63,460 nucleotides of DNA, filler included, from Perkinsus chesapeaki ATCC PRA-425 (GCA_013115145.1; 9 parts of 9 records of this genome joined end to end with filler, not necessarily neighbours in it), one strand, 5' to 3'; shown: positions 1 through 63,460, numbered from the whole stretch's first letter. Numbers and translations are program-made. Notes: generated by a model from the sequence alone, not told the origin.

Positions 1-64
1 GCCTAATGGATAAGGCGTTGGTCTTCGGAACCAAAGATTGTGGGTTCGAGTCCCACCGAGATCG
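1..64 (+). tRNA. tRNA-Arg(TCG), first 9 nt cut off by the window start
   Basis: D-arm GCCTAATGGATAAGGC, anticodon arm TTGGT-CT-TCG-GA-ACCAA, T-arm GTGGG-TTCGAGT-CCCAC. The 3' acceptor CGAGATC pairs with GGTCTCG, seen in the copy at 130. Confidence 0.95.
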
Positions 65-129
65 ACCAAGAGTATGAAATTGTATTTCAATCAATCTAGA
101 GCATAAATACGAGTGATTGTCTCTTCGCT

Positions 130-193
130 GGTCTCGTGGCCTAATGGATAAGGCGTTGGTCTTCGGAACCAAAGATTATGTCCCACAATCGAC
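130..193 (+). pseudogene. tRNA-Arg(TCG) pseudogene with deleted T-loop
   Basis: Identical to the first copy from GGTCTCG through AAAGATT (130-177). It then reads ATG-TCCCAC, so GGTTCGAG is missing and the acceptor 3' strand is degenerate. Confidence 0.85.
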
Positions 194-519
194 TAGAGAT
201 TGCAATTGTATTTGAAAATTCCTGCCAGTGTGTAGCATTAACGATTGGTACAAAACGCGGGATACGAATGGCGGATACTTGTCTTAAAGAGATCATGTTC
301 ATGGAGTCTGGCCGAGCTCATCGCAGTCAGGAAGGACCCTGAGGAACAATCCGCTAGCTGTGTGCCACAAATACAGTGTAAAGACCATGCGCTGTATGGA
401 CGAGCTGCAAGAAATACAGCTCGGGCATCTCATCGAGTTATTGATGGATGGCTCTCACAGGATTTTCGCTGCTCTCGCTGCTCCCTTCCGGTGCACGTGC
501 AATCTTCAATCTGATGTGC

Positions 520-2600
520 TCATTCCATCTTGGGCAGGATGCAACTATCTCGGCACAAACATTGACTTTGTTCACAACTTTTCCCACTATGGTGTGGGTT
601 CCAGACACCTGAGAGCTTCAATGAAGGAACACCGATGATTCGCTTGCGAAATGGCGCTACCATCCGTTCGAGACTTGCTGTGCGCTCTTGAAGGCGACGG
701 AGCCGAGCGCGAGCCTGCGCAGAAACGTAAGGAACACAGAACACGTGCGTTGACGAAACGTACTATTTCTATTTTCCGTGTCACCACAGACACTCTCTTC
801 ACGTTCTCCATAAGATCTTTACTCCTGCAAACATTTGACAAGCCCGCATGAATGCACGGGTGGACTTCATGCCTTACTGGATATCCCCTTTGATACGTCT
901 GAGGCCATTTGAAAATTCCTCGACAGTTAAGCTTCCATCGCCGCTAACGTCAAGAATCGTCCACAGCTCATCCATTTCGTTGGGATCGAGGTCAAGCACC
1001 TGCCACCCAGATTGGTCAGTTTGTAATTTTATGGGATGTTGCAAACGGTCACCGTTTAACGATGGCAAATAGAATTACACCATACCCTCCTTCCAGGTGG
1101 CGTAGGACGGCAACGGAGGGCACAATTTGTGTACGCGGAGTATGGCTGGATTATTATACATGCCGACCTTCAATTTATTTTGAACCGTCCGATTGCACAG
1201 AACTGCCTGGTGGAACTCCTCGAATGTAAGCTCACCACTGCCATCAGAGTCAAGTTCTCTGAAAAGCTCGGCCAGGCTACTTATCTACACAAAGATATTG
1301 TTTGAGAGGATTTGGATTTGGTTTATCCTTTTAGCTTGTTTACCTCGCTCTGTTTTTTGTGCTCACGTATCTTGGCTTGCTCCTCTGCATCAGCTTTGGC
1401 GATTGAGAAAGCATTTTCCACAATTACCGCAGTAATGAGGTTCATCAGCACCATCACCACGCACTGAGAGATAAAAGGGTCCTGCTTCAAATGAATGGAT
1501 GATTCTCAACACCAGTATAACGGCCACGAAGAAGACTGTAACCGTTCCCGGTGCTTTTGCTTGCATAGGCCTGAGCAGGGCAGTGAAATAAACCTCCCGA
1601 GAGATTTCCCTCTTTTCAAACGCAGTCGCACAGTTACCGAGCAATGGCTGTCCAGGAGTCGAGTGTCATAACTTGAAACAAAGTGAACATGGCGCGTGGA
1701 ACGTTACCAAAATATTCTTGAACTGAAATGTCACTCCTGAGAGTAAACATCGTATGGAGTGTCATCAAGGAACGGCTCACTGAAACACTTCCATCCGCGC
1801 TATGATCTCTACGGCAAAGATAGAGAATACGAACAGAATTGATGCAATAAGGACATATCTGAGGTAGCAAGGCCGTTGTGGTAATATCCTTTCCAACACA
1901 TGACTGGCATACGTCCAAAATAGTGTTCGGGCTGATGAAGCGAGACCTCTGACCATATTCCATACAACGCGGAAAAACGGGATGACTCGAACAGCTTTGA
2001 TGACACGGATAGTGCGCATTATACCTGAAACCAGAGATTGAACAGATACTTCATCGGTGCTCTAACACGTGATATTGTCTCATCCAGACTTACGCAGTGC
2101 TTGAAGGATCCTAAAGAAGTCGGCCGTTCTTGAGTTCGAAGTTAACCAGACACCATTGCAGTACAAGAATGCCTAGGGTGGTTCAGATAGCTGATTCGGA
2201 AGGAAATCTTATGTTTTCTTACTAAAACTGCCTCTCCTAAATACCACTTGGTATAGAGCAAATAGAGGCGGCCATAGCCTGATGAAAGTCGTCGGAATAT
2301 ACAACATGATCACCTTACTTAGTATCCGCAAGGAGAGGTCAAACACGAATAATACCGCGAAGAATTGTTCTACTACATCGAGTATAGGGAATCTAAGTAT
2401 CTTCAACTACGAATGTACGATTTAGTATCGCACGAGAGGCTCAGCTGATCACTTAGCAACCTTGTGGAATGCCCGGCGCTGGTCCGAGGAATGCACTGGG
2501 CTCGGAGACTTACAATCCGTTGTTGTCTTCGTGTATGCTGAACTGTATGGCCAAGAAGACACAGTGTACAATGACCATGAAGCCCATCATACGCTCATGT
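520..2600 (-). CDS. Single-domain (6TM) voltage-gated cation channel with two C-terminal EF-hands; multi-exon, 5' end uncertain
   Basis: Spliced exons give S1 MMGFMVIVHCVFLAI, S4 FFRILQALRIMRTIRVIKAVRVIPFF, pore FGNVPRAMFTLFQVMTLDSW, and EF-hands DSDGSGELTFEEF (~1215-1250) and DVSGDGSLTVEEF (~910-950). Confidence 0.88.
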
Positions 2601-3717
2601 GCAGGGCTGTCTATGTAATGCTTTAACCTACCCTCTCAACAGGACCGATACGAATGGGTAATCAGCGTACCGCGGGAAATATGGGTGGGCGTAGTTTGGC
2701 CTGCTTTTGAGTACCCTATCGACGTACCTAATAGAGCGACTTCAAGACTCGAGTACACCGCGGCTTGTGTGTACACTTTCTGTGCAACCCCACTTAGACG
2801 AGTGAGCTCAAGGAACCACGCGAACGCCCAGTTTTGATGGTAAAGTTTGTCAATGTACTCTGCCATAAGCTCTCGTGCCTATACAAGCCCAATGCCGACA
2901 AGTCGATCCTTCTGGGTTCAGATCACGGCGGGAACGTCAGAGTCCTCGTCATCTCCCGACTCTGCGTTGCTCCCTTCCGTGCAGTCCTGATAGCGCTCGC
3001 TTGACCGCGTAGTTCCCCTGCTGCCATCTCCCGGCTTCGAGGATGGTCTCTGTTCTGACGAGGATGTTTCTGAACGTAGTTGTTAGATCTGACTTAGTCA
3101 TAACAGCCATACCCGCTGACAGCCCTCGGGACGCTGCTTCAGCTCGTTCCTCGTGATTCACTAAGGTGCCATCTGGCCGATAAATGTAATCCTGTTGTGA
3201 CTAGTAGAGCAACGTATTCTTGCGGCCGCTTACTCCAAGTGACCGGCGACGCTGCGCCTGGTTCTGCGCTTGTCTCGCTGCAGCCCTGTGTGCGTAAGAA
3301 TTTGTCTCCTGAGGAGCCGAGGGAACCTTATGAGTGTGGGTCTGGTGAATGGCTTAACCTCCTCATGAGGTGGTTCCAGAAAGATTTCTGGAATGCACGT
3401 TATCGGCGTAATGAACATCGGGACTTCTTCCTTTTCATCCCCCATTTTATGCTCGGGGTTCATTACAAATTCACGCTCCTGTGTGTTTTTCGATGAGCTA
3501 TCATCCTCCGCTATGATTAGAGTGATTATCGATCTAGCGACTTGCATGGCCGCAATTCACACCCGCATGTGAGTCTAGACCACAATAAACTCAACTGGAA
3601 TAGCAACAGATTTCTGGTGAACAGTTCAAGTACAACGTGGAAGAGAACAACACCTTAACATGTCATTTAGTATCTCTCAACAACTTTATTTGCTCGACAA
3701 GTGTAACAGGATGCGAA

Positions 3718-5286
3718 ATGGATCCTGTTCGTCGCGGTGTGAGTGGGACGGCCGTCTCGCTTGCTGCGAGTACCTTCTAAAACATGGGAACCACGGAAGA
3801 GGAGAGTTCGAAGCACCTCCTCCAAAAACTCCTCGCCACAAACTACACCTTTCAAAATCTGCTTACAATCATGATCAGTGACAGCAATGACTTGTGTTAG
3901 TTCGGTGAGGTGGAGCCCACCAGAGTTATTAAGGTCTACGCCCCTGACACAGAGCCGCCTTTTCTATATCCGACGAGGCCTTCCTTCTTCTATGTTACTT
4001 GAACGCTCCCCTCATCTGTTCTTTGGTCAACCAGTTGACCCCGCTTGTATGGAGCATGTGACAGAAGTCGGCATAAGAAACATACCACAGTCTGACACGA
4101 AAAAGCTCAGCCACGTTGAGTTCCACGTCGTCTTACTTTTGGCGGTCGGTGCATTGTCCTTCAGAGTTTTTCAAGGCAGAGTCGCCGGGGTCGAGGACCT
4201 GTAGAGATCCATTATCGGCCAGACAGCGAAGGGGACTTACGCCGATGAGGAGCCGCCGCCTCTTCTCGATCTGCTTTTTAACTCCTCGCAACACATAATG
4301 CAGCTTTACAGCACTTGCAACAAGGAGGTCCTTCTGAGGCGTGCTGCGACCTAACAATCAGTTGAAGATCACATGTGAACGTCATCTCAGTCTCCTACTT
4401 GGGCAGAACACTGCAGGGGCAAGTGATGCAAATGCTACACAGGAGCCAAGAGCTGGCGAAGTTGCAGTATGAGGGTTATAAGAAGGACGGCGTGCTGGAT
4501 ACACCTTTAGTTCAATCTGCTTGCGGCGCTTTATTACTCACCAAGGTAACATCCATCATCTACAGTGATAGGGCCGGTTGCAACGGTGCTCCCATGTCTT
4601 TTCCGCGATTCAATCTGGCTGGCTTCGGCCTGTGTAGAGGCTTGGAAAGGTGTACAGCAAAGCTTATGGATACTTTACTTGGAGGTTTCTATGACGAAGC
4701 TCTTGCTCGTATTCAACACACCGGCGACACGTCCGACAACAGTCTCGATCAACTGAGGAGCCTCATCAACACTAAGCCCTGGAGAGCTGAGGTTAGATGA
4801 CTGCACACTTTCCGCTTGGCTTTTGGTGCCCTCCATCGTCTGCTTGCTATACTCGCTTCCTCTCCCTGAACAGAGCACTACTAAATGCCGCGAGAACGTC
4901 AATCGCAACGTACCTTTGAGCCTCGACTTGTCGACTGTTTCACCTTCAACGGCCTGCCATCGAGCAGAAGTATGATTTCCCACAGAGATAGTATGGGCTA
5001 CTCGTATATGTCGCCAACAGCCTTTCCTACAGTCATCACTTATACCGTGGCATCGTGAGTACAAGGCTTGTACCAGCTCCTAGCATTACGGAGCCATCTG
5101 ACTCTACGGAAGGCAAACCTTACGGGTCCCCAGCGCCGTGGTTCGATCTTAGCTCGCAGCATCGGTGTTGAACAGGTGCCGTCTAAATCTCTAGAACTTC
5201 TGCTGCGTACTAGGTGGTTCATGGAGCATTCTTTAGCGGCAGCCGCGCACTATGAAGGTAACGCAGTTCAGCAAGTTTTTAATTGA
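3718..5286 (+). CDS. Hypothetical multi-exon protein
   Basis: Chained + strand ORF pieces (3878-4204, 4375-4800, 5068-5286) are separated by short GT..AG segments. No recognisable domain; boundaries approximate. Confidence 0.4.
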
Positions 5287-5327
5287 CAAACTCGGCATCG
5301 ATGGTTGTTAACAAGGCTTTGGTAAAT

Positions 5328-6530
5328 TCACGCATGCTCCTTGCGCACGCCTTTAAGTGTATCACCCTCCCTCTTAACAGGAGAGCACAATCCCCGCCAC
5401 ACACTGTCATTCGTGGTCGCCCAGCCTGAGCTGGGGTGTGTAGAGTGCCGAATACATGACAACTTACCGGGCAACATTCTGTCCAGGTATGAACGCTGTC
5501 CAGGGTGAAGAAGATGATTATCTTTCGAGACCGCAATATGACCCCGGGGGTCCCACTTTCCCTTGGGAAAGTCCGCTACTGGCTTCCATGCGGTATCTGA
5601 CACTCCACACTTATACAACATGCCTCTTGGTGACCACACCTTTGTAAGGCACTTTTAGCAAGTCATTTGTCTCGTTAAATCTTCGACGAAGCGGAGGAAG
5701 TTTAGGGAGGCCTGACGTAGCGCAGTAGGCTTGTGCTCGACGCTAGTTGCACGGTATGAATCACCGCTGGATGAGTCGCCTTGCTTTGCTTGCGTCCCCT
5801 TGTTGTTTTTGAGTACAGGCGTACTTCGTGACCGTCGGCGCCGTTTTTCCTTAGACCTTCCCAGTTGTGAAACCAACTGTCAGGAGACCACTTCGACCCC
5901 AATATGGGCCTACAGCTTTTTGATCTCATCTCACCATGTTGTAGAATGTATCAGCTGGTATTATCGGCTTATCGAAATATTCCCGGGCGTAGGATGAGTA
6001 CACAGGGTTATCCTTCGAGAACGTCACGTGATGAAGTTTATCTGAGAATAGAAGACACAGTGTTGCCTGTATGACGGAAAGTTCGCGTTCCTCTCGGATC
6101 ACAGGCTCACCCCAGTCAGTCCGCGTTTTATTTTTCTTCTGTGACGTCGAATTGAGCTTTAGTCTTTGCTCTTTCAGAAAGTCCAACAGGACGTTCCCGC
6201 TCGGTTGTCCGGCCGCCCTAGCAACCGATCCAAACGCCCGTGACCGTGCTAGCTCACTTCAGCTGCGTTATAGTTCCTCCAAACTCAACCTCTTTGATCT
6301 TAGGGTTCAATGGCCAAGTGAGGTTCCTGGGATCTGAACAATCCATACTGCGTGTATGATTCGCGTAACAGATTCCTCGTTCTAGCAAGCGACATTGCTG
6401 GTTCAACTATCCCTCAATTCGATGTTGTGTTACCAAGTGATTTGGACCGTCGTCTTCCCTTCCGGTTTCTTTTTCTCTCTTTGCGTTTGCTGCCTCGTTT
6501 CAGCTCTAAAATACATAACCCGTGGGCTCC
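5328..6530 (-). CDS. Hypothetical basic protein with a repeated SKDN...R.Y.D motif; multi-exon
   Basis: Minus-strand exon ORFs 5926-6186, 5655-5876 and 5328-5639 contain HVTFSKDNPVYSSYAREYFDK and HIAVSKDNHLLHPGQRSYLDR. Confidence 0.55.
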
Positions 6531-6891
6531 ATAAGCACCGTTCCAACTGAAGCCCCATCGCGGCGACAGTGCTACACGATCTCGCCGAGAGCTACTCGGT
6601 CTGCCATAGTTTTCGACGAGAATTGAAAAGTCCAGACGCCCAAGGATGAAAGTGGAGTTATGATATAATGTAATGGAGCTTACTTAGTTTCGGCTCGACT
6701 TCCAACGATACCTTCTTTGTTGATATGTCCGGCATAATAAGACTCACAGTACGCCGCACGATTAACAGGGCGAACACTTCGTTCAGATGTTAGTTGCTGA
6801 TATTGTCACGCGCCACAAAATACTCGAAGAGCTTTTCCTCATTCTGGAATTTTTTGAGCACGTTCAGAATACATTTTATATCCTAAGGATC

Positions 6892-6997
6892 GTTCAATAA
6901 ACCGATTTTGAAATTCAGAATCGATTCCAGAACTGCTTTTTACACGTAAAATCGGATGATGGAATCGATTCTGAATCTCAGAATTGGTTTAGTGAAC
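6892..6997. repeat. 38-bp imperfect inverted repeat (long hairpin)
   Basis: 6892-6929 pairs with 6960-6997 (core AAACCGATTTTGAAATTCAGAATCGATTCCA / TGGAATCGATTCTGAATCTCAGAATTGGTTT), with two G-T pairs, two mismatches and a 30-nt loop. Confidence 0.85.
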
Positions 6998-7198
6998 ATT
7001 GGGCAATTCTGGATTTGAGTCTGGAACAATTTCTCTGAACGCGTTTTTCACAAAACTCATTCTGGAATGAGTTCTGAATTCCAGCATTGATCTATTGATT
7101 GAATATTATTGAACATCCCGTAGACGTTAATTTCCGGCACATATCCTTTCCCCTTCATCATCTTTATACGGAACGTAAAACCAATCGTTGCCTTCAGT

Positions 7199-8492
7199 AT
7201 GTTGCCCCAGATGCTATTACTGCTATTCATCATACCCTCTGTAACTATCGGCCTCCAGAGCTCTTTGCGTCGTTGGTTTACGGGGGGCTCCAAGTCGACC
7301 GTCGAGCGCGGGAAGACCGCCCGACCCGCCGATCAGTCCATACGTTCCGCGCCCACGGCAGACACTGTATTGGAGACATTCCGTATGGAAACGGTGATGC
7401 CTTTCCAAATTTCTTCGTAGTAGCTGGAAGCATTCTGGTGGTGAGCAGGACGAGAAATTCCTAACAGACCCCGAAAGTGACTCAATACCTATTCTTGTAG
7501 GAGGGCGGTGTAGCTTATTTTCATCTATGCAGCATAGCAGGTTCGAGCTGACATCGGCATCTCTTGCGATGGAAATCTCGATTTCTTGAAACCAGGCTAC
7601 GCGAGCATCTATAGAACCGAGTAGGACAGAGGGTTCATATTTTGGTACCCTACGCATGTTAGGAAACCTCTTGATGAGCACGATGACTATAATACTGTAA
7701 CACATTATGTATACTTGGACCCTTTAACCAAAGATCTGTCTGTCCTCTCAAGAGGGAAGGACTTGGTATCTGGAGCAATGTTGAATTGGGCAGACCGTCT
7801 GGCGAGTGCCCCGAAACCTAAGCCTGTTGTCTACACCGATGGGCCATTCGACGCAATTAGAACCGCATTTCTGAATAACAAGAATGCCTACGCTCCTCTC
7901 GTGGTGGGGTATTCACTGCATCACCGCGCTCAAGAGTTCCTCGAGAAACTATCCGTTCCTCCGAAGGCCTCCCATTCGTGTGTAGGCCTGAGGGACTCGA
8001 CCAATCCTCAGATTCATAGGTTCTTCTATGGCATGCCGTTAAGATAACCAGGTCCGTCCGGAAATGCTTCAAATATTGTAAATTGATTTAGGGAAAGCCA
8101 TGTCTCGGAGTTGATCTTTTCTTTGATCAAGAAAATAAGGCATTCCATATTTTCTCCCTTTACCAGGATGATGAAGGGACGCCGATGAAGTAGTAAAGGT
8201 TCCTGACATCAGCATTGATACGTGTTTCAGGGAGCTGGCGTCTCTAAACATAGACTATACACACCAATTGATGCTGCTGGCTGACAAGTACAACGATATC
8301 AGCAATAGTACTTTGCAGCTTGTGGCCTATGGACGTCACGTAGCTGTCACATCGCGGAGTAAGACCAAGGAGTTCGGTATATCATGGCTTAAAAAGTCCG
8401 AGCTCTTGGTGAATAAAAGGAAGGCCGTCGTATTGATCCATGGTTATGTTTTGGGATGGCCGGATTATCTTAAAGGGTATAAGTTCGACTGA
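7199..8492 (+). CDS. Hypothetical secreted protein, multi-exon
   Basis: Starts MLPQMLLLLFIIPSVTIG (signal-peptide-like). GT..AG introns follow, e.g. gtatgg..ttcgtag at ~7382-7419. Downstream exon ORFs 7715-8047 and 8268-8492. Confidence 0.5.
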
Positions 8493-8764
8493 TTTTTACT
8501 TCTCATTCTCATGTTTATGAAGATAGCTGTACGGTGTCCGCGTGTTAAGAAAGTTACGCTGTTGTGTTGTAGTTTTAAGGTTATTGCATTCACGCCACAG
8601 CGATACTGGGTATAGGGAATCCATCCATCCACGGGAAATGCCTCGCCATATGTGAGGAATGGTGCAGCCGACTTCAGTGAGTGAATTCCCACTAAACTGA
8701 GGTGTACTGCCGCCAACGTAGAGTCTGACGGAGCCAGGTTGCTTGAAGTTTATCGTTTTACATT

Positions 8765-9600
8765 ATGGATTCAAGGGAGTACCTTACACATCTGCGAATG
8801 CTCCAGAAGAAGTTGAACACATTCCGGGATCAGCTTCTCCGCATGGATTTACTCTCCATCACGCGGGTAGTAGTCTGGGTCATTAGAAGGGCAGTGGTTA
8901 AAAAGCTATTTTGCATGTTCCAGGTTTCTGGGGCTGGCTTCGATATAGACGGCGAAGGAGGGGCTCCACAGCAGACCGAACCATCTACTCTCCAAAAACA
9001 GGCGTACCTATCCCGAGTCACTCCGATGGGCTAGCACTGTTCTGTCAGATATTGGGAGGCGTTGCTGCAGAAAATGAGCAATCTTATAACAACCTTGAAG
9101 CAGATTCAGTCAGCAATGCACAGGGACTTTTATCTCGTAAGCATTGCCCTCTTCCCGTCCTCGAGTGAGGCCCCTCTAGCTAGGCGTGGCACCGGGTACG
9201 CATATTTACATGAGTCCGGCAGCTGTGCCGGAGATGCTCAAGTTGCCAGAGCGAGCCGAGTACTGAACTCCATGGGGCTTGCTGCTGTTATAGCCCATCA
9301 GGTATAAGGTGGGGCTCACTGGTGACACTACCAACGTGGGAAGTAAAGTGGGAAAGAGAAAAGCGAGAGATACTGAGACGGCCCAGGGCGATGGGGAGGC
9401 TCCGGAGATTAAACGACAGAAGATGGAGAGGAAGATAGACCTTTACAATCGAGCCATGGATAAGGTCCTCAGCAACACTATAGTACGGTTATCGGGGGGG
9501 ATCACTCGGGAAGTGCTAGTTGGTTAGGATGCTGTTGAGGAGAGTTCGGTGCCGTTGAGACCTGCGGTGCCATCGGCCGGGAAGAGCGAACCTGAAGAAG
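8765..9600 (+). CDS. Hypothetical multi-exon protein with NLS-like basic motifs
   Basis: Consecutive exon ORFs 8765-9034, 9062-9307 and 9309-9527 include KVGKRKARD and EIKRQKMERK. 3' end uncertain. Confidence 0.45.
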
Positions 9601-9841
9601 GAGAGGTATTACATCGCCGTTTGAGTCTAATACTTGAGAGTATCTTAGGTTGCTGTAAAGGGGCGGGGTGTTAGAGTGGAGGATGTTGTTAAGATGTTAA
9701 CCACTATGACAAGTGCAGAGCGACAAAAGCATATGCGATGATGGAACGTTTCTAAAATATCAATATTTGAGTTCGAAGTTCAATGACTTCCAGGAACGGT
9801 GTTCCCTGGTATCTGAGTAAAGTGATTGTTGGACCATACCA

Positions 9842-10081
9842 ATGCCACGCTCTGACCCCACCGACCTATCTGAGCATCTTATCAATCCTAGCCATCAGCC
9901 GAAGAGAAGACTGCGAAACATAGTCATCGGCTTTATTGTTATCATTATCATCTTTGCGGCTCTGTACGGTATTAGATCCCTTGTTGTGAAGGAGCCGAAG
10001 GAGAAGGTGCCCGAGGTTCAGCCTGATACGCCGGTTCCGACGAACGCCATGTCTAGTTCCGTTGGCAATCTCTATGCGTAG
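9842..10081 (+). pseudogene. Truncated duplicate of the 5' end of the 12062 gene
   Basis: ~9780-10029 is nearly identical to ~12000-12249, including upstream sequence. It then diverges (PDTPVPTNAMSSSVGNLYA*) and stops. Confidence 0.8.
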
Positions 10082-10741
10082 ATCTTAGAATGCAGTGCGC
10101 CCAAGATAGCGCTTTTAATGTAACCTGCGATACAGTGATTTCCAACCATGTTCGTCATTAATGTCCAAAGTTAAGGCGTAAAGTCTTCTAAAGGGCTTCT
10201 TCGTTAAACAAACTGTGTTGTCTGTCCTTCCATCATTGGGGCATGAATCCCTTCCTGATCCACTTGTGGCTAGCATGAACTGCTATTCGATTAGTTGTCG
10301 GGATTCAAGGAACTGTCATATGTTGCTCTTAATTTCACGTCAGTATTATCAAAAGCTAATACTTCCGTTGAGGGAATTACTGGTACTGACTTGTTTTCTC
10401 CAGCAAAGCCCATCACTTATAGTTCTGTTCTCTGAGGGCATGGGCGCAGGGTCCCCGGCTACGTCTGATACAATCAGCACCTCCCCGGCTGTCGACCGAG
10501 CGCTCCAAGTGGAGGTCTTGCAAAGCGCTATTATGCAGTTTCTCTCGGTACCCTCATTGGCAGCGTATGCTAAGGCTGCTTAGGCTATTATAACACGCAG
10601 TAGTCAGGTTCGGCAGGGTCTCGTCAAAGGTATATAAGGTTTTCGATTCCGAGCTCGCCTGGACGGGATGTCGGCTCCAAACCTGCCGCATAGTCCCCTC
10701 CGTTACGCACATCGAAGGGGTAACTGCAAAAGAAGTGTTTC

Positions 10742-11416
10742 ATGCTTCCCATGAGGCATCCAAGGTGGCTGAATGCAACTACGGATGAAGGAGAAGAAGT
10801 CCATGCTGATCAGGGCCTTGTCGCATATGAACAACGCGACTTTGAAGCAGCGAAGCTCTCCTACGAGCGGGCTATATCGATTCTTCGAGGTACGCGTGGA
10901 GGCTAGGATTCCACGCCTATTGGTTTCTATCAGACGTTAGCTTTATTACACGGCTTGCTGACGTGAAGTATGCTATGAGGGATAGGCAAAGCGCCAAAGC
11001 ACTTTACGAAGAAGCGCACGTGAGACTACCACTAACCGGGCTGTGGTTATAATAAGACGTGCTTAGGCCCTCGATCCGAAGAATTCGTATGCTGTGAATG
11101 GCCTTGCTCTTTTCGCGCGAAATCACAGCGAAGAGGAGCGCTTGCTACGTTTAGCGGTGGAGCTGGACCCTACAAACAGCTACGCTCTAGCGAACCTAGG
11201 TGGCATTATCATGTGTGAAGGGTGGGACGAGCTCTCTCGAATGCGAAACAAAGAGGCCGAGGAGCTCTTGCAAAGGTTTGTCGTTAGCAGCGACCGGAAT
11301 CTCGGATGTCTACGTGTTTTAGAGCGGTAACGCTAAATCCAAAGTTATTCTACGCACCACGGATGTTGCAAACTGTACGGGCTATTCAAGAACTGAATAA
11401 TATGGAGCCTTTTATA
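10742..11416 (+). CDS. TPR-repeat protein, 4 exons
   Basis: Removing three ~45-nt GT-AG introns gives QGLVAYEQRDFEAAKLSYERAISIL..AKALYEEAHALDPKNSYAVNGLA..RLAVELDPTNSYALANLG..LQRAVTLNPK, which fits the TPR A..L.P consensus. True start may lie upstream. Confidence 0.8.
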
Positions 11417-11586
11417 AACAGAATGTTCGCCAGAGTCGTAGAACGTGATAATGAATAGCAGGTTTCTTTAACGGCTGATAGAGTTTGGTTGCAAGTCGTG
11501 AGAGGCGTTGGAGTTGATTCCGTTTGCACGCGGACATTCGGTGAGGTGAATGAAGCCCGGCCGGTAATTCATCGTATTTATCGTGA

Positions 11587-11659
11587 GGGGGACTAGCTCA
11601 AATGGTAGAGCGCTCGCTTAGCAAGCGAGAGGCACCGGGATCGATGCCCGGGTTCTCCA
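11587..11659 (+). tRNA. tRNA-Ala(AGC)
   Basis: 73-nt cloverleaf GGGGGACTAGCTCAAATGGTAGAGCGCTCGCTTAGCAAGCGAGAGGCACCGGGATCGATGCCCGGGTTCTCCA with the G3:U70 alanine identity pair. Confidence 0.95.
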
Positions 11660-11927
11660 CTCTTTGTTTGCCAGTCCTTGATAGTTCAGCCTGAGTATTA
11701 GAATGTAGAAACCGTAGCTATCGGACATTCCCATGTTATCAAATTTTACACCACTCCTACACGTAGGGTTCATGATCTTGTCATCGGATATATTTTATGG
11801 TGTAGCGATCAATGGGTTCAGCGGACGTCCGTTTAGAAGAGCTTGTTTCTCATGCGAGCGGTAGGCCAGTGCCAGTAGTCCCGTTCACAGGATGATACAA
11901 GAGTGCCTCTAGTACTATGAAAGTAGC

Positions 11928-11958
11928 TACCTCTATGTTAGATTCTAACATAGAGGTA
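11928..11958. repeat. Perfect 14-bp-arm palindrome
   Basis: TACCTCTATGTTAG-ATT-CTAACATAGAGGTA. Confidence 0.9.
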
Positions 11959-12061
11959 ACATCTATGTTTCTCGCGGATCAGGCTTAGGGGTTAGGAGTT
12001 CAATGACTTCCAGGAACGGTGCTCTCTGGTATCTGAGTAAAGTGATTGTTGGACTATATCA

Positions 12062-13444
12062 ATGCCACGCTCTGACCCCACCGACCTATCTGAGCATCTT
12101 ATCAATCCTAGCCATCAGCCGAAGAGAAGACTGCGAAATATAGTCATCGGCTTTATTGTTATCATTGTCATCTTTGCGGCTCTGTACGGTATTAGATCCC
12201 TTGTTGTGAAGGAGCCGAAGGAGAAGGTGCCCGAGGTTCAGCCTGATACTCTACTGCCAGTTAGCGCTGTATCGAGTCTTGTTGGCAAGCTCTCTAATTA
12301 TGGCAGGCGGCACAACATAGAATACAACGGCTATTTCTCGGACCATTCACCGTATCTCTCCATCTCGTTAGCTAGGTCTGGGGCGGGCAACAACATAACG
12401 GTAGATGACTTTATGAAGTACCAGGAACGCCTCGAGCCAGCTGTGCCTCCGGATGTCAGCATCGTGAACGCTAGTGATGTTGAGAACTACATTAATAACA
12501 AACGTGAACACTACGGTTCTTTCCTGAAGTACTTCGATGAGCAGGTTAAGAGAAGCTCTAGCCTAGGAGACGTTTTCAGGGAACATTTCCCTCGAGTTAG
12601 GAGAGGCTTGGGAGGGGCGGCCTTTCACCCTCTCATTCTTACCGGTGTATCTCTAGAAGCTGGTAATGGTCAGTTACTAGCCGAAGGTCTGGCATATCTC
12701 CACGTGAGGACTCAGAGAGATGCGGACACTGAGGAGGCATCTATGGTCAGTCCGAACAGTTCAGGCACGCCTATCGACGTCCTAGTCAACTTTGTTGAGG
12801 GTATGTCAGGGATGCTGCCACTCCCAAAAGGAACAGCACGCCTCGACTTCTTTACCAAGCCAGATTTACGCAGTGTCCTGTTGCAGGACAAGGTGGAGTG
12901 GCCACAAGACTTTGCTGAGTTACAGCAACTGATTTCCGCGAAGCTCATCCCGCTGGCCGCTGGTGCTCTATACTACTCAGACAACGAATTCTTCGTCCTC
13001 CATGGATGGACTTCGCTTTACGCCTTAGCCAGGCTAGTCCCTCACCTACATGCTACTAATGTGGAGACCGCCAGATCTGCTGTGGATTCCTGGTTCCGCG
13101 CCTACATGGCTGCTTATGCCCAGCGAGGTCTTCCCGGCGCCAGCAATCTCACGGCTTGGATGCAAAAATCGCAGCAAGTAGATGAGATAGAAACTGACTG
13201 GAACGCTTGGACTCGAAGAGGGCAAGAGATCGTCAACGCAGACCCTGGCCAGGTGGGTACCGGCCGCGCACTCACTGGGTGTCCATGTAGATATCCTGGT
13301 TGTCAGGTTCACGTTATTAAAAGTATTTGGATGCTCCATATGCGTTGGAAAGAAGCTGACCCTAACGATATAAAATCCCGAGATATCATGGCTCGGGCTG
13401 CGAAGCATTTAGCTGAGAGGCCAATCCGATTCGCTCAGGTTTGA
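12062..13444 (+). CDS. Questin-oxidase-like (DUF4243) oxidoreductase with an N-terminal TM anchor; probable in-frame intron at 13253-13306
   Basis: Motifs GGAAFHPLILTG (cf. HPLIHLG), LLAEGLAY, FFVLHGWTSLYAL (cf. FF.LH..TS) and QVHVIK (cf. GHV.K). Hydrophobic IVIGFIVIIVIFAALYGI near the N-terminus. Confidence 0.75.
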   Translation: MPRSDPTDLSEHLINPSHQPKRRLRNIVIGFIVIIVIFAALYGIRSLVVKEPKEKVPEVQPDTLLPVSAVSSLVGKLSNYGRRHNIEYNGYFSDHSPYLSISLARSGAGNNITVDDFMKYQERLEPAVPPDVSIVNASDVENYINNKREHYGSFLKYFDEQVKRSSSLGDVFREHFPRVRRGLGGAAFHPLILTGVSLEAGNGQLLAEGLAYLHVRTQRDADTEEASMVSPNSSGTPIDVLVNFVEGMSGMLPLPKGTARLDFFTKPDLRSVLLQDKVEWPQDFAELQQLISAKLIPLAAGALYYSDNEFFVLHGWTSLYALARLVPHLHATNVETARSAVDSWFRAYMAAYAQRGLPGASNLTAWMQKSQQVDEIETDWNAWTRRGQEIVNADPGQVGTGRALTGCPCRYPGCQVHVIKSIWMLHMRWKEADPNDIKSRDIMARAAKHLAERPIRFAQV

Positions 13445-13862
13445 GCTGCTAGTAACCCCGTGCAATTTCAACGATTATTAAAGTCTTTGTCAAGTCAAAG
13501 CGTTGCGAAGCGTTATGTGTCGTGGCTAGCATGTTGTTTTTAACCTTCTAAGGTTTATCATTTGTTGAACTCAACCGCGCGTCTGTCTCATCTCACTGAG
13601 AACTGTAGTTGTGTTCGGATAGTCCTGTTTGTTGTAGCAGATGGTTGCCGTAACTGATCGATAGACGCGTCGTAACCACGAGGGTCGCAGCACCCCGGAT
13701 CCCTCACTGAGTGAGGCTCACTCGCACTTGAAATCGTATAGCATAGGACGTATGCAATGCAGTATGAGACGAGGAACGCTTAGCAAACATGCGTTGGCAT
13801 GCCGTCTAAACTGGCAAGACACAAGATATCGTGAACGATGCAACACTATCGACCAAGGCCAT

Positions 13863-13935
13863 GGGGGACTAGCTCAAATGGTAGAGCGCTCGCTTAGCAT
13901 GCGAGAGGCACCGGGATCGATGCCCGGGTTCTCCA
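13863..13935 (+). tRNA. tRNA-Ala(AGC)
   Basis: 73-nt cloverleaf identical to the 11587 copy except for one base in the anticodon loop (TTAGCAT vs TTAGCAA). Confidence 0.96.
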
Positions 13936-14191
13936 CTTGAATGTTGAGTGCTACCGTAATCCCCACCGACGGTGGGCCACCGTACCTGGGCATTCGCTCT
14001 TGTCAAACTCAACATTAGACTTTAACATGATTCCTGTCATCTACACTGATCATGCTATATCGTGCCTATCTACGGGTTTGTCAATGCTCTGTTGTGCATC
14101 GTATACTGCTCTCATGCGAGTCATAGCTTTACCTATAAAGGATCCGTGAATCATCTGTCAATCTGTACGTTTTATCGACTCCTATACTACG

Positions 14192-15273
14192 CTAAAATAG
14201 TGGCCCACCAACGTACGTTGCTCTTCCTCGACTTTGGACTTGATGTACAGTGCGATGCCCCCGCAAGCCGTGGCGAAAACTCCGACTCCGACACCAAAAG
14301 CGACGAGGCCCTCCACAAGAGCGTGACCGATGTCGAGAGATGCGCAGATCCTGACAAAAAGACACTTACAGCGACTGGGCTCGGCTAAATCGCTAGTTGA
14401 GTGACAGAAACAGCGCCTCTAGGTCATACCCGAGGACCTGATGATGGAGCCCAAGTCTTACCGCCCACTTCGGAGATTAATATCCTGCGAGTCGTAGCCA
14501 CCCGCAAAGGAGCTCTGTTGAAGTGCGGCTGGGTTTAAAAGATTTCTTATTCCATTGTAGTCGGGCTCGTCCTCGTCATATTCGTCATCGTAATCACCAT
14601 CGTCATCGTAATCACCGTCGTCGTCTCCATCATCCTCCCGATCATGCTTGTGGTTATGCGTTTGCGCCGGCGAGTTAGTCCCTGTTAACGCGCGCAACTG
14701 GTGGCAAGTAAGTGCTAGAAGCCAGCACCTGGCTTGTGCTGCTCCGGTGCCGGTTTTCGATCAGAGGCAACCGTCTCATTTGGATGGCTATGCTCGTCCT
14801 TAAACGAGGAATCCTCAAGACCGCTGCTCTTCTCCACTGTGTCGACACCACGTGTGTGTTCGGATGGCGGATGATCCGACAAGTCGCCTGAAGAACATAA
14901 AATACCGCTACTGCAAGCGAGGGATCCTGACAAACCTGTGCGGCTCAAGTCAGTGTCGTGGTCCGCACCCCAGTCATAGTTATCGGCCTTGGTAGGCTCC
15001 AAGTGACCCGGGAATGACGTAACTGAAGAGAAGCATTTAGTGGGGATAGAACAGAGGTCCGATCAGGCTTCATCTACCTCCTATATGGGAGTGTTGAATG
15101 GGACTGTGCAAAGTGAACAGATGGTCCAAGGCGACCATGATAGAGGGCTGGAAAACAACCTACAGATGCGAGAACATACACCTTCCCACTAGTAGGAAGG
15201 TAGAGGAGAGAATGTGAGCCAGCAAGCAGGTGAGAATTAAAGACTTCTGAACTGCTACGAGGACCACACTCAT
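14192..15273 (-). CDS. Hypothetical type I membrane protein with an Asp-rich linker; multi-exon
   Basis: Hydrophobic N-terminus MSVVLVAVQKSLILTCLLAHILSSTFLLVG, acidic DDGDDDGDYDDDGDYDDEYDEDE, and a last exon with TM LVEGLVAFGVGVGVFATACGGIALYI ending at TAG 14194-14192. Confidence 0.5.
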
Positions 15274-15468
15274 AATGCGTCCTCGTGTGTCTAAGCAGCT
15301 TATGAACTATTGAAGGGACTATTGACCCTACTGGTCACGCTCCATCCTTAGCATCATTAACCAACGCAATGAGGAACAAAGATAGTAGTGAAAAACTGAG
15401 AAACTTGGTCAAACTACGACCCCTGCCGTATGCTATTTCAGAAACATCGAGCGCTTTGCGAATGGCAC

Positions 15469-18015
15469 TCACTCGACTTCAGGAGAAGCCTTTGCAATCT
15501 GATGCTGCCTTTGCTCAGGGAGCATTCCCTTGGACCGAAGATCCTCCCTCTGAAGGTCGTGCTTAACCCAGCTCGGCATCGTGGGCAGAATGGATACAAG
15601 TAAGAGCTGCAATGCTAGTATCAAATGCTCCACACCGAACACAGTGGCAACGACAAATCTACCGTACCCAGCGAGAACAGTATCTCCGTGGAAGAATCTG
15701 AGGCAGGAGAGCTGACACCTAGCAGACATAGCGCACCTACTGTGGGAAGACTTCGGGCATTTGGTCACTCGCGAAGGCAAACAGGATACAGTTGGTGAAA
15801 ACTGCCGCCCAACCCATGAACTCGATAATGTCACACCACAGCTTGTGCAGGCTAGGGTCGAGGGGATGAGATGGTCGATACATTGATGCGCAATGGCGAG
15901 TTAAACCCAACTTTAGTTCATCTGAATACCTAAGTATAGGAGTGATACCAAGATACTAATGTCACGGCAGAGGCAGGGATACCTTTCAATAATCATAGCA
16001 ATAAGGCTAACCAAGGCACAGAGAGGCATGGAAGTGGCGCCAAATACAGTGACATAGCCGAATGTTATAACAACCTATTCAATAACAGTAACAAAGGGCA
16101 GAGCACAGAACCGCCAACCTCGAGGTAATCATCAAAGATTTCGTGCTCCTCGAGTTCCTCGGCTTGATGAAGCTGCTCGTCCGCAGAGTTTGCCGCCGGC
16201 ATCTTGGCGCTGCCGAAAGTACGATAAGAGTGGATGAATGGTATCTGAGGTCAGGTAGACACCGAAGCCAAATCCTAGGTGGCGAACATACCAAAGTCTC
16301 CACAGCGAACCTTCTGAAACTGTCGACGTAATACAAAGATACGAGCTCGCCGCGAAGTTTGGATATATCCAACTAAAAAGGGTAGGAAGTTACTTGTCAC
16401 ATAAAAAGCTCAGAGCCACACCTCATAAAGGCCGACATAGAACAGGACTGAATAGCAATCGAGAGCTTCAAAAAGGAAGCGTTTGAATACGAGGGACCTC
16501 TGATATTGGACCATCAAAGGCCAGTTCTCCAACTTGGTCAGCCAGGCGGCGATGTCACGGTATCTGAGCATTGGCATGGCCATAAAGCATAGCACACAAC
16601 TGGATTATTACGTGAGATTCATGAACTGGATGACTATAGTGTGGCATAGAACAGGCAGCATGTTCCATGGTATAGTGCTGTCCGAGTTGGGGTCAAATAT
16701 GTGACCAGGCTCGGCGAAACGGGCAAGTTGGGGTATGTAGAAAGGAGATCTGATGAGATACATCAAACAGACGGTATGGGTAGCTTACACAAAGTCGGTT
16801 TCGAGTCCTTCTGCTAAAGTAGAGTTTGGTCCGTGAATGTAGCCTTGAAGGTTGAGAGAGCACATACCAACGCAGAACGCACAGAGGACCATGAAGGCGG
16901 TGACCAGAGCGGACACAGCAAAACCGAGGACTCTGCGCCAAGTAGGGCAGTACCTAATACAGAGAGCTGTCCTGGGCTGAGTGTGATGTGAGTGTGAGTA
17001 AACTGGCATGCATCTTCTCTTCCTTACCCCTCAGTCGCCCCAGTCACAGGCGAGCGTCTCATAGCGTAAGTCCTGTAGTGAGGGTTCGCCCTTTGAGCCA
17101 TTCGTTGGCCCTTGTTGAAGCAACTGTCTATCGTGTCTGTCGCACGGGTATTCCAGCCACCGTATTTCAACCATGACGGCAGCACTACACCCCATACTAA
17201 GAGGAAGAAGGCATACCTGATAGCAACGGCTCAGAGGGCTCATCAGGCTAATGGCACCAACCAGGGAACATATGGCGAATCGACGACGCTGGCTCCGGTC
17301 TCGCCTACGAGCCACAGACCAAGCCCGAATAGACTTGGGGGAACCAGCCAGTAAATGATTATGTCCATGAAGTCGAAATAGTGTCGCACTGGTAAGAGTG
17401 GAGTCCTAACTTCATGGCCAATAAACGGCTCGGGGAGGCTCTGAACTTCAACCGTATCTAAAAGCTAATTGAGGATGATTTTCGTGGGTATTCCTACCGT
17501 CTAGGTCAGCTCCAGAGACAGAATATATTGCGACCGTGACAGCCGTAGTAGTCTCCAGCCAAGTGAGGTGCACTGGACGGGGTGCGTCTCGTACAGGAAC
17601 CAAGGCAGCGCCTAATGGTAGTCAATGGTCTCCAAAATGTGCCCGGTTCTTACCATCACTCTTCGGTAGTGGCCACATCTCCTTCCCACTCGAGATAGGT
17701 GGCAAATCCTCGCCGGGGACCTTGGACAGGATGTGAGCCTCATCAGCCAGACGGAGCAGCGCCTCCTCAGATTCGGCAGATACGTACACCACCGACTTCC
17801 CCGCCTGCATCGAGATGAGCCGGAAATGGCCGTCATTTAGTCGCTACCTCATTTCTGGTATCGCCAGGTGGTGCCTTTATCCAGGCCTTGAGACCCGTCC
17901 CGTTCGAGTTGAGCTCCCCAGCTATATAGTCTCTATCTTCATCGTACTCACATATGATGGCCACTGCTGCAGCAGCAGCTCCTTTCACTGACCCCTTTAC
18001 CTCTTCTTTTGACAT
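15469..18015 (-). CDS. Anoctamin/TMEM16 family Ca-activated chloride channel or scramblase; many short introns
   Basis: AWLTKLENW..YQRSLVFKRFLFEALDCYSVLFYVG, LRGELVSLY, IFDDYLE + VITFGYVTVFGA, and C-terminal VEHLILALQLLLVSILPTMPSWV. Confidence 0.9.
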
Positions 18016-18234
18016 ACAGGTAACAAACAATCTAATAACTTTATCAGGCCTAAGTCATATAGCCTAATAACTGCAACGGAAGTAACGTCAAGCGTTAAGG
18101 TCGCCAAGCTGAGCATGAATCACGTTGGACATCCAACCATCAATTGCGCCCCAGCAACATCAGCTGTTACGCGATGATGCTTCATGCACCATTTGCAATA
18201 TTGTGTTCGCTGTCCCCCCTATCGTCCGGCTACT

Positions 18235-19149
18235 CTAGCCTGCGTCACAATACTGAGGGTTTGGGTGCAGTAACCAGCAATACGTTATATCATCGGCCGC
18301 GGATGAACATCTTCTTTTTCCTCTTCTCCTTCGACACAATGTGTCCCGTTTTGTGACAAACTCTCGTAAACTCAACACTTGAACATTCCTCCACAACAAC
18401 CAGGAACATTTAGATGAATCAAGCGGTAACATGTTAACCAGTGGGCAATCACAATCACTATACAAATCTATCTGGTAGTAGGGCGGTAACAAACAGCAGC
18501 ACTCTCTCTGCCAGTATCAGACTCCAAGTTGAAACCAAGATAGCTGCAGCAGCGCAGGTTCCACAGGAAGGTCATTAATATCTTACCCCTCTATGGCTGT
18601 CCCTCTCGACTCCTCCAGCCTTTCCCTCATCGATCCGTCTATATTAGCTGCACTCGTCTGAGGGTCCCGGTCAATCGGCCAGTCCTTTAACAACTGTTTC
18701 GAGTCCACAGTAATAGTCGAGCCTGTCCAATCAATTGACTAACTAACTGCGTGCTGCCTTCCTCACATTTATGCCGATGGGTTTGGGCACAAAAATACCG
18801 AGACTCGCACTCTTGACAAACGGTGAAGTCAGGTCCGCACACGTCACATCTGATCCGCCAATGGATGCATATTTCCTATATACTCCGAGGAGGCGTGTTA
18901 TCCTTACCGGTAGCGTGTGGAGCCTATGATGGGAGTCATTTCGCACCAGGCACAGCGGACGCCAACCTAACAGGAGTCATCGGCTTTAGTCCATGGCAGC
19001 CGCGGCGTTTGTCGCAGTACGTGAAGGGGGTTTCCTCGAAGCAGGGCCAGGTGGACCTTTCTGGCATGCTGACGTCGCTTAGACTCTTCACGCATCTCAT
19101 AATGGTGTTGTTGTTGCTCCAATAGACGCACCATAAGATCGTCCCCCAC
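18235..19149 (-). CDS. ZZ-type zinc finger protein; multi-exon, ends approximate
   Basis: Spliced GVRCAWCEMTPIIGSTRYR^CDVCGPDFTVCQECESR (~18800-18965) matches the ZZ pattern CxxC..G.RY.CxxC.D..xCxxC. Confidence 0.7.
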
Positions 19150-19377
19150 CTGATCTGAATCCTCAGCTACTCGCCTACTGTGAGCAGTAAAGCAACCCCC
19201 TCATACGGAACGGTAATCGATAATAAGAGACCTAATTAGACAACATAGGAACGATGCTAATGTGACGACTTCACAACTATACCAGCTTTCGTGGCATCAC
19301 CAATACATGCCAGTGACTAACTACATGAACTACCCCCTTCACGGTTGGTGAAGGCCTTCCTTATGGCCCAAGGAGAC

Positions 19378-20407
19378 CTATCCATCCCTCTGTACTACCA
19401 TTCTATAATACTCTATATCCGTCTTTGGCAGTTGAAAGCGGCATAGTGGACAACAAGAATTATTGGTCAACCATAGTTTAAGACAGTCGAGATGAAATTC
19501 ATGACCGCATCTAAGCCACACAGTAGCACACTCAACCCCAGCCAGAAGAAGCCTTACGGCAGTTCAGTAAAGGGATCTGGATCCTCATCCTCATCTGCAC
19601 ATATCGCACAGTATCGTCTACCATCCAAGCCAAGGTCCTCTCGGAGAACATCAATATCAATGGGGGAAATATCAACCTTAACAACGGTTGCGATGGACCA
19701 GCTCTTATCAGTTGTTACTCTATCCTTCTCTAAGGACTCCATCATAGCAGCACAGACTGCCTTGCCAGTCTGTCCCCCTCCCGTCGTCGATGGCGGGGGC
19801 CCCTAATAGCACCATTCACTCTAGAGGAGCCCTTATAACCCTACAGCCGACGGGTCCTCCATATCGTCTTCCTCTGTTATGTTTGGTGCCACAACAAAGC
19901 GGCCTGGCAAAACTGCGTAACACAAGCAGTTGTCTCCCTTTTCCTACTGCCACTTCCTCTACCTTGACGGCCGCCATGAGAGCCAGGCTGTGCTGTCTGA
20001 CATCTTGTGCCTGTTGATAACATCATTAAGCCTACCATCAAAGGTAACAAGATACTACTCGGGGCCGGCATCACTGTGACGCTTTCAACTGTGAGATGCC
20101 TCCGTCCAAGCCAGCTCTCATCGAAGGCCTACGAGACCGTCTAGTTGAGAACTGTAGCAAGGTCGTGCGTTACATCGTCATCATCATCCTCATCGTTATT
20201 GTTGTAGGGCTCGGCGGTGGCGGCGTAAGGCTCCTCTAATATCGGCGGTATGTCAGTGACGGTAGTGCTATCCTTGCCACCACAAACTCGACAGACTGTT
20301 GTTGTACCTGACAACAACAAGTGATGACCAAACAAGAAGGCACAATGCTCACCTCGATGCCCACAAGAATGACAAAAATAAGACAGCGTTGGTGGACGAG
20401 ATGCCAT
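19378..20407 (-). CDS. RING-H2 E3 ubiquitin ligase, RNF115/RNF126-like architecture
   Basis: N-terminal YFCHSC..CRVC zinc ribbon. Spliced C-terminal CAICADEDEDPDPFTELP^CGHEFHLDCLKLWLTNNSCCPLCRFQLP. Confidence 0.88.
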
Positions 20408-20909
20408 AGAGCAACCAACAATATGCTTTTAGGGCAATGTGCCTAATACTTGAAGTGCTGGATGCGTCCTCTATTAATAAGCCTCGGGTACGAAAGTGTG
20501 GTGTGAAGGGGTCGAGATAACGTAGGCAAGTTCATTACAGGCGAACCATCTATGCTTTTTACTAATGCCACTAAGTGCGATTTACCAAGTAGAGACTGGC
20601 CCCTACTGTGAAAACAGAGTACAAGTATAATGTTACAGTGGAGATTAGCCTTAGTAGTCGACAAAGATATCATACATGCTTCACGCGTGGCAGCTCAGGC
20701 TCCTTGTGTGTCCGAAAGTTGGACCGTCCGCCCAGCGCCCAGTTTCGAGTGTATTTTAGGACGAGCGCTTTTATCAGCCCATTTAAGACTATCAGTCTTT
20801 TTCCACAAAAGATGCCCAAGTGCAAAGATACTCTTTACTCGATAGGAATGCGAAGAAAGCATGCACCGAGGGAATTGCAAGGCTCCTAGATTCTTCCTTT
20901 TTTATCTCA

Positions 20910-22428
20910 ATGGTAAACAAAGCCTCAGTAACGAGGATCCTTCGTAACGTTGTCATTGGCTTGTCACTGACCGCTTATTACAGCCACACTGCCGTTCCTG
21001 TCAAACGTAAGAGTGAATCTCACGGATTGTTGTCAAGCCCAAAGAAAAGCAAAAGTGATGAGACCGACCAGGCGGCCACGATTGTTGTTCCGCCGGAGGT
21101 GAGCCGTCCCGAGTCACACTGATATCTCATGGTTACAATTCCTTATGCTTGCTATTACTGATATCCTATTACAGGGCATACCCTGTCTCAGGAGTCCCCC
21201 GATCACCCCACCGCTCGTGCCAGCAGCAGCAGTACCTCCCATCCAGCCCCGAAGGTGAGGCATCATCAACCCTACTTGTTATTAAGAATATACTGAGATA
21301 CCTCAGATATCGGATGATATGGTTATAGGCCATGTGTTGGGCTATAAAACATGTGCTCAAAGGATTCACGCAACGATCAACACATTTGGCTCAGTTGGTG
21401 CCACACCCGCCGGCTTCCTAGTTGACGAAGGACATGTAAGTGTTGTGATCATGTCAAGAGATTAATTTCGCCGGGTTCACTCGGACATGTTCATTTGGTT
21501 CAGGCTGATATTGTCGTTAATGCTATGAAGGTGAGCTATGGAGATCCGCCTTCCGAGAACTTCGTTCTGGATTACGTATACTCTTACTCACAACCGTAGG
21601 CCTAAGTAAAGCTATGGGCATCACTTTATGACTGTTATACAGGTCTCAATTGGATATGAGCCGGCACCCAAATTGGTGGCGAATCCCAAAATTTGAAATT
21701 TTTCTTGACCTTTCCGATACCACACCCCATCTGCCCGCAGCAAGTGTCGGGAATACGTTCGAAGGGGCATTCTTATCATGGGCCAAAGATGGATACGAGA
21801 CGAGGAACGCAGCACAGGCAAATCCACTCTTCTACTCATTCTTCCCTGCAGATTACACAGTCTCAAAGTATATCATGAAATTTAAGGAGCAAACGGTGGA
21901 CACGAGCACAGCTCCTGCATTCATTTGGCATTTACGCCGTCAAAACGCTAAAGATGGGACCTTCTATCAATGCCGTCCTTTCTTGGCGGAGATATTTGAG
22001 GGCAACGGTATCCGTTTTGGAGCGACCGTCACATTAGCAGGACGAGCCAATTCTAAACTCAAAATCCAGCAAATTGGGGTGACCAGCAAGTAAGGACCGT
22101 GAGGATAAGGTGGAGTCGCCTCTACTGTATACCGGAAATAGGAGGGCTTTCTTCTCGGTAACTCAATCATTTTCTCAGAATTGAGCCTCATGATGGACCA
22201 AATATCCTTCGAAAGATCCAAGCTGAAACTGAGATGGTGGATGGTGGGCACAACCAGGACGCGTGTGATAGACAGTTATACGAATACGGGAAGGCCAGTA
22301 GAAGATATTTGAAGGAATCTAATGATGAAATAGAAACGCTTCAACCGGAGAGCATCAAGAGAACCCACCAGCTTATGCACGCCATGCGGAGCATTACTAA
22401 TGTTATTAGGGTCGTACTTTATGACTGA
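20910..22428 (+). CDS. Hypothetical secreted or type II membrane protein; multi-exon
   Basis: MVNKASVTRILRNVVIGLSLTAYYS at the start, GT-AG-bounded exons, and a long exon ORF 21650-22093. No known domain recognised. Confidence 0.5.
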
Positions 22429-22589
22429 TAAAACGGTGATGTGATAATAAGCATGATGGTGAGGATTTGCTAGATGTTAGATGTTCACCCGACTCAGCTT
22501 CGATTTGTATTATAAGTGTTGTGACCCCATGGAACTAGACATTTGGAAGATAAAGTTGAAACAATTTATTTAGTTATAAGTAATCGTAA

Positions 22590-22689
22590 NNNNNNNNNNN
22601 NNNNNNNNNNNNNNNNNNNNNNNNNNNNNNNNNTTAATTAATTAANNNNNNNNNNNNNNNNNNNNNNNNNNNNNNNNNNNNNNNNNNNN
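22590..22689. other. Artificial scaffold linker
   Basis: 44 N + TTAATTAATTAA (stop codons in all six frames) + 44 N. Confidence 0.98.
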
Positions 22690-23366
22690 ATCGTAGTAAT
22701 AATGATAAGAACGGTAGCAATAGGCAAATAACAATAATCACAGTAGCAATGATAATAATGATCATACTCGCAATTACAGTAGCTAGTAATAGCAGTAGTA
22801 GCAATAGTAGTAGCTGCTACTAAGTAATATTCATACCAGTATTTATTCTATCAATTTTTGTTATAGGTTACAGCGACAACTAGAGCAGTAACAACTACTA
22901 CAGCGACAACTAGAGCAGTAACTAGTACAGCACTTATCCAACCTGCTGATTTATCGCTCTTCAGTTCCTATGCACTTTCACGTTTGTTTCTATATTTTAG
23001 CGAGCGATTTTCTTGAGTCCTAGTATTAGTCAATTAATTGGGATTATACAATCATATTATTATGCAAATACCTCTTATTTTTGTTATTCACCATTTCAAA
23101 CTCAGTTCAATATGTGAATAATGTATTGAATATATTAACTTCCGAATTGTTAATTATTATCCTTCTCAAATCAAACTATTACGCTTCTTAAAGTAGTATC
23201 CTCGCTCTAAATTACCGATTCTTAGTGTCAATACTTATTGCCACACTCGTGTAACCCTCCCCCTCGGGCCACAGCACACTCCACAAAACCTAACCTTCCT
23301 AACACTCAACTCGTGAGTATTGCAAGTACACACGCGAGCGATTATTGATTTTTCTTTAGGACAGAC

Positions 23367-24266
23367 ATGCCACCCCGCAAGAATATCAGACCCAAATGCC
23401 CCGTATGTGCTCGTTTTTTGACAAAGACGGGCTTGTGTACTACGTGTATAGCTCGCGATGTAAGTTCTTCTTGTTTCTCGATTTTGCTATTCTCAATTGT
23501 TTTTTGTAGCTTCGTAATGAAATCTCGCAGCGCGAGCAAGCTCAGGCAGTTAGCGGGGTAAACTTATTTGTTTTCCGCTTCCTAATTCAATTCAATTAGT
23601 AGGTATCGGCGGCACCACAATCACAGACTATTCCATTGCCTGTCAGTCAGTCTAACCCGAACGGCACGCCTGTATTAACTTTCGCAAATATCTCTCGTAA
23701 AGTTCTTCTCCGTTCAGATACCTCCAGTTTCTCCACCTCCTTATCCACCTCCACCATCACCTCAACCAGCAACAGCACCCCCTCCAACACTATCGTCTAC
23801 CCCAGTGTTGTCTCAAGTGCGTAGAAAGCCAGCGAGGTGTCCTAGATGTCATCGATTTATGGGAAACGGGGAGTGCCAACGTTGTTTGAGGCGCAGAGTG
23901 AGCTTCATTCCTTCTGTCTCAATTATTACCTACTCCTTTTAGCCACTCGTACTTTCGCCTTCAGCATCCACGCCATCCGTTGCTGGCCCTGAGGTAAGTC
24001 GAAATCAGTTGTTTACTTATTGCATTGTTATCTCAATTCAGAGCGGTCCATGTACCCAGCACGGACAGTCTTCAGCGCATGCTGAGCCAACTAACTCGCC
24101 TCTGCTGTCCCCTCCTTCACCTTCCTCCTCATCCTCCTCATCCTCCTCCTCATCATCATCAAATAGCTCTAAACGGAGTTCAGTGAGCGGTGAAGGGATG
24201 GACCAGGATACGCAAAATTCCTATAATATTCCGCAAGCGACTAATAGTAGTAGTAGTAGTAGTAGC

Positions 24267-24300
<34 letters not shown>

Positions 24301-27300
24301 ACGAAAGTGAAAATTCTGAAAATAATGTTATTCTAGAAAATGCATGTGCCTGTTGTCTCACTCTTGTAGAAACTTTTCTCGTACCTCGTGGTAATATAAG
24401 GGCTAGAGCTTACTCCCAGGTGCAATTGAACTTAGCGCAAATTCGTTTATGTCAGACATGCTTTTTATATGTGTGTGTAGAGAATAATCGGTTAGTCGTG
24501 CCTAACAATAACGCGGGACTTAATCAACTGCAACAGCCCATCGATAATGCGGGAATTAATCAGCAGCAACAACAGCCCATCATCGGCGATGACGATGACG
24601 CGTCTAGCAACGCGTCGTCTGACTCATCATCTTCCTCTGAGGATGATGACGATCAACCAAATCGTCCAAACAATAAATATTTGAAATGGCAATACGGATG
24701 GCGAGGATTTCTAACACATTTCATTCTAAATTCGGCTAATGTGAGTGAACTACGAACACGTTTAGCATATGTACCGCTCGGATATTCCAGCTTATGGGGC
24801 CAGACATTCCTGCAAAGGCTACGTAGCAAGAACAGACTATCTGTCGCGCAGTATCACTTTGTTGCGAATAACATTCAAAGGAAAGTTGTAGATATTTCTG
24901 GAGACATTCAGAAATATAACGAAGCTATAAGCACTGGTAAACTCGCTCAATTAGCATCTGAACTCGACAGAACAGCACTGCCAACAACACGTTGTCCCTT
25001 TGGTTGTACCGAGTATATCGAGAGCGTGGGATCCATCCCTTATAATCATTTCTTACGTTGGGCGTTCCCACATATAACTGCATTTTCCGCAAACGCAGAT
25101 TTGCACCTAAAAGGAGCCCGAACGGACTTTACAAATCCCACCCAGCATTTTGGCCAAACGGTTAGGGCATCTGTACGTGTCACAGTAGAACATGGGCTTG
25201 TCTTGTGTACATGTAGGGACCACGATAGAGGTTCTTCTAAATCATATGTACACGCACCACAGAATCCACACGGCACTTTACCAAACGCCTATAGTGATCG
25301 GCTTGCACCAGTAATATTTGCCCCTAAGCCATTTCGAGGTATGCAAGCAAAGTATGCCTCGCATACATGGCAAATGAGGACGGTGCAAGGGGGTTTCAGC
25401 GGCTTGTCTTCCTTTTCTTTGACAACCAAGCCAAAGTGGAACATCAGATCAAAGCGTCATGCCGAGTTCGAAAAATTGTTCCTGCATGGTAGGCCTGAGT
25501 TAAATTCTTTCGTGAATACCACGTATCGTGACGATCCTGATTTCAAACCAACTCAAGAGTCTTTAGATAAGCTCCCAGTACCTAACCAGGAGAGCCAAGA
25601 TAAGGCTCTGGCAGGGTCGACTTATGTGTCTTTGTCGGAATCGATAAATTTACTACACGGTATGAAACAAAAAATATCGGCGCAGGTAATTGACAATGCT
25701 GAGGAAGCAGCGGACCCAGCAGAAGAAGAACATGCTGATGAGGCTGGTCAGCAGGCACAACAAGAACAGGCAAACGAAGTAGTTCGTCATAATGTTACTT
25801 GGCCGGCCGATTATGCTAAGGCTCAACGCTGTGATGAGTACGGGGATCCACCTCATCCGATCAATACTTTCACAGGAAAGTTTGTTCCCTTAGTTTGGGT
25901 ATTCATCAGGATGTTCTCATTCATCCCTTTAGTATGGCACAATTTTGCGGCCGCCCTACCAATAGCGGAAGAAGATGCGGAGGAGCTTTCCACACTCAAT
26001 GCGTGCAAAGCCTTTTTGTCGACCTTCCTCCCGAGAAGTATGACTTCTACTAAATTCTCTCGTGGTGGTATCCACAGAGGAAATGTGATCAGCGTGCAAG
26101 ACGCTATCAGAGCTAGGGCTACAACCGTTCATGGTCTCATTCCTAACGCGAATGCCGATGCTAGCTGTTTCGACACTTCGATCATTCTTGCACGATTCCT
26201 CAAAACATTACCTAATACACACGTCACTTATGTCGCGTCTAGAGGGACACATATAAATAGTCAGTTCATTGCGCAAACCCTTCATCAAATACCTGACGAT
26301 GAAGCACGACAAAGATGTTCAGTAATCTCAATTTGCACTACCGCTGCAGCTACCACAATAGCCCGTGCAGCTCGTCCAGATATCAAAATACATCTTGAGG
26401 ATTCAGCATGGGAACTTGTAGCTATAATTCGTGCTGACGGCAACGCCAATAGTCCTTGGGATAATCCACAAGGAGGCCAAGCTCGCGACCGTAAATGGGA
26501 TGCTGAGTGCTTTCTCAGAAATTTGGGTGATCATCCGTTGTGGTTCAAGTGCTGTAATAAAACGACTGTTGAAAGATTACCGGCGCCCACGGAAACCAGC
26601 TTGCGCGGCGCTTACACCACGTGGCGAACGCTAGTGTATGTTCGCACATCAGGAGGATACCTAGCTCGTAACAAGCTGCAATATTTACAATTCACGGGCG
26701 GCCAAGGCTGTATGATTTGTCATAACCACGAGACCCCGCTTATTATTACTCCTCCAACAGACTCCAACGCACTGAAGCCTAAATGCTGTTTCAAAAACGG
26801 TGCTGGTGATTTCACTTGTAATCGGGTTGCTAAGTGGTCGTGCCCTTCCGATAACTGCTCTGCTTCACTTTGTCGTCTCCACAGCAAACAGTTATTGGAT
26901 GAAACTAACGTAGATTCACCGATATATCGTATTTTTCCTCGCCCACACCAAAATGTATTACCGGAAGAAATTAACGACATGCAGAACCTCGTCGATGAGG
27001 AGCTACTCGATGATCCATTAGGCAACTTGATCAACGAGCAGCATGAGGAAGATTCAGATAATTCGGTCTTGGGAGATGAGGGCCCTGACGTCATTCTCGA
27101 CGGCGCCTTCGAGGTTGACGAGCCAGTACAAGATGAAGACTTGGATGATAACGAGGCTCACATACCTGAGACTAATTCTGCAGACACACCAGTCATGGTT
27201 GATGGGAGTTCTGGAGTGCCTGGACATTTCTTATTAAACAAGCATTATGCCCTCCTAAATCGGCCAGGTTCCACTAATTACATTTCTGCCAGATCGGGTT

Positions 27301-30300
27301 CTTTCTTTCAGCGCTTAACTTGTAGATTTGCTGGTGCTTCTATACCTATCCTGTACCCTGAGGGAATGTTGTTCCCTAGCATATTCTGGAAATCTCTAAC
27401 TGATGGCACAGTGATCGGGGCACTTCCACACTGCCTTTGGAATACTCCAGTTGCTTGTAAGAAAGCAGGTTTTGCTTCGCTTAACGAACACATTAAGACT
27501 CGTCTCACTGATCCCACACTTCTTACCTCGACCGACCCCCGTGCCATTCAGTTCTATTTCGATGCACTTTTCAACCTTCAGTTATCCACTAGTGACACTC
27601 GTATCATATTATCCCGAGGATGGGAACATTTATCAAGTGACCCATCCACATTCCAAACTATACAAGCCGAAGGGCGTTTACCATTCGGTGAAGCTGATTC
27701 ACGTAAACGCGTTAATGAACTGGCTGCAGAAATCGCGCGCGAACAACCGACGTATTTTTATACACATAGTTGTAATCAATCAGAGCATTTCGGTGTTCGT
27801 CCTATCTTTCAGTGGTTGGAGGACAACTACGCTCTTGCGTCGGAAGAAGATCGCAACGCTGCGGTTCAGTCCGCTCTGGTTCCGATCCTACGAGCTTGGC
27901 AAAGAGCTGGCACTCATTTAATGAAATACATAGAAACTTCTCCTGAGCAGCCCTTGGGTCCAGTGAAAAAAATCTGGTGGAGGTGGGAATTCCAGACGAC
28001 CAGGGGTAACTTGCCTCATATCCATGCTCTCATATGGACTGGCGAAGACCCCAAATCTGTAGAAGTACAGCGTAGGGTAAAGGCCAAACTTAGTCATTGT
28101 TTCTCCGATCTTCAGTCTTTCATCGACGCAGGACTAATCGATAATTACCGGCACGCCATGAAACTTAGAAAGCTTGCAGAAACTATACATGAGCATGATT
28201 GCGCTAAAGGTAACTACCGTTGTTGCAAGAAAAGGGATCGAGACGGGAAGAAAATATGTCGCTTCCCTAAACGACCAGCGACCCATTTATATTCAACCAA
28301 GGAAATTCATGTGCAACATTCAGAAAAGGCACTGGAAATTTTGAAAAATTGCGGTCTTGCGGAACAGCGCAATAATATATTTGGGCACGAGGATACTGTG
28401 CTTACTGCAGAGCTAAGACCGGAAAAGCACATGTATCCTGCCGATTCCCATGCTCGGTTTTCCCCGATGAATGACTGGATTTTCGCAGCCGCCAGGAGTA
28501 GTGACAACCTTCAAATCTGTAGCCCTGCTTTCACTGCCCGCTATCTCGCCAAGTACGCTGCGGGCGAAGAAGAGCGAGCGAAAGCGTTTTTGAAAGCGGG
28601 TAAGGATGCTAATACGCTGAATATTCAGCAGGAAGATATTCGCAATACAAAAGTGACAGGAGCAGCAATCTCAGCTGCAAATGATAAAGCGAAACAGCGA
28701 CAAGACACTGCTATAGAAGGGCGAACTCTCTCACTTACTGAAGCAGTTTGGTGGATTCTAGGATTCCCGTATGTCAGTTTATGCTCGAACTACATACACA
28801 TCAATACTGGCTTTAAACAAGATCGAGGAGGTGTTATAAAACACGAACGAGAGAGAGTTCGCGCAGGTGCAGAGGGAGAAGAAGTTTCAGGGTTTATAGC
28901 TCGTCAAAATTTACATTTCCCACCAGAACGACAGTTTAGTGACCCACAGCGTCTGACGATTCTGGATTGCATGACCAGTAACATAACACCTGACGCTATT
29001 TCCAAGTTTAGTGCCAGGCCTCCAGAGCTAATGTTCATCAACTCACTAGTCGACTATTTTGAGTGCGTAGCCCGTTTGCCAGTCAAGAAATGCCGGGTGC
29101 GTAATGCTGGGGAAGGTTTGAGTGTTCAGGCGGCTCTCCTACGACTTAGCATTCAGCAGTGTCCCTGGATTGACGGTTTCGACAAAGAGATAAAACTTTT
29201 GCCTGCCAAGGTTCGACGGGTCAAAGAACTTGCTGAAGCATACCGAGACGATTTAGCCAACTCTTTGCAACAAAGGCAATTAGTAGCATCTCTTTTACAG
29301 CACATTCTCGAACCGCTACTTTTGGATCAACCATCTCAGGATCTTTTAGATCGCTTCGTTCACCAGTCTAATTCACTACCACATATTGCAGTGTTGTCCA
29401 ATCCATTACCCAGATTTGCAGACAGGTTTCTCATTCATATAGTACTGTCTTTAGGCAAAATCACATCTGAAGTAGAAGTTTTCTCTGTTCCGCATTTGCG
29501 TCTTTCTTTCAAAGCAGTTGGATTGATACAGGACGCGGCCAATCCAACCGAGCAAGAAGTTTANNNNNNNNNNNNNNNNNNNNNNNNNNNNNNNNNNNNN
29601 NNNNNNNNNNNNNNNNNNNNNNNNNNNNNNNNNNNNNNNNNNNNNNNNNNNNNNNNNNNNNTCCGCATTTGCGTCTTTCTTTCAAAGCAGTTGGATTGAT
29701 ACAGGACGCGGCCAATCCAACCGAGCAAGAAGTTTATGATATTCTCCGGGTTTACGTCCTTAAACAGTTGTTGTATATGCCGGGTGGAACGGTATCATTC
29801 GATAAGCACTTAACATACGCTTATGAAGCACTCTATAGCCTGCTTATCGAGGGCGACCTGCAATTCCAAGCTACACCGTTAGTGCTCCGCCATGAACTTA
29901 CACAAGCGGCTACGGAGGCCTTAGTACAACGAACACGCGAGAGTAAGAAGTCGTTCGCAGAGGCTCTACACTTCCTGTCGAATCCAATTCATGACCTTCC
30001 ACCAGTCGAGGACCTCGTAAATTCAACTATGTCAAATCCCTTAGATTGGCAGCCTGAAATACACAGAGGTGACACGCAGTCATTGGAATCGTTCCATGAG
30101 CAGCAAGAAGCCCTCAGCCTTGGCGTTCGAGCTATCGACTATTACGCTTCAGGTCAGAGAGCTTTTGTTCCTGCACCAGTATTATTAGGTCCTCCGGGGA
30201 GTGGAAAATCCTACATCACGGCCCATTGGGGTGCATATGCTTTAGCAAAAGGCTTGAGCACCATCGTGACAAGTACAGCCAGCGAACGAGCAGCTGCTTT

Positions 30301-32086
30301 AGGCGGAGAGCACATACATCTCATTTTCTCCATCCCAGTTTCTCCATCGCTCTCATCTCGATTACTAGCTGAGAGAGCTCTCACCAGGTTAGCACGAGAC
30401 CCTGTGAAGATGCAATGGCTGAAATCTATTCGTGTCTTAGTATTCGAAGAAATAGGAATGGTCGGCGCTGAGATGCTGGACGTTATAAGTAAAATCTTAC
30501 AGTTTTTGCATAACTCATCTCTTCCGTTTGGAGGTTTACTCTTGCTCGGTAGCGGAGATCCAAACCAGCTTCCCCCAATTAAGCAAACTCTTTTGTGGAC
30601 TAGCCCATCTATTATCACAACCATGCGACTATTCATGCTCAAAAAATTCGTACGATCTTCAACAGACCAGCAATTACAGGAAGTTCTCACCTTGTTCCAA
30701 AAACTCCAGCCAACCGAAGCCGATATCCAACGTATTCAATCTTTAATCCAACAGTACTGTCGCTTCCTCCCGAACTGGAATAACGTTCCGGCAGAGGCGC
30801 TTCAGATATTCGGTCATAGAGAGGCGGAGCAAAAAGCTGTTGCGCGACAGCTACAAAGGATTCAACAAGATCCAACTATTGCCAAGGTGGTTATTGTCTC
30901 TGTCGACCAGTACACTCTGGATGGTGGACACGTTTGGGTACCGGTAAACCAGCCTAGAATTACTAGCAAAATGAACCGTAAACTCCAGGCTCCGTCTAGC
31001 ATAACGCTATTCGNNNNNNNNNNNNNNNNNNNNNNNNNNNNNNNNNNNNNNNNNNNNNNNNNNNNNNNNNNNNNNNNNNNNNNNNNNNNNNNNNNNNNNN
31101 NNNNNNNNNNNATTATGAGGTTCACTTGCAACGACAATCCTAGCAGAAGGGCGTTCCACCAGAGCCAGCTGTGCGTAGTTAAAACATTGCCAGTTGACGA
31201 GGGTAGTTTCATGGTATGGGTAGCTCCGCCGGGGAAACGCACAATACCAATAAACGACCAGCAATTCATCGATGAGGGCTGGAAAGAATTGTCAGTATCT
31301 AAGATCTTCACCATCCCATACCGATTAGAGAGTCACATGATGGTGAGAAGAGAACAATACCCCATCAGACATTATATCGCTGCTACTATTCATAAAGTAA
31401 TGGGTGATACCCTTGGCATGATCGCTACCCAAATTTCAGATAAGAAATCCGCGTACAAATTGTGGCTGAAATCACAACTCTATGTTATAATATCCAGGGT
31501 ACGCGCAATGTCTCATATATATTTCATTGGGGATCTGGGCGAAACCATGAGTGCTATTAGGAATTTACTAGCACAATACACTCAGTGGGAAGGCTACGTT
31601 CGTCATGTGGTTGAGGTTTTAACATCCGCAGGAATGGTGGCAGCACCACCCGTTATATATTTCAATACACGCCCGTTCCGTTCCAGGGATATTCCAATTC
31701 CGGACGATGAAGCTGGCTATGTGTACATCGTTGTTTCAACCAAAAATACAGGGATCTCCTACATTGGGCAAACGAGTCATCTTAGGACACGAATCAACCA
31801 GCATAACGGGATTTCCTCAGCTGGTGGTGCGAATTTCACGGCCAAGGCTCATTTCCGGCCTTGGGGGCTGCTAGCGTATATTGTGGGTTTTGAATTATAC
31901 ATGGACAATGCCGCAAATCGTCAAAGGCGTGAACATGTTGAGCATACCTGGGATTATGTATCAAGAAACAGACATAACGGCCATCCTACTCCTTTACAAA
32001 TTTTGGACGATTGGACCTATGTTTTCGACAATATATTACGCCAACAATTTCCAGATCTCGTCATGGTTCAATGCGGGGATCTCTGA
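23367..32086 (+). CDS. Giant RepHel protein (~2,770 aa): Zn-finger/low-complexity N-terminus, HUH Rep, PIF1 helicase, C-terminal SLX1-like GIY-YIG nuclease
   Basis: Exons 23367-23459, 23510-23557, 23603-23671, 23718-23897, 23943-23993, 24042-end, all phase 0. Rep: YFYTHSCN (27753), WEFQTTRGNLPHIHALIW (~27984-28037), YLAKY (28542). Helicase: GPPGSGKS (30188), FEEIGM, GDPNQLPP, ATIHKVMG, QLYVIISRV. Nuclease: GYVYIVV..YIGQT..RINQHNG..RPW (31715 on). Confidence 0.88.
24122..24300 (+). repeat. Two poly-Ser microsatellites, (TCC/TCA)n and (AGT)n, inside the RepHel N-terminus
   Basis: tcctcctcatcc.. at ~24122-24160 and agtagtagt.. at ~24245-24300. Confidence 0.9.
29489..29736. other. Assembly artefact: 75-bp overlap duplicated either side of an N-gap
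   Basis: 29489-29563 is identical to 29662-29736, flanking Ns at 29564-29661. Collapsing it fuses the two track ORFs in frame (..PHLRLSFKAVGLIQDAANPTEQEVYDILRVY..). Confidence 0.95.
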
Positions 32087-33555
32087 GTCCATCGGAGATC
32101 TCAGCGACACTTTATTATTCTCGCAGTTACTTAGTTATTATTTTAATTCAATTTTTAACCTTCCCCTTGTACATACGGCACGACTAACTCATTTCTCTAA
32201 ATCAAACTAAATTTTTATTATCATTATTTTATATAGCACACTGTAAATGAAGCATGTCTGCGTAAAGATGCGCTGCTACCGTCCCGTTGTAGTATCCCTT
32301 TGCTGGAGAAACAACAGGATGGGCCCTTGAAGTCGTCCTCGGCTCGTGAGGTTCCTACCCCGAAGGGTTACTCACAATGAGCATTTTGTATTCTCCAACG
32401 ACTTCATAGGGTGCTACCTGGTGAGGATGCTCTGCAACCCTTCGGGGTCTATTCGTCTCAATTAGTGACGAGTAGAGCATCTTTCCGCGTATTTCTTATC
32501 TACTGAACTATAGCACTGTACTGGGCTACTTTCTCTTAATTAGACTTCTTGTAAATAATTTAATTTTCTGTTATTAGTTTTAGGTAATTGCATTGACTGT
32601 AATTTGAAGGTAAATGTTTTATTTTTTCATGAGTCAGAGCTAGTTGAATCGGCTGCAGTTCAATCAAGTGATCAATAAGCATGAATATTTGTAACATGTA
32701 CCATTCCATACTGTATATATCTCATATTACTATACCATGTGGTTCACGTTAATTTCTCCCTTTTTAATAAAGTCTGTTATATGTTGTACCATCTTGTGAT
32801 TACTCTGCTCTGAGAACTTTATGTTGCTTTGCTGTGCACTTTTCAGTAAGCCTGGTGCACTGCAATACCGTGTTGATGAGGTACACTTCGAGTCTTAGAG
32901 ATGAAGCTTGTGGTACCGCTCCTTGGACCAATAGTGTTTCTGTAGTTGGGCACAGTCCTTGGTTGCGGAAGTGAATTCTGCTAGGAGGAGTGAAATCTTA
33001 CAACATTGGTTTTGCTTTCATTGGGCGAACTGTTTTGTAAACAGTATTAGCATAGAATTGCTGTATCGTTCCACATCACTCACCAAACTCTTCAATCACA
33101 GACTTACCCTCACTCTCTCTTCTCACGTAAGCAACTGTTACGTTGCGGAGGCCAGGGGCCCCATAGAATGGGGACGGCCGAAGCTCTTACATCACTGAAC
33201 TCATGCTCCCTATGACATAATTGCTACTTTCTTACTAAAATCTCTTGCGTTGCTCTTATGAACAAGCTAATTCGGTCCCAAAGTTCCTAACAGATTGAGT
33301 TTGTTGCCTATAGTTGGCAATTCTTCTCTCTCCGTTCTATCCCCATCGTTGGCTGCGCCGAGCTGCTAATTGCCCACCACCTTATCATAACTTGAACTAT
33401 CAGTAAAGTAAGCATTTGTACCAACATAATTAATTCACTATCACAAACGTAGTGATCCGGAGTTTCGCTACGAAAAGTGTAACTAATTTCAATACTTGTT
33501 ATAGTATTACTGTGCTAAAATCTTAAGATGAAGCGCTTCAACGATTTCTTGTCAG

Positions 33556-35207
33556 ATGCCCATTCTTTCCGATAAAGACCTTTTGGCTTTAACGCAAGCC
33601 CGAGCTATGCGGCGCATAGGTCTCCATGAAGTCCCAATAGAAGGGACCGGTAAGATAAGCACTCACGATTCTACTAAAAAAGCCGTACTCTATGCCCGGC
33701 TCTTACATATAAAATGTGGAACAGCTAATAAACGTGTGACAATCAATCGATCACGTTATGTCCCTGGCGGTGGTGATGGTGGTGCCCCGAAACGCTACTC
33801 CAATGAAGCGGTTTATGATAAATATATGTTATTTATAGATCTTAGTACATTCGAGCCTTTTGCGCTCATTTCCCGAGATTCGGGTATTTCGTCTTACCTT
33901 TTAAAAGTTGAGAATCTCCGAATAGGAGATAAGATATTGTTAACCGAGCCAAGCGGCTGTGGAGTTTTATCGCGAGATCATACACGACTGATAAGCACGG
34001 AGGATAGGATATTGCCAAACCCTTCGCAAGACGTGCCCAGAAACTTACCATTGGAGAGCTCTACGAGATATGGGTACGGATTATATCAAGGGTCCAAGAT
34101 AGAAGCTTTACGATGCGGAGTGGTTTCGGACATTTGTAATGGCTACTTATGTGATTCGATATATAATACTGGTCGCTGTCCATGTGTTCGAAACCCTTCC
34201 CATCCGAACTGGGTTGTGAGTTTGGTTGTTGTGCTGGACGACCTTGATATTGAGCTCGCACTCACGAGTAATCAATTAACCCAGATGTTCGCTACAAATA
34301 ACATTCGGAAGGTATACCACCCTACCTGTGCAAGTCCACGATTTTTGCTTTTTAGCTATCCGTGGAATCCGAGAAGGTTGAGCCGCTGTCTGTCTCTAAC
34401 GTAGTGGATACTATTATAGAGTACGTAAATGATAGAGGAGCTTGGACCGCCGTTATATGGTCCAAAGCATCCCGTGGTGAGGGTGAAGCGAATGCGGTTG
34501 TTAAACCAGCCAAGTACCATCTAGTGCAACTATACCCAACTAACTTATCTGCAGCGGAATGGGAGGCGATCGAAGGGATGAAGTAAGTTCATTTTACACA
34601 TTACTACTATTGGCGATACGACGATTGACGATACGCTGTGGATGTTGCCCATCTTGCTCGCCATATGCAGCTGATGCTTATTGTTTTGCATGTGCCTTAC
34701 TTATTTACATAATATTAATTTCAGATACAACGGTGAGCCGAATAACGAACAACAGCCCGCCAACAATGCTGGCAACCCTCCCGTCAACAATGCTGCCCAA
34801 CAACCCGCTAACAATGCTGCAATGGGTGGAAATAATGGTGCCGCCGGGAATGCTGTGCAAGGGGCAAATAATGGTAGGTTATAGTATTTGAGGGTCCATT
34901 CCCATAAATAGCTTTTCAGCCGGTCTAGCCGGTGTTGGCAATGCTGCAGCCGCTCCTAATTTAGGTCAACTCCCGAATAATGGTAAGATGCTTTTTGGTA
35001 AGTGAGACAACATTGTGTCCCGTAGGTGCAGGGCACGGCGCTAATCAACTCGCGGGAAACGGGAATAATGCGCAAGTAAGATTGTTTGTTTAAAAAAATA
35101 TCCGGTGAATATTACTCACCTTTTAGCCACCACACGGAGCTAACTTAAATAATGGTGGTAATGATAATAACGGTGGCGGGGACAATGTAAAAGTAAGCAC
35201 ACAGTGA
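33556..35207 (+). CDS. Helitron-associated spliced gene: beta-rich Cys-cluster domain (possible OB-fold ssDNA-binding protein) with an Asn/Gly/Ala-rich tail
   Basis: Phase-consistent introns join ..NNIRK^LSVESEK..AIEGMK^YNGEPNN..GANN^AGLAGVG..PNN^GAGHG..NAQ^PPHGANLNNGG. Contains CNGYLCD..RCPC. The OB-fold call is inference. Confidence 0.7.
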
Positions 35208-36743
35208 TCTTGAGGGATATTGGGGTCTTGCTCAGGATGAACACTAACAGTGCTGATGAGAAGAGACGCTCTTCAAGAGAGAGAGAGCGAGAGTAATACG
35301 AGATGGTTTCATTTTTCCGTACAAAAAACCCCCCCAAAAACCATTTCCCAGCTCGTGTTGAGTTCAGTGAAAATCAATTAGCTGCAGAGTCGTTTCAGCA
35401 TACCCCAGTCAGGTGAACAAACTCGTGTATTAGTAGAAGGCATTTATGAGCAAGTCTTTCAACAAAACGACTGTATACTCCAGATTATTACGTTCTTTGT
35501 TTTTCATTAGTTCGCGAGATGAATGGTGGACTCATTGGACTCAATGTGTTTCATGTTTGTCTGATTCGAGGTGCAACAATGTTACCGTTTCCCTCCGAAT
35601 ATCTTATCTAACGACGTTAGACTAACGTAATCATGCGCATATAACTAGTACCAACAGTTTATCACTACAGGCCACCGTTTTCGAATCTGTATATCTGGCC
35701 CACCGCCTAATTCCCTCGCAGCTAAAGGCCATGATGGCCTGGCCATCGGTAACCATGCGCTCCTTATCCTGTACCCTATGCGTATTACTAGCTGTGTACT
35801 CGCTCTCTCAGTGCCATGGCGTTGGTAAGGGAATGATCGAAGACGGAACAACCTACTACGTACGTATAAATCGCTGCAAGTTGTATCTTATGACCTAAGA
35901 ATCAGGGTAATATAATATGTGATTGTGGATACTTGAGCACAAACATTTAGACTACAATCACATCTCTCACACAGATGGTAGAATTAACCAAACACGTCTG
36001 AAAAATATAACTTCTCGAACTCGTCGAGATCTCTGAAAATCTGATAGGCTCGCGGTAAAACCACTTGTAATCAGGTAGTCTTTGATACTAGCTTAGCGTT
36101 CATAGATTACTGGAAATCAACTCTTGACAGGTTGCTTCAATGGGTATTCATTTCCCCTCCAACGTGCAGCACAGTAGACCGCTTCGTCTAAATATCACGT
36201 GGCCTTTGAGGGTTCTCTTTTCGATGACTATGTCTTATATCTAGCGTGCACTGGAAATTTTAGTAGGTTTTGCTGCCCGTTGTTATCACACGATTCACTC
36301 GTGCTTGAAGTATTCAAAATTGGTATTGCCAATTACTCTCATCAGGGTTTATTACTCTCTTCCAAGGGCAAGTTGTGACAAACCTACAAAAAGATCACTT
36401 TCCCTGTTTCATAATTGTCTTGTATATTGATTATATTCGTTATATTGACCAACTCGCAGAATTTCACACTAATAAAACCACCATTCTTCGTTTACGACAC
36501 GTCTATCTATTGTTCAAGAACAATGTGCCTGAACAAGTATTTCAGCTATATTCAGTATTCATAGTCTATTAAAACATTGAGTATATTCCGACAGGGAATA
36601 AATAATTAATCATAAATTAGACTTGTTCATATTTTCTAGTGTTTAATAGAGTATATATTAGCTAACTACCTCTCTATAGTTCCAAAAGTTTGATTGCCAG
36701 GTTACTCGCTTAACTCATCGTATTCAAGCGCCTCTATTCAGAT

Positions 36744-36843
36744 NNNNNNNNNNNNNNNNNNNNNNNNNNNNNNNNNNNNNNNNNNNNTTAATTAATTAAN
36801 NNNNNNNNNNNNNNNNNNNNNNNNNNNNNNNNNNNNNNNNNNN
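36744..36843. other. Artificial scaffold linker
   Basis: 44 N + TTAATTAATTAA + 44 N. Confidence 0.98.
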
Positions 36844-37425
36844 TTATGTATGTGAGGCCGACTTCAACTACGTGGACGAGAGCTCGTGGTAAACAGCTAT
36901 TAGAACTATTGGTTCAACTTGACCGTGTTCTACAAGAACTACAATCCTAGGTGTCTATGTTTAAGCAGTTCGTTAGATGTAGTCCTTAGTCGATTCTGTT
37001 CTTATGGCTATTTGATATTTATATCTTGCTACTAGATTATAGACAGTAGATCCGTAGTTTATACTGTACTTCTTATGTGAACATTTTGAACCACTTACTG
37101 TACTTCTTCTGTGATACTTTTAGTACTAGACCTTAGGTGACTAGACTAATCTTGCGCACTTATATATTCTCAACTTTTTGTACGTGTACACAAGGTGACA
37201 TGGAGGATTGTGCTACCCCCCTCTAGCGTCATCACTCTATTTTATAACTTACTACTGCTTAGATCGCGATTAATTTTTTAATACTAGTGATTAGTAGATC
37301 TGCCTTATAACTACTCTCGTATGAACTACCTTTGATTAGGATCTTTAAACTATAAGTTTATTATTTGGATGTTAATCTATCTCTTTTTGAAGTACTAATT
37401 ACTAGTCCCCTTTTTAACTACCCCT

Positions 37426-37752
37426 ATGACCTCCTTCCAAGAACTACAACAGTTGGTTAATGACTACGAGGAGTCCGCTCACTATAAGGAGTATCAACGT
37501 TCAAGGAAGGAACTAGTCACCATAGCTAGTGAGGAAAAAGCCGCTGAGCTCAACCCTCTAGCTACTACTGGTAACGAGGAACTAGATCAACTTCGTGCTC
37601 AATTATGGACGAAGACTGCCGACTTGGGTGCTACTTCTACTAATACTATTATCACTATCTCTATGATTAACTACAACTACGCTGCTGATAATGCTACTGC
37701 CATCACTACTAATGACGAGGAAGACGAAGGAATGACTATTGAAGAGAACTAG
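37426..37752 (+). CDS. Small acidic, helical hypothetical protein (108 aa)
   Basis: ATG-initiated ORF with strong T-ending (ACT/GCT/GAT) codon bias, intronless. No domain recognised. Confidence 0.45.
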   Translation: MTSFQELQQLVNDYEESAHYKEYQRSRKELVTIASEEKAAELNPLATTGNEELDQLRAQLWTKTADLGATSTNTIITISMINYNYAADNATAITTNDEEDEGMTIEEN

Positions 37753-38587
37753 ATGATAATGACGATAACTACTCATTTGATTTGATTCACTACTTTATTT
37801 CACTATGTCCTTGTATTCTGTTCTAGCTTCTACCGTTTACTAGATTGCTGACACTTTTACACTACTACTACCCTTGTATTAGTGCGTGGCCAATGCGCGG
37901 TCCGAAGCACCGGGCGTGCGCCATTAGTCAGCGCAAGATTCTAAAAACGGTGAAACTACTGAAACGGTTGGATACTACTGGACGTCTGTATTTGATAGAT
38001 ATAAACTAGTGGTTGGAGTTGAGAGACTCTAGGTCGTTGGAACTAGATAGTTGGAACTACTAGCGTGTCTAGGAACTAGTTATCTGGTTCTAAGACTACT
38101 TGGTCTGTTCTCGACTTAGTGATTGCACTAGAGAATTGATACTACTAACACTTGATTAACTATGGTTTTGGGTTAACTAGTTTCGAGATATTAGTAGTAA
38201 GGATTGCTAGGATTCGGTTCTTCCACGGGCCTAGGCGCCAGCGTTCGGCGGCGCTTACTACAGCTCTTTTCCCTTTACCTCTATCACTACTATTATATAG
38301 GCGCCCCCGCGCCCCGGCCCGCGCACTAGCTTGGAATACGTCCTCAAACTAGGGGAACAAAGAACAGGAAGTACAAAAGAGTAAACAGACAGATATACGT
38401 AGCAGTAGGGCCCGATACACGGTACAGTGGATAGCGATTTTGCATTGGGCAACCTTGACCAGCAGCTAGTGACTATAGCATAATAAAAAGTAAAGCCCTA
38501 CGAAGCTTGTTAATTAGCACTTCACAGGAATTAAGTAGCAGTAGCAGATAATAATTGTAGTACACCATCAAAAACACTGGATGGTCC

Positions 38588-39040
38588 TTAAGCCCAGGAA
38601 CCATCCAAGCGTCTCTCACGCGACTCAGGAGTAGAATCACGGACAGTAGCAGAGGCAGCAGTCTTAGGGGGCGAAGTCCTGTTAGAACCACGTTGGGAAT
38701 AAGCATCACCCAACTCATGTAGAGCATTGAAAACACCATCGACAGATTCAGGAGCATCACGGAACTTCTTGTACATACCAGGGTCCTCATCAGCCCAATA
38801 AGTACCAGCGCCACGATGTGCACGATCCACAGCTTCCCAGCTAGTCTTACACCATTCATCATTCCTGAGTTCAAAAGCCTTAGGCAAATACTTAGAACCA
38901 GAATTAGAAGAGTCCTCATGGATAGCACGAACCACAGCAGCGGTCTTATTCTGACCTAGAAGATGACCATGGTTGCTACCGTCTGGACAACTGGCCCCCG
39001 CGACCGTATTCGATTTAGGGGCGAGCGCTAAAGTTACCAT
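38588..39040 (-). CDS. Hypothetical protein (150 aa), intronless
   Basis: ATG-initiated ORF with pronounced T-ending codon bias and globular-looking WCKTSWEAVDRAHRGAGTYWADED. Confidence 0.55.
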   Translation of the reverse strand: MVTLALAPKSNTVAGASCPDGSNHGHLLGQNKTAAVVRAIHEDSSNSGSKYLPKAFELRNDEWCKTSWEAVDRAHRGAGTYWADEDPGMYKKFRDAPESVDGVFNALHELGDAYSQRGSNRTSPPKTAASATVRDSTPESRERRLDGSWA

Positions 39041-39213
39041 AGATCAGCGCAAGACCAATTGCGACCTTGCTTCGTTCACAATGTTCGACCTACTAAATAG
39101 TATGTCCTTTATGTCGGAAGATGCTAATTTGGAGTAAGTAGGGAGAGTAAAGAAATCGACGTAGGTGACGTCACGATATCATTCTGCGCACCGACGGTGG
39201 TTATTGTAATACG

Positions 39214-39759
39214 ATGTCTTTCAGGGAACCGCCCTCGAATAGCATCTTCGATGGATTCACCCTCGACCCACCCGGGCCATTGCCAACGACAGGCCAGCCA
39301 ACATTCGCGATGACTACGAACAATGTTATCACGACGATTAGTCCGGCCAAGGTCCAAATTTCCCAGTCGGGTGCCAAGTGCAAGCAGGACTGGAACACCG
39401 AAGTGTAAGTACCTGGCACTGCTAGGATTCGACTAGCTCATAATCATAATTTTGCGAGGCCCATGACGTGGGTAAAAATAGCTAAATAGAATAATTCGGC
39501 CCCAATTTTTCTCAGTTCAGGAGTTGTCAGACACTCCGTTGTTTCTAGGTTCGTTACCAGTATTATCGCAAGCGTCATCTCTTCACTCATCTGTGTATGC
39601 ATCGTATTATATGGTTACCGATGGTTCAAAAGAGTCGCGAAGAGGATAAGCAGTGAAATGGCGAAACGATGGTCAAAGAGTGCTGGAGAAGAACCGATCA
39701 CGACGTCGTCGGAGTGCGAAGGGAATCAGTCCTCTAGCTCCTGCGCCGAACAAGTATGA
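39214..39759 (+). CDS. Hypothetical single-pass membrane protein; multi-exon, 5' end uncertain
   Basis: Exon ORF 39214-39408 ends at a gtaagt donor. The exon after tcagttcag gives FVTSIIASVISSLICVCIVLYGYRWFKRVAKR (TM helix plus basic stop-transfer). Confidence 0.45.
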
Positions 39760-39995
39760 GATTAATAAAAATGCTCAGTAGCATTCCATGGTGTCATTGA
39801 AAATAGTGTATAAATGGTGACGACCGATTTGAGTTACTATATAAGTTTCAACACTTTACTAGGGTGAACCGTGCAAGCTACGCGGTGCAACCGAAAAGCA
39901 ACTGCCTAACATTACAATTATGTGCTTCAATGAAATGAATCAATTTGATGGAATTCGATGTGGAGGAGTGTAGAATCTTCAGTATTCCATAGCAA

Positions 39996-40739
39996 TTATC
40001 GCATGTGATCTGCCGAAACTTTCAGCTTGAGAGAAGGCCGCCGACTTACCGCGAAATGGCGCGGCCAGTTTGCCAACTCGAGTTCCATGGCAAACCGGCG
40101 ACTCAGTGAGGTCAGATATGACCCAGCTTGGCGGCATATTTGGTATCTCCACAACACTCCCGAAGTTCGAGACTCGAACTCGATGGGCTGTAAATTAGCA
40201 TCAACAGTATTATACCTGCAGGAAATCACGACCTGAAATCTGGAGATATCATTCAATCATTGAATTCCAACGATTATCATTGCTGTGGACAGTGTGAAGT
40301 CCTCAGTGAGGACCTGTAGTCGTGTCCCAGTGACACAACTATTGTCTCCTTTATTCAAGCTATAGTTGTCATAGCGCTAGTGTGAATGTGTATATATAAG
40401 AGAAGTTTCTATGGTATTTTATTAATAAGATGACTGATCGAGTTGATAACAAGTTAGAGGATAACAGGACCTCAAAGGAAGCCTCACCTGATGAATGGTC
40501 CATTCAACAGCCTTTGGCGGGGCAATGAATAAGTCCATACTGGCGAACTCCACAGTATCGCGTGATAAGACAACCTCTCTAACTTTGTTGATAAAGTTTG
40601 TCGTGATAAGCCACAACATCGAACTTTCCCGACTAATCCTGGTGTCCAGGCTGGATAGCAGGGTCAGTCCCGGAGCCCACTCGTTTGTAATACAAATGAT
40701 ACTATCCCGTCCCCGAGCATATCCTTCTTTCGAATACAT
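39996..40739 (-). CDS. Hypothetical two-exon protein
   Basis: ORFs 40422-40739 and 39996-40256 on the same strand, with a cag/gtgagg donor near 40487. Confidence 0.3.
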
Positions 40740-40812
40740 TTAACTGCACAAAACATATACAATGCAATGACAACAACATCTTGAACATGATGGAAGCACA
40801 GCAGCTATTTCC

Positions 40813-41637
40813 TCACGATCGACCAGTTACGCACGTGCTTTGCCTGAGTCGAAATGTCCCTTGTACATTAGTTAGAGAGTCCCTTCCAGGCTTGAGCATA
40901 GGATTGTAAAATAGCTTTTCCATATCCTTGACGTTTTCCTTTCTAATAGCAGCAACCACATTATCGTCCTTCACTTCAATGGACACAAACCACAAGTTGG
41001 GCGCCTTAAATTCAATGGTCAACGATACACCACCCGTTTCTTGCCTAGAGTACAACTCAGAAACTTTCACGGAGTAACCAGCTTCGTTAGATACAAAATT
41101 GACCATAATGAAAACTTTCTTGTCTAGCCAGTGCGCGCAGAACACGCCTGTTGGAAGGTGTGGCTCGTGAGTGTGAATATCAATATGCCTTGGCAGCACA
41201 GGATCCTGCCTCATATTCTCAGGGCAATTGGATTCCTGAAAGATCCTCACATCTCGTCCATCAACCATCTTAGGTGAAAGATAGGTTGCTCCGCTTGTGA
41301 GCATGCCGAGAGCGCTTATAGAGTCGACATCCATAGGGCCAAGCTTCGCTTTCAGATCTTCATTACTCAAAGTAATGTGGTAGTAATAGTATTGGTAATT
41401 ATGTGTTCGGCTGTATTTAACATTGGTCTCTATGACTCCGGACTTAATATCAGAAATATCTATCCTGGGCAGTTTCGCGGAAGACGGCTCCAAACCATAA
41501 AAGGTGACTCTCGTGCATTTGCTCGTATCACTAGCATCGCATCGACAAAAGGTATTAACGGCCCCACTCCTCCTCGCAACAGCAGCTGCGGAAACAACAC
41601 CCAGGGAGACAGCAAGAGCGATGCAACGTTCAAGCAT
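40813..41637 (-). CDS. Hypothetical secreted protein (274 aa), intronless
   Basis: ATG at 41637. Signal-peptide-like MLERCIALAVSLGVVSAAA, followed by a beta-rich body with several Cys. Confidence 0.7.
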   Translation of the reverse strand: MLERCIALAVSLGVVSAAAVARRSGAVNTFCRCDASDTSKCTRVTFYGLEPSSAKLPRIDISDIKSGVIETNVKYSRTHNYQYYYYHITLSNEDLKAKLGPMDVDSISALGMLTSGATYLSPKMVDGRDVRIFQESNCPENMRQDPVLPRHIDIHTHEPHLPTGVFCAHWLDKKVFIMVNFVSNEAGYSVKVSELYSRQETGGVSLTIEFKAPNLWFVSIEVKDDNVVAAIRKENVKDMEKLFYNPMLKPGRDSLTNVQGTFRLRQSTCVTGRS

Positions 41638-43383
41638 GTTGAAAAAATACGAAATGCAAGTAGAGATTAATCACACAATTCGAAGAGCGTACGTGTGAGA
41701 CTCGCGTTCCGCTATCCATAGCTCGAGCCATGCCCCATATCGGACATCCCAGCTATGGCAATATCTGTCAAATAAGACTTCTATGAAATAGTCCAATATA
41801 TATAGTACTATTTTACTCGAATAATTGACTTGCGTTGCTCACCGTCATAACCCAATTACAAAGATTTCATATCATATAATATTTGATGAGATATCTTTAA
41901 GTAACTGTTAGAAGCCGGAAGCTACCTCTTCTTATCGTTACCGATGTCACACTCAGTGACTCACGAACGTGCTTCCCCCAAAGGCCGAGTAAGCTCCCCT
42001 CCGCTTATTCCACAAACTTCGCTTATAACCACTCAAAAGGCCTCTAACCCGGTTTCATGAGTACCATCATCTACACCCAATAGTGCCCCACGAAAGTTGG
42101 TGATTAACTCAATATCCCACGAAAGGAAAAGAAAGAAATACAGATGCTATGAGCGCTAGAGTGATAGCACAATAGCACAAATCGAATTACAGTAAATCCA
42201 ACAGCGCTGGACTGTTGCTACTGTTACTGCTGCCCGCTCGCGTGGTGCTTACAGAGGATGAGCAAGTCTTGCTAGTTAGTGGAGACAGCACGGTTGCCGA
42301 TGCTGGACTGACAGAATGGATTATCCGAGATCACTATCAAATGTCACCACGAGCACGCGCGCGCATTGGAGGGGGCAGCGTGCACTACACGTTCCCATGA
42401 CAGTCGCCTTTAGCGATGGTACGAATCGAACTATCGTATATTATGAACTAGAAGCGACTGAGAATCGTACTGTACCGGATATACCAACGGGATCGAATGA
42501 AGAAGGAGAGCCTAGTATTAGGTAATAGGAGGGGGTAATATTTCATCGGTAGAATATTTCCCATCGACTTCCCCCTATACCAGATATCCAATACTAACAG
42601 TCACTATACTCTCTGTATACCACAGCAACTCACACGACGCCGTCGAGACTTACTTATCGACGTCCAAAAGGTCCGACTCCACTTTAGACGCTCTCGACGG
42701 CATCTCCGGCTCTGAGGAGCCCTCACTTTCAGAGGTCTCGATAGTAAATCCTGGGCGAGCGAAACCTCCAACCAAGCCTGATAAGGGAAATATGCATTAA
42801 TCATACTGAGGACTCCTCCTCAGTGAGGAGGAATTGGCCCTAAGAGGCGCTACAGAGAGCTCCTTGAAACACGGACAATCGATACTACTACACTTGAACT
42901 TATTAAGATTATTTCTTCAAAGTGATAGAATATGATGTCACCCACCCTTCTTCCCTGAACGCGTAGATCCATTAACGCTCAGTCTCTCTGGAACCTCCAA
43001 AGGCACACCTGAAGGGGGCCTTTAGCGACCTTAAAGGACCTTCGCGATTGTCCAGTTCGCTTTCAGTAGAAAACAACAACAAATTGCTTAGTGAACTAAT
43101 TCACTATATAGTGAATAAATAGTGATTTAAACCGGTTCAGTAAGTGTACTGAATTAATTTACTCTATTTTTCCTTACTTCACTGTAGTTTACTCAATCAA
43201 AAGGCGACCCGAAGAGCTCCACCCAACAGTAGTGAACTTCGTGAGCACGAAGAGATCTTCATGAAGATACATAATCCTCCAGCCGAACGGTAAATTAAAC
43301 ATCTCACCGGCTACCAGTTTTCGAAGACTCCACAATTGAGCCGGAAAATCTCCCCACAATCCCTCCAATCCACCAGATTTTTA

Positions 43384-43686
43384 TCAGACTTTCGCATGCA
43401 ACACTGCACTACTGTTATAGCCATTCCTCCGTTCCTTCAAAGTCCGCATCCTCGGCGAGGCCTCCGACGAGCTGCTCGACGAAGACATCTCTAAACCCAA
43501 CAAATACCAAGCCACCGCGGAGTCACCCTCACCTGTTCTACCCAGAACTTCCTTCCCCAAATACCCATTTCGCCCGGGCACAGTGGCCCTCCTCCTCCGG
43601 TAGCCATACTTCCTTATATGCTCCTCCGCAACTCTATACCGCTCCGTCACCAAATCACGGACATCTTCAGCCTTCGCACGCATCAT
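43384..43686 (-). CDS. Hypothetical ORF or exon
   Basis: 100-aa ORF with protein-like composition. No domain recognised. Confidence 0.3.
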   Translation of the reverse strand: MMRAKAEDVRDLVTERYRVAEEHIRKYGYRRRRATVPGRNGYLGKEVLGRTGEGDSAVAWYLLGLEMSSSSSSSEASPRMRTLKERRNGYNSSAVLHAKV

Positions 43687-44202
43687 TCTTGTAACACGAG
43701 GATCATCTTCGCTTGTGAAATGACCAAATAACTGAGCAGAAGTGATCCTTTCCAGCTTGCACGAGCAGCGGCCGATCCGATATCAATGAGTGATCGATAC
43801 AGAAATGACTTAGGTCTACATATCGATGAAATTAACCGCATCTAGCCCTTTTGAATACCACCCTTGAAAGCTGTGGAGCTTTACGTTTCAGCTCCTAGTT
43901 TCAGATCCCTAGTTGAGACGCGAGCTCTCTCTGAGCAATCCTGAAGCTTCTCATCACGAGTACCAGATACACTCAATACCCTCACCGCAGACAGATCAAT
44001 CATGCAGTACCAATATGGCCCCGACTAGGGATATGGCTGAACAACTGAGTATTCCTTTGACTACTCAAGCAATGATCATTAACTTCAGGATAGTTTGGAC
44101 AATACAAGACGCCCCAAAATATCATAACCAAGCACGTGTCTGCGGAATTACCAACAGTACGATCTCTCCAATGCTATCATCATCTGTTTTTATTATACCA
44201 AA

Positions 44203-44622
44203 CTAAACGTGAACTTGCCCCATAGATTCTATAGTATACTTAAAAATCGTTCTATCGTATATAACTAACCGATGGCCTTCCCCTATATCCATTACCACAA
44301 TCCGCTGAGTAACATCAAAATGCATTCCCACAGCACACTCTCTCCAAAGCTCTCGGCTGCCGGTAGACGCCAGAGCCTCCAATACAAGCAAACTAGAGTA
44401 GCTTTCCCGCCACGCGGCTGACCGACTCAAGCCCCAGGCAAGTTGCTGAAGGTAACGGTAAACCGACGCAGGTTCGATCCCTGGTACCTCCATAATGGCC
44501 TTTCGAGCGTGCCTGCTTTCATAAGAAGCACGGCAAATAGTCTCTAAGTCCTGCCGCATTTTTAAGGAGCCAATTCCCTCCAAGAATCCCATGTGATCTT
44601 CGCATTTAATAAGTCTCCGCAA
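44203..44622 (-). CDS. Hypothetical ORF or exon
   Basis: 139-aa ORF preceded by a candidate acceptor (tattgtag). No domain recognised. Confidence 0.35.
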   Translation of the reverse strand: MRRLIKCEDHMGFLEGIGSLKMRQDLETICRASYESRHARKAIMEVPGIEPASVYRYLQQLAWGLSRSAAWRESYSSLLVLEALASTGSRELWRECAVGMHFDVTQRIVVMDIGEGHRLVIYDRTIFKYTIESMGQVHV

Positions 44623-45809
44623 AACCTACAATAACAGTAGATGTAAGCGAACAGCTCGCGAGTACTCATTCAGTCGGTTAAGGTAATATTTTTCAGACGA
44701 ATGAAAACGCGGCATACCAACTTCAATGATGTACTACCAACAAATTTATAATTTATACGAACTATAGGCTAGGTCGCCCAAGCCATACAAACTGTGAGCT
44801 TACTATTCAGTTGGAAGTAAAGGGATGGGCCAATGTTGCTGATTCAGTTCATGGCTACAATTCACAGCAGTATCGACGGTTATATGGTCTGTGATGATTT
44901 ACAGTAAAATAGGAAATCGATGCCTTGTGTGAGTTCAAGAGCGTTAAGCGTTAAGTGGCAGATTCAACAACAACGGCCTAGACACTGTTCAGGACGGTCG
45001 CTGAGGACACGATAAGCCGCTCAGATCCGGACGAGTCGTGAATATCTATCTGGTCCAGATGATCTGGATCACTGAACGAAAGATTGGTTACTAGCATTAG
45101 TAAAGCCTCTATGCTATGTCTTTGAACCATCTTTTATTACCTCAACTGCCTCCTCAGTATCACTGCCATTTGCATCAACTGACGAAACTGCTCTAACCAC
45201 TGGTCGAAGAATATCTGCTATTGCATCAGAAAATCCTCGGCTACGGGACATAGGAGGCATTACAAAGAGGCACTCAAATTAACCTAAATCGTATCTTGCG
45301 CTGTCGACCTAACTCAAGGATCTCCGAGTATGAATAGGTGACAAGTGCCTCATTAACTTACATAACGCATAAAGTAGACGAACGATATATAATAGTTCCG
45401 TTGACCATGAGACGGAAAAACATGACAGGTTCGACGAAAAAAATTGTCGCGCGCCTCAAAATTATGCAGTCACCGGCGGTGACTCATCGCTGTCTCGCGT
45501 GTCTACGGTTAGTTGCTTAACCCAGAACCGGTCCATGGAGGATTACGTGGGGGAATCTTCTCTGTCCTCCATACGGAACTTGCATTCGAACAGAATGTAA
45601 TTGGCGACACTGATCTCGGGTAGCGTTAGTCTATGCGTGCACCTTGGAGTTTAGATATTTTATTATGTACACTATATGAATATATGTGGCATTATGCCAG
45701 TAAAGTATAGAATATACTACAATACCTGTATTAGATAGCATATATACTAGGAGATCATGTTCTAATGCTATACCGTGAGCTTAAGTACCAGATAGTACTA
45801 TATAGTGGC

Positions 45810-46011
45810 AGATATAGACGATACAGTCATAGAGATACTGTATCTTTATGTAGCAGATATATACGATACAGTCATAGAGATACTGTATCTATACGTAGCA
45901 GGTATAGACGATACAGTCATATAGATACTGTATCTATATGTAGCAGATATAGACGATACAGTCATATAGATACTGTATCTATACGTAGCAGGTATAGACG
46001 ATACAGTCATA
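45810..46011. repeat. 45-bp minisatellite, 4.5 copies, each unit with an internal palindrome; truncated by the scaffold end
   Basis: Unit AGATATAGACGATACAGTCATAGAGATACTGTATCTTTATGTAGC starts at 45810, 45855, 45900, 45945 and 45990. Internal GATACAGT..ACTGTATC. Confidence 0.95.
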
Positions 46012-46111
46012 NNNNNNNNNNNNNNNNNNNNNNNNNNNNNNNNNNNNNNNNNNNNTTAATTAATTAANNNNNNNNNNNNNNNNNNNNNNNNNNNNNNNNN
46101 NNNNNNNNNNN
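46012..46111. other. Artificial scaffold linker
   Basis: 44 N + TTAATTAATTAA + 44 N. Confidence 0.98.
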
Positions 46112-47103
46112 TTGTGGTGACCGCTCGAGGAACTTGAGGATTTCCCCGGATAGGATCCATGTATAGATCTATTGATTGCGATAGTCGCACGACCATTCTG
46201 GCCATGCTTAGCCAAAATACCCTCATGAGAGAAAGCCAGCTGCTTTCCCCACGAGTCATCAAGACTGCCGACTGACATCTCGGCACGAAACTCAGCATCA
46301 GCCGATTGCATGTAGGAGACACCAGTGCAGCGGCCCAGCTCCGCAATTCTAGCCAAGTAGAGTAGCACATCCACAGGGGAGACCTGCTTCAGGAGACACG
46401 CGGAAAGACCCCAACGTGTAAGGCGGAGGAAGAAATCCGCGGCTTGGCACGTTGTATCATCTGGCCTTGATCCTCTCGCGTCTTCCTCGCCGATTTTGAA
46501 AGTGCCAGTTACCTTGTCCAAGACGAAGGTGTGTGCAGGCTCGTTGCGAGCGACCAAGGACGACCCATCACAAGCTGATAGAGGCACCAGTTGCTTGGCA
46601 CGCATCTTCATTAGGGTCCCCGGCTTCACAAGGAATCTCCCAGGAACACGGGAGCCATGCTGAGCTTCGAATTCTCTTTGGTAGCAAAGAACTCTATCTT
46701 CTTCGGGTTCGTCGATGGAATCCTCCCTTCTACGCTTCTGGCCGCCTTCATAGCGAACATCTTCCCTTGGGGCATAGGCGCGGGCAAGTGCGCGCAGTAC
46801 CAGCAGGTTTGTGGGGTTGTCGAGGTCTTTGGCCAAAGCCTCGCAAGTTGTCTTGTCAAGGTCCTGCAGAAGCACCTCATTAGTCACGCCGTTCTTTACC
46901 AAGCAGTTGGCGACATCCAATTGGGCTATGATGCCCGCGTGGTTCTTCAAGAAGTTGGCGGCCTTGTATGGGAGAAGTGCCAGACCCTCGGCTGCAGCTT
47001 CGGCTGCAACGTCTGCCAAGTTGTTATCTCCAGCCGCGGCGCCACCATTGAGAGCAAGCTGATGAGGTTGGATAATCTCCTGATCATTGTTCTGTTGAGC
47101 CAT
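46112..47103 (-). CDS. Gag-like ORF1, possibly of a DIRS/Ngaro tyrosine-recombinase retrotransposon; 3'-truncated
   Basis: Intronless ~330-aa ORF from ATG 47103. LLYLARIAELGRCTGVSYMQSADAEFRAEM resembles the Y...I..LA......YD..FR helix of DIRS-group ORF1 proteins, recalled from memory. Confidence 0.4.
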
Positions 47104-47480
47104 TGGGGCGAGCAGGAAAAGTTTCCCAAAACTAACTAGCAACAGAGTGACATGTGAGCCTCTCGCAAACTCAAATCTGGTGAGTAAGCTGGTCGAAACT
47201 GTGCCGAGTGCTTTGCCGAGCAAAGTTTGCCCTATGGCATGTAAGTCGGGGCGGCAGGCGAAAGCCTGGCAAGCTTACAGCGGCAAATGCCAAGCGAAAG
47301 AGTAGCATTACGGTTATTCACCGCGCAATTCCTCTAATGGGAGCGAGACCCCCGCCACGTGTAGCCGTCTCAAAGGATGCATGCCATAGCGGGTGCTATC
47401 CGATGAACCGACCTCCGGGCAGGTCAAAGACTCGCGACAAGCGCTTGGACTAGGAAAGTTGTGGCGAAGAGGCCCCCTGG

Positions 47481-47580
47481 NNNNNNNNNNNNNNNNNNNN
47501 NNNNNNNNNNNNNNNNNNNNNNNNTTAATTAATTAANNNNNNNNNNNNNNNNNNNNNNNNNNNNNNNNNNNNNNNNNNNN
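47481..47580. other. Artificial scaffold linker
   Basis: 44 N + TTAATTAATTAA + 44 N. Confidence 0.98.
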
Positions 47581-48134
47581 ATGTCGCCGATGCCGTCCTT
47601 GATGGTACCGATGCTGTTATGTTATCTGGTGAAACTGCTGGTGGTAAATTCCCGGTTGAGTCTGTTGCCACGCAGCGTCGTATTTGTGAGGAGGCAGAGA
47701 ATGTCATCGACTACGATTCCCTATTTTTAAGAATTCGTACAAATGTTATGAACCACAACCCTTCTGGGTTAGCAACCCCCGAAGCAATATGTTCCGCAGC
47801 TGTTTGCCTTGGATCGGAGACTAATGCCTCCATTATAGTAGCTATTACCGAGACTGGTAGCACTGCCAGACTCTTGGCCAAGTTCCGGCCATCACAGCCG
47901 ATCCTTGCCTTATCTGCATCTCAATACACTATGAGGTCATTGAGTATAGTCCGAGGAGTTTGGGCATTGCAAGTACCATCATTTCAGGGGTCAGATGAAG
48001 TTATACATAATGCACTTAAACATGCTAAACAAATGGGATATGTTAGAAATGGTGATAGAGTTATTGCTGTACATGGTATGAAGGAGGATACTCCTGGTGC
48101 TATAAATGTTATTAAGGTCATTCAAGTTGAGTAA
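47581..48134 (+). CDS. PYK: Pyruvate kinase, C-terminal part (5'-truncated)
   Basis: VADAVLDGTDAVMLSGETAGGKFPVESV signature, then PK C-domain IIVAITETGSTARLLAKFRPSQPILA..GDRVIAVHG. Confidence 0.97.
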
Positions 48135-48346
48135 ATACTGCTGAATATTCTATATACCTTACAACCTCAAGCTTGCCTATGTATTCAATTCACTGTATAC
48201 AGTATAGTCTCCCTTCTTTCATTCATTTACATATACAAGAGGCTCTTTCCTATTCATATAATGGCGTTGCTTCCTAAGCTAAATGCTCTCTACTAGTTGT
48301 TGAGTTACTATACTCCACGTTTGAATAGTGTTTGTTATAATTGTTA

Positions 48347-49259
48347 ATGATGCGGTCCCTTCTAACCTTTGCTGTATTATCTCTATGTGTCTTATTCTCT
48401 ACAGCCGAGGATGTAGCACCAGAACCAGCAGCCAATCTGCCTGAGGATGCCGACTTGAGTAAGATGCGTTTCCCACCAAGTCAAGTATTTTGAGCATGCG
48501 TACACCGCTGTAAAGATCTGGAGAGTGACTTTATAACAGTATGAGGTTCATAGTCACTTCTCAGAGTACTATCTATTACTTCGAATTCCTCACCTCTTCT
48601 TTTTCACAATCCGCATTTCTCACCAGACTCTCGAAACATGGTTATGAATATCATACAGTATAAAGTCACCCTCAAGAGATTTTGATCACCCATTTGAAAA
48701 GATAATCTGAAAAGCCCACTTATTCAGCGGTACTTGGGTGTGGCCGTAGTATCCTACTTTTAGTGTTTCCTTTTTTACTAACCAGCAGGCTTTATTAACT
48801 ATTTGTTTATTGTTCAGTTGTCGATAAGCTAGTTGAGAAGCAATGTGCTCGTCCCACCAAGGCCGGGGATTCCATATCGGTACATTATACTGGTTGGACC
48901 TTACAAGATGGCAAAAAGTTCGATTCCAGCAGGGATAGGAATCGTCCATTCGAGATTCCTCTAGGCGCTGGTAGCATCATTATTTTCTCCAAGGGGCTGA
49001 CTAATGACTCGATTAGGTCGTGTTATTAAAGGATGGGATGAAGGCTTAGTTGGAATGTGCCCCGGTGAATTGTGGCGTGTTACCATTCCCAGTGGCAAAG
49101 GGTAACCGCACATTGTGTGTTCATGTCCCTTTTATTAGTTTACTAATCAGATACGGTAAATACGGTGCGGGTGGTGTTATACCCGGAGGAGCTACTCTGG
49201 TGTTTAATGTTGAACTGTTGAGTATTAAAGGAGTTGATCCAACTGAGGAGGAACTGTAA
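48347..49259 (+). CDS. ER-type FKBP peptidyl-prolyl isomerase (FKBP2/FKBP13-like); middle exons unresolved
   Basis: Signal peptide [20 protein letters not shown]. Exons from 48818 give [40 protein letters not shown]^[24 protein letters not shown]^[23 protein letters not shown], ending in EEEL*. Confidence 0.92.
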
Positions 49260-50234
49260 TTCTCTTCATAGAAGTGTTAGCCTTTTCTCCATAACCCACT
49301 AGTGTAGTGTTGAGCAAGTTCACAAGGGTTAAATGACGAACTATCACAGAACTTAATTTACCAAAGCAATGTCCGAGCATGATGGATCGGAAGAATCTAC
49401 GAAAGTTAGTATATATCTTCAAAACTGTTATCTCATACCATATGGTTTTACACTGAATCCAGTATTCTGGTCATGCAATAGGCAAAAAGAGAGAAGTACA
49501 GCTATTGGCAAGATGGGAGCTGAACACGATCTAGTGCTATTACAGGAGGTAGTAGTAGTAGTAGTAGTAGGTATGGTATTGTCCTCTGGGGTGGGGTATA
49601 GGTTATGGTACCCAAATGCAGGTAGGCATCTTAGGCATCGAATAGACCGCCAACCCAACTGGTTATCTTAAATCTGGAACGATCGGCCAAATTGTAAAAT
49701 AGGTTTGTTGGTATGGGCTCGCATTTACATGCATACTGTCACCCCACCAGGAATTCAGAAGGGCGTCGGTGCGTACCGGGATGCACTCCCACTGGGGAAG
49801 ATTATTACGCTGTGATATGAGCATGATATGTTGTTTTAGGTATGGGGATCTTACACCTTCAATATCGATGAGGAGCTTAAGGGTAGCCATGAAGTTATGG
49901 AAGGATACTCAAGTAGTCGGTTATCTAATTACACTGATTGGTGGGATGCATACTGGGCGAAGACTGGTGGATTGTATGAAGCATGGCGGGGAAAGTCATT
50001 CAGGATGGTTAAGTGGTGGAAAACTACTTTTAGGAAAAGGTAGTAATTGTGGATTGCGGCATCGCGGCGTTACCAGTTGAGCGATGTGTTGCTTAAACTG
50101 GACCGTCTTTCGTAAAACATGGCATGAGGCATGAAATAATAGGCATTTTAACTTTTTGTATTACAGTCCTCCAAATTAACTTAGAATATCACGTTTTTGT
50201 GACCATTCTCTGCCAGATTTGCGACTCTGTGCCC

Positions 50235-50334
50235 NNNNNNNNNNNNNNNNNNNNNNNNNNNNNNNNNNNNNNNNNNNNTTAATTAATTAANNNNNNNNNN
50301 NNNNNNNNNNNNNNNNNNNNNNNNNNNNNNNNNN
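50235..50334. other. Artificial scaffold linker
   Basis: 44 N + TTAATTAATTAA + 44 N. Confidence 0.98.
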
Positions 50335-50340
50335 CTTATA

Positions 50341-53300
50341 ATGGTTCGTACAACACGTCGACGATCAGCAGGAGGCCGCTTTGTTGCTTCTGGTACTAGC
50401 CCCAGGACTACATCCTTAAGGGCTCCTATTGTCACTCCGCCCTTTCATGAAAGAAGCAGGAGTGAAGAACTACAACCCACTGATGTTGAGGACAGACCCG
50501 TGAGGGCAACTAGCTACCGGGAGGAGAAGAAAGAAGCTAAAATGGAGATTAAGAACACTGGTTTGAAAGCAAACCCTTGGAAGGTCACTAAGGACGGTCC
50601 TACTATCTCTGGTCATCTAGCAAGGATAGAAAGAATGTTGAGGCACACAGCCATAGACCCCAAAACTGCTACGGCGTATTTTGTCTTATATTATAGTGTA
50701 TCTGATAATGTTAAAGATGTTTTGCAAGATCGTGATCTTACGTTGCTCCCAGAAGCTTCTTTGTATGAACAGTTGCGTAAAGAATTGCTTACTCTGTACT
50801 ACGATGCAGGCGACAATAGTCGCTTGCGTAAGTCGTTGAACACTATTGTGCATCGATCTGATATGTCTCTCGCTGCTTTCTTTGAGGAAGTTGAGTCTAT
50901 TGTGGCTAGGCTTAGACTTCAAGGTAGCGTTGTTACAGAGGATGAGCTCTATGATCTTTATTGTGCCACACTAAGGCCCCCTTATAGTGATTGGATATTG
51001 ACTTATAGATTGGATAGTGTTCCGTATGAAAGAGCTCGTCTTCTAATGTTGAGTCGTTCCAGATCTCATGAATCCCATATGTTAGCACCTACCCCTAGTA
51101 CCTTTACGCAGCTGCAACAAGTTAGTGTTTCCCCCAATTCTCAAGATCAACGACTTTTTATTGACTTTGATAAACTACGCCGTGAAAATAAATGTATGAG
51201 ATGCTTTTCAGTTGGACATACTGCAGAGCACTGTCCGAGCCCAGCACCAGCAGAATATGATAAGCGATGCCTGTGCTGTGGACGAGGAGGGCACCGACGA
51301 GAAGCCTGCCGGTTACTGACTTCCCAAAAGAGATTGATCTGTCGCAGGTGCGGAATGAGAAATCATCTATCGTCTGCATGCCGCAATGCATTGGCCAAAA
51401 CGACTACACCCACTACTAGTACACCTGCCCCTTCGACGTCAACCCCAGCAGCTAGCTCAGTACAAGAATCTACTAATGAGCCACAACAGCCCCAAACAGG
51501 TATTACAAATAATAATGTCAATAGTGCTGAGGCAACGTGGTTTGGTATGGCTTTGTCTTCTGATGGGGATGGTATATGTCTACCTACTTGCACTACCACA
51601 TGCAGTGAGCATAGTCCTACATTGCCAGGAGACTTTCTTCCCCTTATGTCGGAGGTCTCTCTCTGCTCTGGTAAAGATGATAGCAAATATAGCTGTAAAG
51701 CGCTCCTGGATACGGGAGCTGTGAAATGTTTCATCAAGAAGGATTTTCTAGATTCTCTACCTCGTTATTATGTACAAGACCGTAGAAGCGTTAATTATTC
51801 TGTAACAGTTGCCGATGGTAGGAAATTTTCTAGCAAGGAGAGTGTATTGCTCTCCATTGCCACCCCACAAAAGACAGTTTCAGCATGGTGTATTGTGTAT
51901 CCTTCGCTCGCTTTCCCCCTGATCCTTGGCCTTTCGTGTATGCGATCGCTCAACCTGATGTTATTTCTGTCGAGCGATAGTATCCTTTTAAGAGCTGATA
52001 CTACAGAGTCAGAGGTCCGCCTGNNNNNNNNNNNNNNNNNNNNNNNNNNNNNNNNNNNNNNNNNNNNNNNNNNNNNNNNNNNNNNNNNNNNNNNNNNNNN
52101 NNNNNNNNNNNNNNNNNNTTTTTGATGCTTGATGATTATTCTGAATCGTGGGAGTTTGACGTTTCGGACCCTTGGAGTATTAGCACCCCAGTAGATAAGC
52201 TGTTTAAAATGCCGTACGAGCCCTTTTCTTTATGTATCCCGTGTGAGGATAAGTTTAGCAATTATAACTGTACTGATTATAGAGGACTCACCTTGGATTC
52301 CCATGTGGATGAAAAGGGGTCTACTATAGATGTACAAAGGTTCGTTTACGGTATTCCTTGGGTTTCCGAGAAACGTCCTCCCAAACCTTCTGTTAATGTT
52401 ATCCTTAAATTTATCGATAGCGATAATCGCTTAGCTAAGAGATTAAAAGATTCTGGTTTATTTGAGGAATATTCTAAGGTATTTGAGGAATATATTCGCA
52501 GAGATATTTTGGTTAAAGTTGCTCCTGATGATTATGGTAAAGTGAATGGTATTATATCTCATTATCCTGTAATAAGTATGACTAGTAAAAGTACCCCTGT
52601 GAGGCCCGTACTGAGGGGTTCTCAGTATAGAGATATCATTGGTTCTGGCTTAGGACCGACAAAATCACCGAGTGATGCGGTTCTCCGTAGTACAATGCCT
52701 TCGATCCTATGTTTTAGACTGTTCCCTTATGTAGCAGTGCTAGACTTAGAGAAAGCTTTCTATATGTTACGCAATAGTGATGATGCAGCCTTTTTATTTT
52801 GTTTGCCCTGGAAGGGAGCGCTGTATAGAATGACGGCCCCTCCCATGGGAGCACCCCATTCGGCTGCTGCGCTACTGCATGCTACTCAATTGATGTGTAC
52901 GGAGGCATATGAATTGTTTATGTCTAGACATCCGGAGATACCCGACGGTGAGATTGTCGTTTCCTTTAGCCCCTATATGGATGATATTATTGTTGGAGCC
53001 GCCTCTGAAGCTTTATTATATGACGCTATAGACTCCCTTTTATCTGTGTGCCGATCGCATGGTTTCAATTGTCAGGAACACAAAAGAAGAGTTGGCACCC
53101 CACCAAAAGGCAGCTCCGCTTTCAAAGTGCTGGGACTTCTCTGGCACTGTGATGACAAAATTGGCAATCAAGACGGCCCTGTACTGCCTCCAGTGTTTAC
53201 CAAAAATGTTAATCATAAGAAGACGGTATCGTTAACTCAACGGGATGTTATGTCCCTTATCGCCAAATTTTATGATCCATGTGGTATCTGCAACCATATA

Positions 53301-53943
53301 TTATTAGCTATGAGGTTAATCTTGAGGAGTGAAGCCAATGAACAACCTGATATAGATGCTTTCATCTCGAGTGAAACCTTTTTATCTCTACGTAAGTTAA
53401 TGAGTGCATTTAAATCTTCTCAATCTATCCCTAGATTACTAAACTTGTTGTCAACTAGAGTAGTGTATTGTTTTGCTGACGCCAGTGGTTTTGCCACTGG
53501 AAATGTTCTAACTGATACTGCTCTCAATCCTATTATATGCCATTCACGCCTTGTTACACGTAATCGTATGGGATGGAGTATCGTTCGTAAAGAACTCCTT
53601 TCTTGTTCTGAAGTCATGTATACTTTCACCAATTTCATGAAGACTCTTAATCATCTATTCCCTGGTATTAAAGTTGTACCTATCTTATTAACAGATAATG
53701 AGGCTAACTATTATAGATTACGCAAAGCTGTATCATTGTATCCTGATGTTGAAGCGTTATACAAGGATATGCCAAAATGGGAAGTTAATACTCTTCTATC
53801 GATATCTGATATTATTAAGCGTTATGGTGGTTTTGTCTATCATATTTCTGGTAAATTTAATATTAGTGATTCCTTCTCTCGTGGCACAGCCCTACCAATA
53901 CCATTTCTGGACGTTGATGTTCTACAAGCTGTCCATGATGCTT
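50341..53943 (+). mobile_element. Bel/Pao-type LTR retrotransposon polyprotein (Gag 3xCCHC, protease, RT, RNase H); internal N-gap 52024-52118; integrase cut off
   Basis: CMRCFSVGHTAEHC, CLCCGRGGHRREAC, CRRCGMRNHLSSAC; ALLDTGA; LDLEKAF; YMDDI; TQRDVMSLIAKFYDPCG (Pao hallmark); FADAS; WSIVRKELL; HISGKFNISDSFSR. Confidence 0.9.
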
Positions 53944-54043
53944 NNNNNNNNNNNNNNNNNNNNNNNNNNNNNNNNNNNNNNNNNNNNTTAATTAATTAAN
54001 NNNNNNNNNNNNNNNNNNNNNNNNNNNNNNNNNNNNNNNNNNN
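53944..54043. other. Artificial scaffold linker
   Basis: 44 N + TTAATTAATTAA + 44 N. Confidence 0.98.
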
Positions 54044-54940
54044 GAGCGGAGAAGCTTAGAAAGCTTCATGGAGAGGTTCAAGAACTACTTGGACGAAAAC
54101 CACTGGCGCAGTCACTAGGGTACCTATGCAGCAGAACGGTCAGGTCCCCGAACCAATGCAATCGCATGATCAAAGACCAGATGCTTCAAAACCGACGAAG
54201 AAGAACCCTACAAGGCTTCGCTGCTTACCTAGGCACCCCGAGGTTTGCGCTTGTATCCCAGTATGGCCACTCACTAAACAATGGAGAGACTAATATTGGC
54301 CACCGTCGCAAGGGGGCCAAGCTGATCTCGAAGGGGTTGATAATCCGATTTCCTGACGCATGGCGGACATTAGAGAAGGACACATCCCAATGTGGTACCT
54401 CGGTATGTGTCCGGGATGCTGACCGGGAAGCTTCCTAACAGGGAGTCTCTGACGAGACACATGCTCGATGAGGATGAGTTTGGATTATCTCTAAAGACCT
54501 TCTGTCAGCATACTTATCACTCATTGGATCAAGCCCATCTGCTCAACAAGCTATTTTGTCTGGTTTCCTACCCAAACGAAGACGGTGCGTGCCCTTGCCA
54601 GCCCTCCTGCACCTGTCCAGAATTTATGAAAGACTTGAATTGTGGGCATACAAAGGCAGCTGAATACCTAAATGGGAACGATAACTCGGAGCAAGCTAAG
54701 GAGCAATGGTCGGTCTTGGACACCCACTTTAAGAAGCCTCATCGTGTTCGAAAGCGTGCTGGTACCTTCGACGAGGAGCCCCTACCTTCTACGATCCGGC
54801 ACGGTATGGGAGAGAGGCCATCGAAGAAGCGTCACCGCCAGCGAGACGAAGGGGGCGATGTTGCGGAGCCAGAAGGTATCGATGCGTGTTCTCCACCGCC
54901 TAAGAGACCTAGGATTGTCATAAAGGGATTGAGAGAATGA
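54044..54940 (+). pseudogene. Decayed MULE/Mutator-like transposase C-terminus with a SWIM zinc finger
   Basis: ERFKNYLDENHW (stop) ..RTNAI, then a frame change to RMIKDQMLQNRRRR, matches the MULE TNN..ES.N..IK region with a lesion. Downstream SCTCPEFMKDLNCGH is a SWIM CxC..CxH motif. Confidence 0.6.
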
Positions 54941-56476
54941 AGTAGCTCAAGATTGCGGTACGTGACTGTAGTACTAGTACTTAGTATTGGCTTTGGCCAG
55001 TGATTCTCCATTACCAACCCATTGAGCCAATTAGTTTCAATGCAAACTCGCGATTTGCGAAGTAGTTTGGATTCGACGAGCTCAGTTCATGTAGCAGACG
55101 GCGTCCTCGCATATTGTTGTCGAACAAAAACTTATCGATTAGCGAGAACAGTGACGATCACGTTACCCTCCCTCGGCTACCCTCGTTGGGTCAACTCGTT
55201 ACACCGCGTGACACTAAGCACTTACGATGCCTTTACACTAACTACCTCCACAAGAGGCCTCACGTTGCACCGTAACTGACTTGAGCAGTCTTAAAACTGA
55301 AAACTCAATATTGTTCAAGGAGCACGAACACTGCACCATCCAAGCACCAAACTTCAGTCCATTCAGATATGTGCGTCCATAGCAATGAGTGAATAATCAC
55401 TTCATGCCATTTCTGTACGCTCTAACTGAAGGAGGCTGTACGGCACCGGTATGGGGTCTGACGATGTTCGGCTCAGTGACACCTCTCGGCTGTTGCGGTA
55501 TTATGATAATACTATTATCCAATCGCCGCGTACCATGTAATTTCCACTCGCGTGAGGCACGAATGTGGGCTCCCGGGTGGTTACAATTTAATCATCCAGC
55601 GAGAAACGCCTCAGGAGTGCTGAATCAGCATGAGCACTGCTCCCATTTCTATTGAAGCAATAGCTGTAACACAATGAGGCTTACAGCTAAAAATGTCCCG
55701 TACTTGACTAGCTTCTACGGCGTTATCAATTGAGCTGGCATTAGATTGATTCGATTCGCCATAAAGGTAAGGTAGCCCTAGTGTAAGGATTCACTTCTAA
55801 CCCCTGCAGTATGGTGTATTTTAGGTTGACTGATGCGGTGCGAAGTTCACTGGTGGATTGTCCATGGCGATCCGAGGTAGCCTTGCCTTCCTAGACGGTA
55901 TTTCTGTCACAGCTCTAGCGCCAATTAATACTACAGCAACTCCACAAGCTCCAGCTACGGATATAACTATGTCAAGTGTGACTCAGCGGTCCCGAAGTGG
56001 GCTCTTGCGTTGGTCGACGGGAAAGCGAAGCCATAGATGAGTTGTGGAATCACTAACTGGTTCGGACAATATTTACACTTCGACTGAAAGTTCCTGTCAG
56101 GCATTGCCCGAGATACCTATACCTTGAGTGGACCGATCGTTTTAAAATACGGCCGGAGAAGCGGCTTCCAAGCCCTAACGCCATATTAGCCGGAGATGTG
56201 CTATAAAATGGATCTCTAAACCTAGGTACTAGTTTCAAGTTGAGAACCCTAACAACCCTAAATCGACAAGTTAAGCTAATATTATAATGATATACAAACG
56301 TTTTCAATACTCGTCGTTATAAAACTGATAACGATTGACCAACACATAAGCTAGTAAGAGACCGAACAGTGCTGAGGTGCTGCGGGTAAGCGACGATATA
56401 AATTAGTGGAGAGAAATGGAGACACAATGACACAATTTGCCATTGGGTCAATAGCACACAATGCCAGAACACCCTA

Positions 56477-56576
56477 NNNNNNNNNNNNNNNNNNNNNNNN
56501 NNNNNNNNNNNNNNNNNNNNTTAATTAATTAANNNNNNNNNNNNNNNNNNNNNNNNNNNNNNNNNNNNNNNNNNNN
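56477..56576. other. Artificial scaffold linker
   Basis: 44 N + TTAATTAATTAA + 44 N. Confidence 0.98.
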
Positions 56577-57328
56577 GGTGGTGCTACTCAAATCTGGGTA
56601 ATGATTGGTTCCATTACTCAGTCATCACTAGATCTGGGTTCTCCAGTTTTTGTGGTGCTACGGTTTCTTCGATTTAATTACGGTTTCTAAAGGGACTAAG
56701 GGTAAAGTAAGGTTGAGTGGGGAAGGAGAAGTAACCGGCGATGTTAGTGATTCTTCATTTGTTAAACACTATGTCCGCCGAAATTACTACTCCCCCAACT
56801 AATATCACTTACGGGCCAGAGCTCCCTCCAGGCTCAAGTGTAAACCCTAACCCTGGCACTCTAATCTTTCACCCTCCTCTACTACGTCCTGCTACTACTA
56901 ATCAGCTACTAGGGTATGATCAACCAGATAATGTTGAAAATGGTGGGGCGCAATCAAGCTCTTTTGATGGGGTTACTACAACCCAACAAAGACAGCTACT
57001 CCACCAACCACCACCTATTGTACCCACAGCTGATCAACAAACTATTGGAGCGACTCCTGACGGAACTCCACCGTTTTCGAACTATACCCACCAGCCTAAC
57101 ACTGGCGGTGTAGGTATCAACAATTCGGTGCCGGTTAAACTTGGTACTGGACTACGTAGTACTCAGCCTGTCTGTACTGATCCAAGGTCAGTTCGACTAC
57201 CTCCACCTCAACCACACTACCCCATATTCGAAAATCAAGGAAACCTACCCTGGCAACTGGGCCATGATCGTGTGCAAGGCTATAATACTACAGATCAACA
57301 ATACTACACATGTTATGATAGTGGTTCT

Positions 57329-57454
57329 CAACGTGACCAACCTCCCCAACGTGGCCAACCTTACCAACGGGGTCAACCCCCTCAACGTGGCCAACTCCCA
57401 CAACCTGACCAACTATACCAACGTGGCCAACTACCACAGCATGGTCAACCAATT
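57329..57454 (+). repeat. Seven 18-bp coding repeats (Q-R-G-Q-P/L-x) in Gag
   Basis: caacgtgaccaacctccc caacgtggccaaccttac caacggggtcaaccccct caacgtggccaactccca caacctgaccaactatac caacgtggccaactacca cagcatggtcaaccaatt. Confidence 0.9.
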
Positions 57455-59557
57455 GGAGGAGGACTACTACCCCCTTATCATACTATGCCACAAGATAACT
57501 ACTATCATAAACCCCAATTTGATGTACACTCGCCCCTGAACCGCCCACACCAATTTTACGTTCCCCGTAAAAGAGGTTCTGCTCACTATGGATGGTGCGA
57601 AGGGTGCAGTGACTACACATGCATTTCGCAGATAGCAATTAAGGACTACGACTCAGCTGAACGCGTGGTTGATAGCCTTAAACCGCTGACTAGATTTCAC
57701 GGTGCTGAGGATCGTCGGTCTGGTACTGCCTTCATAGATGAAATGTTTACTATGACCGAAGGTCACCCAGAGGTGGTGAAGTACTTGTGGCTCAAACGCT
57801 ACACTACTTCCTATGTCTGGACTATGATCACTGATGGTATACAACCTCCTACTAGATGCCATCGAGCGTACGAGCTACAACGAAGTCAACTCATACACCG
57901 TATCAGCCACCACTACGACTCCCTCGATCATGTACAACGGTCTGGAGAAGAACTAGCTCATTGCACTCAGGGCAAGACTACGGTGTATCAGTTTATACGC
58001 AAGCTAGAAACCTTAGCTTCAGAGCTATATAATTTGGGGTCACCAGTACCTTATCGTGATCTCAAGCTCAGACTACATAAAGGCCTGCGCTCTATGATGC
58101 TCCGCCAGAAACTAGACGTCGACCTCATGAACGACCAGATGCCCTTTGAACATTTTAGAGATCAAGTTCTACTACAACATAAGCGACTTGTAAACTACTA
58201 CGGTGTGGACTATGAGACTAAGGAAATTGGTGGTATTTCTGTCCGCCAATTACCTGAACCTTATCGTACTACTGGCTCTCACACTAGGGGACGCTCTAGA
58301 GACTCCAACCGTGAGCATTCTTACCGCTCCCGAGACTATACTCCTAAAAGTACTACTAGTGATGAGCCAACGACCAAAAGGAGATCGTCGGTCCACTCTG
58401 TTAGCCACTACGGTGAAGACCAGCAGGATGACTACTCTATCAAACATCTACTAGCTATCCGAAACGATGTTACTGGATTCAAATGCTTTAGATGCGATGC
58501 GGAGGGACATTCTGCAAAGAATTGTCCCGAACTAAGTCCGGTTGGTCTCACTACGAGATGTAGGGTTTGTGGAAACCCTGAACACACTACAGACTCCTGC
58601 AGGATCAATGCAGAAAAACTACTCTGTCATAGATGCAACCTGCCAGGCCATTTGGCCTATGTCTGTGGTACTAAGTTACCGGTAGCCTCTACTACAAAAG
58701 TCCTAGGTCCAACTACAGCAACTACTAGAACTCAGTCTGCTACCGGCAAAGGCTCAGGACGGCAAACTTCTAACCGTGGTAGACCTAATACTACTGTTCA
58801 TGCCGCCTTCCTCAACGAGACTACTACGGAGACTGGTTCGCACTGCTACACACTACGCAGTTCTAGAACTAGAACCCCCACTCCGGACCCACGTGTACTA
58901 CACCGCCATGGTATGATGACAGGCTATGTCACTATTGAAGACACTGAGGTTATAGCGATATATGATACTGGGGCAGATGTTTCACTAATTACGGCATCTT
59001 GTCTAAACGAAGTGGCACCAGATGCTACTATCAATACTAATATTCCTAACACCCTCAGTGCAGCCAATGGTGGCAACCTGCATACTATTGGGTCGGTTAT
59101 GTTGAGAGTGTCTACTTCGAGAACCTCGGAGGTTGATACGTTTCTCGTCACTACGGTTCCACTGACTACTCCAGTCATCTTAGGTTGTCCGACTATGTCT
59201 CTTTTGAAAACCCGTATCACTATTAATAGTGCGGGATATGATATTGAGACTAATTATGCAACCCCTACTGATAAGTACAAGGTCCGTTTTCATGATCATG
59301 TACAATATAGTGACGATGATTCGAAAGAACCTACACCTCTCCCTCACTGTGTTGTGGACTACAAGATAAAGCACATCAACCAACTATGTCTACAAGAGCA
59401 TTGTGAGCCATGTGATTATGATGGATTCACACTTCAACCTACTACCCCATGGTTCTCGACTATCTTCCCGGAAACAACCTCTATTCCAATCAATGATGAT
59501 TCATTGATTCGTGGCCAAGGCCCATGTAACCACGGGAGGAACGACACTAAGGATACT

Positions 59558-59749
59558 ACTACTCTTGGTTACGGTGTCACTAATTGCTCTGGACCCCCCA
59601 ACAATTGTGTGACCACCGTGGCCAACGGTGACGACGCTAACTCGGGCGACTATACTACTCTTGGTTACGGTGTCACTAATTGCTCTGGACCCCCCAACAA
59701 TTGTGTGACCACCGTGGCCAACGGTGACGACGCTAACTCGGGCGACTAT
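59558..59749 (+). repeat. Perfect 96-bp in-frame tandem duplication between protease and RT
   Basis: TTLGYGVTNCSGPPNNCVTTVANGDDANSGDY x2 (59558-59653, 59654-59749). Confidence 0.97.
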
Positions 59750-62210
59750 CTTGACTACACGAGTGAAGAAGACAACCTACCACCATGGCAAGTACTACAA
59801 CGAGAATGGACTTTTGATGAGAATACTCCTCTCGGTAGAGCTATCGTGCATGCGCCATGGAAGGACTCAACTAGGCCACCTATGAATTACCGCCAGGCTG
59901 CGGCGCGAGGTGCTCGCTGTACTACTCGGTTGTCTTCTACTCAACTAGATGCGTTTCATCAAGCACTAGACAGCTATATCAATAAGAAGTTCTGTACTAC
60001 GGTTCAACAGAACAATATTGACAACTACGAGAAGGGACCGTCCTTCAAGGACTGTCAAGATGCTTGGGACAAACTAACTAAAGGCACTAGTTATGAAGGT
60101 ACCACGGTCATAATGCCTAAGCACTACACTGCAGCACATTTGGTGTACCGTAACGATCACCCTACTACTCCCTGCCGTGTAGTTCTCGACTACAGAACTC
60201 TAAACCAGTACCTGCTACGCGGTGGTCGTACACAACACGATCTACAAGGCACACTACTACAACTAAGGGCATTTGTCCACTTTGTGGGTTCCGACATAAG
60301 CAAAGCCTTTTGTCAGATGAAGACTGCTTTATCTGACTTACCCTACGTCAACTACACATGTATAGGCAACTATACTGTGTTATGGAGTAGTGTCTCATTT
60401 GGTACTACTAGTGCACCAAATTATCTGGAATGTTGTATGCATGACATTTCCGGAGAAGCGGAAGCACTATGCCAAGTTGCATCTACTACAACTTCTAATG
60501 GAGTTTCTATGAACGCCGACCAGCTCAGTAACGACATACTACTAGAGGCTCTGTTAAGACCCTCTCAAGAAGCCTTTGACTACATTCGTTCTGGACCAGA
60601 AGTACCGGTAGAGCTGATATTACTAAAATATGTAGATGATTTATTTAATGGTGGCGATACCCCAGAAGCAGCTATGCGTGCTAATAAGTTCTCACTACAC
60701 ATACTAGGAGGCCATGGGTTCAAGGTTGACGCACTAAAGAACATCGACTCTTGGACTAAACTCTCTGATACTGAGACTAAGAAATCCATACTAGGATACC
60801 GCTACCATGATGAAAAGCTCTACATCGTTTATTCTGGTGAACTAGTCAATGGTCCTATTACTAAGAGGCAAGCATGCTCTGCTTTGGCTTCTCTATATGA
60901 TCCACTGGGTCTCATTATTGAATGTGATCTGAAAGGCCGACTTATATGGAGAACTATTTGCGACAACTACAAACTTTGGACTGACATCGTTGATATTAAC
61001 GTGGCCAACGAGATCCGAGACTGGATTTTAGAGTGCGAGGAGACTACTAAGTTGGGTATACCAAGACATATACCACTTGCAACTCAACCACTACTGGTGT
61101 CCACCGACGCTTCCACTAACTTTTGGGGAGTTGATATCCGTTGTACTAATAACAAGGAGATATCACCACGACTACTTGCTCGAGGAGGACTATTCCCCAA
61201 GGCTCAAGAGAAGTGGACTATCCCGCGTAAGGAACTGGTAGCGTTATACAAGGGGTTACAACTATTGAAAACTATATCACCGTATCTCCCCGTACCCACC
61301 TACTACAAAGCCAACCAGTCTCCCTTAGACTCTCTCGCCCCGGTACTTCAACCACGTCAAGTCCGACTACTATGCGATAGTGAGATTACTATCTATAGAC
61401 TGAGAAAGCCCTCTAATGATAAACGGTTACCCGCTGCTGAGAGGAGAAGGCTAATAGAAGTTCGTAAGCTCTGTAAAGAGCTAGATGTCATCATCCTGCA
61501 CATCCGGTCTGAACTAAACTATGTGGATACTGTCTCTCGGGCTAAACTACAACAGGACCACATAGATCCCTCAGAAGTACTCCGAGCAACTACGGTAGCC
61601 AAGGTTATTTATGACTATCGTGACACACCTGACAAGGACGAAGATGACGTTCCGATGATTGATACTAGTGCTACTACCACTGGTATTATGGCTATTAATG
61701 AGGATGGTATAGATCTACCTGATGTTGATCCACTACCCACTGAACAGCGACTAGAGTTGGAAGCTTTAATGGCCTATGCTAAACCTACTGATCGTATTCA
61801 TGAAGGACTACTAGAAGACACTCAGTATAATGATTCTCTGAGGAATTGTATATTGAGAGCCCAAGAAGAAGATGAGGATATTCAGCGGTTGAAAGCTATA
61901 CTACAAGGAAGCACGATCCCTACTTATGATGTTGGAGCTACTAGACTTCAACGTCTATCTAAGATTTGTTTTCTTGGCGACGATGGTCTACTACGCCGTT
62001 ACCCTGAACCTCATCGACTAACTCAACCCCAGAATGAAGATGGTCTTTTACATCTAGGTCGTAGCTTCTACTCTGCATTATTAGTGAGGATATTGTCGGT
62101 TATATTCCACTACTTGTATGGTCATCTTGGTACTAAGAGAGTCTTTATCCTACTGAGGAAAGACTATTGGCGAGATGGCATGTACAAGTTGGTTCGATTG
62201 ACATTATCCT

Positions 62211-62310
62211 NNNNNNNNNNNNNNNNNNNNNNNNNNNNNNNNNNNNNNNNNNNNTTAATTAATTAANNNNNNNNNNNNNNNNNNNNNNNNNNNNNNNNNN
62301 NNNNNNNNNN
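62211..62310. other. Artificial scaffold linker
   Basis: 44 N + TTAATTAATTAA + 44 N. Confidence 0.98.
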
Positions 62311-63460
62311 GATATCAATAAAGGAATAATATACAATATACTGATAATGATATAATATTATAGGTTATAATCTAATGTTAATAATACCTAATATTAATAG
62401 AATAAATACCAATAATATATTAAATACATTAATAATAATAATCTTATATCTATATTTATATATTATGTATAATTATTATATAGCCCTCTATACCATAAAT
62501 ATATATTATAATAATTAGTATATAATGAGGGCTATGATTTATATATTATAGACTATAGAATATGATAGATATTATATTAATATAAATAAACAGATATCAC
62601 TAATAAATATATATTGAATTCTAATATAAATAATATATACATCTAGATATATAATAGTAATAATTATTAGTTAATTATATATATAAATAATCTATAAATA
62701 ATAGTATAAATATATTAATATATAATGAGGTATAAATATAACTTATAATATTACAATACAATATGAATAATATAGATATACATATATAATATAAAGGGCT
62801 ATACTAAATATCTATAATATAAATAATAGCACACCATAGATAATATTAATATTAAGATCTTAATATATATAATAAGAATATAGTAACCTACCAAACTAAT
62901 AATTATATTATAATAATCTCTATGCACTATTTATAGTATTTATTAATTATTATATTATATAGGGAATTATATCATTAATATAGATCTATCTCTAATTATA
63001 AATATGGTAATCTATAATATCTAGATATATAAATAAGATAACTAGTGATATTTATATTAATATCCATAGTATAATTTATATATATTAACACTGGTAATAA
63101 ATAACTAATAATAAATTATATTATATATTTAAGCAGGTCTTTGCAGTGCCAATAGTATATATTATTTTATATTATTAATTTAAAGGCACTGCATTATATA
63201 TATATTGTAGGTAATAGCCCTTTATAAATATAATATTAGTTAACTATATATCTATTAATAATATGGTATAATATAATATTAATATAGCCAATCACACATA
63301 ATATAATAGATAAACTAGTGGTATTAGTTATATTATTCTATGATATATTATATATTAAATTTATATTATCTATTATATATACCACTAGTTAATTAATAAT
63401 ATACGATATAATGATATAATATCTATTCTATACTATAATAAATATATAAATCACCCCATA
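62311..63460. other. Extremely AT-rich non-coding fragment with short inverted repeats, probably mitochondrial DNA
   Basis: Far more AT-rich than any other scaffold here, with no ORF of 60 aa or more in the track. The few GC-containing words occur as inverted pairs. Confidence 0.6.

Follow-up and report, generated by a model that had tools for sequence, protein, structure and literature searches.

Rep-helicase gene of a probable Helitron-like element in Perkinsus chesapeaki with a C-terminal GIY-YIG nuclease domain predicted to be SLX1-like

We identified in Perkinsus chesapeaki ATCC PRA-425 (GCA_013115145.1) a single plus-strand reading frame, ORF1 (24009, or 24198 from the first ATG, to 32086), that encodes a Rep nuclease with HUH and YxxKY motifs, a PIF1-like helicase and a GIY-YIG nuclease. 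The fusion of helicase and nuclease is real and every catalytic residue of the nuclease is intact. We regard ORF1 as the probable principal gene of a rolling-circle mobile element of Helitron-like type in Perkinsus; its Rep-helicase (RepHel) protein carries an SLX1-type GIY-YIG domain. With both assembly gaps resolved ORF1 comprises 7812 nt or 2604 codons, 2541 of them from the first ATG. Positions refer to the window, i.e. the whole stretch of 63,460 nucleotides that was analyzed; L004 and L005 are two paralogous ORF1+ORF2 units found together in one sample. The features are:

23367–23561, plus strand: short ORF upstream of ORF1, possibly a 5' exon, encoding a zinc-ribbon-like CxxC...CxxC motif (from translation)
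23805–23942, plus strand: second copy of the Cys motif, RKPARCPRCHRF...C..C (from translations)
24009–29563, plus strand: first part of ORF1 (open frame) with a Ser-rich, low-complexity N-terminus, two N-terminal modules and Rep
24876–25658, plus strand: N-terminal module A, consensus CP.GC ... TC..H ... TYQM (alignment A9)
26559–27008, plus strand: Cys-rich module B, CMICHNH...CRLH
27309–28688, plus strand: Rep (HUH-Y2) nuclease domain (Helitron_like_N, family alignment A5)
27756–27776, 28017–28037 and 28542–28565, plus strand: Rep motif I FYTHSCN, HUH motif HIHALIW and two-tyrosine motif YLAKYAAG
29564–29736: assembly artefact, 98 N and a 75-nt duplicated contig overlap, not real sequence
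29737–31013, plus strand: N-terminal half of the PIF1-like SF1B helicase (Pfam PIF1, PDB matches)
30188–30211, 30437–30460 and 30554–30577, plus strand: helicase Walker A GPPGSGKS, LVFEEIGM and GDPNQLPP
31014–31111: gap 2, true content 8 nt
31112–31666, plus strand: C-terminal half of the helicase, 2B/SH3-like region and motifs V–VI, with motif VI QLYVIISRV at 31475–31501
31667–32083, plus strand: conserved linker (PFR..D..P) and GIY-YIG nuclease domain, SLX1-like as predicted
31715–31732, 31757–31774 and 31784–31807, plus strand: nuclease motifs GYVY(IV), SYIGQT and RTRINQHN (R..HN)
31931–31951, plus strand: EHVEHTW, containing the catalytic Glu of the nuclease
32084–32086, plus strand: ORF1 stop codon TGA
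32331–32495, no strand assigned: structured block in the ORF1-ORF2 spacer (alignment to L004 and L005)
33556–34404, plus strand: ORF2, 282 aa, with homologs in L004 and L005
34362–34586, plus strand: small ORF that overlaps ORF2 at its 3' end

Neither N gap disturbs the ORF1 frame. The 75 nt preceding gap 1 (29489–29563; gap at 29564–29661) are repeated exactly at 29662–29736. Contigs from three DNA runs connect position 29488 directly to 29662, and the frame stays open once this duplicate is collapsed. For gap 2, contigs from two runs contain just 8 letters, which complete the in-frame codons V-G-A. Four Perkinsus relatives align without a gap if exactly three residues are placed here; their own residues are IGA or VGA. 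In a third run, from another sample, the contig has a 13-nt deletion at this position that shifts the frame into a stop; this copy of ORF1 may therefore be decaying or polymorphic. The preliminary description had read one frame from motif VI, QLYVIISRV, into the GIY-YIG domain. The quoted strings are indeed present in a single frame that runs to the TGA, and between helicase and nuclease no joint, variant or stop was found in any run (31112–32400 covered with 0 differences by three runs from two samples). Among the runs listed as containing ORF1 there was no RNA run.

The peptide encoded at 23367–23561 is 46.7% identical over 30 aa (E = 4e-6) to L005 2905–2994, upstream of the L005 ORF1, and gave a weak match to DZR_2 (E = 0.027); the second Cys-motif copy has no significant match in the relatives. 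The start of the relative P0160 (L004 762) aligns near position 24225. Module A was found in about 45–50 family proteins and module B in about 35–43; a Pfam scan of 24 members gave no match for module A.

An HMM scan of the joined protein gave matches to all three domains named in the preliminary description. Helitron_like_N matched ORF1 with 25.3–27.7 bits (E from 2e-5, at 25.3 bits, to 3.8e-6), below the curated cut-off of 28.9. It was also detected in 31 of 46 Rep regions of relatives at E ≤ 0.1 (best 1.4e-8; 29.7 bits in P0165). In the family alignment of these 46 relatives (A5) both HUH histidines and the first tyrosine are invariant, and the lysine and second tyrosine of YxxKY are conserved to at least 90%. 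A PDB search with the A5 profile returned Helraiser (7LCC, E = 0.0034) as its sole match, aligned colinearly across all three motifs (I, II, III), while a phmmer search with the ORF1 Rep region alone did not recover it. ORF1 thus combines the HUH and two-tyrosine motifs in colinearity with a known Rep, as is characteristic of Helitron-like elements. The helicase matched Pfam PIF1 with E = 4e-11, PIF1 chains in the PDB with 7e-10 and the Helraiser helicase with 6.7e-6. After collapse of gap 1, this PIF1-family SF1B helicase lies C-terminal to Rep within the same ORF.

The GIY-YIG domain begins about 75 residues past helicase motif VI. It scores 34.3 bits against Pfam GIY-YIG (PF01541, cut-off 22.6; E = 3e-8). 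Across 155 family domains the catalytic residues (Y, Y, R, H, N, E) and the G of the superfamily signature are 92–99% conserved, and ORF1 has all of them. By sequence and by predicted fold the nuclease is SLX1-like, in agreement with the earlier assignment. Among solved structures a family profile (A4) matched SLX1 with E-values of 1e-15 to 2e-12, UPF0213 with 4e-6 and T4 EndoII with 0.08. The AF2 model of the domain (pLDDT 93.7) gave SLX1 chains or At-HIGLE (its Arabidopsis homolog) as the best 11 Foldseek matches in the PDB, and SLX1 for all of the best 30 among the Swiss-Prot models. UvrC (E = 0.4 by Foldseek against the PDB) and I-TevI matched far more weakly. By sequence profile and by fold (TM 0.58–0.72), SLX1 is the closest, and essentially the only significant, match to the nuclease core, with which it shares the GIY, YIG, R..HN, RPW, GF and FE..W motifs.

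SLX1 is the catalytic subunit of the structure-specific SLX1-SLX4 endonuclease and requires SLX4, bound through its RING finger, for full activity. The ORF1 nuclease, in contrast, is covalently tied to a helicase and lacks a RING/PHD-type zinc finger: ORF1 stops about 45 residues past the catalytic Glu, and this tail is confidently modeled as two helices and one strand with no Cys/His cluster. Since the C-terminal finger is missing, an SLX4-binding module is missing as well. The domain is only about 20–25% identical to SLX1 and so is not its ortholog. The pN/pS ratios against L004 and L005, 0.29–0.39 for the nuclease and 0.19–0.27 for Rep and helicase (synonymous sites being saturated), indicate purifying selection on the nuclease.

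Database comparisons indicate that the RepHel-GIY-YIG layout is not a one-off fusion but defines a large, deep and barely described family. Searching the whole library by HMMER with the end of the helicase plus the nuclease yielded 907 representative clusters, of which 121 reached E ≤ 1e-30. In most of these 121 the alignment extended into the nuclease, which lies at the very C-terminus of proteins of 2200–2900 aa. Many family proteins comprise 2200–3000 aa, and they derive from Perkinsus species and from metagenomes (environmental eukaryote-like contigs). The Rep region is common to all long matches, Pfam recovered both PIF1 and GIY-YIG in the relatives, and GIY-YIG is present in 174 of the first 187 family proteins retrieved. 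Rep, helicase and GIY-YIG occur together even in relatives whose Rep is only about 25% identical, which supports the earlier proposal that the fusion marks a lineage. The family is multicopy on the evidence of at least one distant member, of which three copies on separate contigs are 98–99% identical along some 26 kb. In L001–L003 the 3' boundary, ambiguous with respect to an HLE1-type CTRR end, lies at CTAG or 5 nt past it, abutting diverged copies head-to-tail.

Downstream of ORF1, the Perkinsus-clade unit also contains ORF2 and, in the spacer before it, a structured block, both of them conserved. The block contains a perfect 12-nt inverted repeat (32358–32369 and 32436–32447) and is about 70% identical to L004 8826–8979 and L005 11321–11476, whereas the adjoining spacer does not align. 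Its DNA fold has a z-score of -3.2, its motif count was also compared with shuffles, and it matches no Rfam family. Within the block, 32342–32383 is matched by short, deeper contigs. ORF2 has homologs at the equivalent position in L004 and L005 (31–36% identity, with a common Cys motif) and no Pfam match. Atlas feature matches to POT1, CDC24_OB, CTC1 and MEIOB (0.90–0.92), taken as a lead only, suggest that it is possibly an OB-fold, single-stranded-DNA-binding protein; its AF2 model (pLDDT 35) has no usable fold. The small overlapping ORF, 28–31% identical to L004 10799–11032 and L005 14031–14228, probably continues ORF2 or forms its second exon.

Two main groups of Helitrons serve for comparison. 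HLE1 elements start with 5'-TC, end in a 3' hairpin and CTRR and insert between A and T, while HLE2 elements (Helitron2/Helentron) have short terminal inverted repeats and insert at T-T. Helraiser, a canonical HLE1 element (7LCC), shares with ORF1 the colinear motif I, HUH and YxxKY and the PIF1-family helicase after Rep; a downstream accessory ORF of single-stranded-DNA-binding type is a possible further common feature. ORF1 is nevertheless very distant from it, being about 1000 aa longer, with two extra N-terminal modules and the C-terminal nuclease. Helentrons likewise carry an extra endonuclease fused behind the RepHel helicase, and some ORF1 relatives share their N-terminal cysteine protease. 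In Helentrons, however, the nuclease has the Exo_endo_phos/APE fold, where the ORF1 family has an SLX1-like GIY-YIG domain; Pfam Exo_endo_phos (PF03372) matched neither ORF1 nor its relatives. DUF6570 upstream of Rep has been proposed by HELIANO as an HLE2 marker (PMC11417382). None of six N-terminal regions matched DUF6570 (PF20209) at E ≤ 1, nor did any of 24 copies of module A, for which a language model provided only a weak lead to this domain (scores 0.66–0.69).

C-terminal GIY-YIG domains are also found on the main enzyme of Penelope-like retroelements, where they nick the target (PMC11662393, PMC6431247). That enzyme is a reverse transcriptase instead of a RepHel protein. The Penelope-like domains are generally placed in a different GIY-YIG subgroup from the SLX1-like nuclease of ORF1. 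The only published RepHel precedent is a remark on HelenSM92 of Sphagnum magellanicum, a Helentron-like (HLE2) family with a "captured" GIY-YIG domain (HELIANO, NAR 2024, PMC11417382). Compared by description only, HelenSM92 resembles the ORF1 element as a RepHel with GIY-YIG, but its domain is reported to be a capture within one land-plant family that has short TIRs and a T-T target, while in the ORF1 family, found in an alveolate, a GIY-YIG of SLX1 type extends throughout the lineage.

Instead of belonging to a compact Helitron, the RepHel-GIY-YIG protein could be the part that handles replication and integration in a larger mobile element, perhaps a giant or virus-like one. The distant multicopy relative, about 26 kb in length, has several other ORFs. 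The Perkinsus unit itself extends over 11 kb or more and includes ORF2 along with conserved non-coding sequence, and some members have protease domains (Ulp1 in P0171, at the N-terminus; a weak OTU match in P0165). Against this, no gene for a capsid, a polymerase or packaging was detected in either the window or L001–L005, and large Helitrons carrying captured genes are well known (PMC6431247). We consider this larger-element reading unlikely.

A domesticated host gene, i.e. a co-opted or relic single-copy RepHel-GIY-YIG locus (with ORF2), would explain why no second near-identical copy of ORF1 was seen in its own genome, where the one further contig that matches is a diverged paralog, and why close relatives are only 58–82% identical. 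The strong purifying selection, with synonymous sites saturated, suits long-lived genes and long-lived transposon lineages equally. The two paralogous units in one sample, at least eight different family fragments in P. olseni, the clearly multicopy distant family and the frameshifting deletion, which is typical of dispensable copies, speak against domestication, and it appears distinctly improbable to us. That a single Helitron family recently captured part of a host SLX1 gene is very improbable: host gene fragments are often captured by Helitrons and the Sphagnum case was called a capture (PMC11417382), but here the domain holds the same position behind a conserved linker in relatives with Rep only 25–40% identical, is far diverged from SLX1 structures, has no RING finger and is under selection. 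A mis-join of a helicase gene to an unrelated nuclease gene, as two N gaps within ORF1 might suggest, is refuted by contigs of three runs from two samples that bridge both gaps and by the identical junction in hundreds of independent sequences, and deserves practically no credence.

For a Helitron-like element with ORF1 as its main gene we propose the following scheme. Rep would nick and join the transposed strand and the PIF1-like 5'-3' helicase would unwind it, as in Helraiser, and ORF2 may cover the single strand that is displaced, as is the case for RPA-like genes in other Helitrons. The GIY-YIG domain occupies the position of the Helentron AP endonuclease, for which target or second-strand nicking has been proposed, and would cut DNA a second time, independently of Rep. 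The preliminary description took it for a resolvase, carried by the element itself, that processes branched or flap intermediates; as written this was purely inferential, the nuclease lacks the RING/SLX4-binding part, and we infer that target or second-strand nicking is at least as likely a role. Its most likely task would be to nick the target or non-transferred strand, or to trim a flap or branch arising from strand displacement, after which integration or repair synthesis could proceed.

The plus strand of the piece at 22690–36743 contains a single very long open reading frame (ORF1), which appears in the assembly as two ORFs (24009–29699 and 29669–32086) because of a first run of N's (gap 1, 29564–29661). 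Pfam, applied in the HMM scan suggested in the preliminary description, matched all three expected domains: Helitron_like_N in the first part of the frame (E = 2e-5; 25.3 bits, slightly below the cut-off of 28.9), PIF1 in its middle part (E = 4e-11) and GIY-YIG (PF01541) in its last part (E = 3e-8; 34.3 bits, above the cut-off of 22.6). The sequence strings that had first drawn attention to a fusion of helicase and nuclease were all found, and they share one frame:

31475–31501, plus strand, helicase motif VI (QLYVIISRV), in the same frame as the nuclease motifs
31715–31732, plus strand, GYVYIV of the GIY-YIG domain, ORF1 frame
31757–31774, plus strand, SYIGQT of the GIY-YIG domain, ORF1 frame
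31784–31807, plus strand, RTRINQHN of the GIY-YIG domain, ORF1 frame
31931–31951, plus strand, Glu motif (EHVEHTW) of the GIY-YIG domain, ORF1 frame
32084–32086, plus strand, ORF1 stop

Two gaps interrupt ORF1. The 75 nt preceding gap 1 recur exactly behind it, and in contigs of three public DNA runs, drawn from two samples, 29488 is followed directly by 29662. Gap 1 is an assembly artefact, and the frame survives collapse of the duplicate (..NPTEQEV-YDILR..). The true content of gap 2 (31014–31111) in contigs of two runs is 8 nt between 31013 and 31112, which together with the preceding g encode V-G-A in frame. Exactly 8 nt are also called for by the spacing in L004, one of two paralogous relative loci from one sample (L004 and L005), and four Perkinsus relatives align here without gaps, with three residues reading IGA or VGA. 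A contig of the third run (sample S1) joins 31008 to 31112 between two ATT triplets; this is 13 nt fewer than in the contigs of the two S2 runs and shifts ORF1 into an immediate TGA. Unless the S1 contig is in error, one sample has an intact ORF1, while in the other this copy is broken or heterozygous. Gap 2 lies exactly where the samples differ (31009–31111), and the site may therefore be heterozygous or strain-polymorphic. From 31112 to 32400, the stretch leading from helicase to nuclease, all three runs are identical to the window at every base, with neither of the two faults considered in the preliminary description, a stop or a chimeric join. With both gaps resolved, ORF1 comprises 7812 nt or 2604 codons (2541 codons from the first ATG at 24198), and a relative, P0160, has 2561 residues. 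These data show that the in-frame Rep-PIF1-GIY-YIG protein is real.

Imperfect trinucleotide and 15-nt repeats (TAG/AGT-rich and TCC-rich) were observed at 22729–22928 and 24117–24307; those in ORF1 are translated into long stretches of Ser. A public contig over the locus was computed to end at about 24272, within these repeats. A 683-nt contig with about one quarter to less than half of the main contig's depth matches both ends of 30683–30990 and is diverged between them, which indicates a diverged helicase paralog in the same genome. No RNA run was found among the public runs listed as containing the gene.

The nuclease domain was compared with known structures by sequence and by fold. When the window domain was searched against PDB sequences, SLX1 chains alone were significant (E = 1.2e-6 to 3e-4). 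A profile of 44 family GIY-YIG sequences retrieved SLX1 at 1e-15 to 2e-12, followed by bacterial UPF0213 proteins (4e-6 and 1e-4) and T4 EndoII (0.08), and its alignment extends through the catalytic Glu. An AlphaFold2 model of the domain (pLDDT 93.7) gave SLX1 chains or the SLX1 homolog At-HIGLE as the top 11 Foldseek hits in the PDB (E = 1e-6 to 7e-4, TM 0.58–0.69), with UvrC at about 0.4 and I-TevI at 2.8. Against Swiss-Prot models, SLX1 proteins of fungi, trypanosomes, Giardia and a mosquito took all of the top 30 places. SLX1 was hence the best match by PDB sequence, by profile and by Foldseek, as the preliminary description had proposed from motifs. The domain is, however, only about 20–25% identical to SLX1 and is not an ortholog. 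In addition, SLX1 has a RING finger, whereas the ORF1 protein ends about 45 residues past the catalytic Glu motif without one.

Among 155 distinct family domains, the GIY tyrosine is conserved in 99%, the YIG tyrosine in 95% and the YIG glycine in 99%, the Arg in 94%, the His in 99%, the Asn in 92% and the catalytic Glu in 92%. The window nuclease has every one of these residues, and the linker ahead of the domain (P-F-R-.-.-D-.-.-L-P) is likewise conserved. Synonymous sites are saturated relative to the paralogs L004 and L005 (pS 0.82–0.91), at pN/pS ratios of 0.29–0.39 for the nuclease and 0.19–0.27 for Rep and helicase. The nuclease core is shown by these comparisons to be SLX1-type, catalytically complete and under selection, and it looks active.

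In order to determine how widely this layout occurs, we searched 1.84 billion representative proteins exhaustively by HMMER, using as query the C-terminal 324 residues, which cover the end of the helicase and the nuclease. The search yielded 907 matches, of which 121 reached E ≤ 1e-30. Among the top matches, most align from the helicase into the nuclease, and many are proteins of 2200–2900 residues matched at their extreme C-terminus. Pfam verified PIF1 and GIY-YIG in relatives; 174 of the 187 family proteins fetched by that stage have a domain homologous to the window nuclease, and every long one among the fetched proteins contains the Rep region. A query with the Rep region only returned proteins of 25–73% identity whose precomputed domains were again PIF1 and GIY-YIG. 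Searching with a profile built from the Rep alignment gave in-clade fragments only, and a word-based search with the C-terminal part gave three Perkinsus proteins only. Named relatives came only from Perkinsus olseni (up to 73–88% identity) and P. chesapeaki, which makes some Perkinsus species the likeliest source of the window. The others are ENA, JGI or Logan sequences, several of the JGI entries being labelled merely "predicted GIY-YIG superfamily endonuclease". As a lead only, some of the clusters among the language-model neighbours are on record from diatoms and chordates. The Rep-PIF1-GIY-YIG layout is shown by these searches to be the trait of a wide, deep family and not a one-off. In some members there is an additional cysteine protease at the N-terminus (Ulp1/PF02902 in P0171; a weak OTU match, E = 0.04, in P0165), reminiscent of the OTU domain found in Helentrons.

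When 46 Rep regions of the family were aligned, the two HUH histidines and the first YxxKY tyrosine proved invariant, and the lysine and the second tyrosine at least 90% conserved. Helitron_like_N is matched by 31 of the 46 regions at E ≤ 0.1. The profile of these regions had a single match among all PDB sequences (E = 0.0034), the Helraiser transposase (7LCC) of the canonical Helitron group HLE1. The two are colinear at motif I (F.T.TCN), the HUH motif (EFQ..G.LPH.H) and the tyrosine motif (YL.KY). The window's Rep region alone had no match among PDB sequences. The helicase is as close to cellular PIF1 as to Helraiser, and no closer to the latter. As judged from these profiles, the Rep domain is Helitron-type but remote.

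Two further N-terminal modules are conserved family-wide, module A at ORF1 residues ~290–550 (24876–25658) and module B at ~850–1000 (26559–27008); neither was matched by a Pfam model. DUF6570 has been proposed by HELIANO (PMC11417382) as a marker of HLE2, the Helitron2/Helentron group. Neither six N-terminal regions nor 24 module A copies gave a Pfam match to it, and module A weakly resembles DUF6570 clusters by language model (0.66–0.69, a lead only).

One ENA assembly has a distant family member, P0003 (39% identity over the C-terminal part), on three or more long contigs. Units of this type are 98–99% identical over about 26 kb on different contigs:

L001, 1–17086, family unit
L002, 565–26508, family unit
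L003, 686–26560, family unit

Each unit adjoins diverged units head-to-tail. The junction reads ...CGCTAGGTGGT then CGGGGCGC..., and a GC-rich near-palindrome lies just inside its 5' side. At least one family member is thus shown to be multicopy in its behaviour.

A tentative and rather doubtful reading is that proteins of the Rep-PIF1-GIY-YIG type make up an ancient third major group of eukaryotic rolling-circle elements, separate from both HLE1 and HLE2. Such a group would have its own N-terminal modules and an SLX1-type nuclease for Rep-independent cutting of double-stranded or branched DNA, and some of its members would now be 26-kb giants inserting head-to-tail. The finding would be of greater interest if a proper phylogeny showed a separate major group.

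The surroundings of ORF1 are conserved as well. L004 and L005, like the window, have a conserved ORF about 1.5–2 kb downstream of ORF1:

33556–34404, plus strand, ORF2, 31–36% identical to its L004 and L005 counterparts, with a common Cys motif
34362–34586, plus strand, small conserved ORF after ORF2, conserved in L004 and L005

ORF2 had no Pfam match and no PDB sequence-profile match, and an AF2 model from three sequences was unusable (pLDDT 35). In its language-model features it uniformly resembles single-strand binders with an OB fold (POT1, CDC24/RPA-like, CTC1, MEIOB), and this suggests a candidate OB-fold ssDNA binder, which would fit with the RPA-like genes of other Helitrons. Within an otherwise unalignable spacer, a block at 32331–32495 is ~70% conserved relative to L004 (8826–8979) and L005 (11321–11476). 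Within it lie a perfect 12-nt inverted repeat and hairpins with CGAA and TTCG loops, and the block folds better than shuffled sequences (z = -3.2). It may be an end signal, an origin, a promoter or an RNA. A search against Rfam assigned it to no family, the sole match in the piece being a chance-level MIR529 (E = 0.5). Short contigs of greater depth from the same genome match the core of the block. Upstream of ORF1, a short CxxC...CxxC peptide is present in two copies (23367–23561 and 23805–23942). The first, zinc-ribbon-like copy has a match upstream of L005 ORF1 (E = 4e-6). These peptides may represent 5' exons, or else a small ORF that encodes a zinc ribbon. Since the upstream peptide, ORF2 and the small ORF are conserved, the conserved unit spans at least 23367–34586. 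The Perkinsus clade is shown to have a conserved ORF2 and spacer element.

Within the literature library searched, HELIANO (NAR 2024, PMC11417382) was the sole paper to connect GIY-YIG with a RepHel element, and nothing relevant paired Helitrons with SLX1 or with Perkinsus. The observation made in the preliminary description stands, and its interpretation is supported in part: the element is Helitron-like and has an SLX1-type nuclease that defines its lineage, with one brief published precedent.

Based on these comparisons, Rep and helicase would carry out rolling-circle transposition as in Helraiser, and the nuclease would make a second cut, either in the target or the non-transferred strand or at flaps and branches. 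Helentrons have an AP endonuclease at the same position, and the GIY-YIG nuclease may play an analogous role. A function as "resolvase" would be one of these putative roles, with no preference over nicking.

For Helitron-type elements, target opening and second-strand handling are still unclear, and the AP endonuclease of Helentrons has long hinted at a helpful role for an additional nuclease. Another nuclease, of unrelated structure, that was recruited to the same position and stayed catalytically intact throughout a deep family would amount to a natural experiment in convergence. It would make the target or second-strand step directly testable, and the kinship with SLX1 suggests concrete substrates, namely flaps, forks and nicked junctions. 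Most members seen are metagenomic ORFs or go under no other label than "GIY-YIG endonuclease" or "PIF1 helicase"; this lineage, widespread among protists and in environmental sequences, largely escapes the present Helitron catalogues and Pfam models.
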